This document shows, piece by piece, positions 1-64,000 of a DNA stretch of 64,000 nucleotides (position 1 is its first letter; each line of letters starts with the position of its first letter). Origin of the DNA: Candidatus Stammera capleta (GTDB lineage Bacteria > Pseudomonadota > Gammaproteobacteria > Enterobacterales > Enterobacteriaceae); assembly GCA_015134695.1 (NCBI GenBank), contig CP043987.1, positions 14,423 to 78,422 of the forward strand. Reading direction: 5' to 3'. Below the pieces are notes generated by a model. The model was not told the origin of the DNA. It worked only from the letters and a program-made list of their open reading frames with translations, and did no database searches. A program made the translations under genes and the position numbers.

Positions 1-165
1 AATAATGAAATTATAATTATTACAAACAAAGGTAATATAATAAGAATTAATTCAAATGAAATAAATACACTAAAAAGAAATACACAAGGAGTAATCTTAA
101 TTAGATTAAATACTAATAATAATAAAAATAATGAAAAAGTAGTAGATTTACAAAAAATATATTAA
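1..165 (+). CDS. gyrA: DNA gyrase subunit A, C-terminal end (5' part lies outside the window)
   Basis: Open from base 1 to TAA 163-165. Translation ...[16 protein letters not shown]...[10 protein letters not shown] matches the last beta-pinwheel blade of GyrA (E. coli [11 protein letters not shown]...VVGLQRV). Confidence 0.8.
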
Positions 166-171
166 ATTAAA

Positions 172-1599
172 TTATAATTTATGTATAGAAATACTTTTAT
201 CTTTATTATTAAATATAGATCCTGAAATTATAATTATAATATCACCTATCTTAGCATATCCAAGAGAAATAGAAAGTTTTTTACCAATTAAATAAAAATC
301 ATCTATAGAATTTATAGAATTAACAATAACAGGAATTACTCCTCTAACTAAAGACAATTGTTTATATACATAATAATTTGTAGTTAAAGATAATATTAAT
401 GATTTAGGAAAATATTTTCTAAGATATTTTGATGATTTACCAGTTCTAGTAAAAACTAATATCAATGAAGAATTTAATTCTTTAGATATATCTACAGCAC
501 TTTTATATAAAATTTTATTATTATTTACATTTAAATTATTTTTATTAAAATAATTATTATTTATATAATTATCAGTTTTATTTATAAAATTATCAGTTTT
601 TTCACAAATTTTACACATTATTTTAACTGCTTCGATAGGATATTTTCCTTTTGCACTTTCTCCAGATAACATTACAGCATCTGTTCCATCTAAAATAGCA
701 TTTGCAACATCACCTGCTTCAGCTCTAGTAGGTCTAGGATTTAATAACATTGATTCTAACATTTGAGTAGCAGTAATAACTATTTTATTATAATAATTAC
801 ATTTTTTAATTATCATTTTTTGAACAAAAATAACTTTTTCTATAGGAATTTCAACTCCTAAATCTCCTCTAGCTACCATAATTCCATCAGAAACATCTAA
901 TATTTTATTAAAATTTTTTAATCCTTCTTTATTTTCTATTTTTGAAATTATTTTTATATTTTTACCATTATTTTTATCTAAAAATTTTCTAATATTCAAA
1001 ACATCTGATCTTCTTCTAATAAAAGAAGCAGCAATAAAAGTGATATCATTATTACATGCAAATATAAGATCTTTTTTATCTTTAGAAGATAATATTGGAA
1101 GATCCAATTTTACTCCTGGAATATTTATACCCTTATTTTCTCCTAAAAAACCACTATTATTTACTTTACAAATTATTTTATCTATTTCTTTTTTAATAAC
1201 TTTCATACTTATTAATCCATCATCAACTAATATAATGTCATTAATATTTAAATCATTAATAAAATTTTTATAAGAAACAGATACAATCTTATTATTACCT
1301 AAAAAATTTTTATTATAAATAAAACAAAATATTTGTCCTTTATTTAAATAAATTTCTTTTGAATTACTTAATTTTAAAGTACGAATTTCTGGCCCTTTAG
1401 TATCCAAAATTAAAGATACATCTTTTCCAGATATATTTTTAGCTAAATTTATTTTTTCTATATATCTTTTATGAATAATATGATTTCCATGAGAAAAATT
1501 TAATCTAATTGCATTTACACCAAAATTCAATAAATCAATTAATATTTTAATTTTATTTATACTAGGCCCCATAGTACAAATTATTTTAGTTTTTTTCAT
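172..1599 (-). CDS. pykF: Pyruvate kinase (PykF type)
   Basis: Intact 475-aa ORF. MKKTKIICTMGPS...AIRLNFSHG...LDTKGPEIRT is nearly identical to the enterobacterial PykF N-terminus. Confidence 0.9.
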   Translation of the reverse strand: MKKTKIICTMGPSINKIKILIDLLNFGVNAIRLNFSHGNHIIHKRYIEKINLAKNISGKDVSLILDTKGPEIRTLKLSNSKEIYLNKGQIFCFIYNKNFLGNNKIVSVSYKNFINDLNINDIILVDDGLISMKVIKKEIDKIICKVNNSGFLGENKGINIPGVKLDLPILSSKDKKDLIFACNNDITFIAASFIRRRSDVLNIRKFLDKNNGKNIKIISKIENKEGLKNFNKILDVSDGIMVARGDLGVEIPIEKVIFVQKMIIKKCNYYNKIVITATQMLESMLLNPRPTRAEAGDVANAILDGTDAVMLSGESAKGKYPIEAVKIMCKICEKTDNFINKTDNYINNNYFNKNNLNVNNNKILYKSAVDISKELNSSLILVFTRTGKSSKYLRKYFPKSLILSLTTNYYVYKQLSLVRGVIPVIVNSINSIDDFYLIGKKLSISLGYAKIGDIIIIISGSIFNNKDKSISIHKL

Positions 1600-1646
1600 A
1601 TATAAATTTTCACTTATTAAAAATTTAATAAATTATATAAAAAATA

Positions 1647-1718
1647 TACGTTCTAGTGGATTCGAACCACTGACTTCCATTACGTCAAAATGGTACTCTA
1701 CCTCTGAGTTAAGAACGT
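1647..1718 (-). tRNA. tRNA-Val (anticodon GAC), no encoded CCA
   Basis: GC-rich island. The reverse complement folds as a cloverleaf: acceptor ACGTTCT/AGAACGT, D stem ACTC/GAGT, anticodon stem CCATT/AATGG with loop TTGACGT, T arm AGTGG-TTCGAAT-CCACT, discriminator A. Confidence 0.85.
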
Positions 1719-1811
1719 AAATAATAATAAATATTTTATTATAAAATACAATATAATAATAATATATTATATATTAATTATTATAAATAATATAAAAAAA
1801 AATTAAAAAAA

Positions 1812-3044
1812 ATGAAAAAAAATATTCTTAAAGAATTAAAATATAGAAAATTAATTGTACAAATTTCAAATAAAAAAAAAATAAAAAAATATTTAAAAAA
1901 AAAAAATATATCTATTTATTGTGGTTTTGATCCTACATATAAAAGTTTACATATAGGACATTTAATACCCTTATTAACTTTAAAAAGATTTGTAAAATAT
2001 AATTATAAAGTATTTGTTTTAATAGGAAAATTTACAAGTAAAATAGGAGACCCAAGTTTTCAAAAAAACAAAAGAAAAAAAAATAAAAATTTAAATTTTA
2101 GTAATAAAATAATTAATCAAATAAAAAATATATTAGGAAAAAAAATTAATATTATAAAAAATAGTAAATGATATAATAATATGAAATTAAGTTTTTTTTT
2201 AAATAAAATAGGTAATAATTTTATTGTAAATAAAATATTAAATAAAGAAGCAATAAAAATAAGAAATTTAAATAATAAAAAAGGTATAAATTTTAAAGAA
2301 CTAAGTTATCCACTACTACAAAGTTATGATTTTTTATATCTTTATAAAAAAAAAAATACTATTATTCAAATAGGAGGATCAGATCAATGAGGAAATATAA
2401 CGTCAGGAATTAATTTAATTAAAAAAAAATTAAAAAAAAGATCATTTGGAATAACATTACCTTTAATAACAAAAAAAAATGGAATTAAACATAGTAAATC
2501 ATTTTCTAATACTATTTGATTAGATAAAAATAAAACTTCAATATATGAATTTTATCAATTTTGATTAAATATACCAGATAATAAAGTTATAATATATTTA
2601 AAACAATTAACATGAATAAATATTAAAAGAATAGAATATTTAAATAAAAATATTAATATAAATAAAATTAAAAAAATTTTAGCAAATAAAATTACTGAAA
2701 TAGTATATAATAAAAAATATATAAAAGATATAAATTTAGCAATAAATATATTTTTTAAAAAAAAAAATATAAATAAAAAAAAATTAACAAAATTATATAA
2801 AAAAAGTATACCAAAAATAAATATTATAAATAAAATAAAAAAATTAAAAAAAATATTAATATTATTAAATATAGTAAATAATAAATCACAAGTACATAAT
2901 TTAATAAAAAGTTTATCTATTAAAATTAATTTTAATATAATAAAAAATACAGAATATAAAATAAAAAGTAAAGATAAATTATTTAATAAATTTACTATAT
3001 TACAAAAAGGTAAAAAAAAATTTTTTTTAATAAAATGAATATAA
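1812..3044 (+). CDS. tyrS: Tyrosyl-tRNA synthetase
   Basis: Track ORFs 1812-2171 and 2181-2390 are in the same frame, and the frame stays open to TAA 3042-3044 when TGA is read as Trp. HIGH motif SLHIGHL; GGSDQ-W(TGA 2388-2390)-GNI; KMSKS-like KHSKS; 410 aa. Confidence 0.9.
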
Positions 3045-3049
3045 TTACA

Positions 3050-3808
3050 TTAATAAATTTCTATAGAAATATCTTTATTTAAAATTAAATTAAAATTTTT
3101 ATTTAATAATAAAGATAAATCATTAATCATATTTATATTACCACATAACATAAAATGATTATTTTTATTAATTTTTTTTTTTTTTATTTTTTGAATTATT
3201 TTATATAAAATAATATCTGATACCCTTCCTTTATATAAAAAGAAGGGTAAATTAATTTTATTTTTTTCTTTACTTAAAACAATTATAAAAGTTAAAAAAT
3301 TATTATATATATTTAATAATTTATATATTTTATTAATATAAATAAAATCATTTATATATTTTAATCCATAAATTAAATATATATGTTTAAATTTATTTTT
3401 TAATAAAAAAATATTATTTTGTAAAATACATATAAAAGGACTTATACCAGTATTAGTACATATCATTCATATATACTTCTTTTTTTTTTTAATTATATTA
3501 TATAAAGTAAAATTACCATATGAAATATTAGATATATATATTCTATTTCCTATATTTAAATTATATAGTATATTACTAAAATAACCTTTGTTTATTTTAT
3601 ATATATAAAATTCTAATATTTTAGAATTGAATAAATTAACAAAAGAATAATATCTATATATATATTCATTATTTAATAATAATGCTAATTTAGTAAATTG
3701 ACCAGGAATAAATTTTATTATATTATTTTTAAGATAAATAGTAAATAAATTATTATTTCATCTAAAAATATTTATTATTTTATTTTTTAATCATTTAAAA
3801 CAAATCAT
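3050..3808 (-). CDS. fpr: Ferredoxin/flavodoxin-NADP+ reductase
   Basis: ORF 3050-3466 extends in frame through TGA codons to ATG at 3808 (252 aa). PGQFTKL, YRYYSF, I-W(TGA)-MICTNTGISPF and MLCGNINM align with E. coli Fpr (AGQFTKL, RAYSY, LWMLATGTAIGP, MLCGNPQM). Confidence 0.8.
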
Positions 3809-3817
3809 AAATATTTA

Positions 3818-5113
<1,296 letters not shown>

Positions 5114-5222
5114 ATTAATTTATACCAATTTATAATTCATTTAAAATAAATATAAATATATTTAATTATATAATATATATTAACATTTATATGTTATAAT
5201 ATAAATATATAAAAATTAATAT

Positions 5223-5294
<72 letters not shown>

Positions 5295-5296
5295 TT

Positions 5297-5647
5297 TTAT
5301 TTAATAAATATTTTTAATATTAAATTTAATATATAAATTAACAATATTCCTTTTAATATACCTAGTAATAATCCTAAAAATCTATTTATAAAAATATATA
5401 ATAATATAAAAGTTCTTTTAAAAAAAAATAAAATATAATCTTCAATTAATAAATAAAAAAACAAAAATAATAAAAATAAAAAAAAAGTATTCTTTATAAA
5501 ATTAAAATCAATTTTAGTATAAATTAATAATTTAATTATTAAATATAAAATTAATATAGATAGAAAATCTTTTAAAATACCTCTATTAAAGCTATAATAA
5601 AAAGATAAAAAAAATATTAAATAATAAAATATATAAAAAATTTTCAT
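5297..5647 (-). CDS. cvpA: CvpA-family inner-membrane protein
   Basis: 116-aa hydrophobic ORF. SFNRGILKDFLSIL and NRFLGLLLGILKGILLIYIL align with E. coli CvpA (SLIRGFVREALSLV, DRVLGVCFGALRGVLIVAAIL). truA and cvpA share a locus in E. coli. Confidence 0.6.
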   Translation of the reverse strand: MKIFYIFYYLIFFLSFYYSFNRGILKDFLSILILYLIIKLLIYTKIDFNFIKNTFFLFLLFLFFYLLIEDYILFFFKRTFILLYIFINRFLGLLLGILKGILLIYILNLILKIFIK

Positions 5648-5667
5648 ATAATATATTATAAAAAAAT

Positions 5668-6417
5668 TTAAGTAAAATTATAATCTATAGAAACCAAATA
5701 TAAACCATACGGTTTTACCGTATCAATTAAAAAAGCATTTTTATTACGATAATATAAATAATCTTTAATTCATAAAACAGAATATTTTTTCATTCCTATT
5801 AAAAGCAAACTACTAACTAAATTTCTTACCATATGATATAAAAAAGAATTTGCTTTAATATCAAAAAAAATAAAATTTCTACATTTAAATATTTTAAAAT
5901 ATAAAATTTTTTTATAGGGACTTAAAGATTCACATCCAGAAGATCTAAAAGAACTAAAATCATGTCTACCTACTAAATATTTACAAGCTTCAGACATTAA
6001 ATTAATACTTAAATTATTATTATAATATAAAACTAATTTATTTAAAAAAATTGATTTAATTTTATTTATACATAATACATATATATAACGTCTATATAAA
6101 GCATGTTTTCTTGCATGAAAACTAATTGAAATATATTTTATTCATTTTACTGATATAGTATCAGGTAAAAAAAAATTTAAAAAACTTAAAATATTTTTAG
6201 TATTTATATATTCTTTAATATCAAAATGTATAATTTGACCTAAACTATTTACTCCTTTATCAGTTCTACTAGCACAAATAATATTTATATTATATTTAAA
6301 AAATTTTAATAATATTTTTTCTAATATACTCTGTATACTATTATCATTTAAAAACTGTTTTTGTCACCCAATATAATTATAACCAATATATTCAATACAT
6401 GCTAATAATCTAAACAT
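5668..6417 (-). CDS. truA: tRNA pseudouridine(38-40) synthase
   Basis: ATG 6417: MFRLLACIEYIGYNYIG-W(TGA)-QKQ. ORF 5770-5997 has GRHDFSSF and FLYHMVRNLV. The C-terminus is YGLYLVSIDY before TAA 5668-5670; 249 aa. Confidence 0.9.
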
Positions 6418-6418
6418 T

Positions 6419-6754
6419 TTAAAAATATTTATAATTTTTATCTCTTAAAAAATATAATTTTGCTTTACTTTTTTTAGTATTTTTTTTTACTATTATAATT
6501 TTATTTATTATAGGAGAATAAAATTTAAATAATCTTTCTATACCTTCTCCATTAGAAATTTTTCTTAATATAAAACAAGAATTTATACCTTTATTTTTAA
6601 TAGAAATTACAATACCTTGAAATGATTGTAATCTTTTTTTATTAAATTCTATTACTCAAATTTGAACTCTTAAAATATATCCAATTTTAATATTTAAACA
6701 AATATCATTTTTAATATATTTTTTTTCTACATAATTTATAAGATAATTTTTCAT
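6419..6754 (-). CDS. rplS: 50S ribosomal protein L19
   Basis: MKNYL...RVQI-W(TGA)-VIEFNKKRLQSFQGIVISIKNKG...RKISNGEGIERLF...AKLYFLR aligns along its length with E. coli L19; 111 aa. Confidence 0.95.
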
Positions 6755-6764
6755 ATTAATTTCA

Positions 6765-7461
6765 TTACTTATTTTTAAATAAAAAATTTTTTAATAAATA
6801 TGGTTTAATTAATAAAGTTTTTCTAATTGATTTATTAAACCTTCATAAAAATATTTTTTTATGATTTCCAGATAATAAAACTTTAGGTACAGATAAATTA
6901 TTAAATATCCTAGGTTTTGTATAATTAGGGATAACCTAATAAACCATTTAAATAATTAAAAGAATCTAATTTAGAAGATTCAATATTATTTAAAATTCCA
7001 GGTATATTTCTAACTAATATATCTATAACAACTAAAGTTGATATTTCACCACAACTTATAATATAATCTCCTATAGACAATTCAATATTAACATATTTAT
7101 CAATAATACGTTGATCTATACCATTATATCTTCCACATATAAATATTAAAGATTTATAACTTAATAATTTATTAATTAAAAATTTATCTATTATTTTACC
7201 TTGTGGTGATAAATATATTACAAAAGAATTAGAATATATACTATTTACTTTTTTTATAGCTAAATATAAAGGTTCAGGTCTTAATATTAAACCTGCTCCA
7301 CCACCATAAATTTTACCATCAAATCTACTATTTTTAATAAAATTATTAATATTAAAAACATTTAATATTATTTTATTAAGTTTAATAGCTTTATATATTA
7401 AACCATTTTTAAATGGAGATATAAAAAAATTAGGATTTATACTTAAAATATTTAAATACAT
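6765..7461 (-). CDS. trmD: tRNA (guanine37-N1)-methyltransferase TrmD, interrupted by a +1 frameshift at 6925-6930
   Basis: The 0-frame part 7461-6928 (178 aa: ...[13 protein letters not shown]...[11 protein letters not shown]...LLGYP) stops at TAA 6927-6925. Skipping one base continues [33 protein letters not shown]... to TAA 6767-6765, the conserved TrmD C-terminal domain. See findings. Confidence 0.8.
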
Positions 7462-7465
7462 AAAT

Positions 7466-7723
7466 TTAACAAATATATTTTTTTTTATATTTATTTACTA
7501 AATATAAAACTCTTTTAGACATTAAAGCACCTTCTTTTAATCAAATATTTAATAATTTAATATCTATATATATACTTTTATAATTTTCAAAAACACAAAA
7601 AGGATTATAATATCCTATCTTTTTTATAAATTTTCCACTACAACATCTGCGTCTATCTGCTATAACTATATTATAAAAAGGTACTCTTTTTCTTCCATAA
7701 CGAACTAAACGTATAATAATCAT
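7466..7723 (-). CDS. rpsP: 30S ribosomal protein S16
   Basis: [25 protein letters not shown]... continues across TGA (conserved W) into [11 protein letters not shown] to TAA 7466-7468; 85 aa. GGAG lies 5 nt upstream of the ATG, preceded by an 18-nt U run in the mRNA (7733-7750). Confidence 0.9.
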
Positions 7724-7810
7724 AATTACTCCAAAAAAAAAAAAAAAAAATAAAAAAAATAAAAATAAAAAAATAAATTAATTATTAATATAATAAATTA
7801 TTAATAAAAA

Positions 7811-7897
7811 TAGTGGAGAAGGGATTTGAACCCTTGATACATAAAAATGTATACATACTTTCCAGATATGCTCTTTAAACCTCTCAGACACTCCACT
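7811..7897 (-). tRNA. tRNA-Ser (anticodon GGA), class II, no encoded CCA
   Basis: Reverse complement: acceptor AGTGGAG/CTCCACT, anticodon stem CATAT/GTATG with loop CTGGAAA, long variable arm ATACAT-TTTT-ATGTAT, T arm AAGGG-TTCAAAT-CCCTT. Confidence 0.8.
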
Positions 7898-7986
7898 ATA
7901 AAATAATATATATATATATATTATATATTAAATATATACATATATTTTGACAAAATCAATATTATAAAATATAATATATATATTAT

Positions 7987-8059
7987 TCCTCTGTAGTTCA
8001 GTTGGTAGAACAACGGACTGTTAATCCGTATGTCACTGGTTCAAATCCAGTCGGAGGAG
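7987..8059 (+). tRNA. tRNA-Asn (anticodon GUU), no encoded CCA
   Basis: Acceptor TCCTCTG/CGGAGGA, anticodon arm ACGGA-CTGTTAA-TCCGT, T arm ACTGG-TTCAAAT-CCAGT, discriminator G. Confidence 0.9.
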
Positions 8060-8097
8060 TTATAAATAATTAATTTTATATATTATTGTATATACTT

Positions 8098-10479
8098 TAT
8101 ATTTTTTTTTATAAATATTTTTCTTAATTTAATATCATCACCCATTAATGTTTTAAATAAATAATCTGCTTTAATAGCATCTTCTATATATATATTTGAT
8201 ATATTTCTATTTTTAGGATCCATAGTAGTATTTCATAATTGATTAGGATTCATTTCACCTAAACCCTTATAACGTTGAATAAATATTTTATTACTATTAG
8301 ATAAAATATAATTTATTAATTCATAAAATTTATTAAAATATATTTTTTTATTTTTATAAATAATATATTTTTTAATATAATTTTCAATATTAAAAAAATA
8401 CAATCTTTTATTTAAATATAATAATTTAAAATAATTATCTTTAATAACTTTTATATTTATATATAAAATTTTATTAATATAAAAATTATTATATTTAAAT
8501 TTTAAAAAATAAATATTATTTTTTTTTAATAACTTACATTTTATTTTTTTTTTATTAAAAAAAAAATTATTTAAATATATATTAAATTTATTAAATCAAA
8601 AAGAATAATCTTTAAAATAATTAAAAGTATTTTTACTAAAAAATATTAAAATATCTAATATAAATGTATATAATTTATTATTATTATTATTTTTAAAAAA
8701 TAAATCTAAAATATTATTATAAATAATAATTAAATTAATTAATTTTTTACTATTTATAATTAAATTATTATTAATATATAAATTAATATTTTTAAAATAT
8801 AATTTAATTTTATATTTAATTAAATCTTTATAATTATATAAATAATATTCCTTTTTTTTATATTTAATCCTATATAAAGGAGGACGAGCTATATATAAAT
8901 GACCAAAATTAATTAAATCTGGCATATATCTATAAAAAAAAGTTAATAATAAAGTTCTTATATGAGCTCCATCTATATCAGCATCAGTCATTATAATTAT
9001 ATTATTATATCTTAATTTTTTTATATTAAAATTTCTATTTTTTATACCACATCCTAAAACAGATATTAATAAATTAATTTCTTTAGAAAATAAAATTTTA
9101 TCTAAATTCATCTTTTCAACATTTATTATTTTTCCTTTAAGTGGTAAAACAGCTTGATATTTTCTATTTCTACTTTGTTTAGCAGAACCACCTGCTGAAT
9201 CACCTTCAACTAAAAATATTTCAGTTAAATTAGATTTTTTTAATTGACAATCTGCTAATTTATTAGCAATTAAAGATAAATCTAAATTTATTTTTTTTTT
9301 AGATAATTCTTTAAATTTTCTTAAAGATTCTCTATATTTAAAAGAATTAATTATTTTTTTAATAATTAATTTAGAATCATTAGGATTTTCTAATAAAAAC
9401 TTAAATAAATTTTTATTTATTAAAGATTCTACTATAAATTTAATTTCAGAAGAAATTAACTTTTCTTTTGTTTGAGAAGAAAATTTAGGATTAAACATTT
9501 TAATAGATAATATTGCATATAAACCCTCTCTAGTATCATCACCAATTATATTTAAATTATTTTTTTTTATATTAATTTCATTATTTAAATAATTATTAAT
9601 AGCACGAGTTATACCAGATTTTAAACCAGATAAATGAGCTCCACCATCAGATTGATAAATATTATTAGTAAAACATAAAATTTTATTATTTAATACATCA
9701 ACTCATTGACAAACAAATTCTAATATTATTTTTTTTTTTTTAATTTTTATATAAAAAATATTTTTATTTAATATATTTTTTTTATTAATTAAAAAATTTA
9801 AATAAGATTTAATTCCACCATAATTAATAAAATTATTATTTTTTTTATTTTTATTATCTATTAAAATAATATTTAAACCTCTATTCAAAAAAGATAATTG
9901 ATGTAACCTATTAAATAAAATATTATAATTAAATTTTTTAAAGTTAATAAAAATATTTTTATCAGGTCAAAATCTTATATACGTTCCATTACATTTAGTT
10001 TTACCAATTTCTTTTAATTCACAATTTGCTTTACCATAACTATAAGTTTGATAATAAATTTTATTAAATTTATATATATATAAATCTAATCTTTCTGATA
10101 AAGCATTTACAACAGATATTCCAACCCCATGTAATCCACTAGAAATATTATAAGAATTATTATCAAATTTACCACCTGCATGTAAAACAGTCATTATTAA
10201 TTCAGCAGAAGAAATATTAAATTCTTTATGTAAATCAACAGGTATACCTCTACCATCATCTAATACCGAAATAGAATTATCTTTATGAATTTTAACTGTA
10301 ATATTTTTACAAAAACCACATAAAGACTCATCAACAGAATTATCAATTATTTCAAAAACCATATTATGTAATCCTGTATCATCAGATGTATCACCTATAT
10401 ACATACCAGGACGTTTTCTTACTGCTTCTAAACCTTTTAATACTTTAATACTAGAAGAATTATAACTATCATCTAACAT
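8098..10479 (-). CDS. gyrB: DNA gyrase subunit B
   Basis: Track ORFs 9967-10479, 9703-9888 and 8596-9498 share one frame. I checked 9499-9702 codon by codon and found only TGA, no TAA/TAG. N-terminus [18 protein letters not shown], Toprim [12 protein letters not shown]-terminus [16 protein letters not shown]; 793 aa. Confidence 0.95.
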
Positions 10480-10516
10480 ATGATTATATACTCTTTATCT
10501 AAAAAAAAATAAAATT

Positions 10517-11644
10517 TTATAATTGTATAGGCATTACCATATAAGTTAATAAAATATTATTTATATTTATAATTTTAACTATAGAAGAAGAATCTTTTAA
10601 AAAAAAACGTATTTTAGAAAAAACATTTATATATTTTAATATATCTAAAATATATTTAATATTAAAGCTTATTTCTATATTTTTTCCACTATAATTTATT
10701 AATATATATTCTTTAATTTCATTATTATTACTATCATTTGTATATATAAATAATTTATTTTTACTAAAATTTAAAGTAACATAATTAGAAAAATTATTAC
10801 TAATTATAGAATTACGTATTAAAGCATTTTTAAAATCTAATATATTTAAATCAATATAAATATGTTTTTTAAACAAAAATAAAATATTTTTATAATCTGG
10901 AAAATTTCCATCTATTAAATTAGAATAAATAATAAAATTTCCAAAAATAATTTTTATTGTATTTTTATTAAAATAGAAAAAAATATTTTCATTATTAATA
11001 AAATTTAACAATTTTAATAATTCTAAAACTAAATTACGTGGAATAATAATAGAAAAAGAATTTTCAGTTATATTAATAAAATTATTTAATAATTTATAAA
11101 TAGAAATTCTATAACTATCAGTAGTAACAAAATATAAAAAATAATCAAAAAATTCTATTAACATACCATTTAAATAAAAATAAATATCTTGATTACCCAT
11201 AGAAAAATATATTGAAGATATAATTTCTTTTAAATAAATACTAGAAATTGAAATATTATTATTATAAATAATTTTCTTATTTATTAAAGGAAAATCATCT
11301 ATAGGTAAAGTAGATAAAAAAGTTTTAATATTTAAACACGATATACATAATCTATTATTAATATAATTTAAATCTATATATTCTTCTTTAGGATAACTAA
11401 AACATAATTTATATAATTTATATAAATTAACAGTAATAGAACCATTTTTTATAAATTCTTTTCTTGATAAAACTATAAAAAAATTTATTTCTATATCTAA
11501 ATTAGTAACAATTAAGTGCAATTTTTTTTCAAATAAATTTATCAATATATTAGATAAAATTATATTTTTACTATCTTTAATAATATAGGTATTGAATTTA
11601 TTTAAAATATTTACTAATTTTTCTTTTTTTAATATAAAATGCAT
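10517..11644 (-). CDS. dnaN: DNA polymerase III beta sliding clamp
   Basis: Intact 375-aa ORF immediately downstream of dnaA. Length and position fit DnaN; sequence is diverged but ends ...YMVMPIQL like clamp C-termini (...MPMRL). Confidence 0.8.
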   Translation of the reverse strand: MHFILKKEKLVNILNKFNTYIIKDSKNIILSNILINLFEKKLHLIVTNLDIEINFFIVLSRKEFIKNGSITVNLYKLYKLCFSYPKEEYIDLNYINNRLCISCLNIKTFLSTLPIDDFPLINKKIIYNNNISISSIYLKEIISSIYFSMGNQDIYFYLNGMLIEFFDYFLYFVTTDSYRISIYKLLNNFINITENSFSIIIPRNLVLELLKLLNFINNENIFFYFNKNTIKIIFGNFIIYSNLIDGNFPDYKNILFLFKKHIYIDLNILDFKNALIRNSIISNNFSNYVTLNFSKNKLFIYTNDSNNNEIKEYILINYSGKNIEISFNIKYILDILKYINVFSKIRFFLKDSSSIVKIININNILLTYMVMPIQL

Positions 11645-12987
11645 TGTATTTTTTTTAAAATTATTTTAGTTAAATAATCTATATCTTTTTTAACTAAATT
11701 ATCATTAATATATAATTTTTTTATTTTATTATAAGAATAAAGTATTATAGAATAATTTAAATTATTATAAAATAATCCTAACTTATAAAAACTTAAATTA
11801 ATAATTTTTTTAGATAAAAAAATAGATATTTGTCTAGGATATAAAAATTTTTTAATACGAGATTCAGATAATAATTTTTTTATACATATATTATAATATA
11901 TACAAACATTTTTTTGTATATTTAATATAAAATTAAAATCATATAAATTTAAATAATTATATGATATTAATTTAATAAAATTTATATTTATATTATTTAA
12001 ACATTTAAAATATATTGAATATATATATATTATATCTAATATTTCTTTTAATTCATAAAAATTATTAATTTCAATTTTACAAATGTAATTAATTATATTT
12101 TTTTTTATTAATATATTATTTTTTTTAAAATATTTTTTTATAAATATATATTTAATTATATAATCTATTTTACAAATATTTATAATATTAATAGATAATA
12201 AAAAAGATAAATCATAAATAAAATTTAAATTATTTATATTTAAATTAGAAGTAATTATTATATAATATTTTTTATTATATTTAAATAAATAATTTAATAT
12301 AAATAAAAATTTTTTTTGTAAAAAAAAATTATTTACTATTAAATGAATATCCTCTATTAAAAATAAATCTACTGATTTTATATAAAACTTAAAATTTAAA
12401 AAATTATAATTTTTAATTAAAAAATACATTTTTTTAATAAATTTATAACAATTAATATATATAATATTTTTTTTAAATTTATATATAGTATTTATATTAT
12501 TTATTAATGAATATAATAAATGAGTTTTTCCTAAACCAGAATAACTATATAAAAATATTATTTTATTATTTTTTTTTTTAAGAAAAGATAAATTAAATAT
12601 CTTATTATAAGCAAAAAAATTAGATTTACTACAAATAAAATTACTAAATCTACACTTATTAAATAAAAATAAATCATTAAATTTTAAATATTTATCTAAT
12701 ATTTTTTTACTTCTATTTTTTATATAAATTCTTTTAAAAATTAATCTTTTATTTCCTACAATAAATTTAATATAATTAAAATTTATATAATATCTAATAA
12801 TATATTTACAAATTAAATAAAAATATTTTTTACGTACATAATTTAAAATAAAAAAATTAGGTGCACATAAATATATATATTTATTTATTAAATTAACTTG
12901 TAATGGAAATATTCACATGTTAAACTCATATTCTGATAAATAATTTTTAATTTTTATTAAACATTTTTGTCATAAATAATGTAACAA
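11629..12987 (-). CDS. dnaA: Chromosomal replication initiator DnaA
   Basis: N-terminus (L)LHYL-W-QKCL...EFNM-W-IFPLQ matches E. coli SLSLWQQCL...EFSMWIRPLQ, with both Trp as TGA. Walker A is GLGKTHLL. Probable TTG start at 12987, 6 nt after GAGGG; an alternative GTG lies at 12999. Overlaps the dnaN start by 16 nt. Confidence 0.85.
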
Positions 12988-13051
12988 TATTACCCTCACT
13001 AAAATTAAATTATTAAAATATAATTCAATTATAAATTATATAAAAAAATAT

Positions 13052-13180
13052 ATGAAAAGAACATATCAGCCTTCTAAAATAAAAAAAAAACGTAAATATG
13101 GATTTATAAAAAGAATGAAAAATAAAAATGGAAGAAGAATACTTTCAAATAAAAGAAAAAAAAAAAGAAAAAAAAAATAA
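13052..13180 (+). CDS. rpmH: 50S ribosomal protein L34
   Basis: [42 protein letters not shown] aligns with E. coli L34 ([31 protein letters not shown]...). Confidence 0.95.
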
Positions 13181-13541
13181 TAAAAAATTTTTTTTTAGAA
13201 AAAAAAATAGACTTAAATATAAAAATTATAAATTTAATAAAACAAAAAAATATAAATTTATATTAATAAAATATAATTTTAATAATTTTTTTTATCCTAG
13301 AATAATAATTATTTTAAAAAAAAAATATATTAAATATTCTACTAAAAGAAATTATATTAAAAGAATAATAAAAGAAACATTTAGATTAAAACAATATAAA
13401 TTAAAAAATTTAGATTATTTAATAATAATTAAAAATAATATTATTAAATTAAAAAAAAAAAATATATTTAATTATTTTAATAAAATATGAAAAAATTTCT
13501 ATAAAAAAAAATTAAAAATAAAAAAAATAATTAAGGATTAA
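13128..13541 (+). CDS. rnpA: RNase P protein component
   Basis: [19 protein letters not shown]...LDYLIII matches the RnpA RNR motif region (ERNRIKRLTRESFRLRQ...MDFVVVA). Continues across TGA (E. coli LEKLW) to TAA 13539-13541. The start is uncertain: the first ATG (13128) overlaps rpmH by 53 nt. Confidence 0.75.
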
Positions 13542-13545
13542 AAAA

Positions 13546-15006
13546 ATGTATTATTATAAATTATTAATATTAATAATATTAGTATTATTAAATAATACTA
13601 TATTAAATATAGGAAAAACAAAAAATATAAATATAAATAAAATATTTAAAAAAAATATATATATAAAAAATAATTTATTTGTTATAAAAATAAATAAAAA
13701 AAATAGTAATATTAAAAGTTTAAATATTTTAAAATACAATAAAAAAATAAATTTTAAAAATAAAAAAAATAATTATAATATAATATCAAAAATTAAAATA
13801 AAAGAAAAAAAAAATAAATTTAAAAAAATTAAATTCAAAATTGATAAAATTATAATAAAAAATAATTATATAAAATTAATATTTAAAAAAAAAAAAAATA
13901 ATATAAAATATATTAAAAAAATTAAAATATATAAAAACTTTTATTATATAAAATATAATTATATTATATATAATAAATCTAAATATAAACATTTTTTTTA
14001 TATAAAAAAAAAAATAATAAAAAATATAAATATTAAAAAAAAAAAAAATAAATATATTTTTATATCATATTCTAATATAGAAAATAATAATAATATAAAT
14101 AAATTTAATATTAATAATATAAACAAAAAAATTAATAAAATAGAAAAAGCAAATTGAATATGTATATTTGAAAAATATTATTTAATTTCATGAATAACAA
14201 ATAATACAAGATATAAAAATATTATAATTAATAAAAAAAATAATAATTATTATATTAAATATAATAAAAAATATTTATTAAAAAAAAATAAAAATATAAA
14301 TATAAAATTTAAATTATTAATATCTCCTAAATTTAATAATTATCTTAACAAGATATCTAAAAATTTAGATTTAACTATAGATTATGGAATATTTTCATTT
14401 ATTACAAAAATTTTATTAAAAATAATATTTAAAATTAACTCTATTACTAAAAATTTAGGTTACTCAATAATAATATTAACAATATTAATAAAAATAATAA
14501 CTTATCCTTTAAGTAAAATTCAATATATTTATTTTTTAAAAATAAATAAATTATATTATAAAATTAATAAAATAAAAAAAAAATATATTAATAAAAAAAA
14601 TAAATTAAATAAAAAAATTACTAATTTATATAAAAAAAATAATATTTATTCAATATTTAATACATTAATTACAATAATTCAAATACCAATATTTATATCC
14701 ATATATAATATATTAACTATACCAATAGAATTTAAAAAAAAAAAATTTATATTTTGAATAAACGATTTATCTAAAAATGATAAATATTATTTACTACCTT
14801 TTATTACATCAATATCTTTATATTTAATATATATTAATAATAATAATAATAAAAATTATTTAAATATAATAATATCAATATTATTTGGAATATTTTTAAT
14901 TAATCTTCCAAGTGGTTTATTAATACATTATATATTTAATAATATTATTACATTTATACAACAAAAAATTATCTTAACAACATTGGTAAAAAAAAATGGA
15001 ATATAA
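13546..15006 (+). CDS. yidC: Membrane protein insertase YidC
   Basis: AAGGA 8 nt upstream of the ATG. ORF 13546-14157 continues through TGA codons. The conserved core is LGYSIIILTILIKIITYPLS...IIQIPIFISIYNIL...F-W-INDLS...LPSGLLIHY. TAA at 15004-15006; 486 aa. Confidence 0.85.
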
Positions 15007-16396
15007 TTATGATACAATAATAGCTCAATCTACTCCTATAGGTTATGGAGGGATAGGAATAATAAGAATATCAGGAAAAAAATCAAAAAAAATATTATTA
15101 AAATTAACAGGAAAAATAACTAAAAATAGGTATGCAGAATATATACATATAAAAAATAAAAATAATTTAATAATAGATTATTGTATAATAATATTTTTTA
15201 AATCACCAAATTCATATACAGGAGAAAATATTTTAGAAATACATTGTCATGGTGGACAAAAAATAATAGAATTAATTATAAAATCTATAATAAATTTTAA
15301 TATTAAAAATGTTAGATTAGCTTATCAAGGAGAGTTTACTGAAAGAGCATTTTTAAATAATAAAATAGATTTAATTCAAGCAGAATCAATAAAAAATATA
15401 ATATATGCTAAATCTGAAAATAGTATATTTAATGCTACAAAATTATTCAAAGGATATTTATCTAAAAAAATAATAAATATTATTAATATAATAAAAAAAA
15501 ATTTAATATTAATAGAAAAAGAAATAGATTTTTCAGAATATCATAATAATATTAAAAAAATAAATTTAATTAAAAAAAATATTTTTTTAATTTATAAAAA
15601 TATAAAAAATATATTTAATAAATATAAAAAAAAATCATATTTTAAAAATGGAATAAAAACAGTAATAATAGGTAAACCTAACGTAGGAAAATCAAGTTTA
15701 ATTAATAAAATAACTTGTAAAGATACTTCTATAGTTACAAATATACCAGGAACAACTAGAGATATAATAAAAGAATATATTAATATTAATGATATAGAAA
15801 TGGAAATAATAGATACTGCTGGAATCCATAAAACAACTAATATAATAGAAAAAATAGGTATAAAAAAAACATGAAAAATAATTAAAAAATCTAAAATAAT
15901 AATATTCATGGAAAATGCTTTATATACAAATGAAATTCAAATAATTAATATATATAAAAAAATAATACTTAATAAAATAAAAAAATATAAAGATAAAATT
16001 CATATTTTAATATTAAATAAAATAGATTTAATTAAAAAAAATATAAAAATTTTAAATAATAATAAATTATTTAATATAATAAATATGTCTATTAAAAATA
16101 ATTATGGTATTAATAAATTATTTAAAATAATAAAAAAAAAAATTAAAAATATTAATAATAATAATTATTTTTTAGATAATAAAAGACATATAATTATAAT
16201 AAAAAATATTCTATATTATATAAAAAAATGTATTAACATAATAAAAATAACAAATTCTAATAATATTAATATTGATTTAATATATGAATATTTATTTTTA
16301 ATTCAAAAAAAATTATATGAATTTATAGGAAAAAAAGAAATAACTTCTAAAAAAATAATTAGAAATATATTTTCTAAATTTTGTATAGGAAAATAA
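14996..16396 (+). CDS. mnmE: tRNA modification GTPase MnmE
   Basis: ORFs 14996-15874 and 15908-16396 are in the same frame, joined across one TGA. G domain GKPNVGKSSLIN...DTAG, C-terminal FCIGK tetrapeptide; 466 aa. Overlaps the yidC end by 11 nt. Confidence 0.9.
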
Positions 16397-16412
16397 TATT
16401 TTTAAATACAAT

Positions 16413-17354
16413 ATGCTATTTTTAATAAAAAATAATATTAAAAAATATAGAGTAGATTTTATTATATCTAAAAAAATAAAAAATATATCAAGAAATAAAA
16501 TAAAAAATATTATATTAAAAAATGGAATTTATATTAACAATATATTAATATATAAACCAAATAAAAAAATTAATATAGGAGATATAATTAAAATATATAT
16601 TAAAAAAAAAACAAAAAAATATATACCTAATAAAAATGTTTTATTAAATAAAGTATATGAAGATAAATATTTATTAATAATTAATAAAAAAAAAGGAATA
16701 ATAGTACATCCAGGAAATAAACATGAAAATGATACATTATTAAATAAATTATTATATAAATATAAATATATAAATAAAATTACAAGATGTGGAATTGTAC
16801 ATAGATTAGATAAAAATGTTACAGGATTATTAATTATAGCTAAAAAAAAAAAATCTTATAAAAAATTGATTAAAAAATTCAAAAAAAAAAAAATAATTCG
16901 TATATATAAAACATTAGTAATAGGTAATATAAATAATAAATCAGGTAAAATAAAAACATTTATTTCAAGAAATAAATATAATAGAACTATTATGTGTATA
17001 AGTAAAACTGGAAAAATTGCAATAACAAAATATAAAATTATAGAAAAATTTAATTATTGTACATTTTTAAAAATTAAATTAGAAACAGGAAAAACCCATC
17101 AAATAAGATTACATATGAATTATATAAATAATCCTATAATAGGAGAAAAAATATATACAAAAAAAAATACAATAAAAAAATATAAAGTACCTAAAATTAT
17201 CTTAAATAAAATTAATAATTTTAAGGATACTGCTTTACATGCATCAACTTTAATATTTAAACATCCAATAAATAATAACAAAATAATATTTAATTCACCA
17301 TTACCTTATAGTATGATGGAACTATTATATTTATTAAGAAATAAAAATAATTAA
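16413..17354 (+). CDS. rluD: RluA-family 23S rRNA pseudouridine synthase with N-terminal S4 domain (RluD-like)
   Basis: Intact 313-aa ORF. Catalytic motif HRLDKNVTGLLIIAKK, plus GKTHQIRLH. Confidence 0.7.
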   Translation: MLFLIKNNIKKYRVDFIISKKIKNISRNKIKNIILKNGIYINNILIYKPNKKINIGDIIKIYIKKKTKKYIPNKNVLLNKVYEDKYLLIINKKKGIIVHPGNKHENDTLLNKLLYKYKYINKITRCGIVHRLDKNVTGLLIIAKKKKSYKKLIKKFKKKKIIRIYKTLVIGNINNKSGKIKTFISRNKYNRTIMCISKTGKIAITKYKIIEKFNYCTFLKIKLETGKTHQIRLHMNYINNPIIGEKIYTKKNTIKKYKVPKIILNKINNFKDTALHASTLIFKHPINNNKIIFNSPLPYSMMELLYLLRNKNN

Positions 17355-17776
17355 TAATTTAATTTTAATCATCTTTCTAAGATATAAACTGCGGATATGG
17401 TATGTATATCACAATTTGAATAAAAAGAATTATATATATCATAATTATAATATATAAAATTTCTAGCTTCATACGAAGTAAAACATTCATCAATAAAAAA
17501 AATTTTTAAATTAAATTTATTTATTAAATTCAAAGCAAATTTCTTAATATAAATTTTAATTAATTTACATTTATTTTTTTTAATATAATTATATGGATAA
17601 CCTACTACTGCTTTTTTAATCATCCATATATCTAAAATTTTTTTTATATCCATTCAATTAACTGGTATACCATTTTTTGCTGGAATAGATATAATAGGAT
17701 TTGCAGTTTTTGTATAAAATTGTCCTATTGCTACACCTATATTTTTCATACCAAAATCAAAAGAAATAATAAACAT
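17351..17776 (-). CDS. ruvX: Putative pre-16S rRNA nuclease / Holliday-junction-resolvase-like protein YqgF
   Basis: ATG 17776: [19 protein letters not shown]...PVN-W(TGA)-MDIKK... (ORF 17369-17653) ...AVYILER-W-LKLNY*; 141 aa. The 3' end overlaps the rluD stop by 4 nt (convergent). Confidence 0.75.
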
Positions 17777-18261
17777 ATAATATTAAATATTTTTTAAATA
17801 TTAATTTTTTAAAAAAAAAAAATTTTTTATATATATACAAATATATATAAATAATATCATATATATATAATATATATATAATTAAATTTTAATAAAAATA
17901 TTATAAAATATAAATAAAATAATTAAAAGATAAATAATTAACTTTTTATTATTAAAATAATCATTTATTTTTTTAAAATATAATTTTTTAATAAAATAAA
18001 TAAAATATATTAATATAAATACTTTATATATATATATATAAAATATAAAATATAATAATATACATTTATAATATATATTAAATTATTTTAAAAAGAAATA
18101 TTTTATATTATATATACAATATATAAATATTGTGTCTGTAAAAAATAAAAAAATATTAATTTTTATTAATATAAATAAAAATTAATTATAAAAAAAAATA
18201 AAAAATTATAATATATAATAATATATATATAAAAAATATAAAAAAAAAATATAATATAAAT
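17777..18261. other. 485-bp almost pure A/T non-coding spacer between divergent ruvX and sufB
   Basis: The track shows no ORF of 60 aa or more in any frame. Very few G/C; (TA)8 at about 18025-18040. Much longer than typical spacers here (1-100 bp). Confidence 0.6.
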
Positions 18262-19653
18262 ATGTCATATCAAAAAAATAATAAATACATATATAAATAT
18301 GGTTTTATAACTAAAAATATAAGTAATGACATTATAAAAAAAGGTTTAAATAAAAATATAATAATAGAAATTTCAAAAAAAAGAAACGAACCAAAATGAA
18401 TGTTAAGATTGAGATTAAAAGCATTCTATATATGAAAAAAAATGAAAGAACCAAAATGATTTAATGGTAAATATAAAAAAATTAATTTTCAAAAAATAAA
18501 ATATTATTCTGCACCTAAAAAAAATAATAAAAATTCAAAAAAAAAAATTAAAAAAACATTTAATAAACTAGGTATAAATTTAAATAATAAAAATAATTTA
18601 GCAATAGATGCAATATTTGATTCTATTTCATTTAATACAACATATAAAAATAAATTATCTAAATTAGGAATAATATTTTGTTCTATTAAAGAAGCAATAA
18701 ATAAATATCCTAAATTAGTTAAAAAATATATTTGTAAAATTGTTCCTATAAATGACAATTTTTTTTCTACATTAAATTTATCTGTTTTATCAGATGGAAC
18801 TTTTATATACATACCAGAAAACATAAAATGTCCAATCAATATATCATCATATTTTAGAATAAATTCCAAAAATCTTGGTCAATTTGAAAGAACATTAATA
18901 ATTTTAAAAAAAAATAGTTATTTAAATTATATAGAAGGATGTTCTGCATCAAAAAGAAATAACTATCAATTACATGCTGCAGTAGTTGAAATAATATTAT
19001 ATGATAATGCAAAAATTAAATATTCAACTATACAAAATTGATATCCAGGAAATAAATCAAAAAATGGAGGTATATATAATATTGTAACTAAAAGAGCTTT
19101 ATGTAAAGGTAAAAATAGTAAAATTTCTTGAATACAAATAGAAAAAGGAGCAAAAATAACATGAAAATATCCAAGTGCTATACTTTTAGGTAATAATTCT
19201 TCAGGTAATTTCTATTCTTTATCTTTAACTAAATTAAATCAACAAACAGATACTGGAACAAAAATGATACATATAGGAAAAAATACTAAATCTATTATAT
19301 TAGCAAAAAATATAGCATTAGATTATAGTAAAAATACTCATAGAAGTATAGTAAAAATAAATAAAAAATCTAAAAAATCTAAAAATTTTACACAATGTAA
19401 TTCTTTAATAATAGGAAAAAATAGTTCAGTATATACTATACCGTATATACAAACAAAAAATAAATATTCTACTATTGAACATGAAACATATTCTTCATAT
19501 ATAAAAGAAAAACAAATATTTTATCTTTTACAAAGAGGAATAAATAAAAAAGATGCAATTAATATGATAATTAATGGTTTTTGTGAAAATATTATAAATA
19601 TGCTACCTATAGAATATTCTATAGAAATTAAACAAAATCTTTTAAATTATTAA
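18262..19653 (+). CDS. sufB: Fe-S cluster assembly scaffold SufB
   Basis: ATG 18262 is in frame with track ORF 19264-19653 when TGA is read as Trp. It contains ...FERTLIILKKNSYLNYIEGCSA...LHAAVVEI...TIQN-W-YPG...YNIVTKRALC... typical of SufB; 463 aa. The antisense ORF 18504-18869 is a shadow. Confidence 0.9.
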
Positions 19654-19669
19654 TATATATAATATATAT

Positions 19670-20425
19670 ATGTGTAAATTACAATTTAAAAATGTTAATA
19701 TTGAAATAAATAAAAAAAAAATAATTAATAACTTAAATTTAAAAATAAAAAATAATGAAATACATATTTTAATGGGACCAAATGGTTCAGGTAAAAGTAC
19801 TATATCATTAGCTTTAGCTGGTAATAAAAAATATAAAATTACTAAAGGAAAAATTATATTTAATAATATTATTATTAATAATTTCTCTGTAGAGAAAAGA
19901 GCAAAAATAGGATTATTTATATCCTTTCAAGAAAATATTGAAATATCAGGTTTAAATAACGAATATTTTTTACATCAATCTATGAATTCAATACGCAAAT
20001 ATAATAATAAAAAAGTATTAAATATTATAGAAACAAAAAAAAAAATATATAAAAACCTTAAAATTTTAAATTTTTCAAAAAAATTTTTAAAAAGATCATT
20101 AAATAAAGGATTTTCAGGAGGAGAAAAAAAAAAAAATGATATATTACAAATATTATTACTTAAACCTAAAATAATAATTTTAGATGAAATAGATTCTGGT
20201 TTAGATATAGATAATTTAAATTTAATATTAAATATAATTAACAAATTAAAAAAAAAAAAATCTTTTTTAATAATAACACATAATCCTAAAATAATTAAAA
20301 TATTAAAAACTGATTTTATTCATATTTTATATAATGGAAAAATAATAAAAAATAATAATAAAAATATTATAAAATTTATTGAAAATAATGGTTATGAAAA
20401 ATTTATTAAAAAAAAAAACATTTAA
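19670..20425 (+). CDS. sufC: Fe-S cluster assembly ATPase SufC
   Basis: Intact 251-aa ORF. Walker A GPNGSGKST, ABC signature FSGGEKKK, Walker B ILDEIDSGLD. Confidence 0.9.
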   Translation: MCKLQFKNVNIEINKKKIINNLNLKIKNNEIHILMGPNGSGKSTISLALAGNKKYKITKGKIIFNNIIINNFSVEKRAKIGLFISFQENIEISGLNNEYFLHQSMNSIRKYNNKKVLNIIETKKKIYKNLKILNFSKKFLKRSLNKGFSGGEKKKNDILQILLLKPKIIILDEIDSGLDIDNLNLILNIINKLKKKKSFLIITHNPKIIKILKTDFIHILYNGKIIKNNNKNIIKFIENNGYEKFIKKKNI

Positions 20426-21350
20426 TATAAAATCTATAAAAATAATAATATTTAATAAATATAAAATATATATTAATAAAAAAAATAAAAATATTATTAA
20501 GTATAATATAATTAATAAAAATATTAATATATTAATTAATAAAAATAAAAATATATTACTACCAATATATATAATACATATTAATAAATATATAGATAAT
20601 AGTATTAATAATATTAATATTGTTATAAAAAAAAATAATAATATTTTTATTATTGAAGAATATATATTTAAATATAAAAAAAATAAATTTATAAATTATA
20701 ATTATAATTTATTTTTAAATAAAAATACAAAATTAAATTATATTTTATTAATAAATTTAAATAAAAATATACATTTTATATATAATAAAAATACTATATT
20801 AAAAAGAAAAGCAAAATATAAAGAAACAATTATTTCTATTAATGCAAAAAAAATATTTTTATATAATAAATTTAATTTATATAAATATACTTATATAAAA
20901 ATAAAAAATATATCTATAATTAAAAAAAAAAATTTTTTCTATTATAAAACTTATATTACACATATAAGTTCTGAATCTAAAAGTTATCAAAAACATAAAA
21001 ATATTATTTTATCTTCAGGAATAGTAAAATTTATCACAATTATAAATATACTAAAAAAATCTTATAATACAATAGTTAATTTAAAAAATAATAATTTATG
21101 TTTTAATAACCCAAAATTAATAATTTCTAAACCACAATTAAATATTTTAAATTATAAAAATAAATGTAAACATCAAATAAATATTAATAAAATAGATAAA
21201 AAAATAATATTTTATTTATTTTCTAGAGGTTTAAACAAATATAAAATAAAAAAAATATTAAATATAATATTTATTAAAAAAATCATAAATATAAAAAAAT
21301 ATAAATATATAAATAATAAAATATATAAAATAATTTTTAAAAAAATATAA
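20379..21350 (+). CDS. sufD: Fe-S cluster assembly protein SufD (shortened)
   Basis: 323-aa ORF between sufC and sufS. The C-terminal IIFYLFSRGLNKYKIKKIL resembles the SufB/D motif (LFYLRSRGI). The start is uncertain; the first ATG overlaps sufC by 47 nt. Confidence 0.65.
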   Translation: MKIMVMKNLLKKKTFNIKSIKIIIFNKYKIYINKKNKNIIKYNIINKNINILINKNKNILLPIYIIHINKYIDNSINNINIVIKKNNNIFIIEEYIFKYKKNKFINYNYNLFLNKNTKLNYILLINLNKNIHFIYNKNTILKRKAKYKETIISINAKKIFLYNKFNLYKYTYIKIKNISIIKKKNFFYYKTYITHISSESKSYQKHKNIILSSGIVKFITIINILKKSYNTIVNLKNNNLCFNNPKLIISKPQLNILNYKNKCKHQININKIDKKIIFYLFSRGLNKYKIKKILNIIFIKKIINIKKYKYINNKIYKIIFKKI

Positions 21351-21355
21351 AAAAA

Positions 21356-22588
21356 ATGAATTATAATATAAAAAAAATAAAATTAGATTTTCCAATTTTA
21401 AAAAAAAAAATAAATAAAAAAAAAATTATATATTTAGATAATGCTTCTACAACTCATAAACCAAAAATAGTAATCAAAAATCAAAGTAAATTTTACAAAA
21501 ATTATTATTCATCAGTAAATAGAAGTATATACACATTAAGTAATTATAATTCTAATAAAATAGAATCAACTAGAATTAAAATATCTAAATTTATAAATTC
21601 TAAATCTCCTGAAGAAATAATATTTACTAATAATAGTACAGAATCATTTAATTTTCTAGCAAATAGTTTATCTAAAGAAATAATAAAAAAAAATGATAAT
21701 ATTATTTTATCTATTATTGAACACCATTCTAATATTGTTCCATGATATATATTATCTAAAGAAAAAAAATTTAAAATTAAAATATTAAAAATTAATAAAA
21801 AAGGAATATTAGATATTAATAATTTAAATAAATTAATTGACAAAAATACTAAAATAATTTCTATATCTCATATATCAAATGTATTAGGTATAATTAATCC
21901 AATTTATAAAATAATAAAAATAGCAAAAGAAAATAATATTATTACTATAATAGATGGTACACAAATTATTTGTCATAAAAAAATTAATGTACAAAAAATA
22001 AATTGTGATTTTTATATATTTTCAGGACATAAAATGTATGCTCCCACAGGAACAGGAATAATTTATGGTAAAAAAAAAATTTTAAATAATTTACCTTTAT
22101 GAAAAACAGGTGGAGGAATAATATCTAATATAAATATTGATAAAAATAATATAAATAATATTCAATTTATAAATTCACCTTGAAAATTTGAATCTGGTAC
22201 ACCTAATATTGAATCTATTATAGGATTAGGAAATGCTATAAAATATATAAATAATATAGGTATAAATAATATAATTGATCATGAAAAAAAAATTATTAAA
22301 TATACATTAAACAAATTAAATAATTTACCATTTATAAAAATATATGGATGCAAAAAAAAATTAAATATTATATCATTTAATATAAAAAATATTCATTGTT
22401 ATGATATAGGTATGTTATTAAATCAATATAATATATTCATTAGAACTGGGAACCAATGTGCTATACCTATAATAAAATGATATAATACTTCAGGTGTATG
22501 TAGAATATCAACTGCAATGTACACATCTAAAAAAGATATTAGTATATTTATACACAAATTAAAAAAAATTATAAATTTATTAAAATAA
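21356..22588 (+). CDS. sufS: Cysteine desulfurase SufS
   Basis: MNYNIKKIKLDFPIL...IYLDNASTTHKP...IEHHSNIVP-W(TGA)-... The frame is open to TAA 22586-22588 under table 4. It contains SGHKMYAPTGTG and RTGNQCAIP; 410 aa. Confidence 0.9.
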
Positions 22589-22591
22589 ATT

Positions 22592-23020
22592 ATGTTTTTA
22601 AATTTAAAATCAAAAAAAAAAATTATTAAAGATATTAATTTTTTAAAAAAATACAAAGAACAATTAATATATTTAATAGAATTAGGTAATATTATTCCTT
22701 TAAATAATAATAATATACGTAAAAACAAATATATTATATATGAGTGTCAAAGTAATATATGATTAAAAATTAAAAAAAAAAAAAATAATATTTCTATAAA
22801 TGGAGATAGTAACTCTTTAATTATAAAAGGATTATTAACTATAATAATATCTTATTTACATAATAAAAATATAAAAAATATAAAAATCAAAAATATAAAA
22901 AATATATTTAAAAAAATAAATTTTTTTAAAAAATTAATATTTTCTAAAACAATAGGTATTAAATCAATAATAAATTATATAGAAAAAAAAATATTTTTTT
23001 TTAAAAAAAAAATTATATAA
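22592..23020 (+). CDS. sufE: Sulfur acceptor SufE
   Basis: 142 aa. YECQSNI-W(TGA)-LKI aligns with the SufE active-site GCQSQVW. DSNSLIIKGLL aligns with DSDAAIVKGL. Confidence 0.8.
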
Positions 23021-23115
23021 AAATATATAATATTATTGATATATAAAATATATATTTATAAAAATTATAATATAATTATATGTATTTTATATACATAATT
23101 TAAACTTTAAAAAAA

Positions 23116-24642
23116 ATGTTATTCAATATAATTAAAATTACTATATTAAATTTATTTTCAAAAATTATAAGTTTTATAAAAGATATATTAATAGCGAATA
23201 TTTTTGGAATTAGTTTAAAAACTGATGCTTTTTATACTGCATTTAAATTATCAAATATATTAAGAAGAATTTTTGCAGAAGGAGCTTTTTCATATGTATT
23301 TATTCCAATATTAAGTAAATATAAAACAAAAAAAAATAAAAATAAAATTAGAAATTTTATATCTTCAATATATTATATATTATTTACAATATTAATAATA
23401 ATTAGTTTTATTTTTATAATATATTCAAATAAAATAATAAATATAATGGTTCCTGGTTTTATAAAAAATAAAACAAAATTTAATTTAACAAATAAATTAT
23501 TAAAAATAACATTTCCATATATTATATTAATATCTTTAACATCTTTATTATCATCAATATTTAATGTATGAAATATATTTTTATTATCAATATTAAATCC
23601 AATTATATTAAATTTAACTATTATATTTTTTATTTTATTTATAATAAAATATTTATATTTTTCAATATATTATTTATCATGATCTATTATTACAGGAGGA
23701 ATATTACAATTATTATTTCAAAAAATAAATTTAAAAAAAATAAATATAAAAATATCATTTAAATATATATATATATATAATAAAGGAGTAATTAAAATAT
23801 TTAATAAAATAATACCTATTATAATAATTACATCAATATATCAAATATCACAGATTATCAATAATAATATAGCTTCATACTTTAAAATAGGATCAATATC
23901 ATGAATATATTATGCTGATAAATTAATTGAATTACCTTTAAGTATACTTGGTAATACTATAAATACAATCTTATTATCAAAATTATCTAAAAATTATTAT
24001 AAAAATAATTTTAAAAAATATAATAGTACAATTAATAAATGTTTAAAAATAATATTATTAATTGGTATACCTATATCAATAATATTAATATATTTATCTA
24101 AAATTATAATTATAACTTTATTTAAATATGGAAAATTTAATATATTAGATATAATTATGATATCTAAAATTTTAATAAGTTATACAATAGGATTAGTTAG
24201 TTTTATAATTATAAAAATATTAAATACTTGTTTTTATTCAAGAAATAATATATATATTCCTATTAAAATAGCAATATATACTATATTAATTAATCAATTA
24301 ATTAATATATTTACATTAAAAATATTTAAAAATTCAGGATTAGCTTTATCAATAAGTATATCATCATATATAATTTCAATAATATTTATATTACAATTAA
24401 GAAAAAAAAAAATTATAAATAATAAATTTAAATGAAAAAATTTTTTTTATAAAATATTATTTTCATGTAGTATAATGATATTTATATTAAAATATTTAAT
24501 TAAAGAAATAATATTTAACTTTATTAATCTGAATATAAAATTCAGACTAATAAAATTATTTACTATATTAATAATAAGTATTATAACTTATATTAGTATA
24601 TTATTAATATCCGGTTTAAAATTTACAAAAATATTTAAATAA
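23116..24642 (+). CDS. murJ: Lipid II flippase MurJ
   Basis: ORFs 23116-23571 and 24157-24435 share a frame that stays open across TGA codons. KDILIANIFGISLKTDAFYTAFKLSNILRRIFAEGAFSYVFIPIL and S-W-IYYADKLIELPLSILG are MurJ signatures; 508 aa. Confidence 0.9.
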
Positions 24643-24679
24643 AATTATTTTTAAAATTTAATATTATTATATATAAATT

Positions 24680-24922
24680 TTATTTATCTAATTTTAAACT
24701 ATTTATACAATCTATTACTGATTGTACAGTACTTATTTTTTCTGCTTTTTCATCTGAAATCTCTATATCAAATTCTTCTTCTAATGCCATAATTAATTCA
24801 ATAACATCTAAAGAATCAGCACCTAAATCATTAATAAAATGTTTATCATTACTTATATCTTCTAATTTAACATTTAATTGATCACTAATAATTTTTTTAA
24901 TACGATCTTCTATACTTGACAT
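24680..24922 (-). CDS. acpP: Acyl carrier protein
   Basis: [18 protein letters not shown]...[25 protein letters not shown] placed the start at the internal Met that matches the ACP N-terminus; the 24-codon upstream extension in the track is rejected. Confidence 0.95.
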
Positions 24923-25044
24923 ATTTAAATAACCCAAAAAAAAATTTTTAAAATTTTTAATAATAATATTATTTATATTTAAAATAATATACATAATAAA
25001 TTTTATACATATTTTATAAATTTTTCAAATAAAATTATAATAAA

Positions 25045-25215
25045 TTATTTTTTTAAATATTTATAACCTTTATAAAATCCATTTTTGCTTATATGATGAT
25101 ATAATCCTATATCATTATTTTTTTTATCAATAAATAAAGTTGGTAAAGATAAATGTTGATGAGATCTACGACTTCCTCTTTTAGATCTACTTTTCTTACT
25201 TTTTTGTACTGCCAT
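25045..25215 (-). CDS. rpmF: 50S ribosomal protein L32
   Basis: [22 protein letters not shown]...[17 protein letters not shown] aligns with E. coli L32 ([22 protein letters not shown]...HHITADGYYRGRKVIAK). Confidence 0.95.
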
Positions 25216-25271
25216 ATTTATTTTTCCTTTTAATATTAATAATATTAATATAAATTTACATTTAAATATAT

Positions 25272-26180
25272 TTATTTAATTAAATTAAATTTTTTACTAT
25301 AATTAGCATATAATTTTATTTTTTTATTTAATATAGGATAAAAAAAAGATAAATAATATGAATGTAAAAATAATCTATTAGTTTTAAACTTTAAATAAAA
25401 TAAATTATTTAAATATTTATTACCATATATATGGTCTCCTATAATTGGACAATTAACACTACTAGTATGAATTCTTATTTGATGATTACGACCAGTAACA
25501 GGAATTATATCTAATAAAGTGTATTTTTTAAATTTTTTTTTTATTTTAAAAAAAGTTTTAGAATATTTTTTATCTTTTAAAAAAAAATATATTTTTTTTT
25601 TATTACAAATATAATTTTCTATTTTAGAAATATTTTTAGGTCAATTTCCATGCACAATACCTATATATTTTTTTTTAATTTTATTATATTTAAAAATATT
25701 ATGTAAATAACATAAAATATTTTTATTTTTTGATAACAATAATAAACCAGAAGTATCTTTATCTAATCTATGTACTAATTCTATATAATTATTATTTATA
25801 TACATATTTCTAAAAATATTTATAATACTTAAATTAACATTAGTTCCTCCATGAACACATCAACCACAAGGTTTATTTATAGCCAAAATATATTTATCTT
25901 CATAAACTATATATTTTCTAAATTTTTCTATGATATATTTATCAATATAAATACATTTCTTTTTAATTTTTATTAAAGGTATACGAATTATATCATTTAA
26001 TTGTAATTTATATTTATAAATAACACGTTTTTTATTAACTCTTATATTACCTTTACGTAATAAAGAATATATTTTACTTTTAGGTAAAATTTTTATTATT
26101 TTAAATAAAAAATTATCTATACGCTGATTTACACTATTACAATTAATTCTAATAAAAGTTAAAAAAAAATTATTAATCAT
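25272..26180 (-). CDS. rluC: RluA-family 23S rRNA pseudouridine synthase (RluC-like, S4 domain)
   Basis: ORF 25860-26180 continues KPCG-W-CVHGG... [15 protein letters not shown] ... GRNHQIRIH to TAA 25272-25274; 302 aa. Divergent from rne, as in E. coli. Confidence 0.75.
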
Positions 26181-26261
26181 ACAATTATTATAAATAATTT
26201 TTAAAATAATAATATTATTATTTTAAATATTTTAAAAATAATTTTCTATAAATGGAGAATA

Positions 26262-27917
26262 ATGAAAAGAATATTAATAAATAATGTTAATAAAAAAAAA
26301 TTGAGAATTGCTTTAATTAATAAAAACAAACTATATAGTATATATATAGAAGGTAAAAATTACATAAGAAAAAAATTAAATATATATAAAGGAAAAATTA
26401 CACATATAGAACCAAGTTTAGAAGCAGTATTTGTAGATTACGGAGAAAAAAAAAATGGATTTTTACCTATTAAAGAAATAAATAAAAAATATTTTAAAAA
26501 ATTATATAAAGGAAAAGAAATATTAGTACAAATAAATAAAGAAGAAAGATTAAATAAAGGAGCTCTATTAACTACTTTTATAACATTAGTTAATAGTAAT
26601 TTAATATTAATGCCTAATCATTCAAAATTCATAGGTATCTCAAAAAAAATAGAAGGCGAAAATAGAAATAAGATAAAATTAATATTAAAAAAAATAAATT
26701 TACCAAAAAATATGGGAATAATAATACGTACTTCTAGTATTGGAAAATCTTTAGAAAAAATTAAATCAGATATTAAATTAAGTATAAAAAAATGAAAAAA
26801 AATTAAATATAAATTTAAATTATTAAAAACACCCAGTTTAATTTATAAAAATAAAAATATATTATATAGTATATTAAGAGATAATTTATCACAAGATATA
26901 AAAGAAATACTAGTAGATAATTATAATACTTATATATTATGTAAAAAATATATAAAAAAACTAGATAAAAAAAAATTTATAAATAAAATAAAATATTATA
27001 ATAAAAATATTCCTTTATTTAGCAATTTTAAAATTGAAAATCAAATAGAAGAAATATATAAAAGAAAAATAAATTTACCATCTGGAGGATCTATAATTAT
27101 AGATATAACAGAAGCATTAACATCTATAGATATTAATTCATCAAAATCAAAAAATGAAAAAAATATAGAAAATACAGCATTAAATACAAATCTTGAAGCT
27201 ATTAATGAAATAGCTAGACAACTATGTTTAAGAGATTTAGGAGGATTAATAGTAATAGATTTTATAGATATGATAAAAATTAGTAATAAAAAAATAATAG
27301 AAAATGAATTAAAAAAAATTATTAAAAATGATAAAGCAAAAATAAATATAGGAAATATATCTAAATTTGGTTTATTAGAAATGTCAAGACAAAGAATAAA
27401 CACATCACTAAAAGATTTAAATTCTTATATATGTCCAAAATGTAATGGATTAGGTTATATAAGAAATATAAAATCATTATATTTCAATATATTTAAAATA
27501 ATTGAAGAAAAATCTTTTATAAAAAATACAAAAGAAATACATGTAATAGTACCAATTAATATAGCTACGTATTTAATTAATAATAAAAAAAAAAATATAT
27601 ATTATATAAATAATAAAAAAAATAAAAAAATTAAAATAATAATTTTACCAAATAAAAAATTAAAAGTTCCTAATTATCATATTTTAAGAATTAAAAATAA
27701 AAAAGAAAATATTAATAAAAATTTATATAAAAAAAATATTTTTTTAAAAAAAATATATTATAAAAATAATTTTAATAAAAATAATAATAATTTTAAAAAT
27801 ATATTTTTTTTATATATTAATAATATAAATAATTATATAAATAAATTTATTAATAATTTTATTAATTTAAATATATTTAAAAAAAGAATTTTTTATAATA
27901 AAAAAAATAATAAATAA
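26262..27917 (+). CDS. rne: Ribonuclease E, catalytic N-terminal half only
   Basis: ORFs 26262-26795 and 27270-27917 are in the same frame; I read the middle and found it open. S1 domain IYKGKITHIEPSLEAVFVDYG, then SGGSIIIDITEALTSIDINS, LEAINEIARQLCLRDLGGLIVIDFIDM and Zn-link CPKCNGLG. 551 aa versus about 1060 in E. coli. Confidence 0.85.
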
Positions 27918-27932
27918 TTATATAAATAATAT

Positions 27933-30386
<2,454 letters not shown>

Positions 30387-30398
30387 TCTTATATATAA

Positions 30399-31130
30399 AT
30401 GAAAAAAATAAAATTTTATAAATTCATAAATTCTAATATATATAAAAAATATAATATTTTTCATATTATAGGAAATAATTATATACAAAGAAAAAAATGT
30501 GTAAATTATATTAAAAAAAAAATAAATAATAAAATAAAAAATATTAATATAATTAATTTTATTATAGACAAAAAAAATAATTTAAATATTATAAAAAATC
30601 ATATTCTAAATAATAATTTATTTTCAATAAATAAATTATTAATAATAAACATTATTAAATATAATAATAATTTATATAAAAAATTATTAAATAACATTTC
30701 AATTAATATTAAAAATAAAAATATATATTTTATAATAATATATAATTATATTTCATATAATGAAAATATTATAAAATATTTTATTAAGAAAAAAAATATA
30801 TTAATAAATTGTTTTAATAAAAAATTTTATAATAATAAAATATCTAATATATTAAAATATAAATATATTAAAAATATATTTTTATACTTAAATAAAAAAA
30901 ATATTATTAAAATATTTTTTTTACTAAAAAAAATAAAAAAAAAAAATAATATAAAAAATATTATAATAAATATTTTATTTAAATATATTATTAATAATAT
31001 TAATAAATTTAATAAAAAAAAATTAAATAAAATTTTTAAATTAATTAAAATATCTGAATTAAAAATTAAAAATAATATACATTTATCATGAAATTGTATA
31101 GAAATAATTATAATAAAAATTATTAAATAA
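30399..31130 (+). CDS. holA: Probable DNA polymerase III delta subunit (shortened)
   Basis: Directly downstream of leuS, as in E. coli (leuS-lptE-holA). Weak but collinear similarity: YNIFHIIGNNYIQRKK vs AAYLLLGNDPLLLQES, NLFSINKLLIIN vs SLFASRQTLLLL, and C-terminal ISELKIKNNIHLS-W vs RTELTLKQDYGQSVW. 243 aa versus 343. Confidence 0.55.
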
Positions 31131-31154
31131 AAAAAAATATAAATATATTAAATT

Positions 31155-33029
31155 TTATATAGAAATTCTTTTAGATATATTATTATAATATCTATTATTA
31201 CTTTTTAAACTATTAATAAAAATATCTTTATCTGCATAAATAGTTATTTTTTTTTTAGCTCTAGTTAATGCAGTATATATCAATTCTTTATTTAATAAAG
31301 AAGAAAAATAATTTGGTAAAATTAATAAAACATGATCAAATTCTGAACCTTGAGATTTATGAACTGTAATACATCAAGTATGATCTCAATTTTTGATATT
31401 AACAAAATAAATAATTTTATATTTTTTTTTATAATCTATATGTAAAATTTTTAATTTATTATTTTCAAATATTATAAAACAAGTATCACCATTAAATAAT
31501 TTTAGATCATTATTATTTTTAGTTATTATTATTGGTTCACCAAAATAATATGTTTTATTATTATTAATAATTAAATTAGATGATTTATTATTATTAATAA
31601 AATAATTATTTATATATTTATTTAATTTAATTAAACCATATTTAGTTTTTTTAATAACAGAAATAATTTGAAATTTATTAAAATAATGTAATAATTTTAA
31701 AAAATTATTTTTTTCTTTAATATATTTAAAATAATAAATATAATTACTAATACAATTTTTTAATAAAAAATCATAATTAAATTTATTAGAATCATAAAAA
31801 TTAAAATTATTATTAAAATTATTTTTATATAAAAATTTTTCTATTTTATTTCAATCATTAATATTTAATAAATTAATAAATTTATTTAAATAAAATTTTT
31901 TATTAAATCTATAATTTTTAATTAAATAAGTTATATTATTATTTAACTTATTAATATCAATATATAATTTTACAAAATTTAAATTATATTTTAAAAAAAA
32001 ATTTAAAAAAAAACTTATATTTTTTGAAAAAGAAAATTTATATTTACATATTTCATTAAAAACAGAACTGGATTTTATTGCTCCAATTTGATTACTATCA
32101 CCTATAAAAATTATTTTATTAAATCTATTATTTAATAATATACACATATAATAAAAAACAAATAAATCTATCATAGAAGATTCATCAATAATTAAAATAT
32201 TTATATTCAAAATATAATTATTTTTTAAAAATTCTTTTTTATAAAAAAAATTTAAACCTAAAAATTTATGTAAAGTAATTGCTTTATTAGGTAATTTTTT
32301 TTTAATTTTTTTTTTAACTTTTAATAAATCATAATTTTTATTTATATAATTAGTCAAACAAGAAGCAGATTTTCCTGTATATGAAACTATATTAATAGAA
32401 TCCTTATATTTTAGTTTTAAAAATCTATATAATAATAAAATTATTTTAGTAATTAAAGTAGTTTTTCCAGTTCCTGGACCACCAGATATTATAGATACTT
32501 TATTAAAAAATATATTTAATATAGAAATTTTTTGATATATATCAATATCAATTTTATTTAAATAATATAAAATATTTAATATTTTTTTTTTACTTAAAAA
32601 TATTTTTTTATTTAAATTAATTTTAAAAAAATTTATTATAGTTGTTTCATATACTCAATTTTTATATAAATAAATACATTCATTATATAAAATAAATGGT
32701 GTATTAAAATTATTATAATACATACTAATTATGTTATTTTTAAATAAAATATTTATACTTTTTTTAATAGAAATATATTTTTTAAAAAAAAAAAATAAGT
32801 AATTATTTATATTTTCAGAAAAAATATTTTTTTTTAAAAGTTTATTAATATATAAACATGTATTTCCTAATCTACTAGAAAAACTTAATAATGCAGAATA
32901 TAACATAATAACTTCTGAATCAAAGTTATTTTTTATACAAAATAATTTAGAAAAATATATATCTAATAAATCTAATTCTTTATTTTTATAACATAATCAT
33001 AAAAATTTATTTACATTAATAATACACAT
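31155..33029 (-). CDS. recD: Exodeoxyribonuclease V alpha subunit RecD
   Basis: ATG 33029, with AAGGA 9 nt upstream. N-terminal LDLLDIYF...[16 protein letters not shown], Walker [29 protein letters not shown]-terminal [16 protein letters not shown]. Track ORFs 32655-32906 and 31851-32357 are in frame; 624 aa. Confidence 0.9.
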
Positions 33030-33043
33030 TATTATTATCCTTA

Positions 33044-36000
33044 CTATATAAAAATATTTTCTAATTCTGAAATTAATTTAATTGTAGGTTTAAAATATGA
33101 AATACCAGTATAAGATCTATTATTATTAATATCAATAAATAAACCTCTTAAAAATATATAATATACTCCACCAAAATTATTGTTATAGTTATAATTTTTA
33201 AAATTTAACTTTAAGTATCTATGTAAAGCAAAAGAATATATTTGATATTGTATATCATATCTATGATATAAAATTGTTTTTAAAATATTTTTTTTATTAT
33301 AAAAATTAAAATTATCACCTAATCAATTTAATTTATAATCTATTATATAAAATTTATTATTATACATAAATATAAAATCTATAAAACCATTTAAAAATCC
33401 TTTAACACTATATTTATATATATAATCTTTAGATAAACTAGATATTTTATTATATTTTTTTAGTATATTATTAAATTTAATAAAATCTATACTTTTATTA
33501 ATAGGTAAAAAAAACTCAAATTCTTTAAAATAATTATTAGAATTTATATTAATTAAATTAATTTTTAAAGGATATAAAAAAACATTTAAAATATTTAATA
33601 AAATTTTTTTTATATTAAAAAAATATTTTTTTTTTATATTATAAATAAACATATTTTTTAATAATAATTTATTTTTTAATTTATCAAAAAAATTAATTTT
33701 TTCTAATATTTTATGAAAAAATATACCTATTTTTTTTCCTCTAGGTAAAATATTTACATATTTTTTATTTATAATGTTATTTTTACTAATATAGTTAGTA
33801 TGTTTTTTAAATAAATTTACTATATTAGTAAAATTTATTATTTTATTTAATTTATTAATTTTATTAATTTTAATATTTAAATTATAATTTTTATTAAAAA
33901 AATATTTATAAATTTTTAAATCTTTTAATTTTATAAATTTATTTAAATTAATAAAATAATATTTTATATATTTACATTTTAAAAAAATTGAAAATATATT
34001 TTTAATATTTAAAAAATCAAAATAATTATTTTTAGATATTAATTTACCTATAGAAGTAAAACAAAATTTTTTATTATATAATTTTGATATTTCATATAAT
34101 AAAATATTACATTGATATATAGATCTAGTAATTGCTACATATAATATTCTCATTTCTTCAGAAGATAATTCTTCATACATATAATTTTTATATTTTTTAT
34201 TTTTATATAAATCAATATTAATTATATTATTTTTACGATTATGATATATATTATAATAATTACATAAATTTAAATTAATTAAAAAAGGTATTCAAACAAT
34301 ATTATATTGTAAACCTTTAGATTTATGAATAGTAGAAATTTTAATTCCATCATTTTTATTAAATATAGAACGTATATAATATTTTTTATTATAATTAATA
34401 TTTATATTATTAATTTTTTTATTTAATCAATCTAATAATAAATATTTATTTTTAATTAAAAATGATTTTTTTAATAATATTTCAGCAATATGTGATATAT
34501 TAATATCACTTTGTTCATCTTTATAATTATAATTATTATTTATATTTTTTTTTTTTTTTAATAAATATATAATTATAGAATAAATATTATAATCATTTCA
34601 TATTTTATAATAACTATAAAAATCATCTATTATTTTTACATAAGTATTTTTATTTTCTAATAAATCATTTATATATAAAAAATCATATCCAAATATATTT
34701 GTTGATAATGCATTACGTATATTTAAATTTGATTCTGGATAAAGAATTCCCTTTAATATAAAAAAAATCTCTTTAGCTTCTAAAGAATTAAATACATTAC
34801 TTTTATCTAAAATACAATCAACAGGTAAAAAAAATTTTTTAAAAACATCAAATAATAATTTAATCTCGTAATTTTTATATACTAATATTGAAATATCAGA
34901 AGGTAAAATATTTCTTTTAAAATTATTTAAATCATTTAAATAATATTTTTTAGAATTTAATATATTAAAAATTTTAATAGCACAAAATTTAGCTATTTTT
35001 TTTTTATAATTAAAATTATTAAAATTATTAATTATAAAAAAATTCATAGTTGATTTTACTTTTTTTTTTTTAAAAAATAATAATTTTTTATTATTTTTTG
35101 CAGGTAAAATAGAAAAATATTTTATATTATTAAATATAAATGGATTATTAAAATTGTTAAATAAAAAATTAATACTTTTAACTAAAATATAAGATGATCT
35201 TCAATTAATATTTAAAAAATATAAATAATCTATATTTTTTTTAAATTTTATATAACTAAAAATATTTGCTCCTCTAAAAGAATAAATAGATTGTTTAGGA
35301 TCACCAACAAATATTATTTTTGTATCATTAAAATTTTTATTTAAATAAATTAATTTAAAAATTTTATATTGTAATAAATCAGTATCTTGAAATTCATCTA
35401 TTAATAAAATAGGAAAATTTTTTCTAATATAATTACAAATAAAATTATTCCTATCTTTTAACAAAACAAAATATAATTTCTCTATTAAATCATTAAAACT
35501 TATACAATTATCTTTCTTTTTTAAAAATAAAATTTCTTTTTTAATATACTTAATACATTTAAAAATTATAAAATTATAAAAATCATTTTTTATTAAAAAA
35601 AGATAATCTATACAAGATAAAAGTAATTTATTTTTAATACTGATATTTATATTAAATTTTAATAAATATTTATAACTAAATTTATATATACATTTAGGAA
35701 TATAAAAATTATTTGTATCACTTTTAGCTCATAAATTTATTTCATTTAAATATTTATTAATATTTATATATTTATATAAAAATTTATATTTTTTAATAGA
35801 AATAAATAATTTATATATACTATTAAAATTTAATAACCATCTTTTTTTAAAATTAATTATATAATTAATAATTTTATTATAACAATCATTTATAGAACTA
35901 TATTTATTTAAAAAATTAAATTTTAAATTAGTAAAATTTAATATAGGTAAAATACAAAGAAATAATTTATTTGGATTAGATCAATAAAAATAAATAATTT

Positions 36001-36535
36001 CACTAATTAAAAAAGATAAATTATAAAAATATTTACGTCAAAATAAAATAACTATATTATATATAAAATTATTATTATAATTTATTATTTTAGAAAAATA
36101 ATTTATATTAGAATTAATAAAATAATAATATAAAATTTTTTTGCAAAAACTATGAATAGTAAAAATAGAAAAATTATTTATATTATTTTCATAATCTATT
36201 ATTAAATTCAATATATTAATTTTTTTTTTTATATGTAGATATATATTTTTTAAAAAATAATCATTTGTATTATGATTTTCAAATAAAATACGTAATTTAA
36301 CAATATTATTTAATAACCTATTTTTTATTTCTAAAGTAGCTAAATCAGTAAAAGTAACAATTAAAATATTATCAATAAATAAATTATTAAATTTATAATC
36401 AATATTTATATTAAATAAAAATCTTAAATATATTAAAGATAATATATTAGTTTTACCAGTACCTGCAGATGCTTCTATTAAATTACTTTTTCCTAAAAAA
36501 ATATTTAAAAAATTTGAACTATTAATATTTAACAT
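33044..36535 (-). CDS. recB: Exodeoxyribonuclease V beta subunit RecB
   Basis: Five track ORFs share one frame; I checked 34181-34597 codon by codon and found only TGA. Walker A IEASAGTGKT, LIDEFQDTD, VGDPKQSIYSFRGA, nuclease motif GFIDFIFMYNNKFYIIDYKLN-W-LG. TAG stop at 33044-33046; 1163 aa. Confidence 0.9.
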
Positions 36536-36547
36536 ATTTTTATATTT

Positions 36548-39500
36548 TTATAATTTATTTATTATTAAATTATTAAATACAGGTAATAACCAATATTCTA
36601 TTTGTTTTATAATTAAATTAATATCTAAAATATTATAATATTTTTTAAACAAATAATTTATATATATATTATTAATTTCTTCTTTAAAATAATGATTATT
36701 ATAGAAATAATTATAAATTTTTCTTTTAGCAATATTTAAATAAAAATTATTAACAATATTTTTATTTTTATAATTATAAGCAGAAAATATTCATAAATTA
36801 CATAATCTAGGGAATAATAAAATAGGACAATTAAAATTATTTAAATATCCATTAGTATATTTAATTAAAAAATATTTAGAATCTTTTTTATTTAAATTAG
36901 AAAATGATCAAATATAATTATATCCATATATATAACTATTTTTTTTTCCTCCTAAATAACAATATATTAAATGATCTATCCATAATAATAATGCATCCAT
37001 AATATATAAATTTCTTGGAAATCATTTAAATATACCATTATCATTAGATATAGTAAAATTACCTTTAATATATAAATTATTTATTTTAAAAAAAAATTCT
37101 TTATTAAAACAATTTAAATATTTTTCTTTAATTAAACTAATAAAATATAATATTTTATATTTTTCTTTTTTTCATATAATATTACCTATATGAGAAAAAG
37201 GTAAAATATTTATTTTTTTTAAATAATTTAAAATATCAAAATTATTAATATTATTATTAATTAATAAATTTATAATATTTAATTTAATATAATAATATTT
37301 ATTATTATTTAAATTAAATAATTCATTATTATCAATATTTTTATTATAAATATAATAATTTAATCGAAAAACTTTTCTAAATAAATATTTTATAGGATTT
37401 AACCAAAAAATATGAAATTCTGATAAATTAATTAAATAATTACTTTTATAAATATCTAAAAAATTTGTTTTATTAATATAAAAATATTTTTTAAAATTTA
37501 TTTTAATAATATTTTTTATTTTTTTAGAATATAAAATATATTTATTATTATTTCTAATAATATTAAATTTTAAATTATATTTATAATTAAATAAATTTAA
37601 TACTTCAGATGGAAAAGAAAAAATATTTTTATCAAAATCATAATTAATATAACTAATATATAGTTTTTTTTTAGTAAAATATATTTTTTCTAAAAAAAAA
37701 TATTTATCACTATTATATTTATCATGATCACCTAATCTAGGGTAATAATTAATCAAATTTAAACTACAAGTATTGTTTTGTTTAGGAAAAATATTATTAT
37801 TTAAACCTATCATACAAACTATTTTATAAGGTAAAAATATTAAAGAAGAAAAAGAACAAAAATTTATATGACTTATAGAATATAATTTTCTAGAATTAGA
37901 TTTTAAAAAAAAAATTAATATTTTTTTAAAAAATTCTAAATTTATTAACTTTTTATCTGAAGTAAATTTTTTATATTTATATAATTCATTAATCTTTTTA
38001 TTTAATAAAATATTTTTAATTAAATATTTCTCATAAAAAAAATCTTTTAAAAATTTATTACATATATATATTCAATTATAAAAATTATATTCTTTATTTA
38101 AAATATCTTTTCAATAAAAAATTTTAAATACAAAATTACATATTTTTTTAATAAACTTATTAAAAAAATTACTAGACGGAAAAGAATAAGGAACAATATT
38201 ATTTCAAATACTAAATTCATTATTAATACAATAACCTAATAAAATTCTTTTTATACTATCAATCCAAGTATGATAATTAAAATTATTATCAAATAATTTT
38301 TTTTTTAATTGTATAAAATTTAAATTTACTCCTATATCTTTTATAATATATAAAATTATATTTAGTTCATCATATGATATATTAAATTTTTTAAAAATTA
38401 TTTCTTCTTTTAAGAAACTTAATAAATCACTAAAATTATAATCTAAATTATATATATTTAATAATTTAATAAACAAATCTAATATTTTATTATTATATTT
38501 ATTATATTTTTTTAAAATTTTAAAAGGTAAATAATCCTTATATAAAGGATCAGAAAAAATTCCTTTAATATATGGATAATATTTTTCTATATCAGTAACA
38601 TATACAATTATATCTTTAACATTAAAATTTTTATTTAATATTAAATTTAATAAAAATTTTTTTAATTGTTTAACTTCTTCTAAATATCCATTACAAGATT
38701 TTATTATAACAGAATTATCATTTTTAATATTAATATTATTATTAATTTTTAAAATATTTTCATATATATTAAAATTTTTAAAATGTAAAATACTATTTTT
38801 AATAGTATATAAAAAATTTTTCTTTTTTATATTTTTAAAATATTTTTTTTCATTAATATTTATTTCAAAAAATAAAGATAAATATTGAGCAAAATATTTA
38901 CCATAATTAATTAAAAATATATTTAAATCATTAATATTTTCATTATTATTAACATTATTATATGTATAATATAAATTTATATCATATCAATATTTATAAC
39001 AAGGATTAATTAAAAAATAATCAACTTTAATAAATCTTGATACTTTATATAAAATATTTAAATATATTGGTGGAATATTAATAATATTAAATATCAAAAT
39101 ATGATTAATTTTGTTTTCAGGAAATTTATATTTTTTTTTTTTTAAAATATTTAAAATACTATAATAAATAGTAGATTTGTTTCACTTACAAGATAATTTT
39201 TTTATAAAAAAATTATTTATTTTTATTCATAATATTCTTTGTCATTCATAATTAATATTATTTTTAATTTCTTCAATAACAATATTATTTTGTCATTTAT
39301 TTAATCAATCTACTCTATACATAAGATATTCATCATAAATATTAGATATTCGTATAGATAAATTAAATAACTTATTATTATTATAATCATTTTTTAAATA
39401 TCTTTTTATAATATAAAATTCTTTAAAATTAATACATTTTGGTAATAAATATAGTATTACTAATATTAAATTATTTTTTTTAAAAAAATAATTATTTGAT

Positions 39501-39739
39501 ATTTTTGGAAGCAAAATTTTATATAATTTTCATATAAATTTTCCTGTTAAAATAAATTTCAAATTTGCATATATACCTATTTTATTAGCTAAAAACATTT
39601 TCAACATTAAAGATATATTATTATTAGGTATTAATATAAAAAAATTATTTAAAAAAATATTTTTTTTTTTTTTATATATAATGTTAAACATTTTATTTTT
39701 TAAAATATTTAAATTATTAGACTGATATAAAGTAAACAT
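36548..39739 (-). CDS. recC: Exodeoxyribonuclease V gamma subunit RecC
   Basis: Start at the internal Met 39739 (MFTLYQSNNLNIL = E. coli MLRVYHSNRLDVL). FI-W-KLY..., KLFNLSIRISNIYDEYLMYRVD-W-LNK-W-Q and INPCYKY-W-YD align with E. coli RecC, with Trp as TGA. 1063 aa; the stop lies 12 nt before recB. Confidence 0.9.
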
Positions 39740-39777
39740 AATTAAGTAATTTATAATAATTAATAAAAAAAATAATA

Positions 39778-40272
39778 TTAAAAATAAAAATATAATATTA
39801 CAGATATAATAAACAAAAAAATACAAAAATAAAATTCTTTATTTCTATTAATAAATAAATATAAAAATGGAATTCTAAATTTATATTTACAAGGTCATAG
39901 AAAATATATACCACGGTTAGTAATCATATCAGCTAAAATATGACTTATATAACCTACATAAATACCAATAATAATATTTAAATCTAAAATAAAAAAAAAA
40001 TTTAAATATATAATTATATTAAATATAATAAATAAGAAAAATAAACTATGTGTAATAGTTCTATGTTTAAAAAAATAAAACAATAAATAAGAAATTATTT
40101 TAAATTTATAACCAATATAAGATCTAGGATGATCTATATCTGGAAATATAGAAAAAAATAAAGCAACAATTGTTATACATCATATATTATAATTTATATT
40201 AAGTAAATTTAAAATTTTAATCAAAAATATAATTAAAGAACAGCAAAATATTAAATGATTTTTTATATACAT
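39778..40272 (-). CDS. ydjM: YdjM-family membrane-bound metal-dependent hydrolase
   Basis: FPDIDHPRSYIGYKF...FKHRTITHSLFF...GYISHILADMITNRGIYFL-W(TGA)-PCKYKFRIPFL aligns closely with E. coli YdjM (LPDIDHPKSFLG...GHRGFTHSLL...GYLSHILADMLTPAGVPLLWPCRWRFRLPIL); 164 aa. Confidence 0.75.
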
Positions 40273-40416
40273 TTAAATATTAAAATAATAATAAGATTAT
40301 TATATATTTATATTTATTTTTTTTTAATATATAAATATTAAATATTTATATTATAAAATTATAATATAATATAAACATATATGTGTATATAATAATATTA
40401 TTTAAATAAATAAAAT

Positions 40417-41616
40417 ATGTTTAAAAATAGAGATCATAGATTAATTAATAAAAAATTAAATTTATATCATATAAATGATATTTCTCCAGGAATGATATTT
40501 TGACACCAAAATGGATTTATAATTTTACAAAATATTAAAAAATTAATAAGAAAAAAAATATATAAATATAATTATAAAGAAGTAATAACACCTACTTTAA
40601 TTAATAAAAATATTTGAATAAAAAGTGGACATTGAAAAAATTATAAAAAATTTATTTTTTCTACAAATTTTAAAAAAAATGATTTATGTATTAAACCCAT
40701 GAATTGTTTAGGACATATTAATATATATAATTATAAAATTAGATCATACAAAAAATTACCAATTAGAATATTTGAATTTGGTATATGTTATAGGAATGAA
40801 AATTCAGGATCATTACATGGTTTAATAAGAACAAAATCTTTTACTCAAGATGATGCACATATATTTTGTAGTATATATCAAATAAATAAAGAAATATATA
40901 AATGTATAAATATGATATATGAAATATATAATACATTTAATTTTAAAAAAATATATATATATATTTCAACAAAACCAAAAAAATATATAGGAAATAAAAA
41001 AATATGAAATATAGCTGAAAAACAATTAAAACATGTTTTAAAAAAAAAAAAAATAAAATTTAAAGTAAAAAAATATGAAGGAGCTTTTTATGGGCCTAAA
41101 ATAGAATTTATATTAAAAGATTTTTTAGAAAGAAAATGACAATGTGGAACTATACAGTTAGATTATTTTTTATCAAAAAAATTAAATATTTTTTATATAG
41201 ATAAAAATAATAAAAAAAAAAATCCAATTATAATACATAGAGCAATATTAGGATCATTAGAAAGATTTATAGGAATATTAATAGAACAATATAATGGTAT
41301 ATTACCTATATGGTTATGTCCAATTAAAATAGTTGTAATAAATATTTCTATTAAACATATAAAATATTCTAAATATATACTTAAAAAATTAAAAAATAAA
41401 AATATACATTCTATTGGTGATTTTGAAAATAAAAAAATAAACTTTAAAATAAGAAAATATACTTTACAAAAAATACCTTACATGATAATATGCGGCGATA
41501 ATGAAATTTTAAATAAAAATATTAATGTAAGAAAACTAAAAAATAATAAATTATATAATATAAGTTTAAAAAAATTTATTAAAAATATTAAAAATAAAAT
41601 TAAAAAATTTAAATAA
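40417..41616 (+). CDS. thrS: Threonyl-tRNA synthetase, catalytic plus anticodon-binding domains only
   Basis: [33 protein letters not shown]... aligns from about residue 240 of E. coli ThrRS ([29 protein letters not shown]). KPMNCLGH and FTQDDAHIFC are present. 399 aa versus 642. Confidence 0.9.
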
Positions 41617-41626
41617 GGAAAAAATT

Positions 41627-42154
41627 ATTAAAATTAATAAAAAAAGAAATCTTAAAAACATACACAGAATAAATAAAGAAATAAAAAATTATAAAATTAA
41701 ATTAATAGATGATATAAATAAAAAAACTAATATTTTAAAAACAAAAGAAGCTTTAAATATAGCTAAAAAATTAAATTTAGATTTAGTAGAAATTAATTCT
41801 ACTATATATCCTCCTATATGCAAAATATTTAATTATGGTAAATATATATATAAAAAAAATAAAAGAAGTAAAAAAAAAAATAAACAATATATAAAAGAAA
41901 TAAAATTTAGACCAAATACTAGTAGTAATGATTATAGTATAAAAATAAATAATATTATTAAATTTATAAAAAAAAAATATAAAGTTAAAATTACAATATG
42001 ATTAAGAGGAAGAGAAATATTACATAAAAATATTGCAATTAATATGCTTAATAAAATACAAAAAAAATTAGAAAAAAATAGTAATTTATACTATATAATT
42101 AAAAAAATAGAAGGTAGAATAATTACTATGATTTTAACACCAAAAAAAAAATAA
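41627..42154 (+). CDS. infC: Translation initiation factor IF-3, non-AUG (AUU) start
   Basis: No ATG/GTG/TTG at the N-terminus. AAGGA (41615-41619) is followed by ATT ATT (41624 or 41627). HRINKEIKNYKIKLID...LDLVEIN...PPICKIFNYGKY...EIKFRP...GREILH... aligns with E. coli IF3, which also starts with AUU. Confidence 0.85.
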
Positions 42155-42156
42155 AT

Positions 42157-42354
42157 ATGATAAAAATAAAAACTATAAAAGCAATAAAAAAAAGAACAAT
42201 AAAAACATATTCTGGAAAATTTAAATATAAATCTTCTAATTTAAATCATATATTAACAAAAAAAAAAAGAAAAAGAAAAAGAAAATTAAAAAACAAAAAA
42301 ATAATTAATAAAAATAATATTAAAATAATTAAAAAAATAAATCCTTATTTATAA
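42157..42354 (+). CDS. rpmI: 50S ribosomal protein L35
   Basis: Intact 65-aa basic ORF MIKIKTIKAIKKR...HILTKK in the canonical infC-rpmI-rplT position. Confidence 0.9.
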   Translation: MIKIKTIKAIKKRTIKTYSGKFKYKSSNLNHILTKKKRKRKRKLKNKKIINKNNIKIIKKINPYL

Positions 42355-42366
42355 TAAATAAAATAT

Positions 42367-42720
42367 ATGATAAGAATAAAAAGAGGAGTGACCTCACATA
42401 AAAAACATAAAAAAATATTAAAATTAGCTAAAGGATATTATAGTTCTAGATCTAAAACATATAAATGTGCCAAACAATCAATAATAAAAGCTGGACAATA
42501 TTCTTATAGAGATAGAAAACAAAAAAAAAGAAATTTTAGAAAAATATGAATAATGCAAATTAATGCTAAAGTTAGAAAATACGGTATTACATATAATAAA
42601 TTTATAAATAAATTAAAAAAAATATCTTTAAATATAAATAGAAAAATACTTTCAGAAATTATAAATAAAGAAACTAAAAGTTTTAAAAAAATAATTTTAT
42701 TAATAAAAAAAATTAAATAA
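42367..42720 (+). CDS. rplT: 50S ribosomal protein L20
   Basis: [30 protein letters not shown]...[15 protein letters not shown](TGA)-IMQINA...; 117 aa. Confidence 0.95.
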
Positions 42721-42734
42721 TTTTATTATAATTT

Positions 42735-43712
42735 ATGTTTAAATATATTAAAAAATTTAATAAAGAAATTAAGAATATAAAAAATATTAAAGATATAAAA
42801 AAAATAAAAATAAAATATTTAAATAAAAATAAATATATTAAAAAATTAACAAAAATTATCAAAAATTATCCTAAAAAAAAAATACCTATTTTAGGTAAAA
42901 AAATAAATAATATAAAAAAATATATAATTAAAAAAATTAAATTATACGAAAAAAAAATATATATTAAAAATATTAAAAATAAAAATAATAATAATATTAA
43001 TTATATAGATATATCATTACCTGGTAAAATACCTATAATAGGAAATATACATCCAATTACATATATTTTAAATAAAATAGAAAATTTTTTTTTTGAATTA
43101 GGATTTAAATATATAGAAAATTATGAAATAGAAAATAAAAAATATAATTTTGACTTATTAAATATTAAAAAATATCATCCTTCAAGATCATTAAAAGACA
43201 CATTTTGAATTAAAAAAAATATTTTATTAAGAACACATACATCATCTATACAAATAAAATATATGAAAAAAAATAAACCTCCTATGAAAATAATAACTTC
43301 AGGATGTGTATTTAGAAAAGATGATGATAAAACTCATACTCCTATGTTTCATCAAGTAGATTGTTTTATTGTAGATAAAAATATAAATTTTTCTAATTTA
43401 AAATATTTAATTATAAAATTTATTTATTTTTTTTTTAAAAAAAATATAAAAATTAAGTTTATTCCATCTTATTTTCCTTTTACTGAACCTTCAGCAGAAG
43501 TATTTATAAAAAATAAAAATAAAGAATGATTAGAGATAATAGGATGTGGTTTAATACATCCAAAAATATTTAAAAATGTAAACATAAATAATAAAATATA
43601 TTCAGGTTTAGCATTAGGTATAGGAATAGAAAGATTAATAATGTTAAAATATAATATTAAAAATATAAAAACATTATATAAAAATGATATTAGATTATTA
43701 GAACAATTTTAA
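42735..43712 (+). CDS. pheS: Phenylalanyl-tRNA synthetase alpha subunit
   Basis: ORFs 42735-43208 and 43263-43529 are in the same frame. HPSRSLKDTF-W, TSGCVFRKDDDKTHTPMFHQVD, FPFTEPSAEV, C-terminal NDIRLLEQF*; 325 aa. Confidence 0.95.
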
Positions 43713-43725
43713 TTTTAGGATTAAA

Positions 43726-45978
43726 ATGAAATTTTATGAAATATGAATTAAAAAATACATTAAATATAATTTAAATATTAAAAATATAATAAATTTACTA
43801 AAAAAAAATGGATTTGAAATAAAATATATAAATTTATTAAAAAATAAAAATTATATATTTACAAAAATAATTATATATAAAAAAATATCTAATAAATTAT
43901 TTTATATAATTTTTTTTTATCTTAATAAAAAATATAAAATATATATAAAAAATATAAAAGAAAATATAATTAATAAATATATTATATTATTAAAAAATGA
44001 AATTAAAAATAAAATTTTAAATTACAAAAAAATACAATTTAATATTAATTATATATATATAATATATAAAGACAAAATAAATTTAAAAAATACTATCAAT
44101 TATATTAATAATAATAATTTATTCAAAATTAATATACCATTTGATAAAATATATTATAATAATTTATATTCTTTATCTAAAATAATATCATTATTAATAA
44201 AAAAAAATATATATATTAATAAAAATTATAATTTAAAAAATAAAAAAAATAGTTATAAACTAATTATTAATTATAATAATAAAAATATTGTAAATTATAA
44301 ATACTTAATTATAAAAAATATAAAAAATATATATAAAAAAATATATTTATGTAATAAATATTATTTAAAAAAATTGAAAATAAATATTAAAAATAATATT
44401 TTAGATATTTTAAATATAAATTTAATAAAATTTGGACAAAAAGTAATAATATTAGATTTTGATAAATTAAAAAAAAATAATAATATTAAAAATAAATATG
44501 ACATTATTATTAATAATAATTTATTATTATACCAAAATATAAAAAAATATTATATTAATAAATATACTAAAAATATAATTCTTTTATCTCCATTATTTAA
44601 ATATAAATATATACTAAAAAAAAATATTTTAAATAAAAAAAATATTTTAAATAAATATATAAATAATCAACATAATTTTATACAAAATTTATCTTTATAT
44701 AAAATTTCAAAAACTATTATAAAAAATTATAAAGGAAATATTATTTCTAATATTAAAATATTAAAAAATAAAAAATTAAAAATAAAAAATAAATTATTTT
44801 ATATAAATTATAAATATTTTAATAAAAAAATAGGTATTAAAATAAAAAAAAATAAAATTATAAATATAATCAAACAATTAGAATATAAAATAATTAAAAA
44901 AAATAAAAATAATTTATATATCAAAATACCAAAATGAAGAAAAGACATATTAATTATAGAAAATATAATTAAAGATATAATAAATATGTATGGTATAAAT
45001 AATATACCAATAAAAACATTTTTAACTAATATAAAAATTAATAAAAATAATAATAAAAAATTATATAATATAAATTATATTAAAAATATATTAATTAATA
45101 TAGGATACAAAGAAATAATTAATTTTCATTTAACTAATAAAAAAGAAGAATTTTATTTTATAAAAAAAAATATAAAAAATAATATTAAAATATATAATCC
45201 TATATCTAATAAAACAAATTTATTAAGAAAATATTTGATACCTAAAATATTAAATATATTAAAATATAATGTTTTAAGAAAACAAGAAATAATAAAATTA
45301 TTTGAATTAGGAAAATGTTATAAAATTAATAAAATAAATAATAAAATATATCAATATAATAAACTATCAATGATAATATATGGATATAAAAAAAAAGATT
45401 TATGATATTCTGAAAATAAATTATTTGATTTTTATGATATAAAAGGTGATTTGGAATATATTTTTATAAAACTTAAAAAATATAAATTTCTTAAAATAAA
45501 AAAATCAAATTATTCTTTTTTTGATAAAATGCAAAATGCAAATATATATTTTAAAAAAAAAAAAATTGGTTATATAGGAATGCTAAATAAAAAAATACAA
45601 AAAGTATATTATTTTAAATACCCAGTATTTTTTTTAGAAATTAAAGTTGAAAATAAAATATTTAAAAAATATAATAAAATAAATGAAATATCTAAATATA
45701 TAAATATTGTTAAAGATATTACTTTAACAATAGATCAAAATATATGTATATATAAAATAATTGATTTATGCTTATCAATAAATAAATATATAATTAAAAA
45801 AATTAATATAATCAAAATATATAAAAATAAAATTTTAAAAAATAATAAAAAAAAAAATATTACTTTAAGAATTAATATTCAAAATTATAAAAAAAATACA
45901 ACAAAAAAAGAAATTAATAATATTATTAATAAATGTAAAAACACATTAAAAAAAAAATTTAATGCCTTAATTGATTAA
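43726..45978 (+). CDS. pheT: Phenylalanyl-tRNA synthetase beta subunit
   Basis: AGGA upstream. MKFYEI-W(TGA)-IKKYI = E. coli MKFSELWLREWV. Track ORFs 44374-44937, 44986-45405 and 45451-45978 are all in this frame; 750 aa. Highly K/N/I-enriched. Confidence 0.8.
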
Positions 45979-45981
45979 TAA

Positions 45982-46284
45982 ATGAATTATAAAAAAAAAG
46001 ATATTATAAACTATATTAATAATAATACAAAAATAAAAAAAATACATATTAATAATATTATTAATATTTTATTTAAAAAAATTATTCATTATATTTTAAA
46101 AAAAAAAAATATAATTATAAAAAAATTTGGTAAATTTATTATAAAAAAAATAAATCCAAAAAAATTATTTAATTTAAATATTAAAAAATATTTTATAATT
46201 AATAATAAAAAAATAATTAAATTTATATTTAGTAAAAAATTTAAAAATAAAATACAAAAATTTAAATATTTATATAAAAAATAA
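45982..46284 (+). CDS. ihfA: HU/IHF-family DNA-binding protein, IHF alpha by position
   Basis: 100-aa ORF right after pheT, as in E. coli pheST-ihfA. KKFGKFIIKK...FNLN...KIIKFIFSKKFK follows the IHF/HU pattern (GFGNF...R.PKTG...V.F.PGK.LK). Confidence 0.6.
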   Translation: MNYKKKDIINYINNNTKIKKIHINNIINILFKKIIHYILKKKNIIIKKFGKFIIKKINPKKLFNLNIKKYFIINNKKIIKFIFSKKFKNKIQKFKYLYKK

Positions 46285-46422
46285 CAAAAATTAATTAATT
46301 TTTTTTTATAAATAAATAAAATATTATAATAAAATTATTTTATTATTAATAATATTTAAATATAATTTATATATAAATTTAAATTAAAATATAATAAAAA
46401 ATAAAATAAATTTAAATATAAT

Positions 46423-47088
46423 ATGAATAAAATAATAATAAAAAAAAAATATATTAAATATAATAATATTAATAAATTAACATTTATATATATAAAAAAA
46501 AAAAAAAATAAAAATAATAAAATTATTTTAATAATTAAAAAATTTTATAATACAAAAAAATATTTAAAAAATATAATTTTAAAATTAATAAATAATAATT
46601 TTAATATAATAATACCAAATTTATTAAAAAATATAAAAAATAATCCTAATTTAATAAAAGATAAATATATTATATATAATATAAATAAAATTATTTTATG
46701 ATTAAAAAAAAAAAAAAAAAAATCTAAAATAATAATAATAGGTATATATAATTTAAGTAGACTATCATGATTATATTCATATATATATTTTAAATATATA
46801 TATTGTACTATATCAATAGATAATAAATTAATTTATAAAATAAACAATAAACATCAAATAAGTCCTATAGATATAATTTTAGATATTAAAATACCATTTT
46901 TATGTATATACAATAAAAAAAAAGGTGATAAAAATTTAAAAAAAATAAAAAAAAAAATAAATAAAAATAAAAAAATTAATTTTATTATTTACAAAAATAA
47001 ATTAAATAAAAAAAAATATAATAATAATTTTTTTCTAAAATCAATAAAAAATATAATATTAAATTTTTTATATAAATGAATTAAATAA
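46423..47088 (+). CDS. Degenerate dienelactone-hydrolase-like (alpha/beta-fold) protein
   Basis: ORF 46423-46701 continues across TGA to TAA 47086-47088 (221 aa). [36 protein letters not shown] resembles the DLH N-terminus (PVIVIAQEIFGVNAFMRETVSWLVDQGYAAVCPDL). KIIIIGIYNLS sits where the nucleophile elbow GYCLGG would be. Contains an A19 run. Confidence 0.4.
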
Positions 47089-47136
47089 TATTTAATATTA
47101 TTTAAAAGTAAAAATATTTATAAAGGAATAAACATT

Positions 47137-47880
47137 ATGGAAAAATATTCATATAATTTTTATAATTCTACAAATAGTAATATAAAATTTTATATAAGTA
47201 AAGTTTATGCTTGAATGGCTTGTGGTTTATTAATTACATCATTTATATCATGATATATTACTAAAATACCTTTTATTTTAGAAATGATGTTTTTTAACAG
47301 AATATTTTTATTTACAATACTAATTTCACAAATAATAATAGTTTTTATATTATCTAATATGATAAATAAAATATCTGTTAATACAGCAATATTATTATTT
47401 ATAATATATTCTATATTAACAGGTATTTCTATATCAAGCTTATTTTTAATATATACATATTCTTCTATAACAATATCTTTTTTTGTTTGTAGTTTAATGT
47501 TTAGTTTAATGAGCATATGAGGTTATTATTCTAAATCAGATTTAACAAAAATAGGAAATATTTCTTTAATATTATTAATAGGTATGATAATATCAACTTT
47601 AATTAATAATATATTAAAAAGTAATTTAATAGTATGAATTACATCATATTTAGGTATATTATCATTTTGTATATTAATAGCATGAGATACACAAAAATTA
47701 AAAGAAATAGGATTAAATATTTTAAATAATAATGATAATAATAATGAACAATTAAAAAAATATTCTATTTTAGGAGCATTAATTTTATATTTAGATTTTA
47801 TTAATTTATATTTAATAATATTAAAATTAGCTGGGATAAAAAATAAAAATAATAATAATAAAAATAAAAATAAATATTAA
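47137..47880 (+). CDS. ybhL: BAX-inhibitor-1/YccA-family inner membrane protein (YbhL-like)
   Basis: AAAGGA upstream. KVYA-W-MACGLLITSFIS-W-YI...A-W-DTQKLK...KYSILGALILYLDFINLYLIILKL aligns with E. coli YbhL (QVYGWMTVGLL...AYDTQKLK...KYSILGALTLYLDFINLFLMLLRI); 247 aa. Confidence 0.8.
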
Positions 47881-47890
47881 AAAAAATATA

Positions 47891-47926
47891 TTTTCTTATA
47901 AGAAAAAATCTTTTCTTATAAGAAAA
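47891..47926. terminator. Two tandem copies of the perfect 16-nt palindrome TTTTCTTATAAGAAAA in the convergent ybhL/ppa spacer
   Basis: The copies lie at 47891-47906 and 47911-47926 (20-nt period), between the ybhL stop (47878-47880) and the ppa stop (47928-47930). Each can form an 8-bp-arm hairpin on either strand, flanked by A/T runs. Confidence 0.5.
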
Positions 47927-47927
47927 A

Positions 47928-48464
47928 TTATTTTAATTTATTAAATAATTTAATTGAATTAAATATTATTTTTTTAGCTTCATGTATATCATATCAATTA
48001 TCTATTCTAGTTCATTTATTATATTCCATATCTTTATAATGTTTAAAAAAATAAAATATTTTATCTAGTAAAATATTTGGTACATCACATATATCATTAT
48101 AATTATTATATTTATTAGTTATAGTATAATTGGGTACTGATAAAATTTTATAATCTTTACCAGATTCATCTTCCATTTTTAATACTCCTATAGGACGACA
48201 ATGAATTACTGAACCAATAAAAAAAGGAAACTCTGAAATAACCATTACATCAAGAGGATCATTATCTAAAGATAATGATTTATTAATATAACCATAATTA
48301 AATGGATATGAAATAGGATTTTTTATAAATCTATCTATTCAAATATTATTATACTTTTTATTTATTTCATATTTTATATTACATGTATTAAATGGTATTT
48401 CTATAATAACATATATATCATCAGGTATATTTTTTCCACTAGGAATATTAAAAAAATTATTCAT
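47928..48464 (-). CDS. ppa: Inorganic pyrophosphatase
   Basis: [24 protein letters not shown]...[23 protein letters not shown]...[16 protein letters not shown]...[13 protein letters not shown]-... aligns with E. coli PPase end to end; 178 aa. Confidence 0.95.
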
Positions 48465-48529
48465 ATATTCTCATTGATAATTTAAAAAAATTAATAATAT
48501 TTAAAATTCATAATATATTATAATATATT

Positions 48530-49867
48530 ATGAATAATAATTTAATAAAAAAATATAAAGAAAAAATAATTAAAATATTTAATAAAATTAAAAAAAATAC
48601 AAATAGCGATTTACAAATATTAACTAAAATAAAAAAAGAAAATAAAATAACAATTAAAAATCAAAAAATTAATAATATAGAATTTAATAAAAATATATAT
48701 ATAAATATAATAGTTTATTTTAAAAAGCATAAATATATAATTATATTAAATAATTTTAATAAAAAAAATATTAAAAAATGTATTAATTATATTAATAATA
48801 GTATTAAATATACTAAAAAAGATATATACAATATATTACCTAATAAAAAAAAATTTTTAAAAAAATATAAAAAAAATTTAGGTATATATTTTAATGAAAA
48901 TATTAATATCAATGATTCATTAAATATAATAAAAAATATAGAAAAAAATACTTTAAATATAAATAAAAATATATTTAGTGATGGAACTTCTTTTATAAAA
49001 AAAGAAAATATATATATAATATATAATAATTATAAACATTTTAAAATATATAGAAATAAAAAATATTTATTAATTCACAATATAATTATGAAAATAAAAG
49101 ATTTAATGGAATATGAATCAATTTATATTTATAAAAATAAACTATCAGATTTAATAAATAAATATCATTTTTTAAGTAAAAAAATAATAAATAAAATAAA
49201 ATTTAAATTTAATCAAAAAAAAATATTAACTCAAAATATACCAGTAATATTTAATAATGAAATAAGTACAGAAATATTTACGTATTTAATAAATTCAATA
49301 TATGGAAATAATATATATAATAAAATATCTTTTTTATACAAAAAATTAAATAAAAAAATATTACCAAAATGAATTAGTATTATAGAAGATCCTTTTTTTT
49401 ATAAAGGAATAGGTTCAAAACCATTTGACAATGAAGGTATGAATACAAAAAAATATTATGTTATTAAAAATGGTATTTTAAAAACATGAATATTAAATTC
49501 ATATTACTCTAGTAAATTAAATATTGAAAATACATGTAATGATGGAGGAATTCATAATTGAATATTTAAAAAAGAAAATAAAGAAATTAATTTTAAAAAA
49601 TTAATTAATATTATGAAAACAGGTATAATTATAGATAAACTATTAGGACAAGGAATAAATATAAATACAGGATTTTATTCTAAAGGAATATCAGGATTTT
49701 ATGTAGAAAATAAAAAAATTAAATTTTATATTAATGAAGCAACTATATCAGGAAATTTAAAATATTTATTTAAAAACATCATAAATATGAGTAATGATAT
49801 TAACCATAATTCAAAAATAAAATGTGGTTCAATTTTAATAAAAAAAATATTAGTTACTAGCAAATAA
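48530..49867 (+). CDS. pmbA: Metalloprotease PmbA (TldE)
   Basis: ORFs 48530-49372 and 49613-49867 are in the same frame across TGA codons. The C-terminus GFYVENKKIKFYINEATISGNLKYLFKNIINMSNDINHNSKIKCGSILI matches E. coli PmbA ([49 protein letters not shown]); 445 aa. Confidence 0.8.
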
Positions 49868-49872
49868 AACAT

Positions 49873-49900
49873 TACAATTATTTTTTTTAAAATAATTGTA
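49873..49900 (+). terminator. 12-bp-stem hairpin 6 nt after the pmbA stop
   Basis: TACAATTATTTT-TTTT-AAAATAATTGTA, a perfect inverted repeat. There is no clear downstream U tract, so terminator function is inferred only from position. Confidence 0.4.
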
Positions 49901-50087
49901 TAAATATCTAAAAAAAATAACTTATATATAATAATATTTTATAAAAAAACATAAAAAAAAATAAATTATTGTAAATAATATAATAATATTTCTCATAAAT
50001 ATTAATATATTTATATTAAAAATTATATTTTATAAAAAATATATATTATTTAAATAAATAAAATAAAAAAAATATTAATATATTATA

Positions 50088-51254
50088 TTATTTATATTTT
50101 TTTTTTAAAATTGATATTACAGGTAAATTTTTATCTTTTATATAATTTAAGAAAGCTCCTCCACCTGTAGATATATAAGATATATAATTTATTGCATTAA
50201 AAAATTCAATTGCAAATATTGTATCTCCTCCACCAGCAACTATAAAAGCTTTACTTTTTATTATAGAATCTATAATAATTTTAGTGCCTTTTCTAAAATT
50301 AGGAAACTCAAATACTCCAACAGGACCATTTCATAAAATTGTTTTAGCTTTAGAAATAATATTATAAAATAAAATAGAAGTTTTATCTCCAATATCCATA
50401 ATTTCTTCATTATTACTAATATTATTAACATTTTTAACATAAGATAAACTATTTTTAGAAAAATTTTTTCCAACTCTACAATCAATAGGAATAGGAATAT
50501 TATATTTATTACGCAATTTTTTAGCTAAATTTATATAAGAAGGTTCATATAAAGATTTTCCTACTTTATTATCTATTGATATAAATGTATTTGATATACC
50601 TCCTCCTACTATTAAAGTATCAGAAACCTTTGCTAAAGAATTTAAAAAACTAAATTTAGTAGATATCTTTGAACCTCCTACTATAGATACTAAAGGTCTT
50701 ATAGGATTTATAATAATTTTTGATAAATTTTTAATTTCAGAACAAAATAATAAACCAATACATGATAATTTAGCATATTTAATTATTCCATAAGTAGAAG
50801 AATGTTTTCTATGTGCAGTAGCAAAAGCATCCATTACAAAAATATCACAAAATTCCGCATATTTTTTTGATAATTTTAAATCATTATATATTTCTCCTTT
50901 ATTAAAACGAACATTTTCTAAAACTAAAATATCTTTTTTAGAATGAAAATCTATATTTTTTTTATGTAAATAATTTTTTATTAATAAAACATTTGTATTT
51001 AAAGATTTTTTAATATATTTAACTATAGGTAATAAAGAATATTTTTTATTATATTTACTATTAGTAGGTCGACCTAAATGAGAACAAATTATTACATATC
51101 CTCCTTTATTTAAAATATATTCAATAGTAGGTAAAGACAATTTTATACGTCTATCAGAAATTATTTTACCATTATTAATAGGTACATTTAAATCTAATCT
51201 AACTAAAACTTTTTTATTAAATAAATTTACATCTTTTATTGTTAAAATAGACAT
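50088..51254 (-). CDS. pgk: Phosphoglycerate kinase
   Basis: ORF 50331-51254 ([25 protein letters not shown]...) continues across TGA into [16 protein letters not shown]...VAGGGDT...STGGGAFL to TAA 50088-50090; 388 aa. Confidence 0.95.
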
Positions 51255-51330
51255 TTAAATACCTTTAAAATATAAATTAAAAAAAATTTTTTAAAAAAGC
51301 TATATTTTTAAAAAATAATATTTAAATAAC

Positions 51331-51858
51331 TTATTGATTTAAAATATTATAAATATTAATTATTAAATTACTAACTCAAATAGATATTCTTCTATTAGTA
51401 AATTCAGATTGATTATGTTCATCTATCATTAAACCAATAAAATAATTTTTATTAAATAAACTTTTTGAATAATTAAATTTATAATTATTAATAGGTCAAT
51501 AACCTATTATATAACCATTTTTTTTATATACTATATTATATAATTTATAAACAGAATTACAAAAACAATTACTATAATCTTTCTGATTACCACAACCAAA
51601 AAATGAAACAATTTTTTTATTAAAATTTATTTTTTTAAAACAACTTAAAAAATCATCTCAATCATATTGTAATTCACCTTGATATCAAGTTGAAGTACCT
51701 AATATTAATATATCATAATTTAAAAAATCATTTTTAGAACTTTCAGAAATATTTAAAATATCAACATTAAAATAATTATTAATTTTTTTTTTTATAATAA
51801 AAGCAATTCTTTTAGTAACACCAGTATCACTACCAAAAAATATTCCTATATTATACAT
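51331..51858 (-). CDS. fldA: Flavodoxin (long-chain, FldA type)
   Basis: Not in the track because of four in-frame TGA codons. MYNIGIFFGSDTGVTKRIA...YDILILGTST-W-YQGELQYD-W-DDF...FFGCGNQKDYSNCFC...GY-W-P...GLMIDEHNQSEFTNRRISI-W-V aligns with E. coli FldA along its whole length; 175 aa. Confidence 0.85.
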
Positions 51859-51932
51859 ATAACTCCAAAATTATATAAAATAAAATAAAATTAATTAAAA
51901 TATACTATTTAAAATATTATAATATAATTATT

Positions 51933-52712
51933 ATGATTAATACAAATAAAAAAATTATAATTATAGATTCTGGTATAGGTGGATTATGTATATTTAAAAT
52001 TAATATTATTAACAAAAATAATTGTATATATATTATGGATAATAGAGGTTTTCCTTACGGAAATAAAAATTATATATATATAGCAAAAAGATTATTAAAT
52101 ATAATAAATTATATAAAAAAAAAATATTATATATTATTTATTATAATTGCATGTAATACTGCTAGTATTATATGTTTAAAATATATAAAAAAAAAATTTT
52201 TTTTTCCAATAATTGGAATATTTCCAAATATAAAAAAAGCTTTAAAAATTACCAAAAATAATATAATAATATTATTAGGAACATATATTACAATTAATTC
52301 AAATTATATATATAAATATATTAAAAATATATTAAATAAAAAAATAGTTAAAATATATTCATCAATATTAGTAAAAAAATCAGAAAAAAAAATAAAATAT
52401 AATAAAAAAATAAAAATAAACAAAATAATAACAAATAAAATAAATAAATATAAATATGCAGATACAATTATATTAGGTTGTACACATTTTTATTTTTTAA
52501 AAAATGAAATAAAAAAAATATTTAATAAAAAAATATATTGTATTGAATACTTAAATGAAATAAAAAAAAAAATAAATAAATATATTAATATTAAAAATAA
52601 AAATAATAAAAAGTATTTTTTTTATACTAAAAAAGAAAATTTTAATAAAATATTTATTAAAAATATAAAAAAAAAATATAATTTTACAAAAATAAAAAAT
52701 TTAAATATATAG
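51933..52712 (+). CDS. murI: Glutamate racemase
   Basis: Intact 259-aa ORF. IIDSGIGGL, both catalytic-Cys motifs IIACNTAS and ILGCTHF, and PYG. Confidence 0.85.
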   Translation: MINTNKKIIIIDSGIGGLCIFKINIINKNNCIYIMDNRGFPYGNKNYIYIAKRLLNIINYIKKKYYILFIIIACNTASIICLKYIKKKFFFPIIGIFPNIKKALKITKNNIIILLGTYITINSNYIYKYIKNILNKKIVKIYSSILVKKSEKKIKYNKKIKINKIITNKINKYKYADTIILGCTHFYFLKNEIKKIFNKKIYCIEYLNEIKKKINKYINIKNKNNKKYFFYTKKENFNKIFIKNIKKKYNFTKIKNLNI

Positions 52713-52729
52713 ACATACTATATATATAT

Positions 52730-53266
52730 ATGAAAAATATAATTATAATAAATTTATTAAAAATTTATTGAAAAAATATGTATTTAATATATTTAATTAA
52801 TAATTTAATTAAATATCCATATATAATAATACTACATTTTTTTTTCATATATATATATATAAAACAAAAAAAAAAAATTAAATATTATAAAATAATAAAT
52901 TTTATATTAATACCATTATTATTAATAATATTTAAAAAAATAATTAAAAATATTTTTTATATAAATAGACCATATAAATATATAATAATAAAAAAAAATA
53001 TGCTAATTAAATATCCAAAATGATTAATAAATTTTTGAAAAAAAAAAAATGATAGTTCTTTCCCTTCAGGACACACAATGTTTTCTTTTTTTTGAATCAT
53101 GATATTTTTTAAAAAAAAAAAAATATTATATATAAAAATAATAATAATATTATTAATATTAATTATAATTAGCAGAATATTGTTATATTTTCATAATATA
53201 GAAGATATATTATTTAGTATATTAATAAATTTATTATTTAAAAAAATATTATTTTATATATACTAA
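52730..53266 (+). CDS. PAP2-superfamily lipid phosphatase (undecaprenyl-diphosphate / PGP phosphatase type)
   Basis: All three PAP2 motifs are present: KNIFYINRP (KxxxxxxRP), FPSGHT (PSGH) and SRILLYFHNIEDI (SRxxxxxHxxxD). ORF 52778-53023 extends across TGA codons. The start is 52730 or 52778. Confidence 0.75.
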
Positions 53267-53268
53267 AT

Positions 53269-54180
53269 TTATATTTTAAATATTGAAAAATCTTTAGCTA
53301 TATAAGTTTTAGAAAAAAATTTACGACAATCATTTAACATTTTAATAATATCTTTATAAGAATATCTTGAACTAAAATGAGTAATAATTAATTTTTTTAC
53401 ATTATATTTTTTAGCTAATAATGCTGCTTGTATATTTGTAGAATGTCCTCTAGAATTTGCTTCTTTATACATATTATTATTTAAAGTTGATTCATGAACT
53501 AATAAATCTAAATTATTTAAATAAATACAACTATTTTTTAAAGGAGATGTATCACCTAAAATACTTATACTTTTACCTAATATTTTTTTTCCTAAATATT
53601 TTTTTCCGTCTAATAATCTATTATTAAAATAAATTTTTTTACCTAATTTTAAATATTTATATATATGACTAGGATATATATTTTCACTAATTAATTTTTT
53701 AACATTTAAATGACCATTTTTATCACATTTTTTAATTTTATAACCATAACATTCTATTGAATGATTCAATAAAAAACAATCTACTTTATATACACCATTA
53801 TTAAATAATTCTCCTTCATTAATTTCAAAAATATTTAAAGGAAAATTAATATAAGAATTCGTATATTTTAATGACATATATATATATTTTTTTATTCCTT
53901 TACTACCATATATTTCTAAGCTATTATTACAATTATTAATTGATCTACTAGTTAATAATCCTAATAAACCAAAAATATGATCTCCATGCATATGGGTTAT
54001 AAAAATTTTTCTAATTTTAGTTAATTTTATAGAAGTATATAAAATTCTATGTTGAGTAGCTTCTCCACAATCAAATAATCAAATTTCATATATATTACTA
54101 TTTAATATAAGAGCTATACTACTTACATTTCTTCTACTAGAAGGACTTCCTGCATTTGTTCCTAAAAATTGTATATACAT
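53269..54180 (-). CDS. rnz: Ribonuclease Z / RNase BN (metallo-beta-lactamase tRNA 3' endonuclease)
   Basis: MYIQFLGTNAGSPSSRRNVSSIAL...EI-W(TGA)-LFDCGEATQH...IFITHMHGDHIFGLLGLL aligns with E. coli RNase BN ([21 protein letters not shown]...LWLFDCGEGTQH...IFISHLHGDHLFGLPGLL); 303 aa. Confidence 0.9.
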
Positions 54181-54994
54181 TATTTAAAATTCCAAAATTA
54201 CTAAAATTTTATAATTAATTAAATTATAATTAAATAAATAAAATATTACATATATTTAAATAATTAAAAAAAATATTTTTTTATTATATATAAATTTTAA
54301 TATAATATTAAAATTAATATAATACAAAAAAAATAAATATTATTTATTAATAACATAATTCAAAAAAAAAAGTAAAAAAAATATTTGTAAATATTTTATT
54401 ATAATTAAAAATTAATATTATATATTTACAAAAAAAAAATAAATAAAATAAAATTAATTATATTAAAATAAATAAAAATATATTTTATATATTTAAAATA
54501 TATAAATAAAATTTTAAAATATAAAAAAAATATAATAATATATATATAAATATTTTATATAAAATATAAATATATATACTATTCATTATAGTATAAAAAA
54601 AAATATTAAAATAAGTTTATTTATATAAATATTTTAATAAAATATATAAAATCATTAAAAAATAATTTTTTACATAATAAAATATACACAATTAATTAAA
54701 AAAAAATATTTTTTTTTATATTTAAACAAAATGATTTTTATATTTAATATAAATAAAATTTTTTTATTTTTTTTTAAGAATTAATAAAAATATATTAAAT
54801 ATTTTAATACATAAAATATAAAATATTATTAAATTTTAAAAAAATACTAAATAATATATATATATATATATATAAATTAAAAAATATTTTATATTTTTAG
54901 AAAAATATTTTAAAGAAAAACTAAAAATATTTATATATTATAAATAAATAAAATTATTAATAAAAAAAAATAAAAATAAAATTTAATTAAAATT
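54181..54994. other. 814-bp almost pure A/T non-coding spacer between divergent rnz and glnS
   Basis: The longest non-coding stretch in the window. The track shows no ORF of 60 aa or more in any frame, and G/C bases are only scattered. (AT)10 at about 54854-54874. Confidence 0.6.
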
Positions 54995-56587
54995 ATGAAA
55001 AAAAAAAATAAAAATTTTATATATAAAAAAATAATTAAAGATTTAAATGAAAATAAATATAAAAAAATTATTACTCGTTTTGCTCCTGAACCAAATGGTT
55101 ATTTACATATAGGACATGCAAAATCAATATATTTAAATTTTCAAATAGCTAAAGATTTTAATGGTATATGTAATTTAAGATTTGATGATACTAATCCTAA
55201 TACAATAAAAAAAATATATGTAAATAAAATTAAAAAAGATATTTTATGATTAGGATATAAATGAAATTCAAAAACTAAATATGCTTCTAATTACTTTAAT
55301 AAATGTTATAAATATGCAATAGAATTAATTAAAAAAAAATTAGCTTATGTAGAAGAATTATCACCTAAAAAAATAAAAAAATATAAAGGTGGATTATTTA
55401 AAAAAGGTATAAATAGTCCCTATAGAAACAGAACTATAAACGAAAATATTTATTATTTTAATAAAATGAAAAATGGAGAATATAAAGAAAAAGAAGCTTG
55501 TTTAAGAGCTAAAATTAATATGAGTTCAAAAAATATTATTTTAAGAGATCCTATATTATATAGGATTAAATATAAAAAACATTTTAGAACAAAAAATAAA
55601 TGATGTATATATCCTACTTATGATTTTTCACATTGTATATGTGATTCTATAGAAAAAATTACACATTCATTATGTACTTTAGAATTTCAAAATAATAAAT
55701 TTTTATATAATTGAATATTAAATAATATAAATATTAAATATAAATCAAGTCAGTATGAATTTTCTAGATTAAATATAAGTAATAATATAACTTCAAAAAG
55801 AAAAATATTTTTTTTAATTAAAAATAAAATTATTAAAAAATGAGATGATCCTAGATTAATGACTTTATCAGGTATGAAAAATAAAGGATATACTTCTAAA
55901 TCTATATTAAATTTTTGTAAAAATTTAGGTGTAAGTAAACAAGAAAGTATTATAGATATTAAATTTTTAGAAAATTTTTTAAGAAAAGATTTAAGTAAAA
56001 TTTGCCCTAGAATAATGGGAATAATAAATCCTTTAAAAATAATATTAACTAATATAAAAAAAAAATATATAATAAAAATGCCTAATCATCCAAAAAATAA
56101 AAATATGGGTACAAGAAAAAATTTTTTATGTAAAGAAATATATGTAGATAAAAAAGATTTTCAAATTAAAAAATATAAAAAATTTAATAAATTATATTTA
56201 AATAATATAATAAAATTAAGATATTCAGGAATGATAATTATAAAAAAAATTATTAAAGATAAAAAATTAAATATTAAATATATAAAATGTAAATATTTAA
56301 AAAATAAAAAAAAAAACAATAAAATAAAAATAATACACTGAATTTCTAAAATAGATTTATTTAAAATTAAATATAAATTTTTTAATAATTTATTTAAAAA
56401 ATATAATATTAAAAAAAACAAAAATATAAAAAAATATATAAATAACAAATCTATAATTGAAAAATATGGTTATATTGATAAAAATATATTTTTAATAAAA
56501 AAAAAATTTTTTCAATTAGAAAGAGAAGGTTATTTTATAATAAAAAAAAACAAATTACAAAAAATAATATCATTAAAAAATTATTAA
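54995..56587 (+). CDS. glnS: Glutaminyl-tRNA synthetase
   Basis: [22 protein letters not shown]...[10 protein letters not shown]. ORFs 54995-55249 and 55859-56341 are in the same frame across TGA codons. C-terminal FQLEREGYF; 530 aa. Confidence 0.95.
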
Positions 56588-56611
56588 TAAATTAAAATAT
56601 TTAAAAATTAA

Positions 56612-57037
56612 ATGTATATAAAAAAAAATAAAGATAATAATTTTATTAAAATATTAAATTTAATTAAAATTAAACCATATAAAAAAAAAAATAATGAAAA
56701 ATATATGAATATTAATCAATTAAAACATTTTAAAAAAATATTATATAAATTAATAAAAAAAATAAATAATAATAAATATTATTCATATAATTTTAAAAAA
56801 AAAAAAATAATAAAAAATAAAAAAATTAATTTAAATTTAATTAATAAAAATCTAGAAAAAAAAATAATAAATAAAATAATTTATACTATAAAAAAAATTA
56901 AAAATAATACTTTTGGTTTCTGTGAAAAATGTAAAAAAAAAATAGGAATAAAAAAATTAGAAATTAACCCAACAAATAAATTATGTACATATTGTAAAAT
57001 AATTTCAGAAATTAAAAAAAATAAAAATAACTATTAA
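56612..57037 (+). CDS. dksA: RNA polymerase-binding transcription factor DksA
   Basis: 141 aa. EKYMNINQLKHFKKIL, and C4 zinc finger FGFCEKCKKKIGIKKLEINPTNKLCTYCK (E. coli [29 protein letters not shown]). Confidence 0.8.
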   Translation: MYIKKNKDNNFIKILNLIKIKPYKKKNNEKYMNINQLKHFKKILYKLIKKINNNKYYSYNFKKKKIIKNKKINLNLINKNLEKKIINKIIYTIKKIKNNTFGFCEKCKKKIGIKKLEINPTNKLCTYCKIISEIKKNKNNY

Positions 57038-57121
57038 TATATTAAAAAAAAATAAAAATAATATAAATAATATATTTAATTAATTTAAAATTTTAAAAAA
57101 AATAATAATAATGGTGATAAA

Positions 57122-57871
57122 TTGAAAAAAATAAATATAAATAATTTTAATTATTTAACTAAAAATTTAAATATTTTATTTTATAAATTTAAATATATAA
57201 GTAATAATAAAGAAAAATATAAATATTTTAATTATTTTAATAAAAAATATAATTATAAAAAATTAAATAAAATAATTATTAATATATCAAATATAATAAA
57301 AATAAAAATATTAAATTTATCTTTTCAAAAATATTATTATAAAAAAAACAATATAAAAAAAATTATAAATAATAAATATAAAAAAAATAAAAAATTATAT
57401 ATCAAAACTATATTAGTTCATTTAGATAAATGTTATATATATATATTTATATATTTAAAATTAAATAATATAAATAAATTATCTTTCATTGAAATAAATT
57501 TTAAAATATCCAATTTTAATAAAAATAATCCTTTAAAATTATTGAATTATTTAATTAACATATTTAATGAAGATTTAATTATTATAGATTATAAAATAAG
57601 AGGAATTATTAAAAATAAAAAAAAATATATAGAACTTAGAAAAAAAAAAATTAGTTCTATAAAAAATTATATTAATAAAAAAATAAAAAAAATGTATGAT
57701 ATTTTAGATGTAAATATATATCAAGAATATATTTTTTATACTAAAATGACAATAAAAAAAATTAATATTAGTAAATATATTTTTAAAAAAAATAAAAAAA
57801 TTAAAAATAAAAAAAAAATATATAATATTATTTTAAATGAAATTAAAAATATATTTTATAATAAAAAATAA
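57122..57871 (+). CDS. speD: S-adenosylmethionine decarboxylase proenzyme homolog (divergent active site)
   Basis: TTG start preceded by GGTGA. (M)KKININNFNYLTKNLN, VHLDKCYIYI, PLKLLNYLINIFNEDLIIIDYKIRG and MYDILDVNIYQEYIFYTKM are collinear with E. coli SpeD ([71 protein letters not shown]); 249 aa. Confidence 0.65.
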   Translation: MKKININNFNYLTKNLNILFYKFKYISNNKEKYKYFNYFNKKYNYKKLNKIIINISNIIKIKILNLSFQKYYYKKNNIKKIINNKYKKNKKLYIKTILVHLDKCYIYIFIYLKLNNINKLSFIEINFKISNFNKNNPLKLLNYLINIFNEDLIIIDYKIRGIIKNKKKYIELRKKKISSIKNYINKKIKKMYDILDVNIYQEYIFYTKMTIKKINISKYIFKKNKKIKNKKKIYNIILNEIKNIFYNKK

Positions 57872-57877
57872 TTTTCT

Positions 57878-58624
57878 TTATGTTAATATTTTATAACCAT
57901 AATTAGTAACTAATATTGTATGTTCATATTGAGCAGATAAACTTTTATCTTTAGTTTTTACAGTTCATTTATCTTTTGTTATATATATTTTATTTGATCC
58001 AATATTAACCATTGGTTCTATTGTAAATACCATTCCAGATCTCATAAGTATATTACAATTATTTTTATAATGTAATATATTAGGAAATTCGTGTAATTTT
58101 TTTCCTATACCATGACCACAATATTCTTTTACTATAGAATATCCATATTTCTTTATATAATTATCTATAGAATAACCAATTAAATTTAAATTATTACCAT
58201 TCTTAATATATTTTAAAGAATTTAAAATACTTCTATATGTTACATTACATAATTTATAAGCACTATAATTAATAGGATTTATAAAAAACATTTTAGAAGA
58301 ATCTGAATAATAATTATTTTTACATACAGAAACATCAATATTAATTATATCTCCTTTTTTTAAAATAATATTATAATTAGGTATACCATGACAAACTGTA
58401 TCATTAATAGAAGTACAAATTGATTTAGGATAATTCATATAACCTAAAGAAGCTGGATAAGCTTTATGATAATTAATAATTCTATCATGACAAATATCAT
58501 TTATTTCTCCAGTAGAAATACCTTCTTTAATATATTTAGAAACATAATTTAATATATCTTTAACTATTTTACTAGAAATAATTATTTTTTTTATTTCAGA
58601 ATTATTTTTAATAATACTATTCAT
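57878..58624 (-). CDS. map: Methionine aminopeptidase
   Basis: ORF 57965-58624 (…VCHGIP…DIINIDVS…GHGIG…FTIEPM…) continues across TGA into TVKTKDKSLSAQYEHTILVT to TAA 57878-57880; 248 aa. Confidence 0.95.
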
Positions 58625-58713
58625 AATAGTAATTATAATATATTATTTTTTATAATATACATATATATATATATATATAAATTAATTATAATTTAAATAT
58701 ATTTGGAGATAAA

Positions 58714-59385
58714 ATGAAAAATTTTAATATTAAAGAAATGATTAAAGCAGGAATACATTTTGGACATCAAACAAAATATTGAAATCCCAAAATGAAACCT
58801 TATATATATACTAATTATAATAATATACATATAATAAATTTAAATAAAACAATAAAATTATTTAATATAGCAATTAATAATCTTAAAATATTACAAAATA
58901 ATAAAAAAAAAATATTATTTATAGGTACAAAAAAATCAGCCTCAATATTAATTAAAAAGACAGCTATAAAATGTAATCAATTTTATATAAATAAAAGATG
59001 ATTAGGTGGAACATTAACAAATTGAAAAACAGTAAAAAAATCAATAAAATTTTTAAAAGAACTAGAAAAGGATTATTTATCTGGTAAATTTAATAATTTA
59101 GTTAAAAAAGAAATAATGTTTAAAAAAAAAATATTAAAAAAATTAAAAAATAATTTAGAAGGTATAAAAAATATGGGTGGCTTACCAGATGCAATATTTG
59201 TAATAGATGCTAACCATGAAAAAATAGCTATTAAAGAAGCTAAACAATTAAAAATAAAAATTTTTTCAGTAATAGATACAAATAATAATCCTGAAAATAT
59301 AAATTATATTATTCCAGGTAATGATGATTCTATTAAATCAATAAAATGATATTTAAAAAATATAACAAAAAGATTAATTAAATAA
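58714..59385 (+). CDS. rpsB: 30S ribosomal protein S2
   Basis: GGAG 5 nt upstream. MIKAGIHFGHQTKY-W(TGA 58780-58782)-NPKM...NKR-W-LGGTLTN-W-KT...GGLPDAIFVID; three track fragments lie in one frame; 223 aa. Confidence 0.95.
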
Positions 59386-59386
59386 A

Positions 59387-60151
59387 ATGCAAAAAAAAAA
59401 TAATATAAATTTAATAAAACAAATAAGAAAATTAACTAAAATAAGTATAAATAAATGTAAAATTGCACTTAAAAAAAATAATTTTGATTTAAAAAAAACT
59501 TTAATATATTTAAAAAAAAAAAAAATAAATAATAAAAAAAAAACTAATGAAGGTATAATTATAAGTAAAATAAAAAAAAATATAGGAATAATAATAAAAA
59601 TAAAATGTGAAACTGATTTCATAACAAAAAATAAATATTTTTTAAATTTTTGTAAAAAATTAATTAAATATTGTTTAAAAAAAAAAATATATAATAATAA
59701 AAATATTAATAATTATATAAATAATAAAAAAAATTTTTTAATATCAAAATTTAAAGAAAATATAAAAATACATAAAATACGTTATTTAAAAGGAAAATAT
59801 ATAATAAAATATATACATATTAATTATAAAATAGGAACTATTTTAAAAATAAATATAAAAGAAAATAATAATAATTATTATAGAAGTGCAAAAAAAATAT
59901 GTATGCATATAACTGCTATGAATCCTAAATATATAAGTAGAAAATTAATTAATAAAAAACAAATTAAAAAAGAAAAAAATTCTATTTTAGATTATAAAAA
60001 TAAAAAAGATTTAATATCTAAATTAAATATAAAATTAAAAAAAAAAATTTTATTAGAACAAAATTTTATTTTTAATGAAAAATTATTAGTAAAAGATTAT
60101 ATAAAAAAAAAAAACATTATTATATTAAAATTTCATAGATTTGAAATATAA
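59387..60151 (+). CDS. tsf: Elongation factor Ts
   Basis: Intact 254-aa ORF directly after rpsB. IKQIRKLTKISINKCKIALKKNNFDLKKTLIYLKKK (UBA-like N domain) and KCETDFITKN (NCETDFVAKN). Confidence 0.85.
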   Translation: MQKKNNINLIKQIRKLTKISINKCKIALKKNNFDLKKTLIYLKKKKINNKKKTNEGIIISKIKKNIGIIIKIKCETDFITKNKYFLNFCKKLIKYCLKKKIYNNKNINNYINNKKNFLISKFKENIKIHKIRYLKGKYIIKYIHINYKIGTILKINIKENNNNYYRSAKKICMHITAMNPKYISRKLINKKQIKKEKNSILDYKNKKDLISKLNIKLKKKILLEQNFIFNEKLLVKDYIKKKNIIILKFHRFEI

Positions 60152-60185
60152 TTAATATATAATTATTTAAATATATTTTAAATAA

Positions 60186-60269
60186 GGAGGTATGGCCGAG
60201 AGGTTTAAGGCAACGGTCTTGAAAATCGTAAACGTTAATCGTTCGAGAGTTCGAATCTCTCTACCTCCG
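60186..60269 (+). tRNA. tRNA-Ser (anticodon UGA), class II, no encoded CCA
   Basis: Acceptor GGAGGTA/TACCTCC, anticodon arm ACGGT-CTTGAAA-ATCGT, long variable arm, T arm GAGAG-TTCGAAT-CTCTC, discriminator G. Confidence 0.9.
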
Positions 60270-60280
60270 TATAAATTTAT

Positions 60281-61006
60281 ATGAATAATTTAAAACTAGA
60301 AAAAAAAATAAATAAATATTTAAAATCAAATAATATAAAAGATATTTCTATAAATGGCTTACAAATAGAAGGTAAAAAAAATATTAATAAAATAATAACA
60401 TGTATAACAATTAATAATTTAATAATAAAAAAATGTATAAAAAATAAATATAATACTATTATATGTCATCATGGACTTTTATGAAAAAATGAAAATTTAA
60501 ATATAATAGGAATTAAAAAAAAAATAATAAAAAATATATTAATTAATAATATTAATATATATTGTTGACATTTACCACTTGATATTCATCCAAAAATAGG
60601 AAATAATATAATATTAGCAAAAAAAATAAATGTTAATATAAAAAAATTACCTAATAAAAATTATCCTTTAATTATAGGATATAATAATAAAAAAAAAATA
60701 ATTAAAAAAATACTTAAATTAAATATAAAATTTAAATTCATTAAAAGTAAAAAAAAAAAAATTAAAAAAATTGCTATATGTACTGGTAAAGGAGATTATT
60801 ATATAGAGAAATGTATATTAAAATATAATATAGATACATATATAACTGGAGAAATATCTGAATATAAAATTATATTATCTAAAAATTATGATATAAATTT
60901 ATTTATATTAGGACATCATAATTCTGAAATATATGGAATGAAAACTTTAAGCAAAAAAATTAATAAAAAATATAATATATATACTAAATTTATAAATATT
61001 AAATAA
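60281..61006 (+). CDS. ybgI: NIF3-family metal-binding protein (YbgI-like)
   Basis: DISINGLQIEG...TIICHHGLL-W(TGA)-KNE...NIYC-W-HLPLDIHPKIGNN...ICTGKG...GHHNSE aligns with E. coli YbgI (NGLQVEG...LVHHGYFW...LYGWHLPLDAHPELGNN); 241 aa. Confidence 0.75.
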
Positions 61007-61041
61007 TTTATAATATATAAAAAATATAAATATATTATTAT

Positions 61042-62748
61042 ATGAACAAAATTAATATAAAAAAAAAAATATTAAAAATTAAAAAAAAAATTAAAATATA
61101 TTCTTATTTTTATTTTTATAAAAATAAAAGTATAATTTCAGATAAAAAATATGATTTTTTAATAAAAAAATTAGAATTATTAGAAAAAAAATATCCATTA
61201 TTTAAAAAAAAAAACTCTCCTACTAGGAATATAAATTACAATTTTTTAAATTTATTTAAGAAAAAAAAACATAATTTTCCTATGTTATCTATAAAAAATA
61301 CATATTTATATAAAGATATTAAAAATTATTTAAAAAAAATAAAAAAAATATATAAAAATATAAAATATTGTATAGAATTAAAAATAGATGGAATGGCTAT
61401 AAGTTTAATATATGAAAATAATTATTTAATTAAATCTTTAACTAGAGGAAATGGAATATATGGAGAAAATATAACAAAAAATATTTTAAATATAAAAAAT
61501 ATTCCAAAAAAAATTATTTCTAAAGAAAAAATAAAAAATTTAGAAATAAGAGGAGAATTATACATCAATAAAAAAAATTTTTTAAAAATAAATAAAAATA
61601 AAAATTTTTCAAATAGTAGAAATTTAGTTTCAGGAACTATAAGACAATCTAATATAAATATAATAAAAGATAGAAAATTATCTTTTATAGCATATGATAT
61701 TATTATAAATAATAATAGAAAAATTTTTATATCACAATCAAATTCACTAAAAAAATTAAAGAATATAGGATTTAATATTTCACCAAAATATAAAATATTA
61801 AATAATATTAATGAAATAAATAAATATTATATCTATATTAATAAAAATAGAAAAAAAATAAATTTTGATATTGATGGAATAGTAATAAAAATTAATAATA
61901 AATATATACAAGAAAAAATAGGTAATAATAATAAATATATTAAATGATGTATAGCATGAAAATTTAATTCTGTAGAAAAAAAAACAAAAATAAAAAAAAT
62001 AAAATTTAATATAGGAAAAAATGGAATTATTGTACCTATAATAAAAGTTAAACCAATTAATATTGGAGGAATAATAATAAAAAATGTTAATTTATATAAT
62101 TTAAATTATTTATACAAATTAAAAATAAATATAAAAGATATTGTAATTATAAAAAGATCTTATGATGTAATTCCTAAAATTATTAAAGTAATAAAAAATA
62201 ATAATAATTTTTATAAAATTACTAAATGTCCTTCATGTAAAAAAAAAATAAATATAAAAAAAAAAATTCCTAAATGTAAATATGGAGTAAAATGTAAAGA
62301 ACAATTTAAAAATATTTTAATTCATTTTACTTCAAAAAAAGCATTTAATATAATAGGATTAGGTAAAAATATAATAAAAAAATTAATTAAATATAATATA
62401 ATAAAAAATATTTATGATATATTTAATATATCAATAAAAAAAATTATTAAAATACCACAAATAAATATAAAATTAGCAAAAAAACTAATATATTCAATAA
62501 ATTTATCAAAAAAAAAAGTAAAATTAAATAATATTATTTATTCATTATCTATACCATATATAGGAGAATATACATCAATTAATATAAGTAAAAAAATTAA
62601 AAAATTTAAAAAATTTATATATTTAAAAAAAAAAAAATTAATAAAAATGAATTTTTTAAATAAAAAAAAAATAGTATCAATATATAAATATATTAAAAAA
62701 AATAAAAAATTATTAAAAAAAATTTATAAAATATTATCTATAAACTAA
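61042..62748 (+). CDS. ligA: NAD-dependent DNA ligase lacking the C-terminal BRCT domain
   Basis: Adenylation motif CIELKIDGMAISL, then LTRGNG..GENIT, RGELYI, CPSCKKK...CKYGVKC zinc finger and HhH-like repeats. The frame is open under table 4 to TAA 62746-62748. 568 aa versus 671 in E. coli. Confidence 0.9.
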
Positions 62749-64000
62749 AAAATATCTTAATCTAATTAAAATATTTTTTTTTTTTAAAAATAATATTATT
62801 TTATTTATACTAGGACTATTAATATTACCAGTAATAAAAATATGTAAAATTTTATATATATACTTTTTATTTAAATATTTAAATTTATTAAGTAATATAT
62901 TTATATTTAAATCAACATTTAATTGATCTCAAATATTTTGATATTTTAATATATTATAAAATTTTTTTAATATTAAATAAGAATACTTACTTTTATATTT
63001 ATTTATTAATGAATTATTTAAAATTTTTTTTTTATTAAAAATAGTACAAAAATCTACTACATCCTTAATTAAATAACTTTTAGGTAATATAAAAGATATT
63101 ATTTCAGATATATTTTTTATATTATCTAAATATATTTTATTATTAATAATATAATTATTAAAATAATTAATAAATTTATTATATGATATTTTAGATAAAT
63201 AATATTTATTTAATCAAAGCATCTTTTTAATATTTAAAATACAAGGAGATTTATTTAATCTATTTAAATTAAATAAATATTTCATTTGATTAAAATGAAC
63301 TATTTCATAATTTTTATAAGATCAACCCAATCTTAATAAATAATTTAATATTGAATCTGGTAAAAAACCATTATCAATATAATTTTGTATATTAAAAAAA
63401 GAATTTTTTTTAGATAATTTATTACAATTATTATCTAATATAATAGGTAAATGTAAATAGTTAGGTATTCTATAATTTAATGATTTAATTATATTTATTT
63501 GTTTAGGAGTATTACTAATATGATCTTCTCCTCTAATTATATGAGTAATAGACATATAATAATCATCAACAACAACACAAAAATTATATGTAGGTAACCC
63601 ATTACTACGTTTAATAATAATATCATCTAAATTTTCATTATTTATAATAATATTTCCATATAATAAATCTTTAAATAAAAGATTTCCTGACAAAGGATTT
63701 TTAAACCTAACAACATAATTCAAATTTTTATTTTTTCTTTTATTTCTTGGATTTCTACAATATCTATCATATTTAAATTTAATATTTTTTTTAATACATT
63801 TTTTATATAAATAATTTATTCTTTTGTTACTACAATAACATTTATAAGCTAAATTATTTATTAACATATAATTAATAATTTTATTATAAATATCAATTCT
63901 TTTAGATTGATAATATATTTTTTCATCTCAATATAATCCTAATCATTCCAATATATATAAAATATAATCAGAATATTTTTTGTTTGAATTTATATTATTA
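62734..64000 (-). CDS. gltX: Glutamyl-tRNA synthetase (N-terminus outside the window)
   Basis: ...YILE-W(TGA)-LGLY-W(TGA)-DEKIYYQSKR...AYKCYC...RGEDHISNTPKQ... The C-terminal part reads to TAA 62734-62736, overlapping the ligA 3' end by 15 nt (convergent). The frame is open to the window edge. Confidence 0.9.

Follow-up and report, generated by a model that had tools for sequence, protein, structure and literature searches.

A conserved +1 frameshift at a proline-stop junction in the trmD gene of Stammera symbionts, a probable case of recoding by tRNA-Pro slippage

The m1G37 modification of tRNA is made by TrmD and guards the reading frame at proline codons. Elsewhere, +1 frameshifting is known at stop or slow codons such as those of antizyme (UCC-UGA-U), yeast Ty1 (CUU-AGG-C) and Listeria phage PSA (CCC-UGA), where the P-site tRNA shifts +1 with a slow codon in the A site, and the antizyme site in addition senses the state of a small molecule or enzyme. 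For tRNA-Pro, the sequences CC[C/U]-[C/U] form a documented slippery class on which m1G37 suppresses the +1 shift, and tRNA-Pro(UGG) is the naturally shift-prone isoacceptor (PMC4519876). When trmD is mutated in Salmonella, +1 insertions at CCC-N are suppressed through slippage in the P site (PMC3617221). The E. coli pheL sequence UUC-CCC-UGA gives a +1 shift of 15% (Gurvich et al. 2011, PMC3082878), and the stimulator there is the residue that precedes CCC, Phe being the best, Tyr about half as effective and Arg abolishing the shift (PMC3082878). At the locus analysed here, the gene interrupted at an aromatic-proline-stop sequence is trmD itself.

Tortoise and hispine leaf beetles harbour Candidatus Stammera as an extracellular symbiont that degrades pectin; in the tortoise beetles it is a symbiont of the gut. 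The window, that is, the whole 64-kb stretch of Candidatus Stammera capleta DNA that was analysed, has a G+C content of 12.4%, and dense full-length genes appear in it only when TGA is read as Trp; this open reading frame map, drawn under translation table 4, is consistent with the statement of the original prediction, an earlier reading of the same DNA, that the other genes of the window are intact. The use of genetic code 4 and the loss of prfB have been described for Stammera (PMC10540940). The best TrmD relatives of the window sit on Stammera chromosomes of 210-325 kb, and the chromosome of L023, a genome with an intact trmD, measures 212,704 bp. Around the site, the order of genes on the minus strand is gyrB, tRNAs, rpsP, trmD, rplS and truA (Table 1). 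The rpsP stop lies 5 nt ahead of the trmD ATG in the same orientation, and in the window as in its relatives the S16 gene stands upstream of trmD and the L19 gene downstream on the same strand, rimM being missing from this rpsP-trmD-rplS operon. No efp, prfA or tRNA-Pro gene was found within the 64-kb window, and the source genome paper makes no mention of them.

Table 1. Coordinates of the features of the trmD locus, in positions of the window
Feature	Position	Strand	Description and evidence
rpsP (ribosomal protein S16)	7466..7723	-	Table-4 translation, 85 aa; orthologues with Pfam Ribosomal_S16
trmD 0-frame segment	6928..7461	-	178 codons, ATG 7461-7459 to CCC 6930-6928, ends ...LNGLLGYP; Pfam PF01746 1e-29; identical to database protein P0001
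+1-frame stop TAG	6936..6938	-	Three-frame translation, (stop)VIPNYTKPR in the +1 frame
Candidate frameshift site UAU-CCC-UAA-U	6924..6933	-	Tyr, E-site codon; CCC, slippery P-site codon; UAA, A-site stop; AAU, first +1 codon
trmD +1-frame segment	6765..6926	-	53 codons and TAA 6767-6765; C-terminal tRNA-binding domain, NYTKPR...SGNH...WR; Pfam PF01746
rplS (ribosomal protein L19)	6419..6754	-	Table-4 translation, 111 aa; orthologues with Pfam Ribosomal_L19; directly downstream of trmD

The original prediction was that trmD is split by a +1 frameshift at CCC-UAA within the mRNA string UUAGGU-UAU-CCC-UAA-U and that the +1 segment encodes the C-terminal domain of the enzyme. All its coordinates match the sequence, the string is correct, and the assignment of the segment is confirmed by a Pfam PF01746 match together with a gapless alignment to TrmD structures. 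The 0-frame segment holds the SPOUT/trefoil-knot N-terminal domain, the linker and the DSF catalytic region; it is closed by TAA 6927-6925, which is a stop also under table 4, and many further stops follow in the same frame. The skipped base is T6927, after which the reading continues as AAT TAT ACA AAA CCT AGG and so on, to give a fused product of 231 aa. This fused protein matches PF01746 at 1.5e-43 and 149 bits (cut-off 27.3) and spans positions 11-191 of the 195 in the profile; on its own, the N part scores 104 bits (1e-29), and the C part alone, covering profile positions 154-191, still passes the gathering score with 30.5 bits (3.7e-7). Against the TrmD chains 3knu, 4mcb, 4ypw and 1uaj of the PDB, the fused protein aligns over residues 1-226 with values of 1e-47 to 1e-46, and the junction is crossed without a gap, gllgyPNytkp standing against GSLEYPQYTRP and GLLDCPHYTRP. 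A slip at the proline codon would yield exactly P-N-Y-T, the ancestral TrmD amino-acid sequence.

The openness of the 54-codon +1 segment is far beyond chance, as stop-free off-frame windows of 54 codons amount to 0.19% in the genes of this window (chance 0.0019). The position of the shift is also narrowly bounded. In the +1 frame a TAG stands three codons before the junction, so that the shift must fall inside GGU-UAU-CCC (6935-6928), and the three-codon interval between the +1-frame TAG and the 0-frame TAA contains a single slippery codon, that of Pro. The equivalent of this TAG is kept in all the frameshifted relatives, where the +1 frame reads (stop)VFLNYT or (stop)DFLNYT.

The comparison with other Stammera was made on 46 trmD loci and on four contigs obtained by exact protein look-up; trmD is kept in 47 of the 47 Stammera genomes examined. 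A protein search with the fused protein of the window returned seven relatives at 66-77% identity, six of which stop exactly at ...LLGYP or ...LLGFP, and most other relatives continue through the junction as LLGYPNYT[K/R]P. A one-base insertion at the identical position is present in eight genomes, which are 23-34% apart at the protein level and which carry the insertion in two forms: TAT CCC T-AAT (UAU-CCC-UAA-U) in the window and L028 (CP144780), and TTT CCT T-AAT (UUU-CCU-UAA-U) in L033, L039, L041, L042, L044 and L046. The 38 intact Stammera genomes have no extra base and read CC[T/A] or TC[T/A] followed by AAT, ATG or TAT, CCT-AAT being found in most of them. The motif shared by the frameshifted genomes, as judged from their aligned sequences, is CC[C/U]-UAA-U after a Tyr or Phe codon, and it falls in the slippery class of tRNA-Pro.

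In all eight genomes no stop interrupts the downstream +1 segment before the normal C-terminus of TrmD, and the SGNH and WR motifs are kept. The ratio pN/pS, calculated from Nei-Gojobori counts under table 4 on either side of the junction, is 0.29 downstream and 0.43 upstream for all eight frameshifted genomes, 0.20 and 0.35 within the six-genome clade, and 0.35 and 0.50 between the two clades; the extreme AT bias compresses the synonymous sites and inflates the absolute values, and the internal comparison is still clear. The downstream trmD segment is under purifying selection, and its constraint, which is no weaker than that of the upstream part, indicates that it is translated in the +1 frame. 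Two features of programmed +1 frameshifting are therefore found here, namely conservation at the same position in orthologues and a downstream frame that is open and under purifying selection; a third, a re-pairable P-site codon with a slow codon in the A site, is provided by CC[C/U]-U followed by UAA as far as sequence can tell. The suggestion of a functional programmed +1 frameshift at a Pro-stop junction has thus gained strong comparative support from the eight genomes and their constrained downstream frame. The slippery codon on which it was built needs one amendment: a slippery Pro codon is at the site throughout, but CCC itself is not conserved, its place being taken by CCU in six of the eight genomes.

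The model we propose, which we hold to be probable with a substantial margin of doubt, is that trmD is a recoded gene in which the P-site tRNA-Pro slips +1 on CC[C/U]-U within a Tyr/Phe-Pro-UAA sequence at which termination is slow. The site would have come about by duplication of one base in an ancestral CCU-AAU, a sequence pre-adapted in the sense that any inserted base turns it into Pro followed by UAA. The ribosome would read 178 codons and reach the Tyr or Phe codon, the Pro codon and then UAA. [quoted passage not shown] After the slip, Asn-tRNA would read AAU and the C-terminal tRNA-binding domain would be made. Because full-length TrmD would need a slip that its own m1G37 restrains, low TrmD should raise its own synthesis: a shortage of the enzyme would lead to less m1G37, to more slippage at the site and hence to more full-length TrmD. 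Such a negative feedback through m1G37 would follow logically from the slip, and a trmD gene with a required slip would be self-correcting and probably self-regulating.

We infer that tRNA-Pro slippage and the feedback would operate in these genomes and that the site would have an adaptive value, which could possibly be that of limiting the amount of TrmD against that of the ribosomal proteins transcribed with it. E. coli keeps TrmD far below its co-transcribed ribosomal proteins by other means. As for the tRNA itself, Stammera genomes have 28-31 tRNA genes each (Table S2 of the source genome paper), so that a single tRNA-Pro(UGG) is likely, as in Buchnera, whose single tRNA-Pro(UGG) bears m1G37 (PMC3439896). 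The codon CCC makes up 1.6-3% of the Pro codons in these genomes, yet it occupies the site in two of them; its presence in that clade may reflect selection for slipperiness or may just be the inserted base.

Several observations limit this model. In E. coli no termination context is stronger than UAA-U, which counts against recoding, and so does the pairing required in the six genomes with CCU, where re-pairing by +1 from CCU to CUU has to accept one G-U and one U-U pair. Folding of 141 nt around the site revealed no stimulatory RNA structure (z = -0.37), and a search of the window against Rfam at the gathering threshold gave no family at the site, its sole matches being five tRNAs; a small AUUAGG/CCUAAU hairpin is present, and it occurs in intact relatives as well. 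The original prediction had also seen in the AGGU upstream of the site a Shine-Dalgarno geometry like that of prfB, and this part of it is doubtful. The AGG[U/A] sequence has the right spacing, but it is ancestral Leu-Gly coding, which most intact relatives also carry. The last base differs among the eight frameshifted genomes (GGT in five, GGA in three), so that in the comparison of sister genomes the one-base insertion at the junction proved conserved but AGGT did not in its fourth base. Of 51 genes in the genome of the window, only 8 have a Shine-Dalgarno-like 4-mer ahead of them, on a background of 5.5%. Stimulation by a Shine-Dalgarno sequence is therefore not supported, because the motif is ancestral coding, its last base is variable and the use of such sequences is low. 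Finally, CCY-Y contexts are not depleted in five neighbouring genes of the frameshifted genomes (0.296 versus 0.305), hence there is no sign of chronic or general hypomodification.

The alternative that survives best, although we think it unlikely, keeps the same mechanism and removes its regulatory value: the frameshift would be tolerated because it suppresses itself, as a neutral or slightly deleterious ratchet fixed by drift. Drift is typically strong in vertically transmitted symbionts, and the insertion would have become fixed at the one kind of site where the ensuing lack of TrmD by itself brings back enough read-through. In a neighbour-joining tree of four proteins (GyrB, S16, L19 and TruA; 1,201 columns, 200 bootstraps), the window and L028 form a clade in 100% of bootstraps, the six genomes with CCT-T form one in 94%, the same six together with the intact L023 do so in 100%, and all frameshifted genomes are united in a single clade in 0%. 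An intact genome is therefore nested between the two frameshifted groups, and two histories fit this placement: the insertion occurred twice at the same spot, by a C-duplication and a T-duplication, or it occurred once and was followed by a precise reversion in the L023 lineage and by an additional C/T change. Since L023 is intact, the frameshift is not obligatory, and it can be taken as dispensable, as a reading by drift would have it. The automatic appearance of Pro-UAA when any base is inserted into the ancestral CCT-AAT speaks for drift as well.

Drift is also favoured by the tolerance of other frameshifts, such as that of gyrB in L041, which lies in a poly(A) run, and by a different and apparently recent +1 insertion in trmD, again at a Pro codon, in L049 (CP062308): this genome, whose insertion rests on one assembly only, reads ATA CCC A-GGA, the next codon being the rare AGG, and its sister L010 (91% identical) is intact with ATA CCA GGA. 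Against it stand, in a way that is not decisive, the persistence of the frameshift over deep divergence (pS 0.2-0.5 within and between clades), the fact that the insertion arose twice or was retained, and the presence of the rare CCC in one clade and of a change of the penultimate residue from Tyr to Phe in the other, both of which raise shifting in E. coli pheL. In total, trmD is frameshifted in 9 of 47 genomes, each time at a Pro codon, and Pro accounts for about 10 of its 231 codons. Five neighbouring genes of 43 genomes contain a single frameshift, the gyrB one of L041, as against nine in trmD; frameshifts are thus concentrated in trmD, which counts in favour of the recoding model. Could frameshifts at the Pro codons of trmD be a recurrent and self-stabilising outcome, reached from two or three independent origins (CCC-UAA, CCU-UAA and CCC-AGG in L049), each of them a feedback circuit that senses m1G37 on tRNA-Pro and sets the output of TrmD? 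We put this broader view forward tentatively; on it, TrmD would be the first tRNA-modification enzyme with autoregulation based on recoding, and the site would report naturally on the fidelity of the reading frame.

Recoding by tRNA-Pro slippage has also to be weighed against a split gene, in which polypeptides of 178 aa and 53 aa would be made separately, the second by re-initiation after UAA, and would assemble non-covalently into an active enzyme. TrmD consists of two domains joined by a flexible linker and acts as a dimer whose active site is formed by the N domain and the C domain of different subunits. This architecture, with an active site shared across subunits, and the position of the break close to the domain boundary in the PDB alignment would suit such an assembly. 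The sequence offers no place to start the second polypeptide: the +1 frame has no ATG, GTG or TTG from the TAG up to the conserved NYT[K/R]PR, the first 25 codons or so of the +1 segment contain no conserved start, and there is no Shine-Dalgarno-like motif for a start further downstream. Separate initiation is therefore unlikely, and the invariance of the junction residues would be unexpected if translation started beyond them. We regard a split enzyme as very improbable.

A similarly poor prospect, slightly poorer in our estimation, is that the extra base is removed at the RNA level, by transcriptional slippage or editing, or that CCNU is decoded as a quadruplet by a tRNA-Pro whose anticodon loop is enlarged. 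Transcriptional slippage is known to rescue frameshifts in other insect symbionts, and a poly(A) frameshift is present in gyrB of L041. Transcriptional slippage needs runs of about 9 or more nucleotides, and the homopolymers at the trmD site do not exceed 3 nt, TATCCCTAAT or TTTCCTTAAT. Suppressor tRNA-Pro of the sufA6 and sufB2 types do exist in Salmonella (PMC3617221), but the small tRNA set of Stammera leaves little room for an extra tRNA-Pro. Least credible of all is that the extra base is an error of sequencing or assembly or that trmD is a dying gene, as the original prediction had considered, for although the window genome is one assembly, an exact-sequence look-up found no recorded contig encoding the 178-aa product, and a homology search with a cluster look-up gave this product from one NCBI record and from no Logan assembly, both readings are excluded for the shared site by the presence of the same insertion in eight independently sequenced genomes (the source study used Illumina sequencing only), by independent Logan assemblies that match three of the frameshifted genomes with 0 mismatches over 720 nt, by a downstream frame that is open in eight of eight and whose pN/pS of 0.20-0.35 is not above that of the upstream part, and by the retention of trmD in every Stammera genome examined.

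Searches of the open-access literature brought up no paper on a trmD frameshift or on recoding in Stammera, and the source genome paper mentions neither. If the model is true, the synthesis of TrmD depends on the very error that TrmD prevents. The gene would then join prfB as only the second type of autoregulatory +1 frameshift in bacteria, one in which the product tunes the P-site tRNA and not an A-site factor. TrmD is an antibiotic target, and the sequence Tyr/Phe-CC[C/U]-UAA-U would offer an evolution-tested cassette for m1G37-dependent frame maintenance. The locus would also show how an essential gene survives a frameshift in a genome under extreme drift. At a practical level, the truncated Stammera TrmD products of about 178 aa that are on record probably do not represent the functional protein, and caution is needed with gene-content tables based on them.

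How does the trmD site relate to the systems already described? The antizyme, Ty1 and PSA sites belong to other organisms and use other tRNAs and stimulators, and we know of none in the gene for a tRNA-modifying enzyme that controls the slippage of the shifting tRNA. With the poly(A) slippage of endosymbionts, the locus would share the condition of a frameshifted yet functional gene in a tiny AT-rich genome, of which the gyrB gene of L041 is the example at hand; that process needs long runs of about 9 or more A/T, whereas the longest run at the trmD site is 3 nt (CCC) or 2-4 nt (TTTT/CC/TT). [quoted passage not shown] The Salmonella insertions, however, are laboratory mutations in unrelated reporters with separate trmD lesions, whereas the Stammera insertion is natural, lies in trmD itself and was kept through speciation.

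With prfB, the trmD site would share a bacterial +1 shift in which the P-site tRNA moves to an overlapping codon with a stop standing in the A site, a product that acts on the choice between termination and shift, giving the negative feedback proposed here for trmD, and, in the window, a 3-nt spacer UAU identical to that of E. coli prfB. It differs in that the shift codon is a Pro codon CC[C/U] followed by UAA and not Leu CUU followed by UGA, the CUU-UGA-C sequence of prfB being absent; in that TrmD would act on the P-site tRNA via m1G37 and not on the recognition of the stop in the A site; and in that AGG[U/A] is a weak 4-mer of ancestral origin with a variable last base, Shine-Dalgarno sequences being rarely used in this genome. 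The trmD site would thus work like prfB and pheL, but it is not a member of the prfB family.

It is E. coli pheL that we regard as the closest precedent. In both, an aromatic codon, a Pro codon and a stop follow one another, Phe-Pro-stop in six of the Stammera genomes and Tyr-Pro-stop in two, and in pheL it is tRNA-Pro that slips +1 and the nascent Phe-Pro end that slows termination, as would be the case in trmD. The stop in trmD is UAA, read by RF1, and that of pheL is UGA, read by the weak RF2. The shift in pheL takes place at the natural end of a leader peptide and is a by-product without a known use, whereas in Stammera it would take place inside the gene of an essential enzyme, where it would be required for a functional protein.

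The frameshift at the trmD site shared by eight Stammera genomes is accompanied by another in the same gene, a +1 event in the genome designated L049, which is distinct from the shared site and was recognized by comparison with a sister genome, L010. The two sister sequences are 91% identical, and where L010 reads ATA CCA GGA GTA, L049 reads ATA CCC A/GGA GTA, the slash marking the change of frame. The insertion consists of a single additional C within a proline codon, as at the shared site, and the codon that follows this proline is the rare arginine codon AGG and not a stop. Past the insertion, the +1 frame is open for 81 codons. The ratio of non-synonymous to synonymous substitutions between the two genomes is 10:3 downstream of the insertion and 13:16 upstream of it, a difference that is not significant. 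Since only a single assembly supports this second frameshift, its possible readings are a recent insertion, a tolerated one, or an error.

At the shared site, the AUUAGG and CCUAAU segments can pair into a hairpin, which lies at the same place in all the Stammera loci. The same hairpin is found in the relatives whose trmD is intact, and it is therefore probably a by-product of the sequence coding for Leu-Gly-Tyr-Pro-Asn. In the regions upstream of all gene starts in the window, Shine-Dalgarno-like 4-mers precede only 8 of the 51 putative starts, compared with a background of 5.5%, and judging from these regions most genes of this genome appear to be started without a Shine-Dalgarno sequence.

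Positions of the features discussed in the text
Feature	Sequence	Positions	Strand	Size
Hairpin at the shared trmD site	window	6931-6940		6 bp
ORF, putative threonyl-tRNA synthetase (suggested by neighbours)	window	40414-41616	+	about 400 aa
Large gap	window	54184-54979		796 nt
Second trmD frameshift	L049 (CP062308.1)	3459-3470		
gyrB frameshift	L041 (= L006; CP144769.1)	about 1720-1770		

Elsewhere in the window, the short ORF listed in the table has the look of a catalytic core from its first residues onward and, if it is a threonyl-tRNA synthetase, the enzyme would be devoid of the usual N-terminal domains. The window is tightly packed except for one large gap of almost pure A/T, flanked by genes of 304 aa (minus strand) and 535 aa (plus strand), in which no ORF of at least 50 codons, no tRNA and no Rfam match was found. 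This gap might represent a spacer, an origin-like region, or what is left of a gene since lost.

Among five neighbouring genes in 43 genomes, the sole frameshift is that of gyrB in L041, one of the eight genomes carrying the shared trmD frameshift, where the gene is divided into two ORFs of 263 and 478 aa. The break sits in a long poly(A) run coding for a run of lysines. Poly(A) frameshifts are classic in endosymbionts, transcriptional slippage being their supposed rescue, and the gyrB frameshift of L041 is an instance of this classic case.
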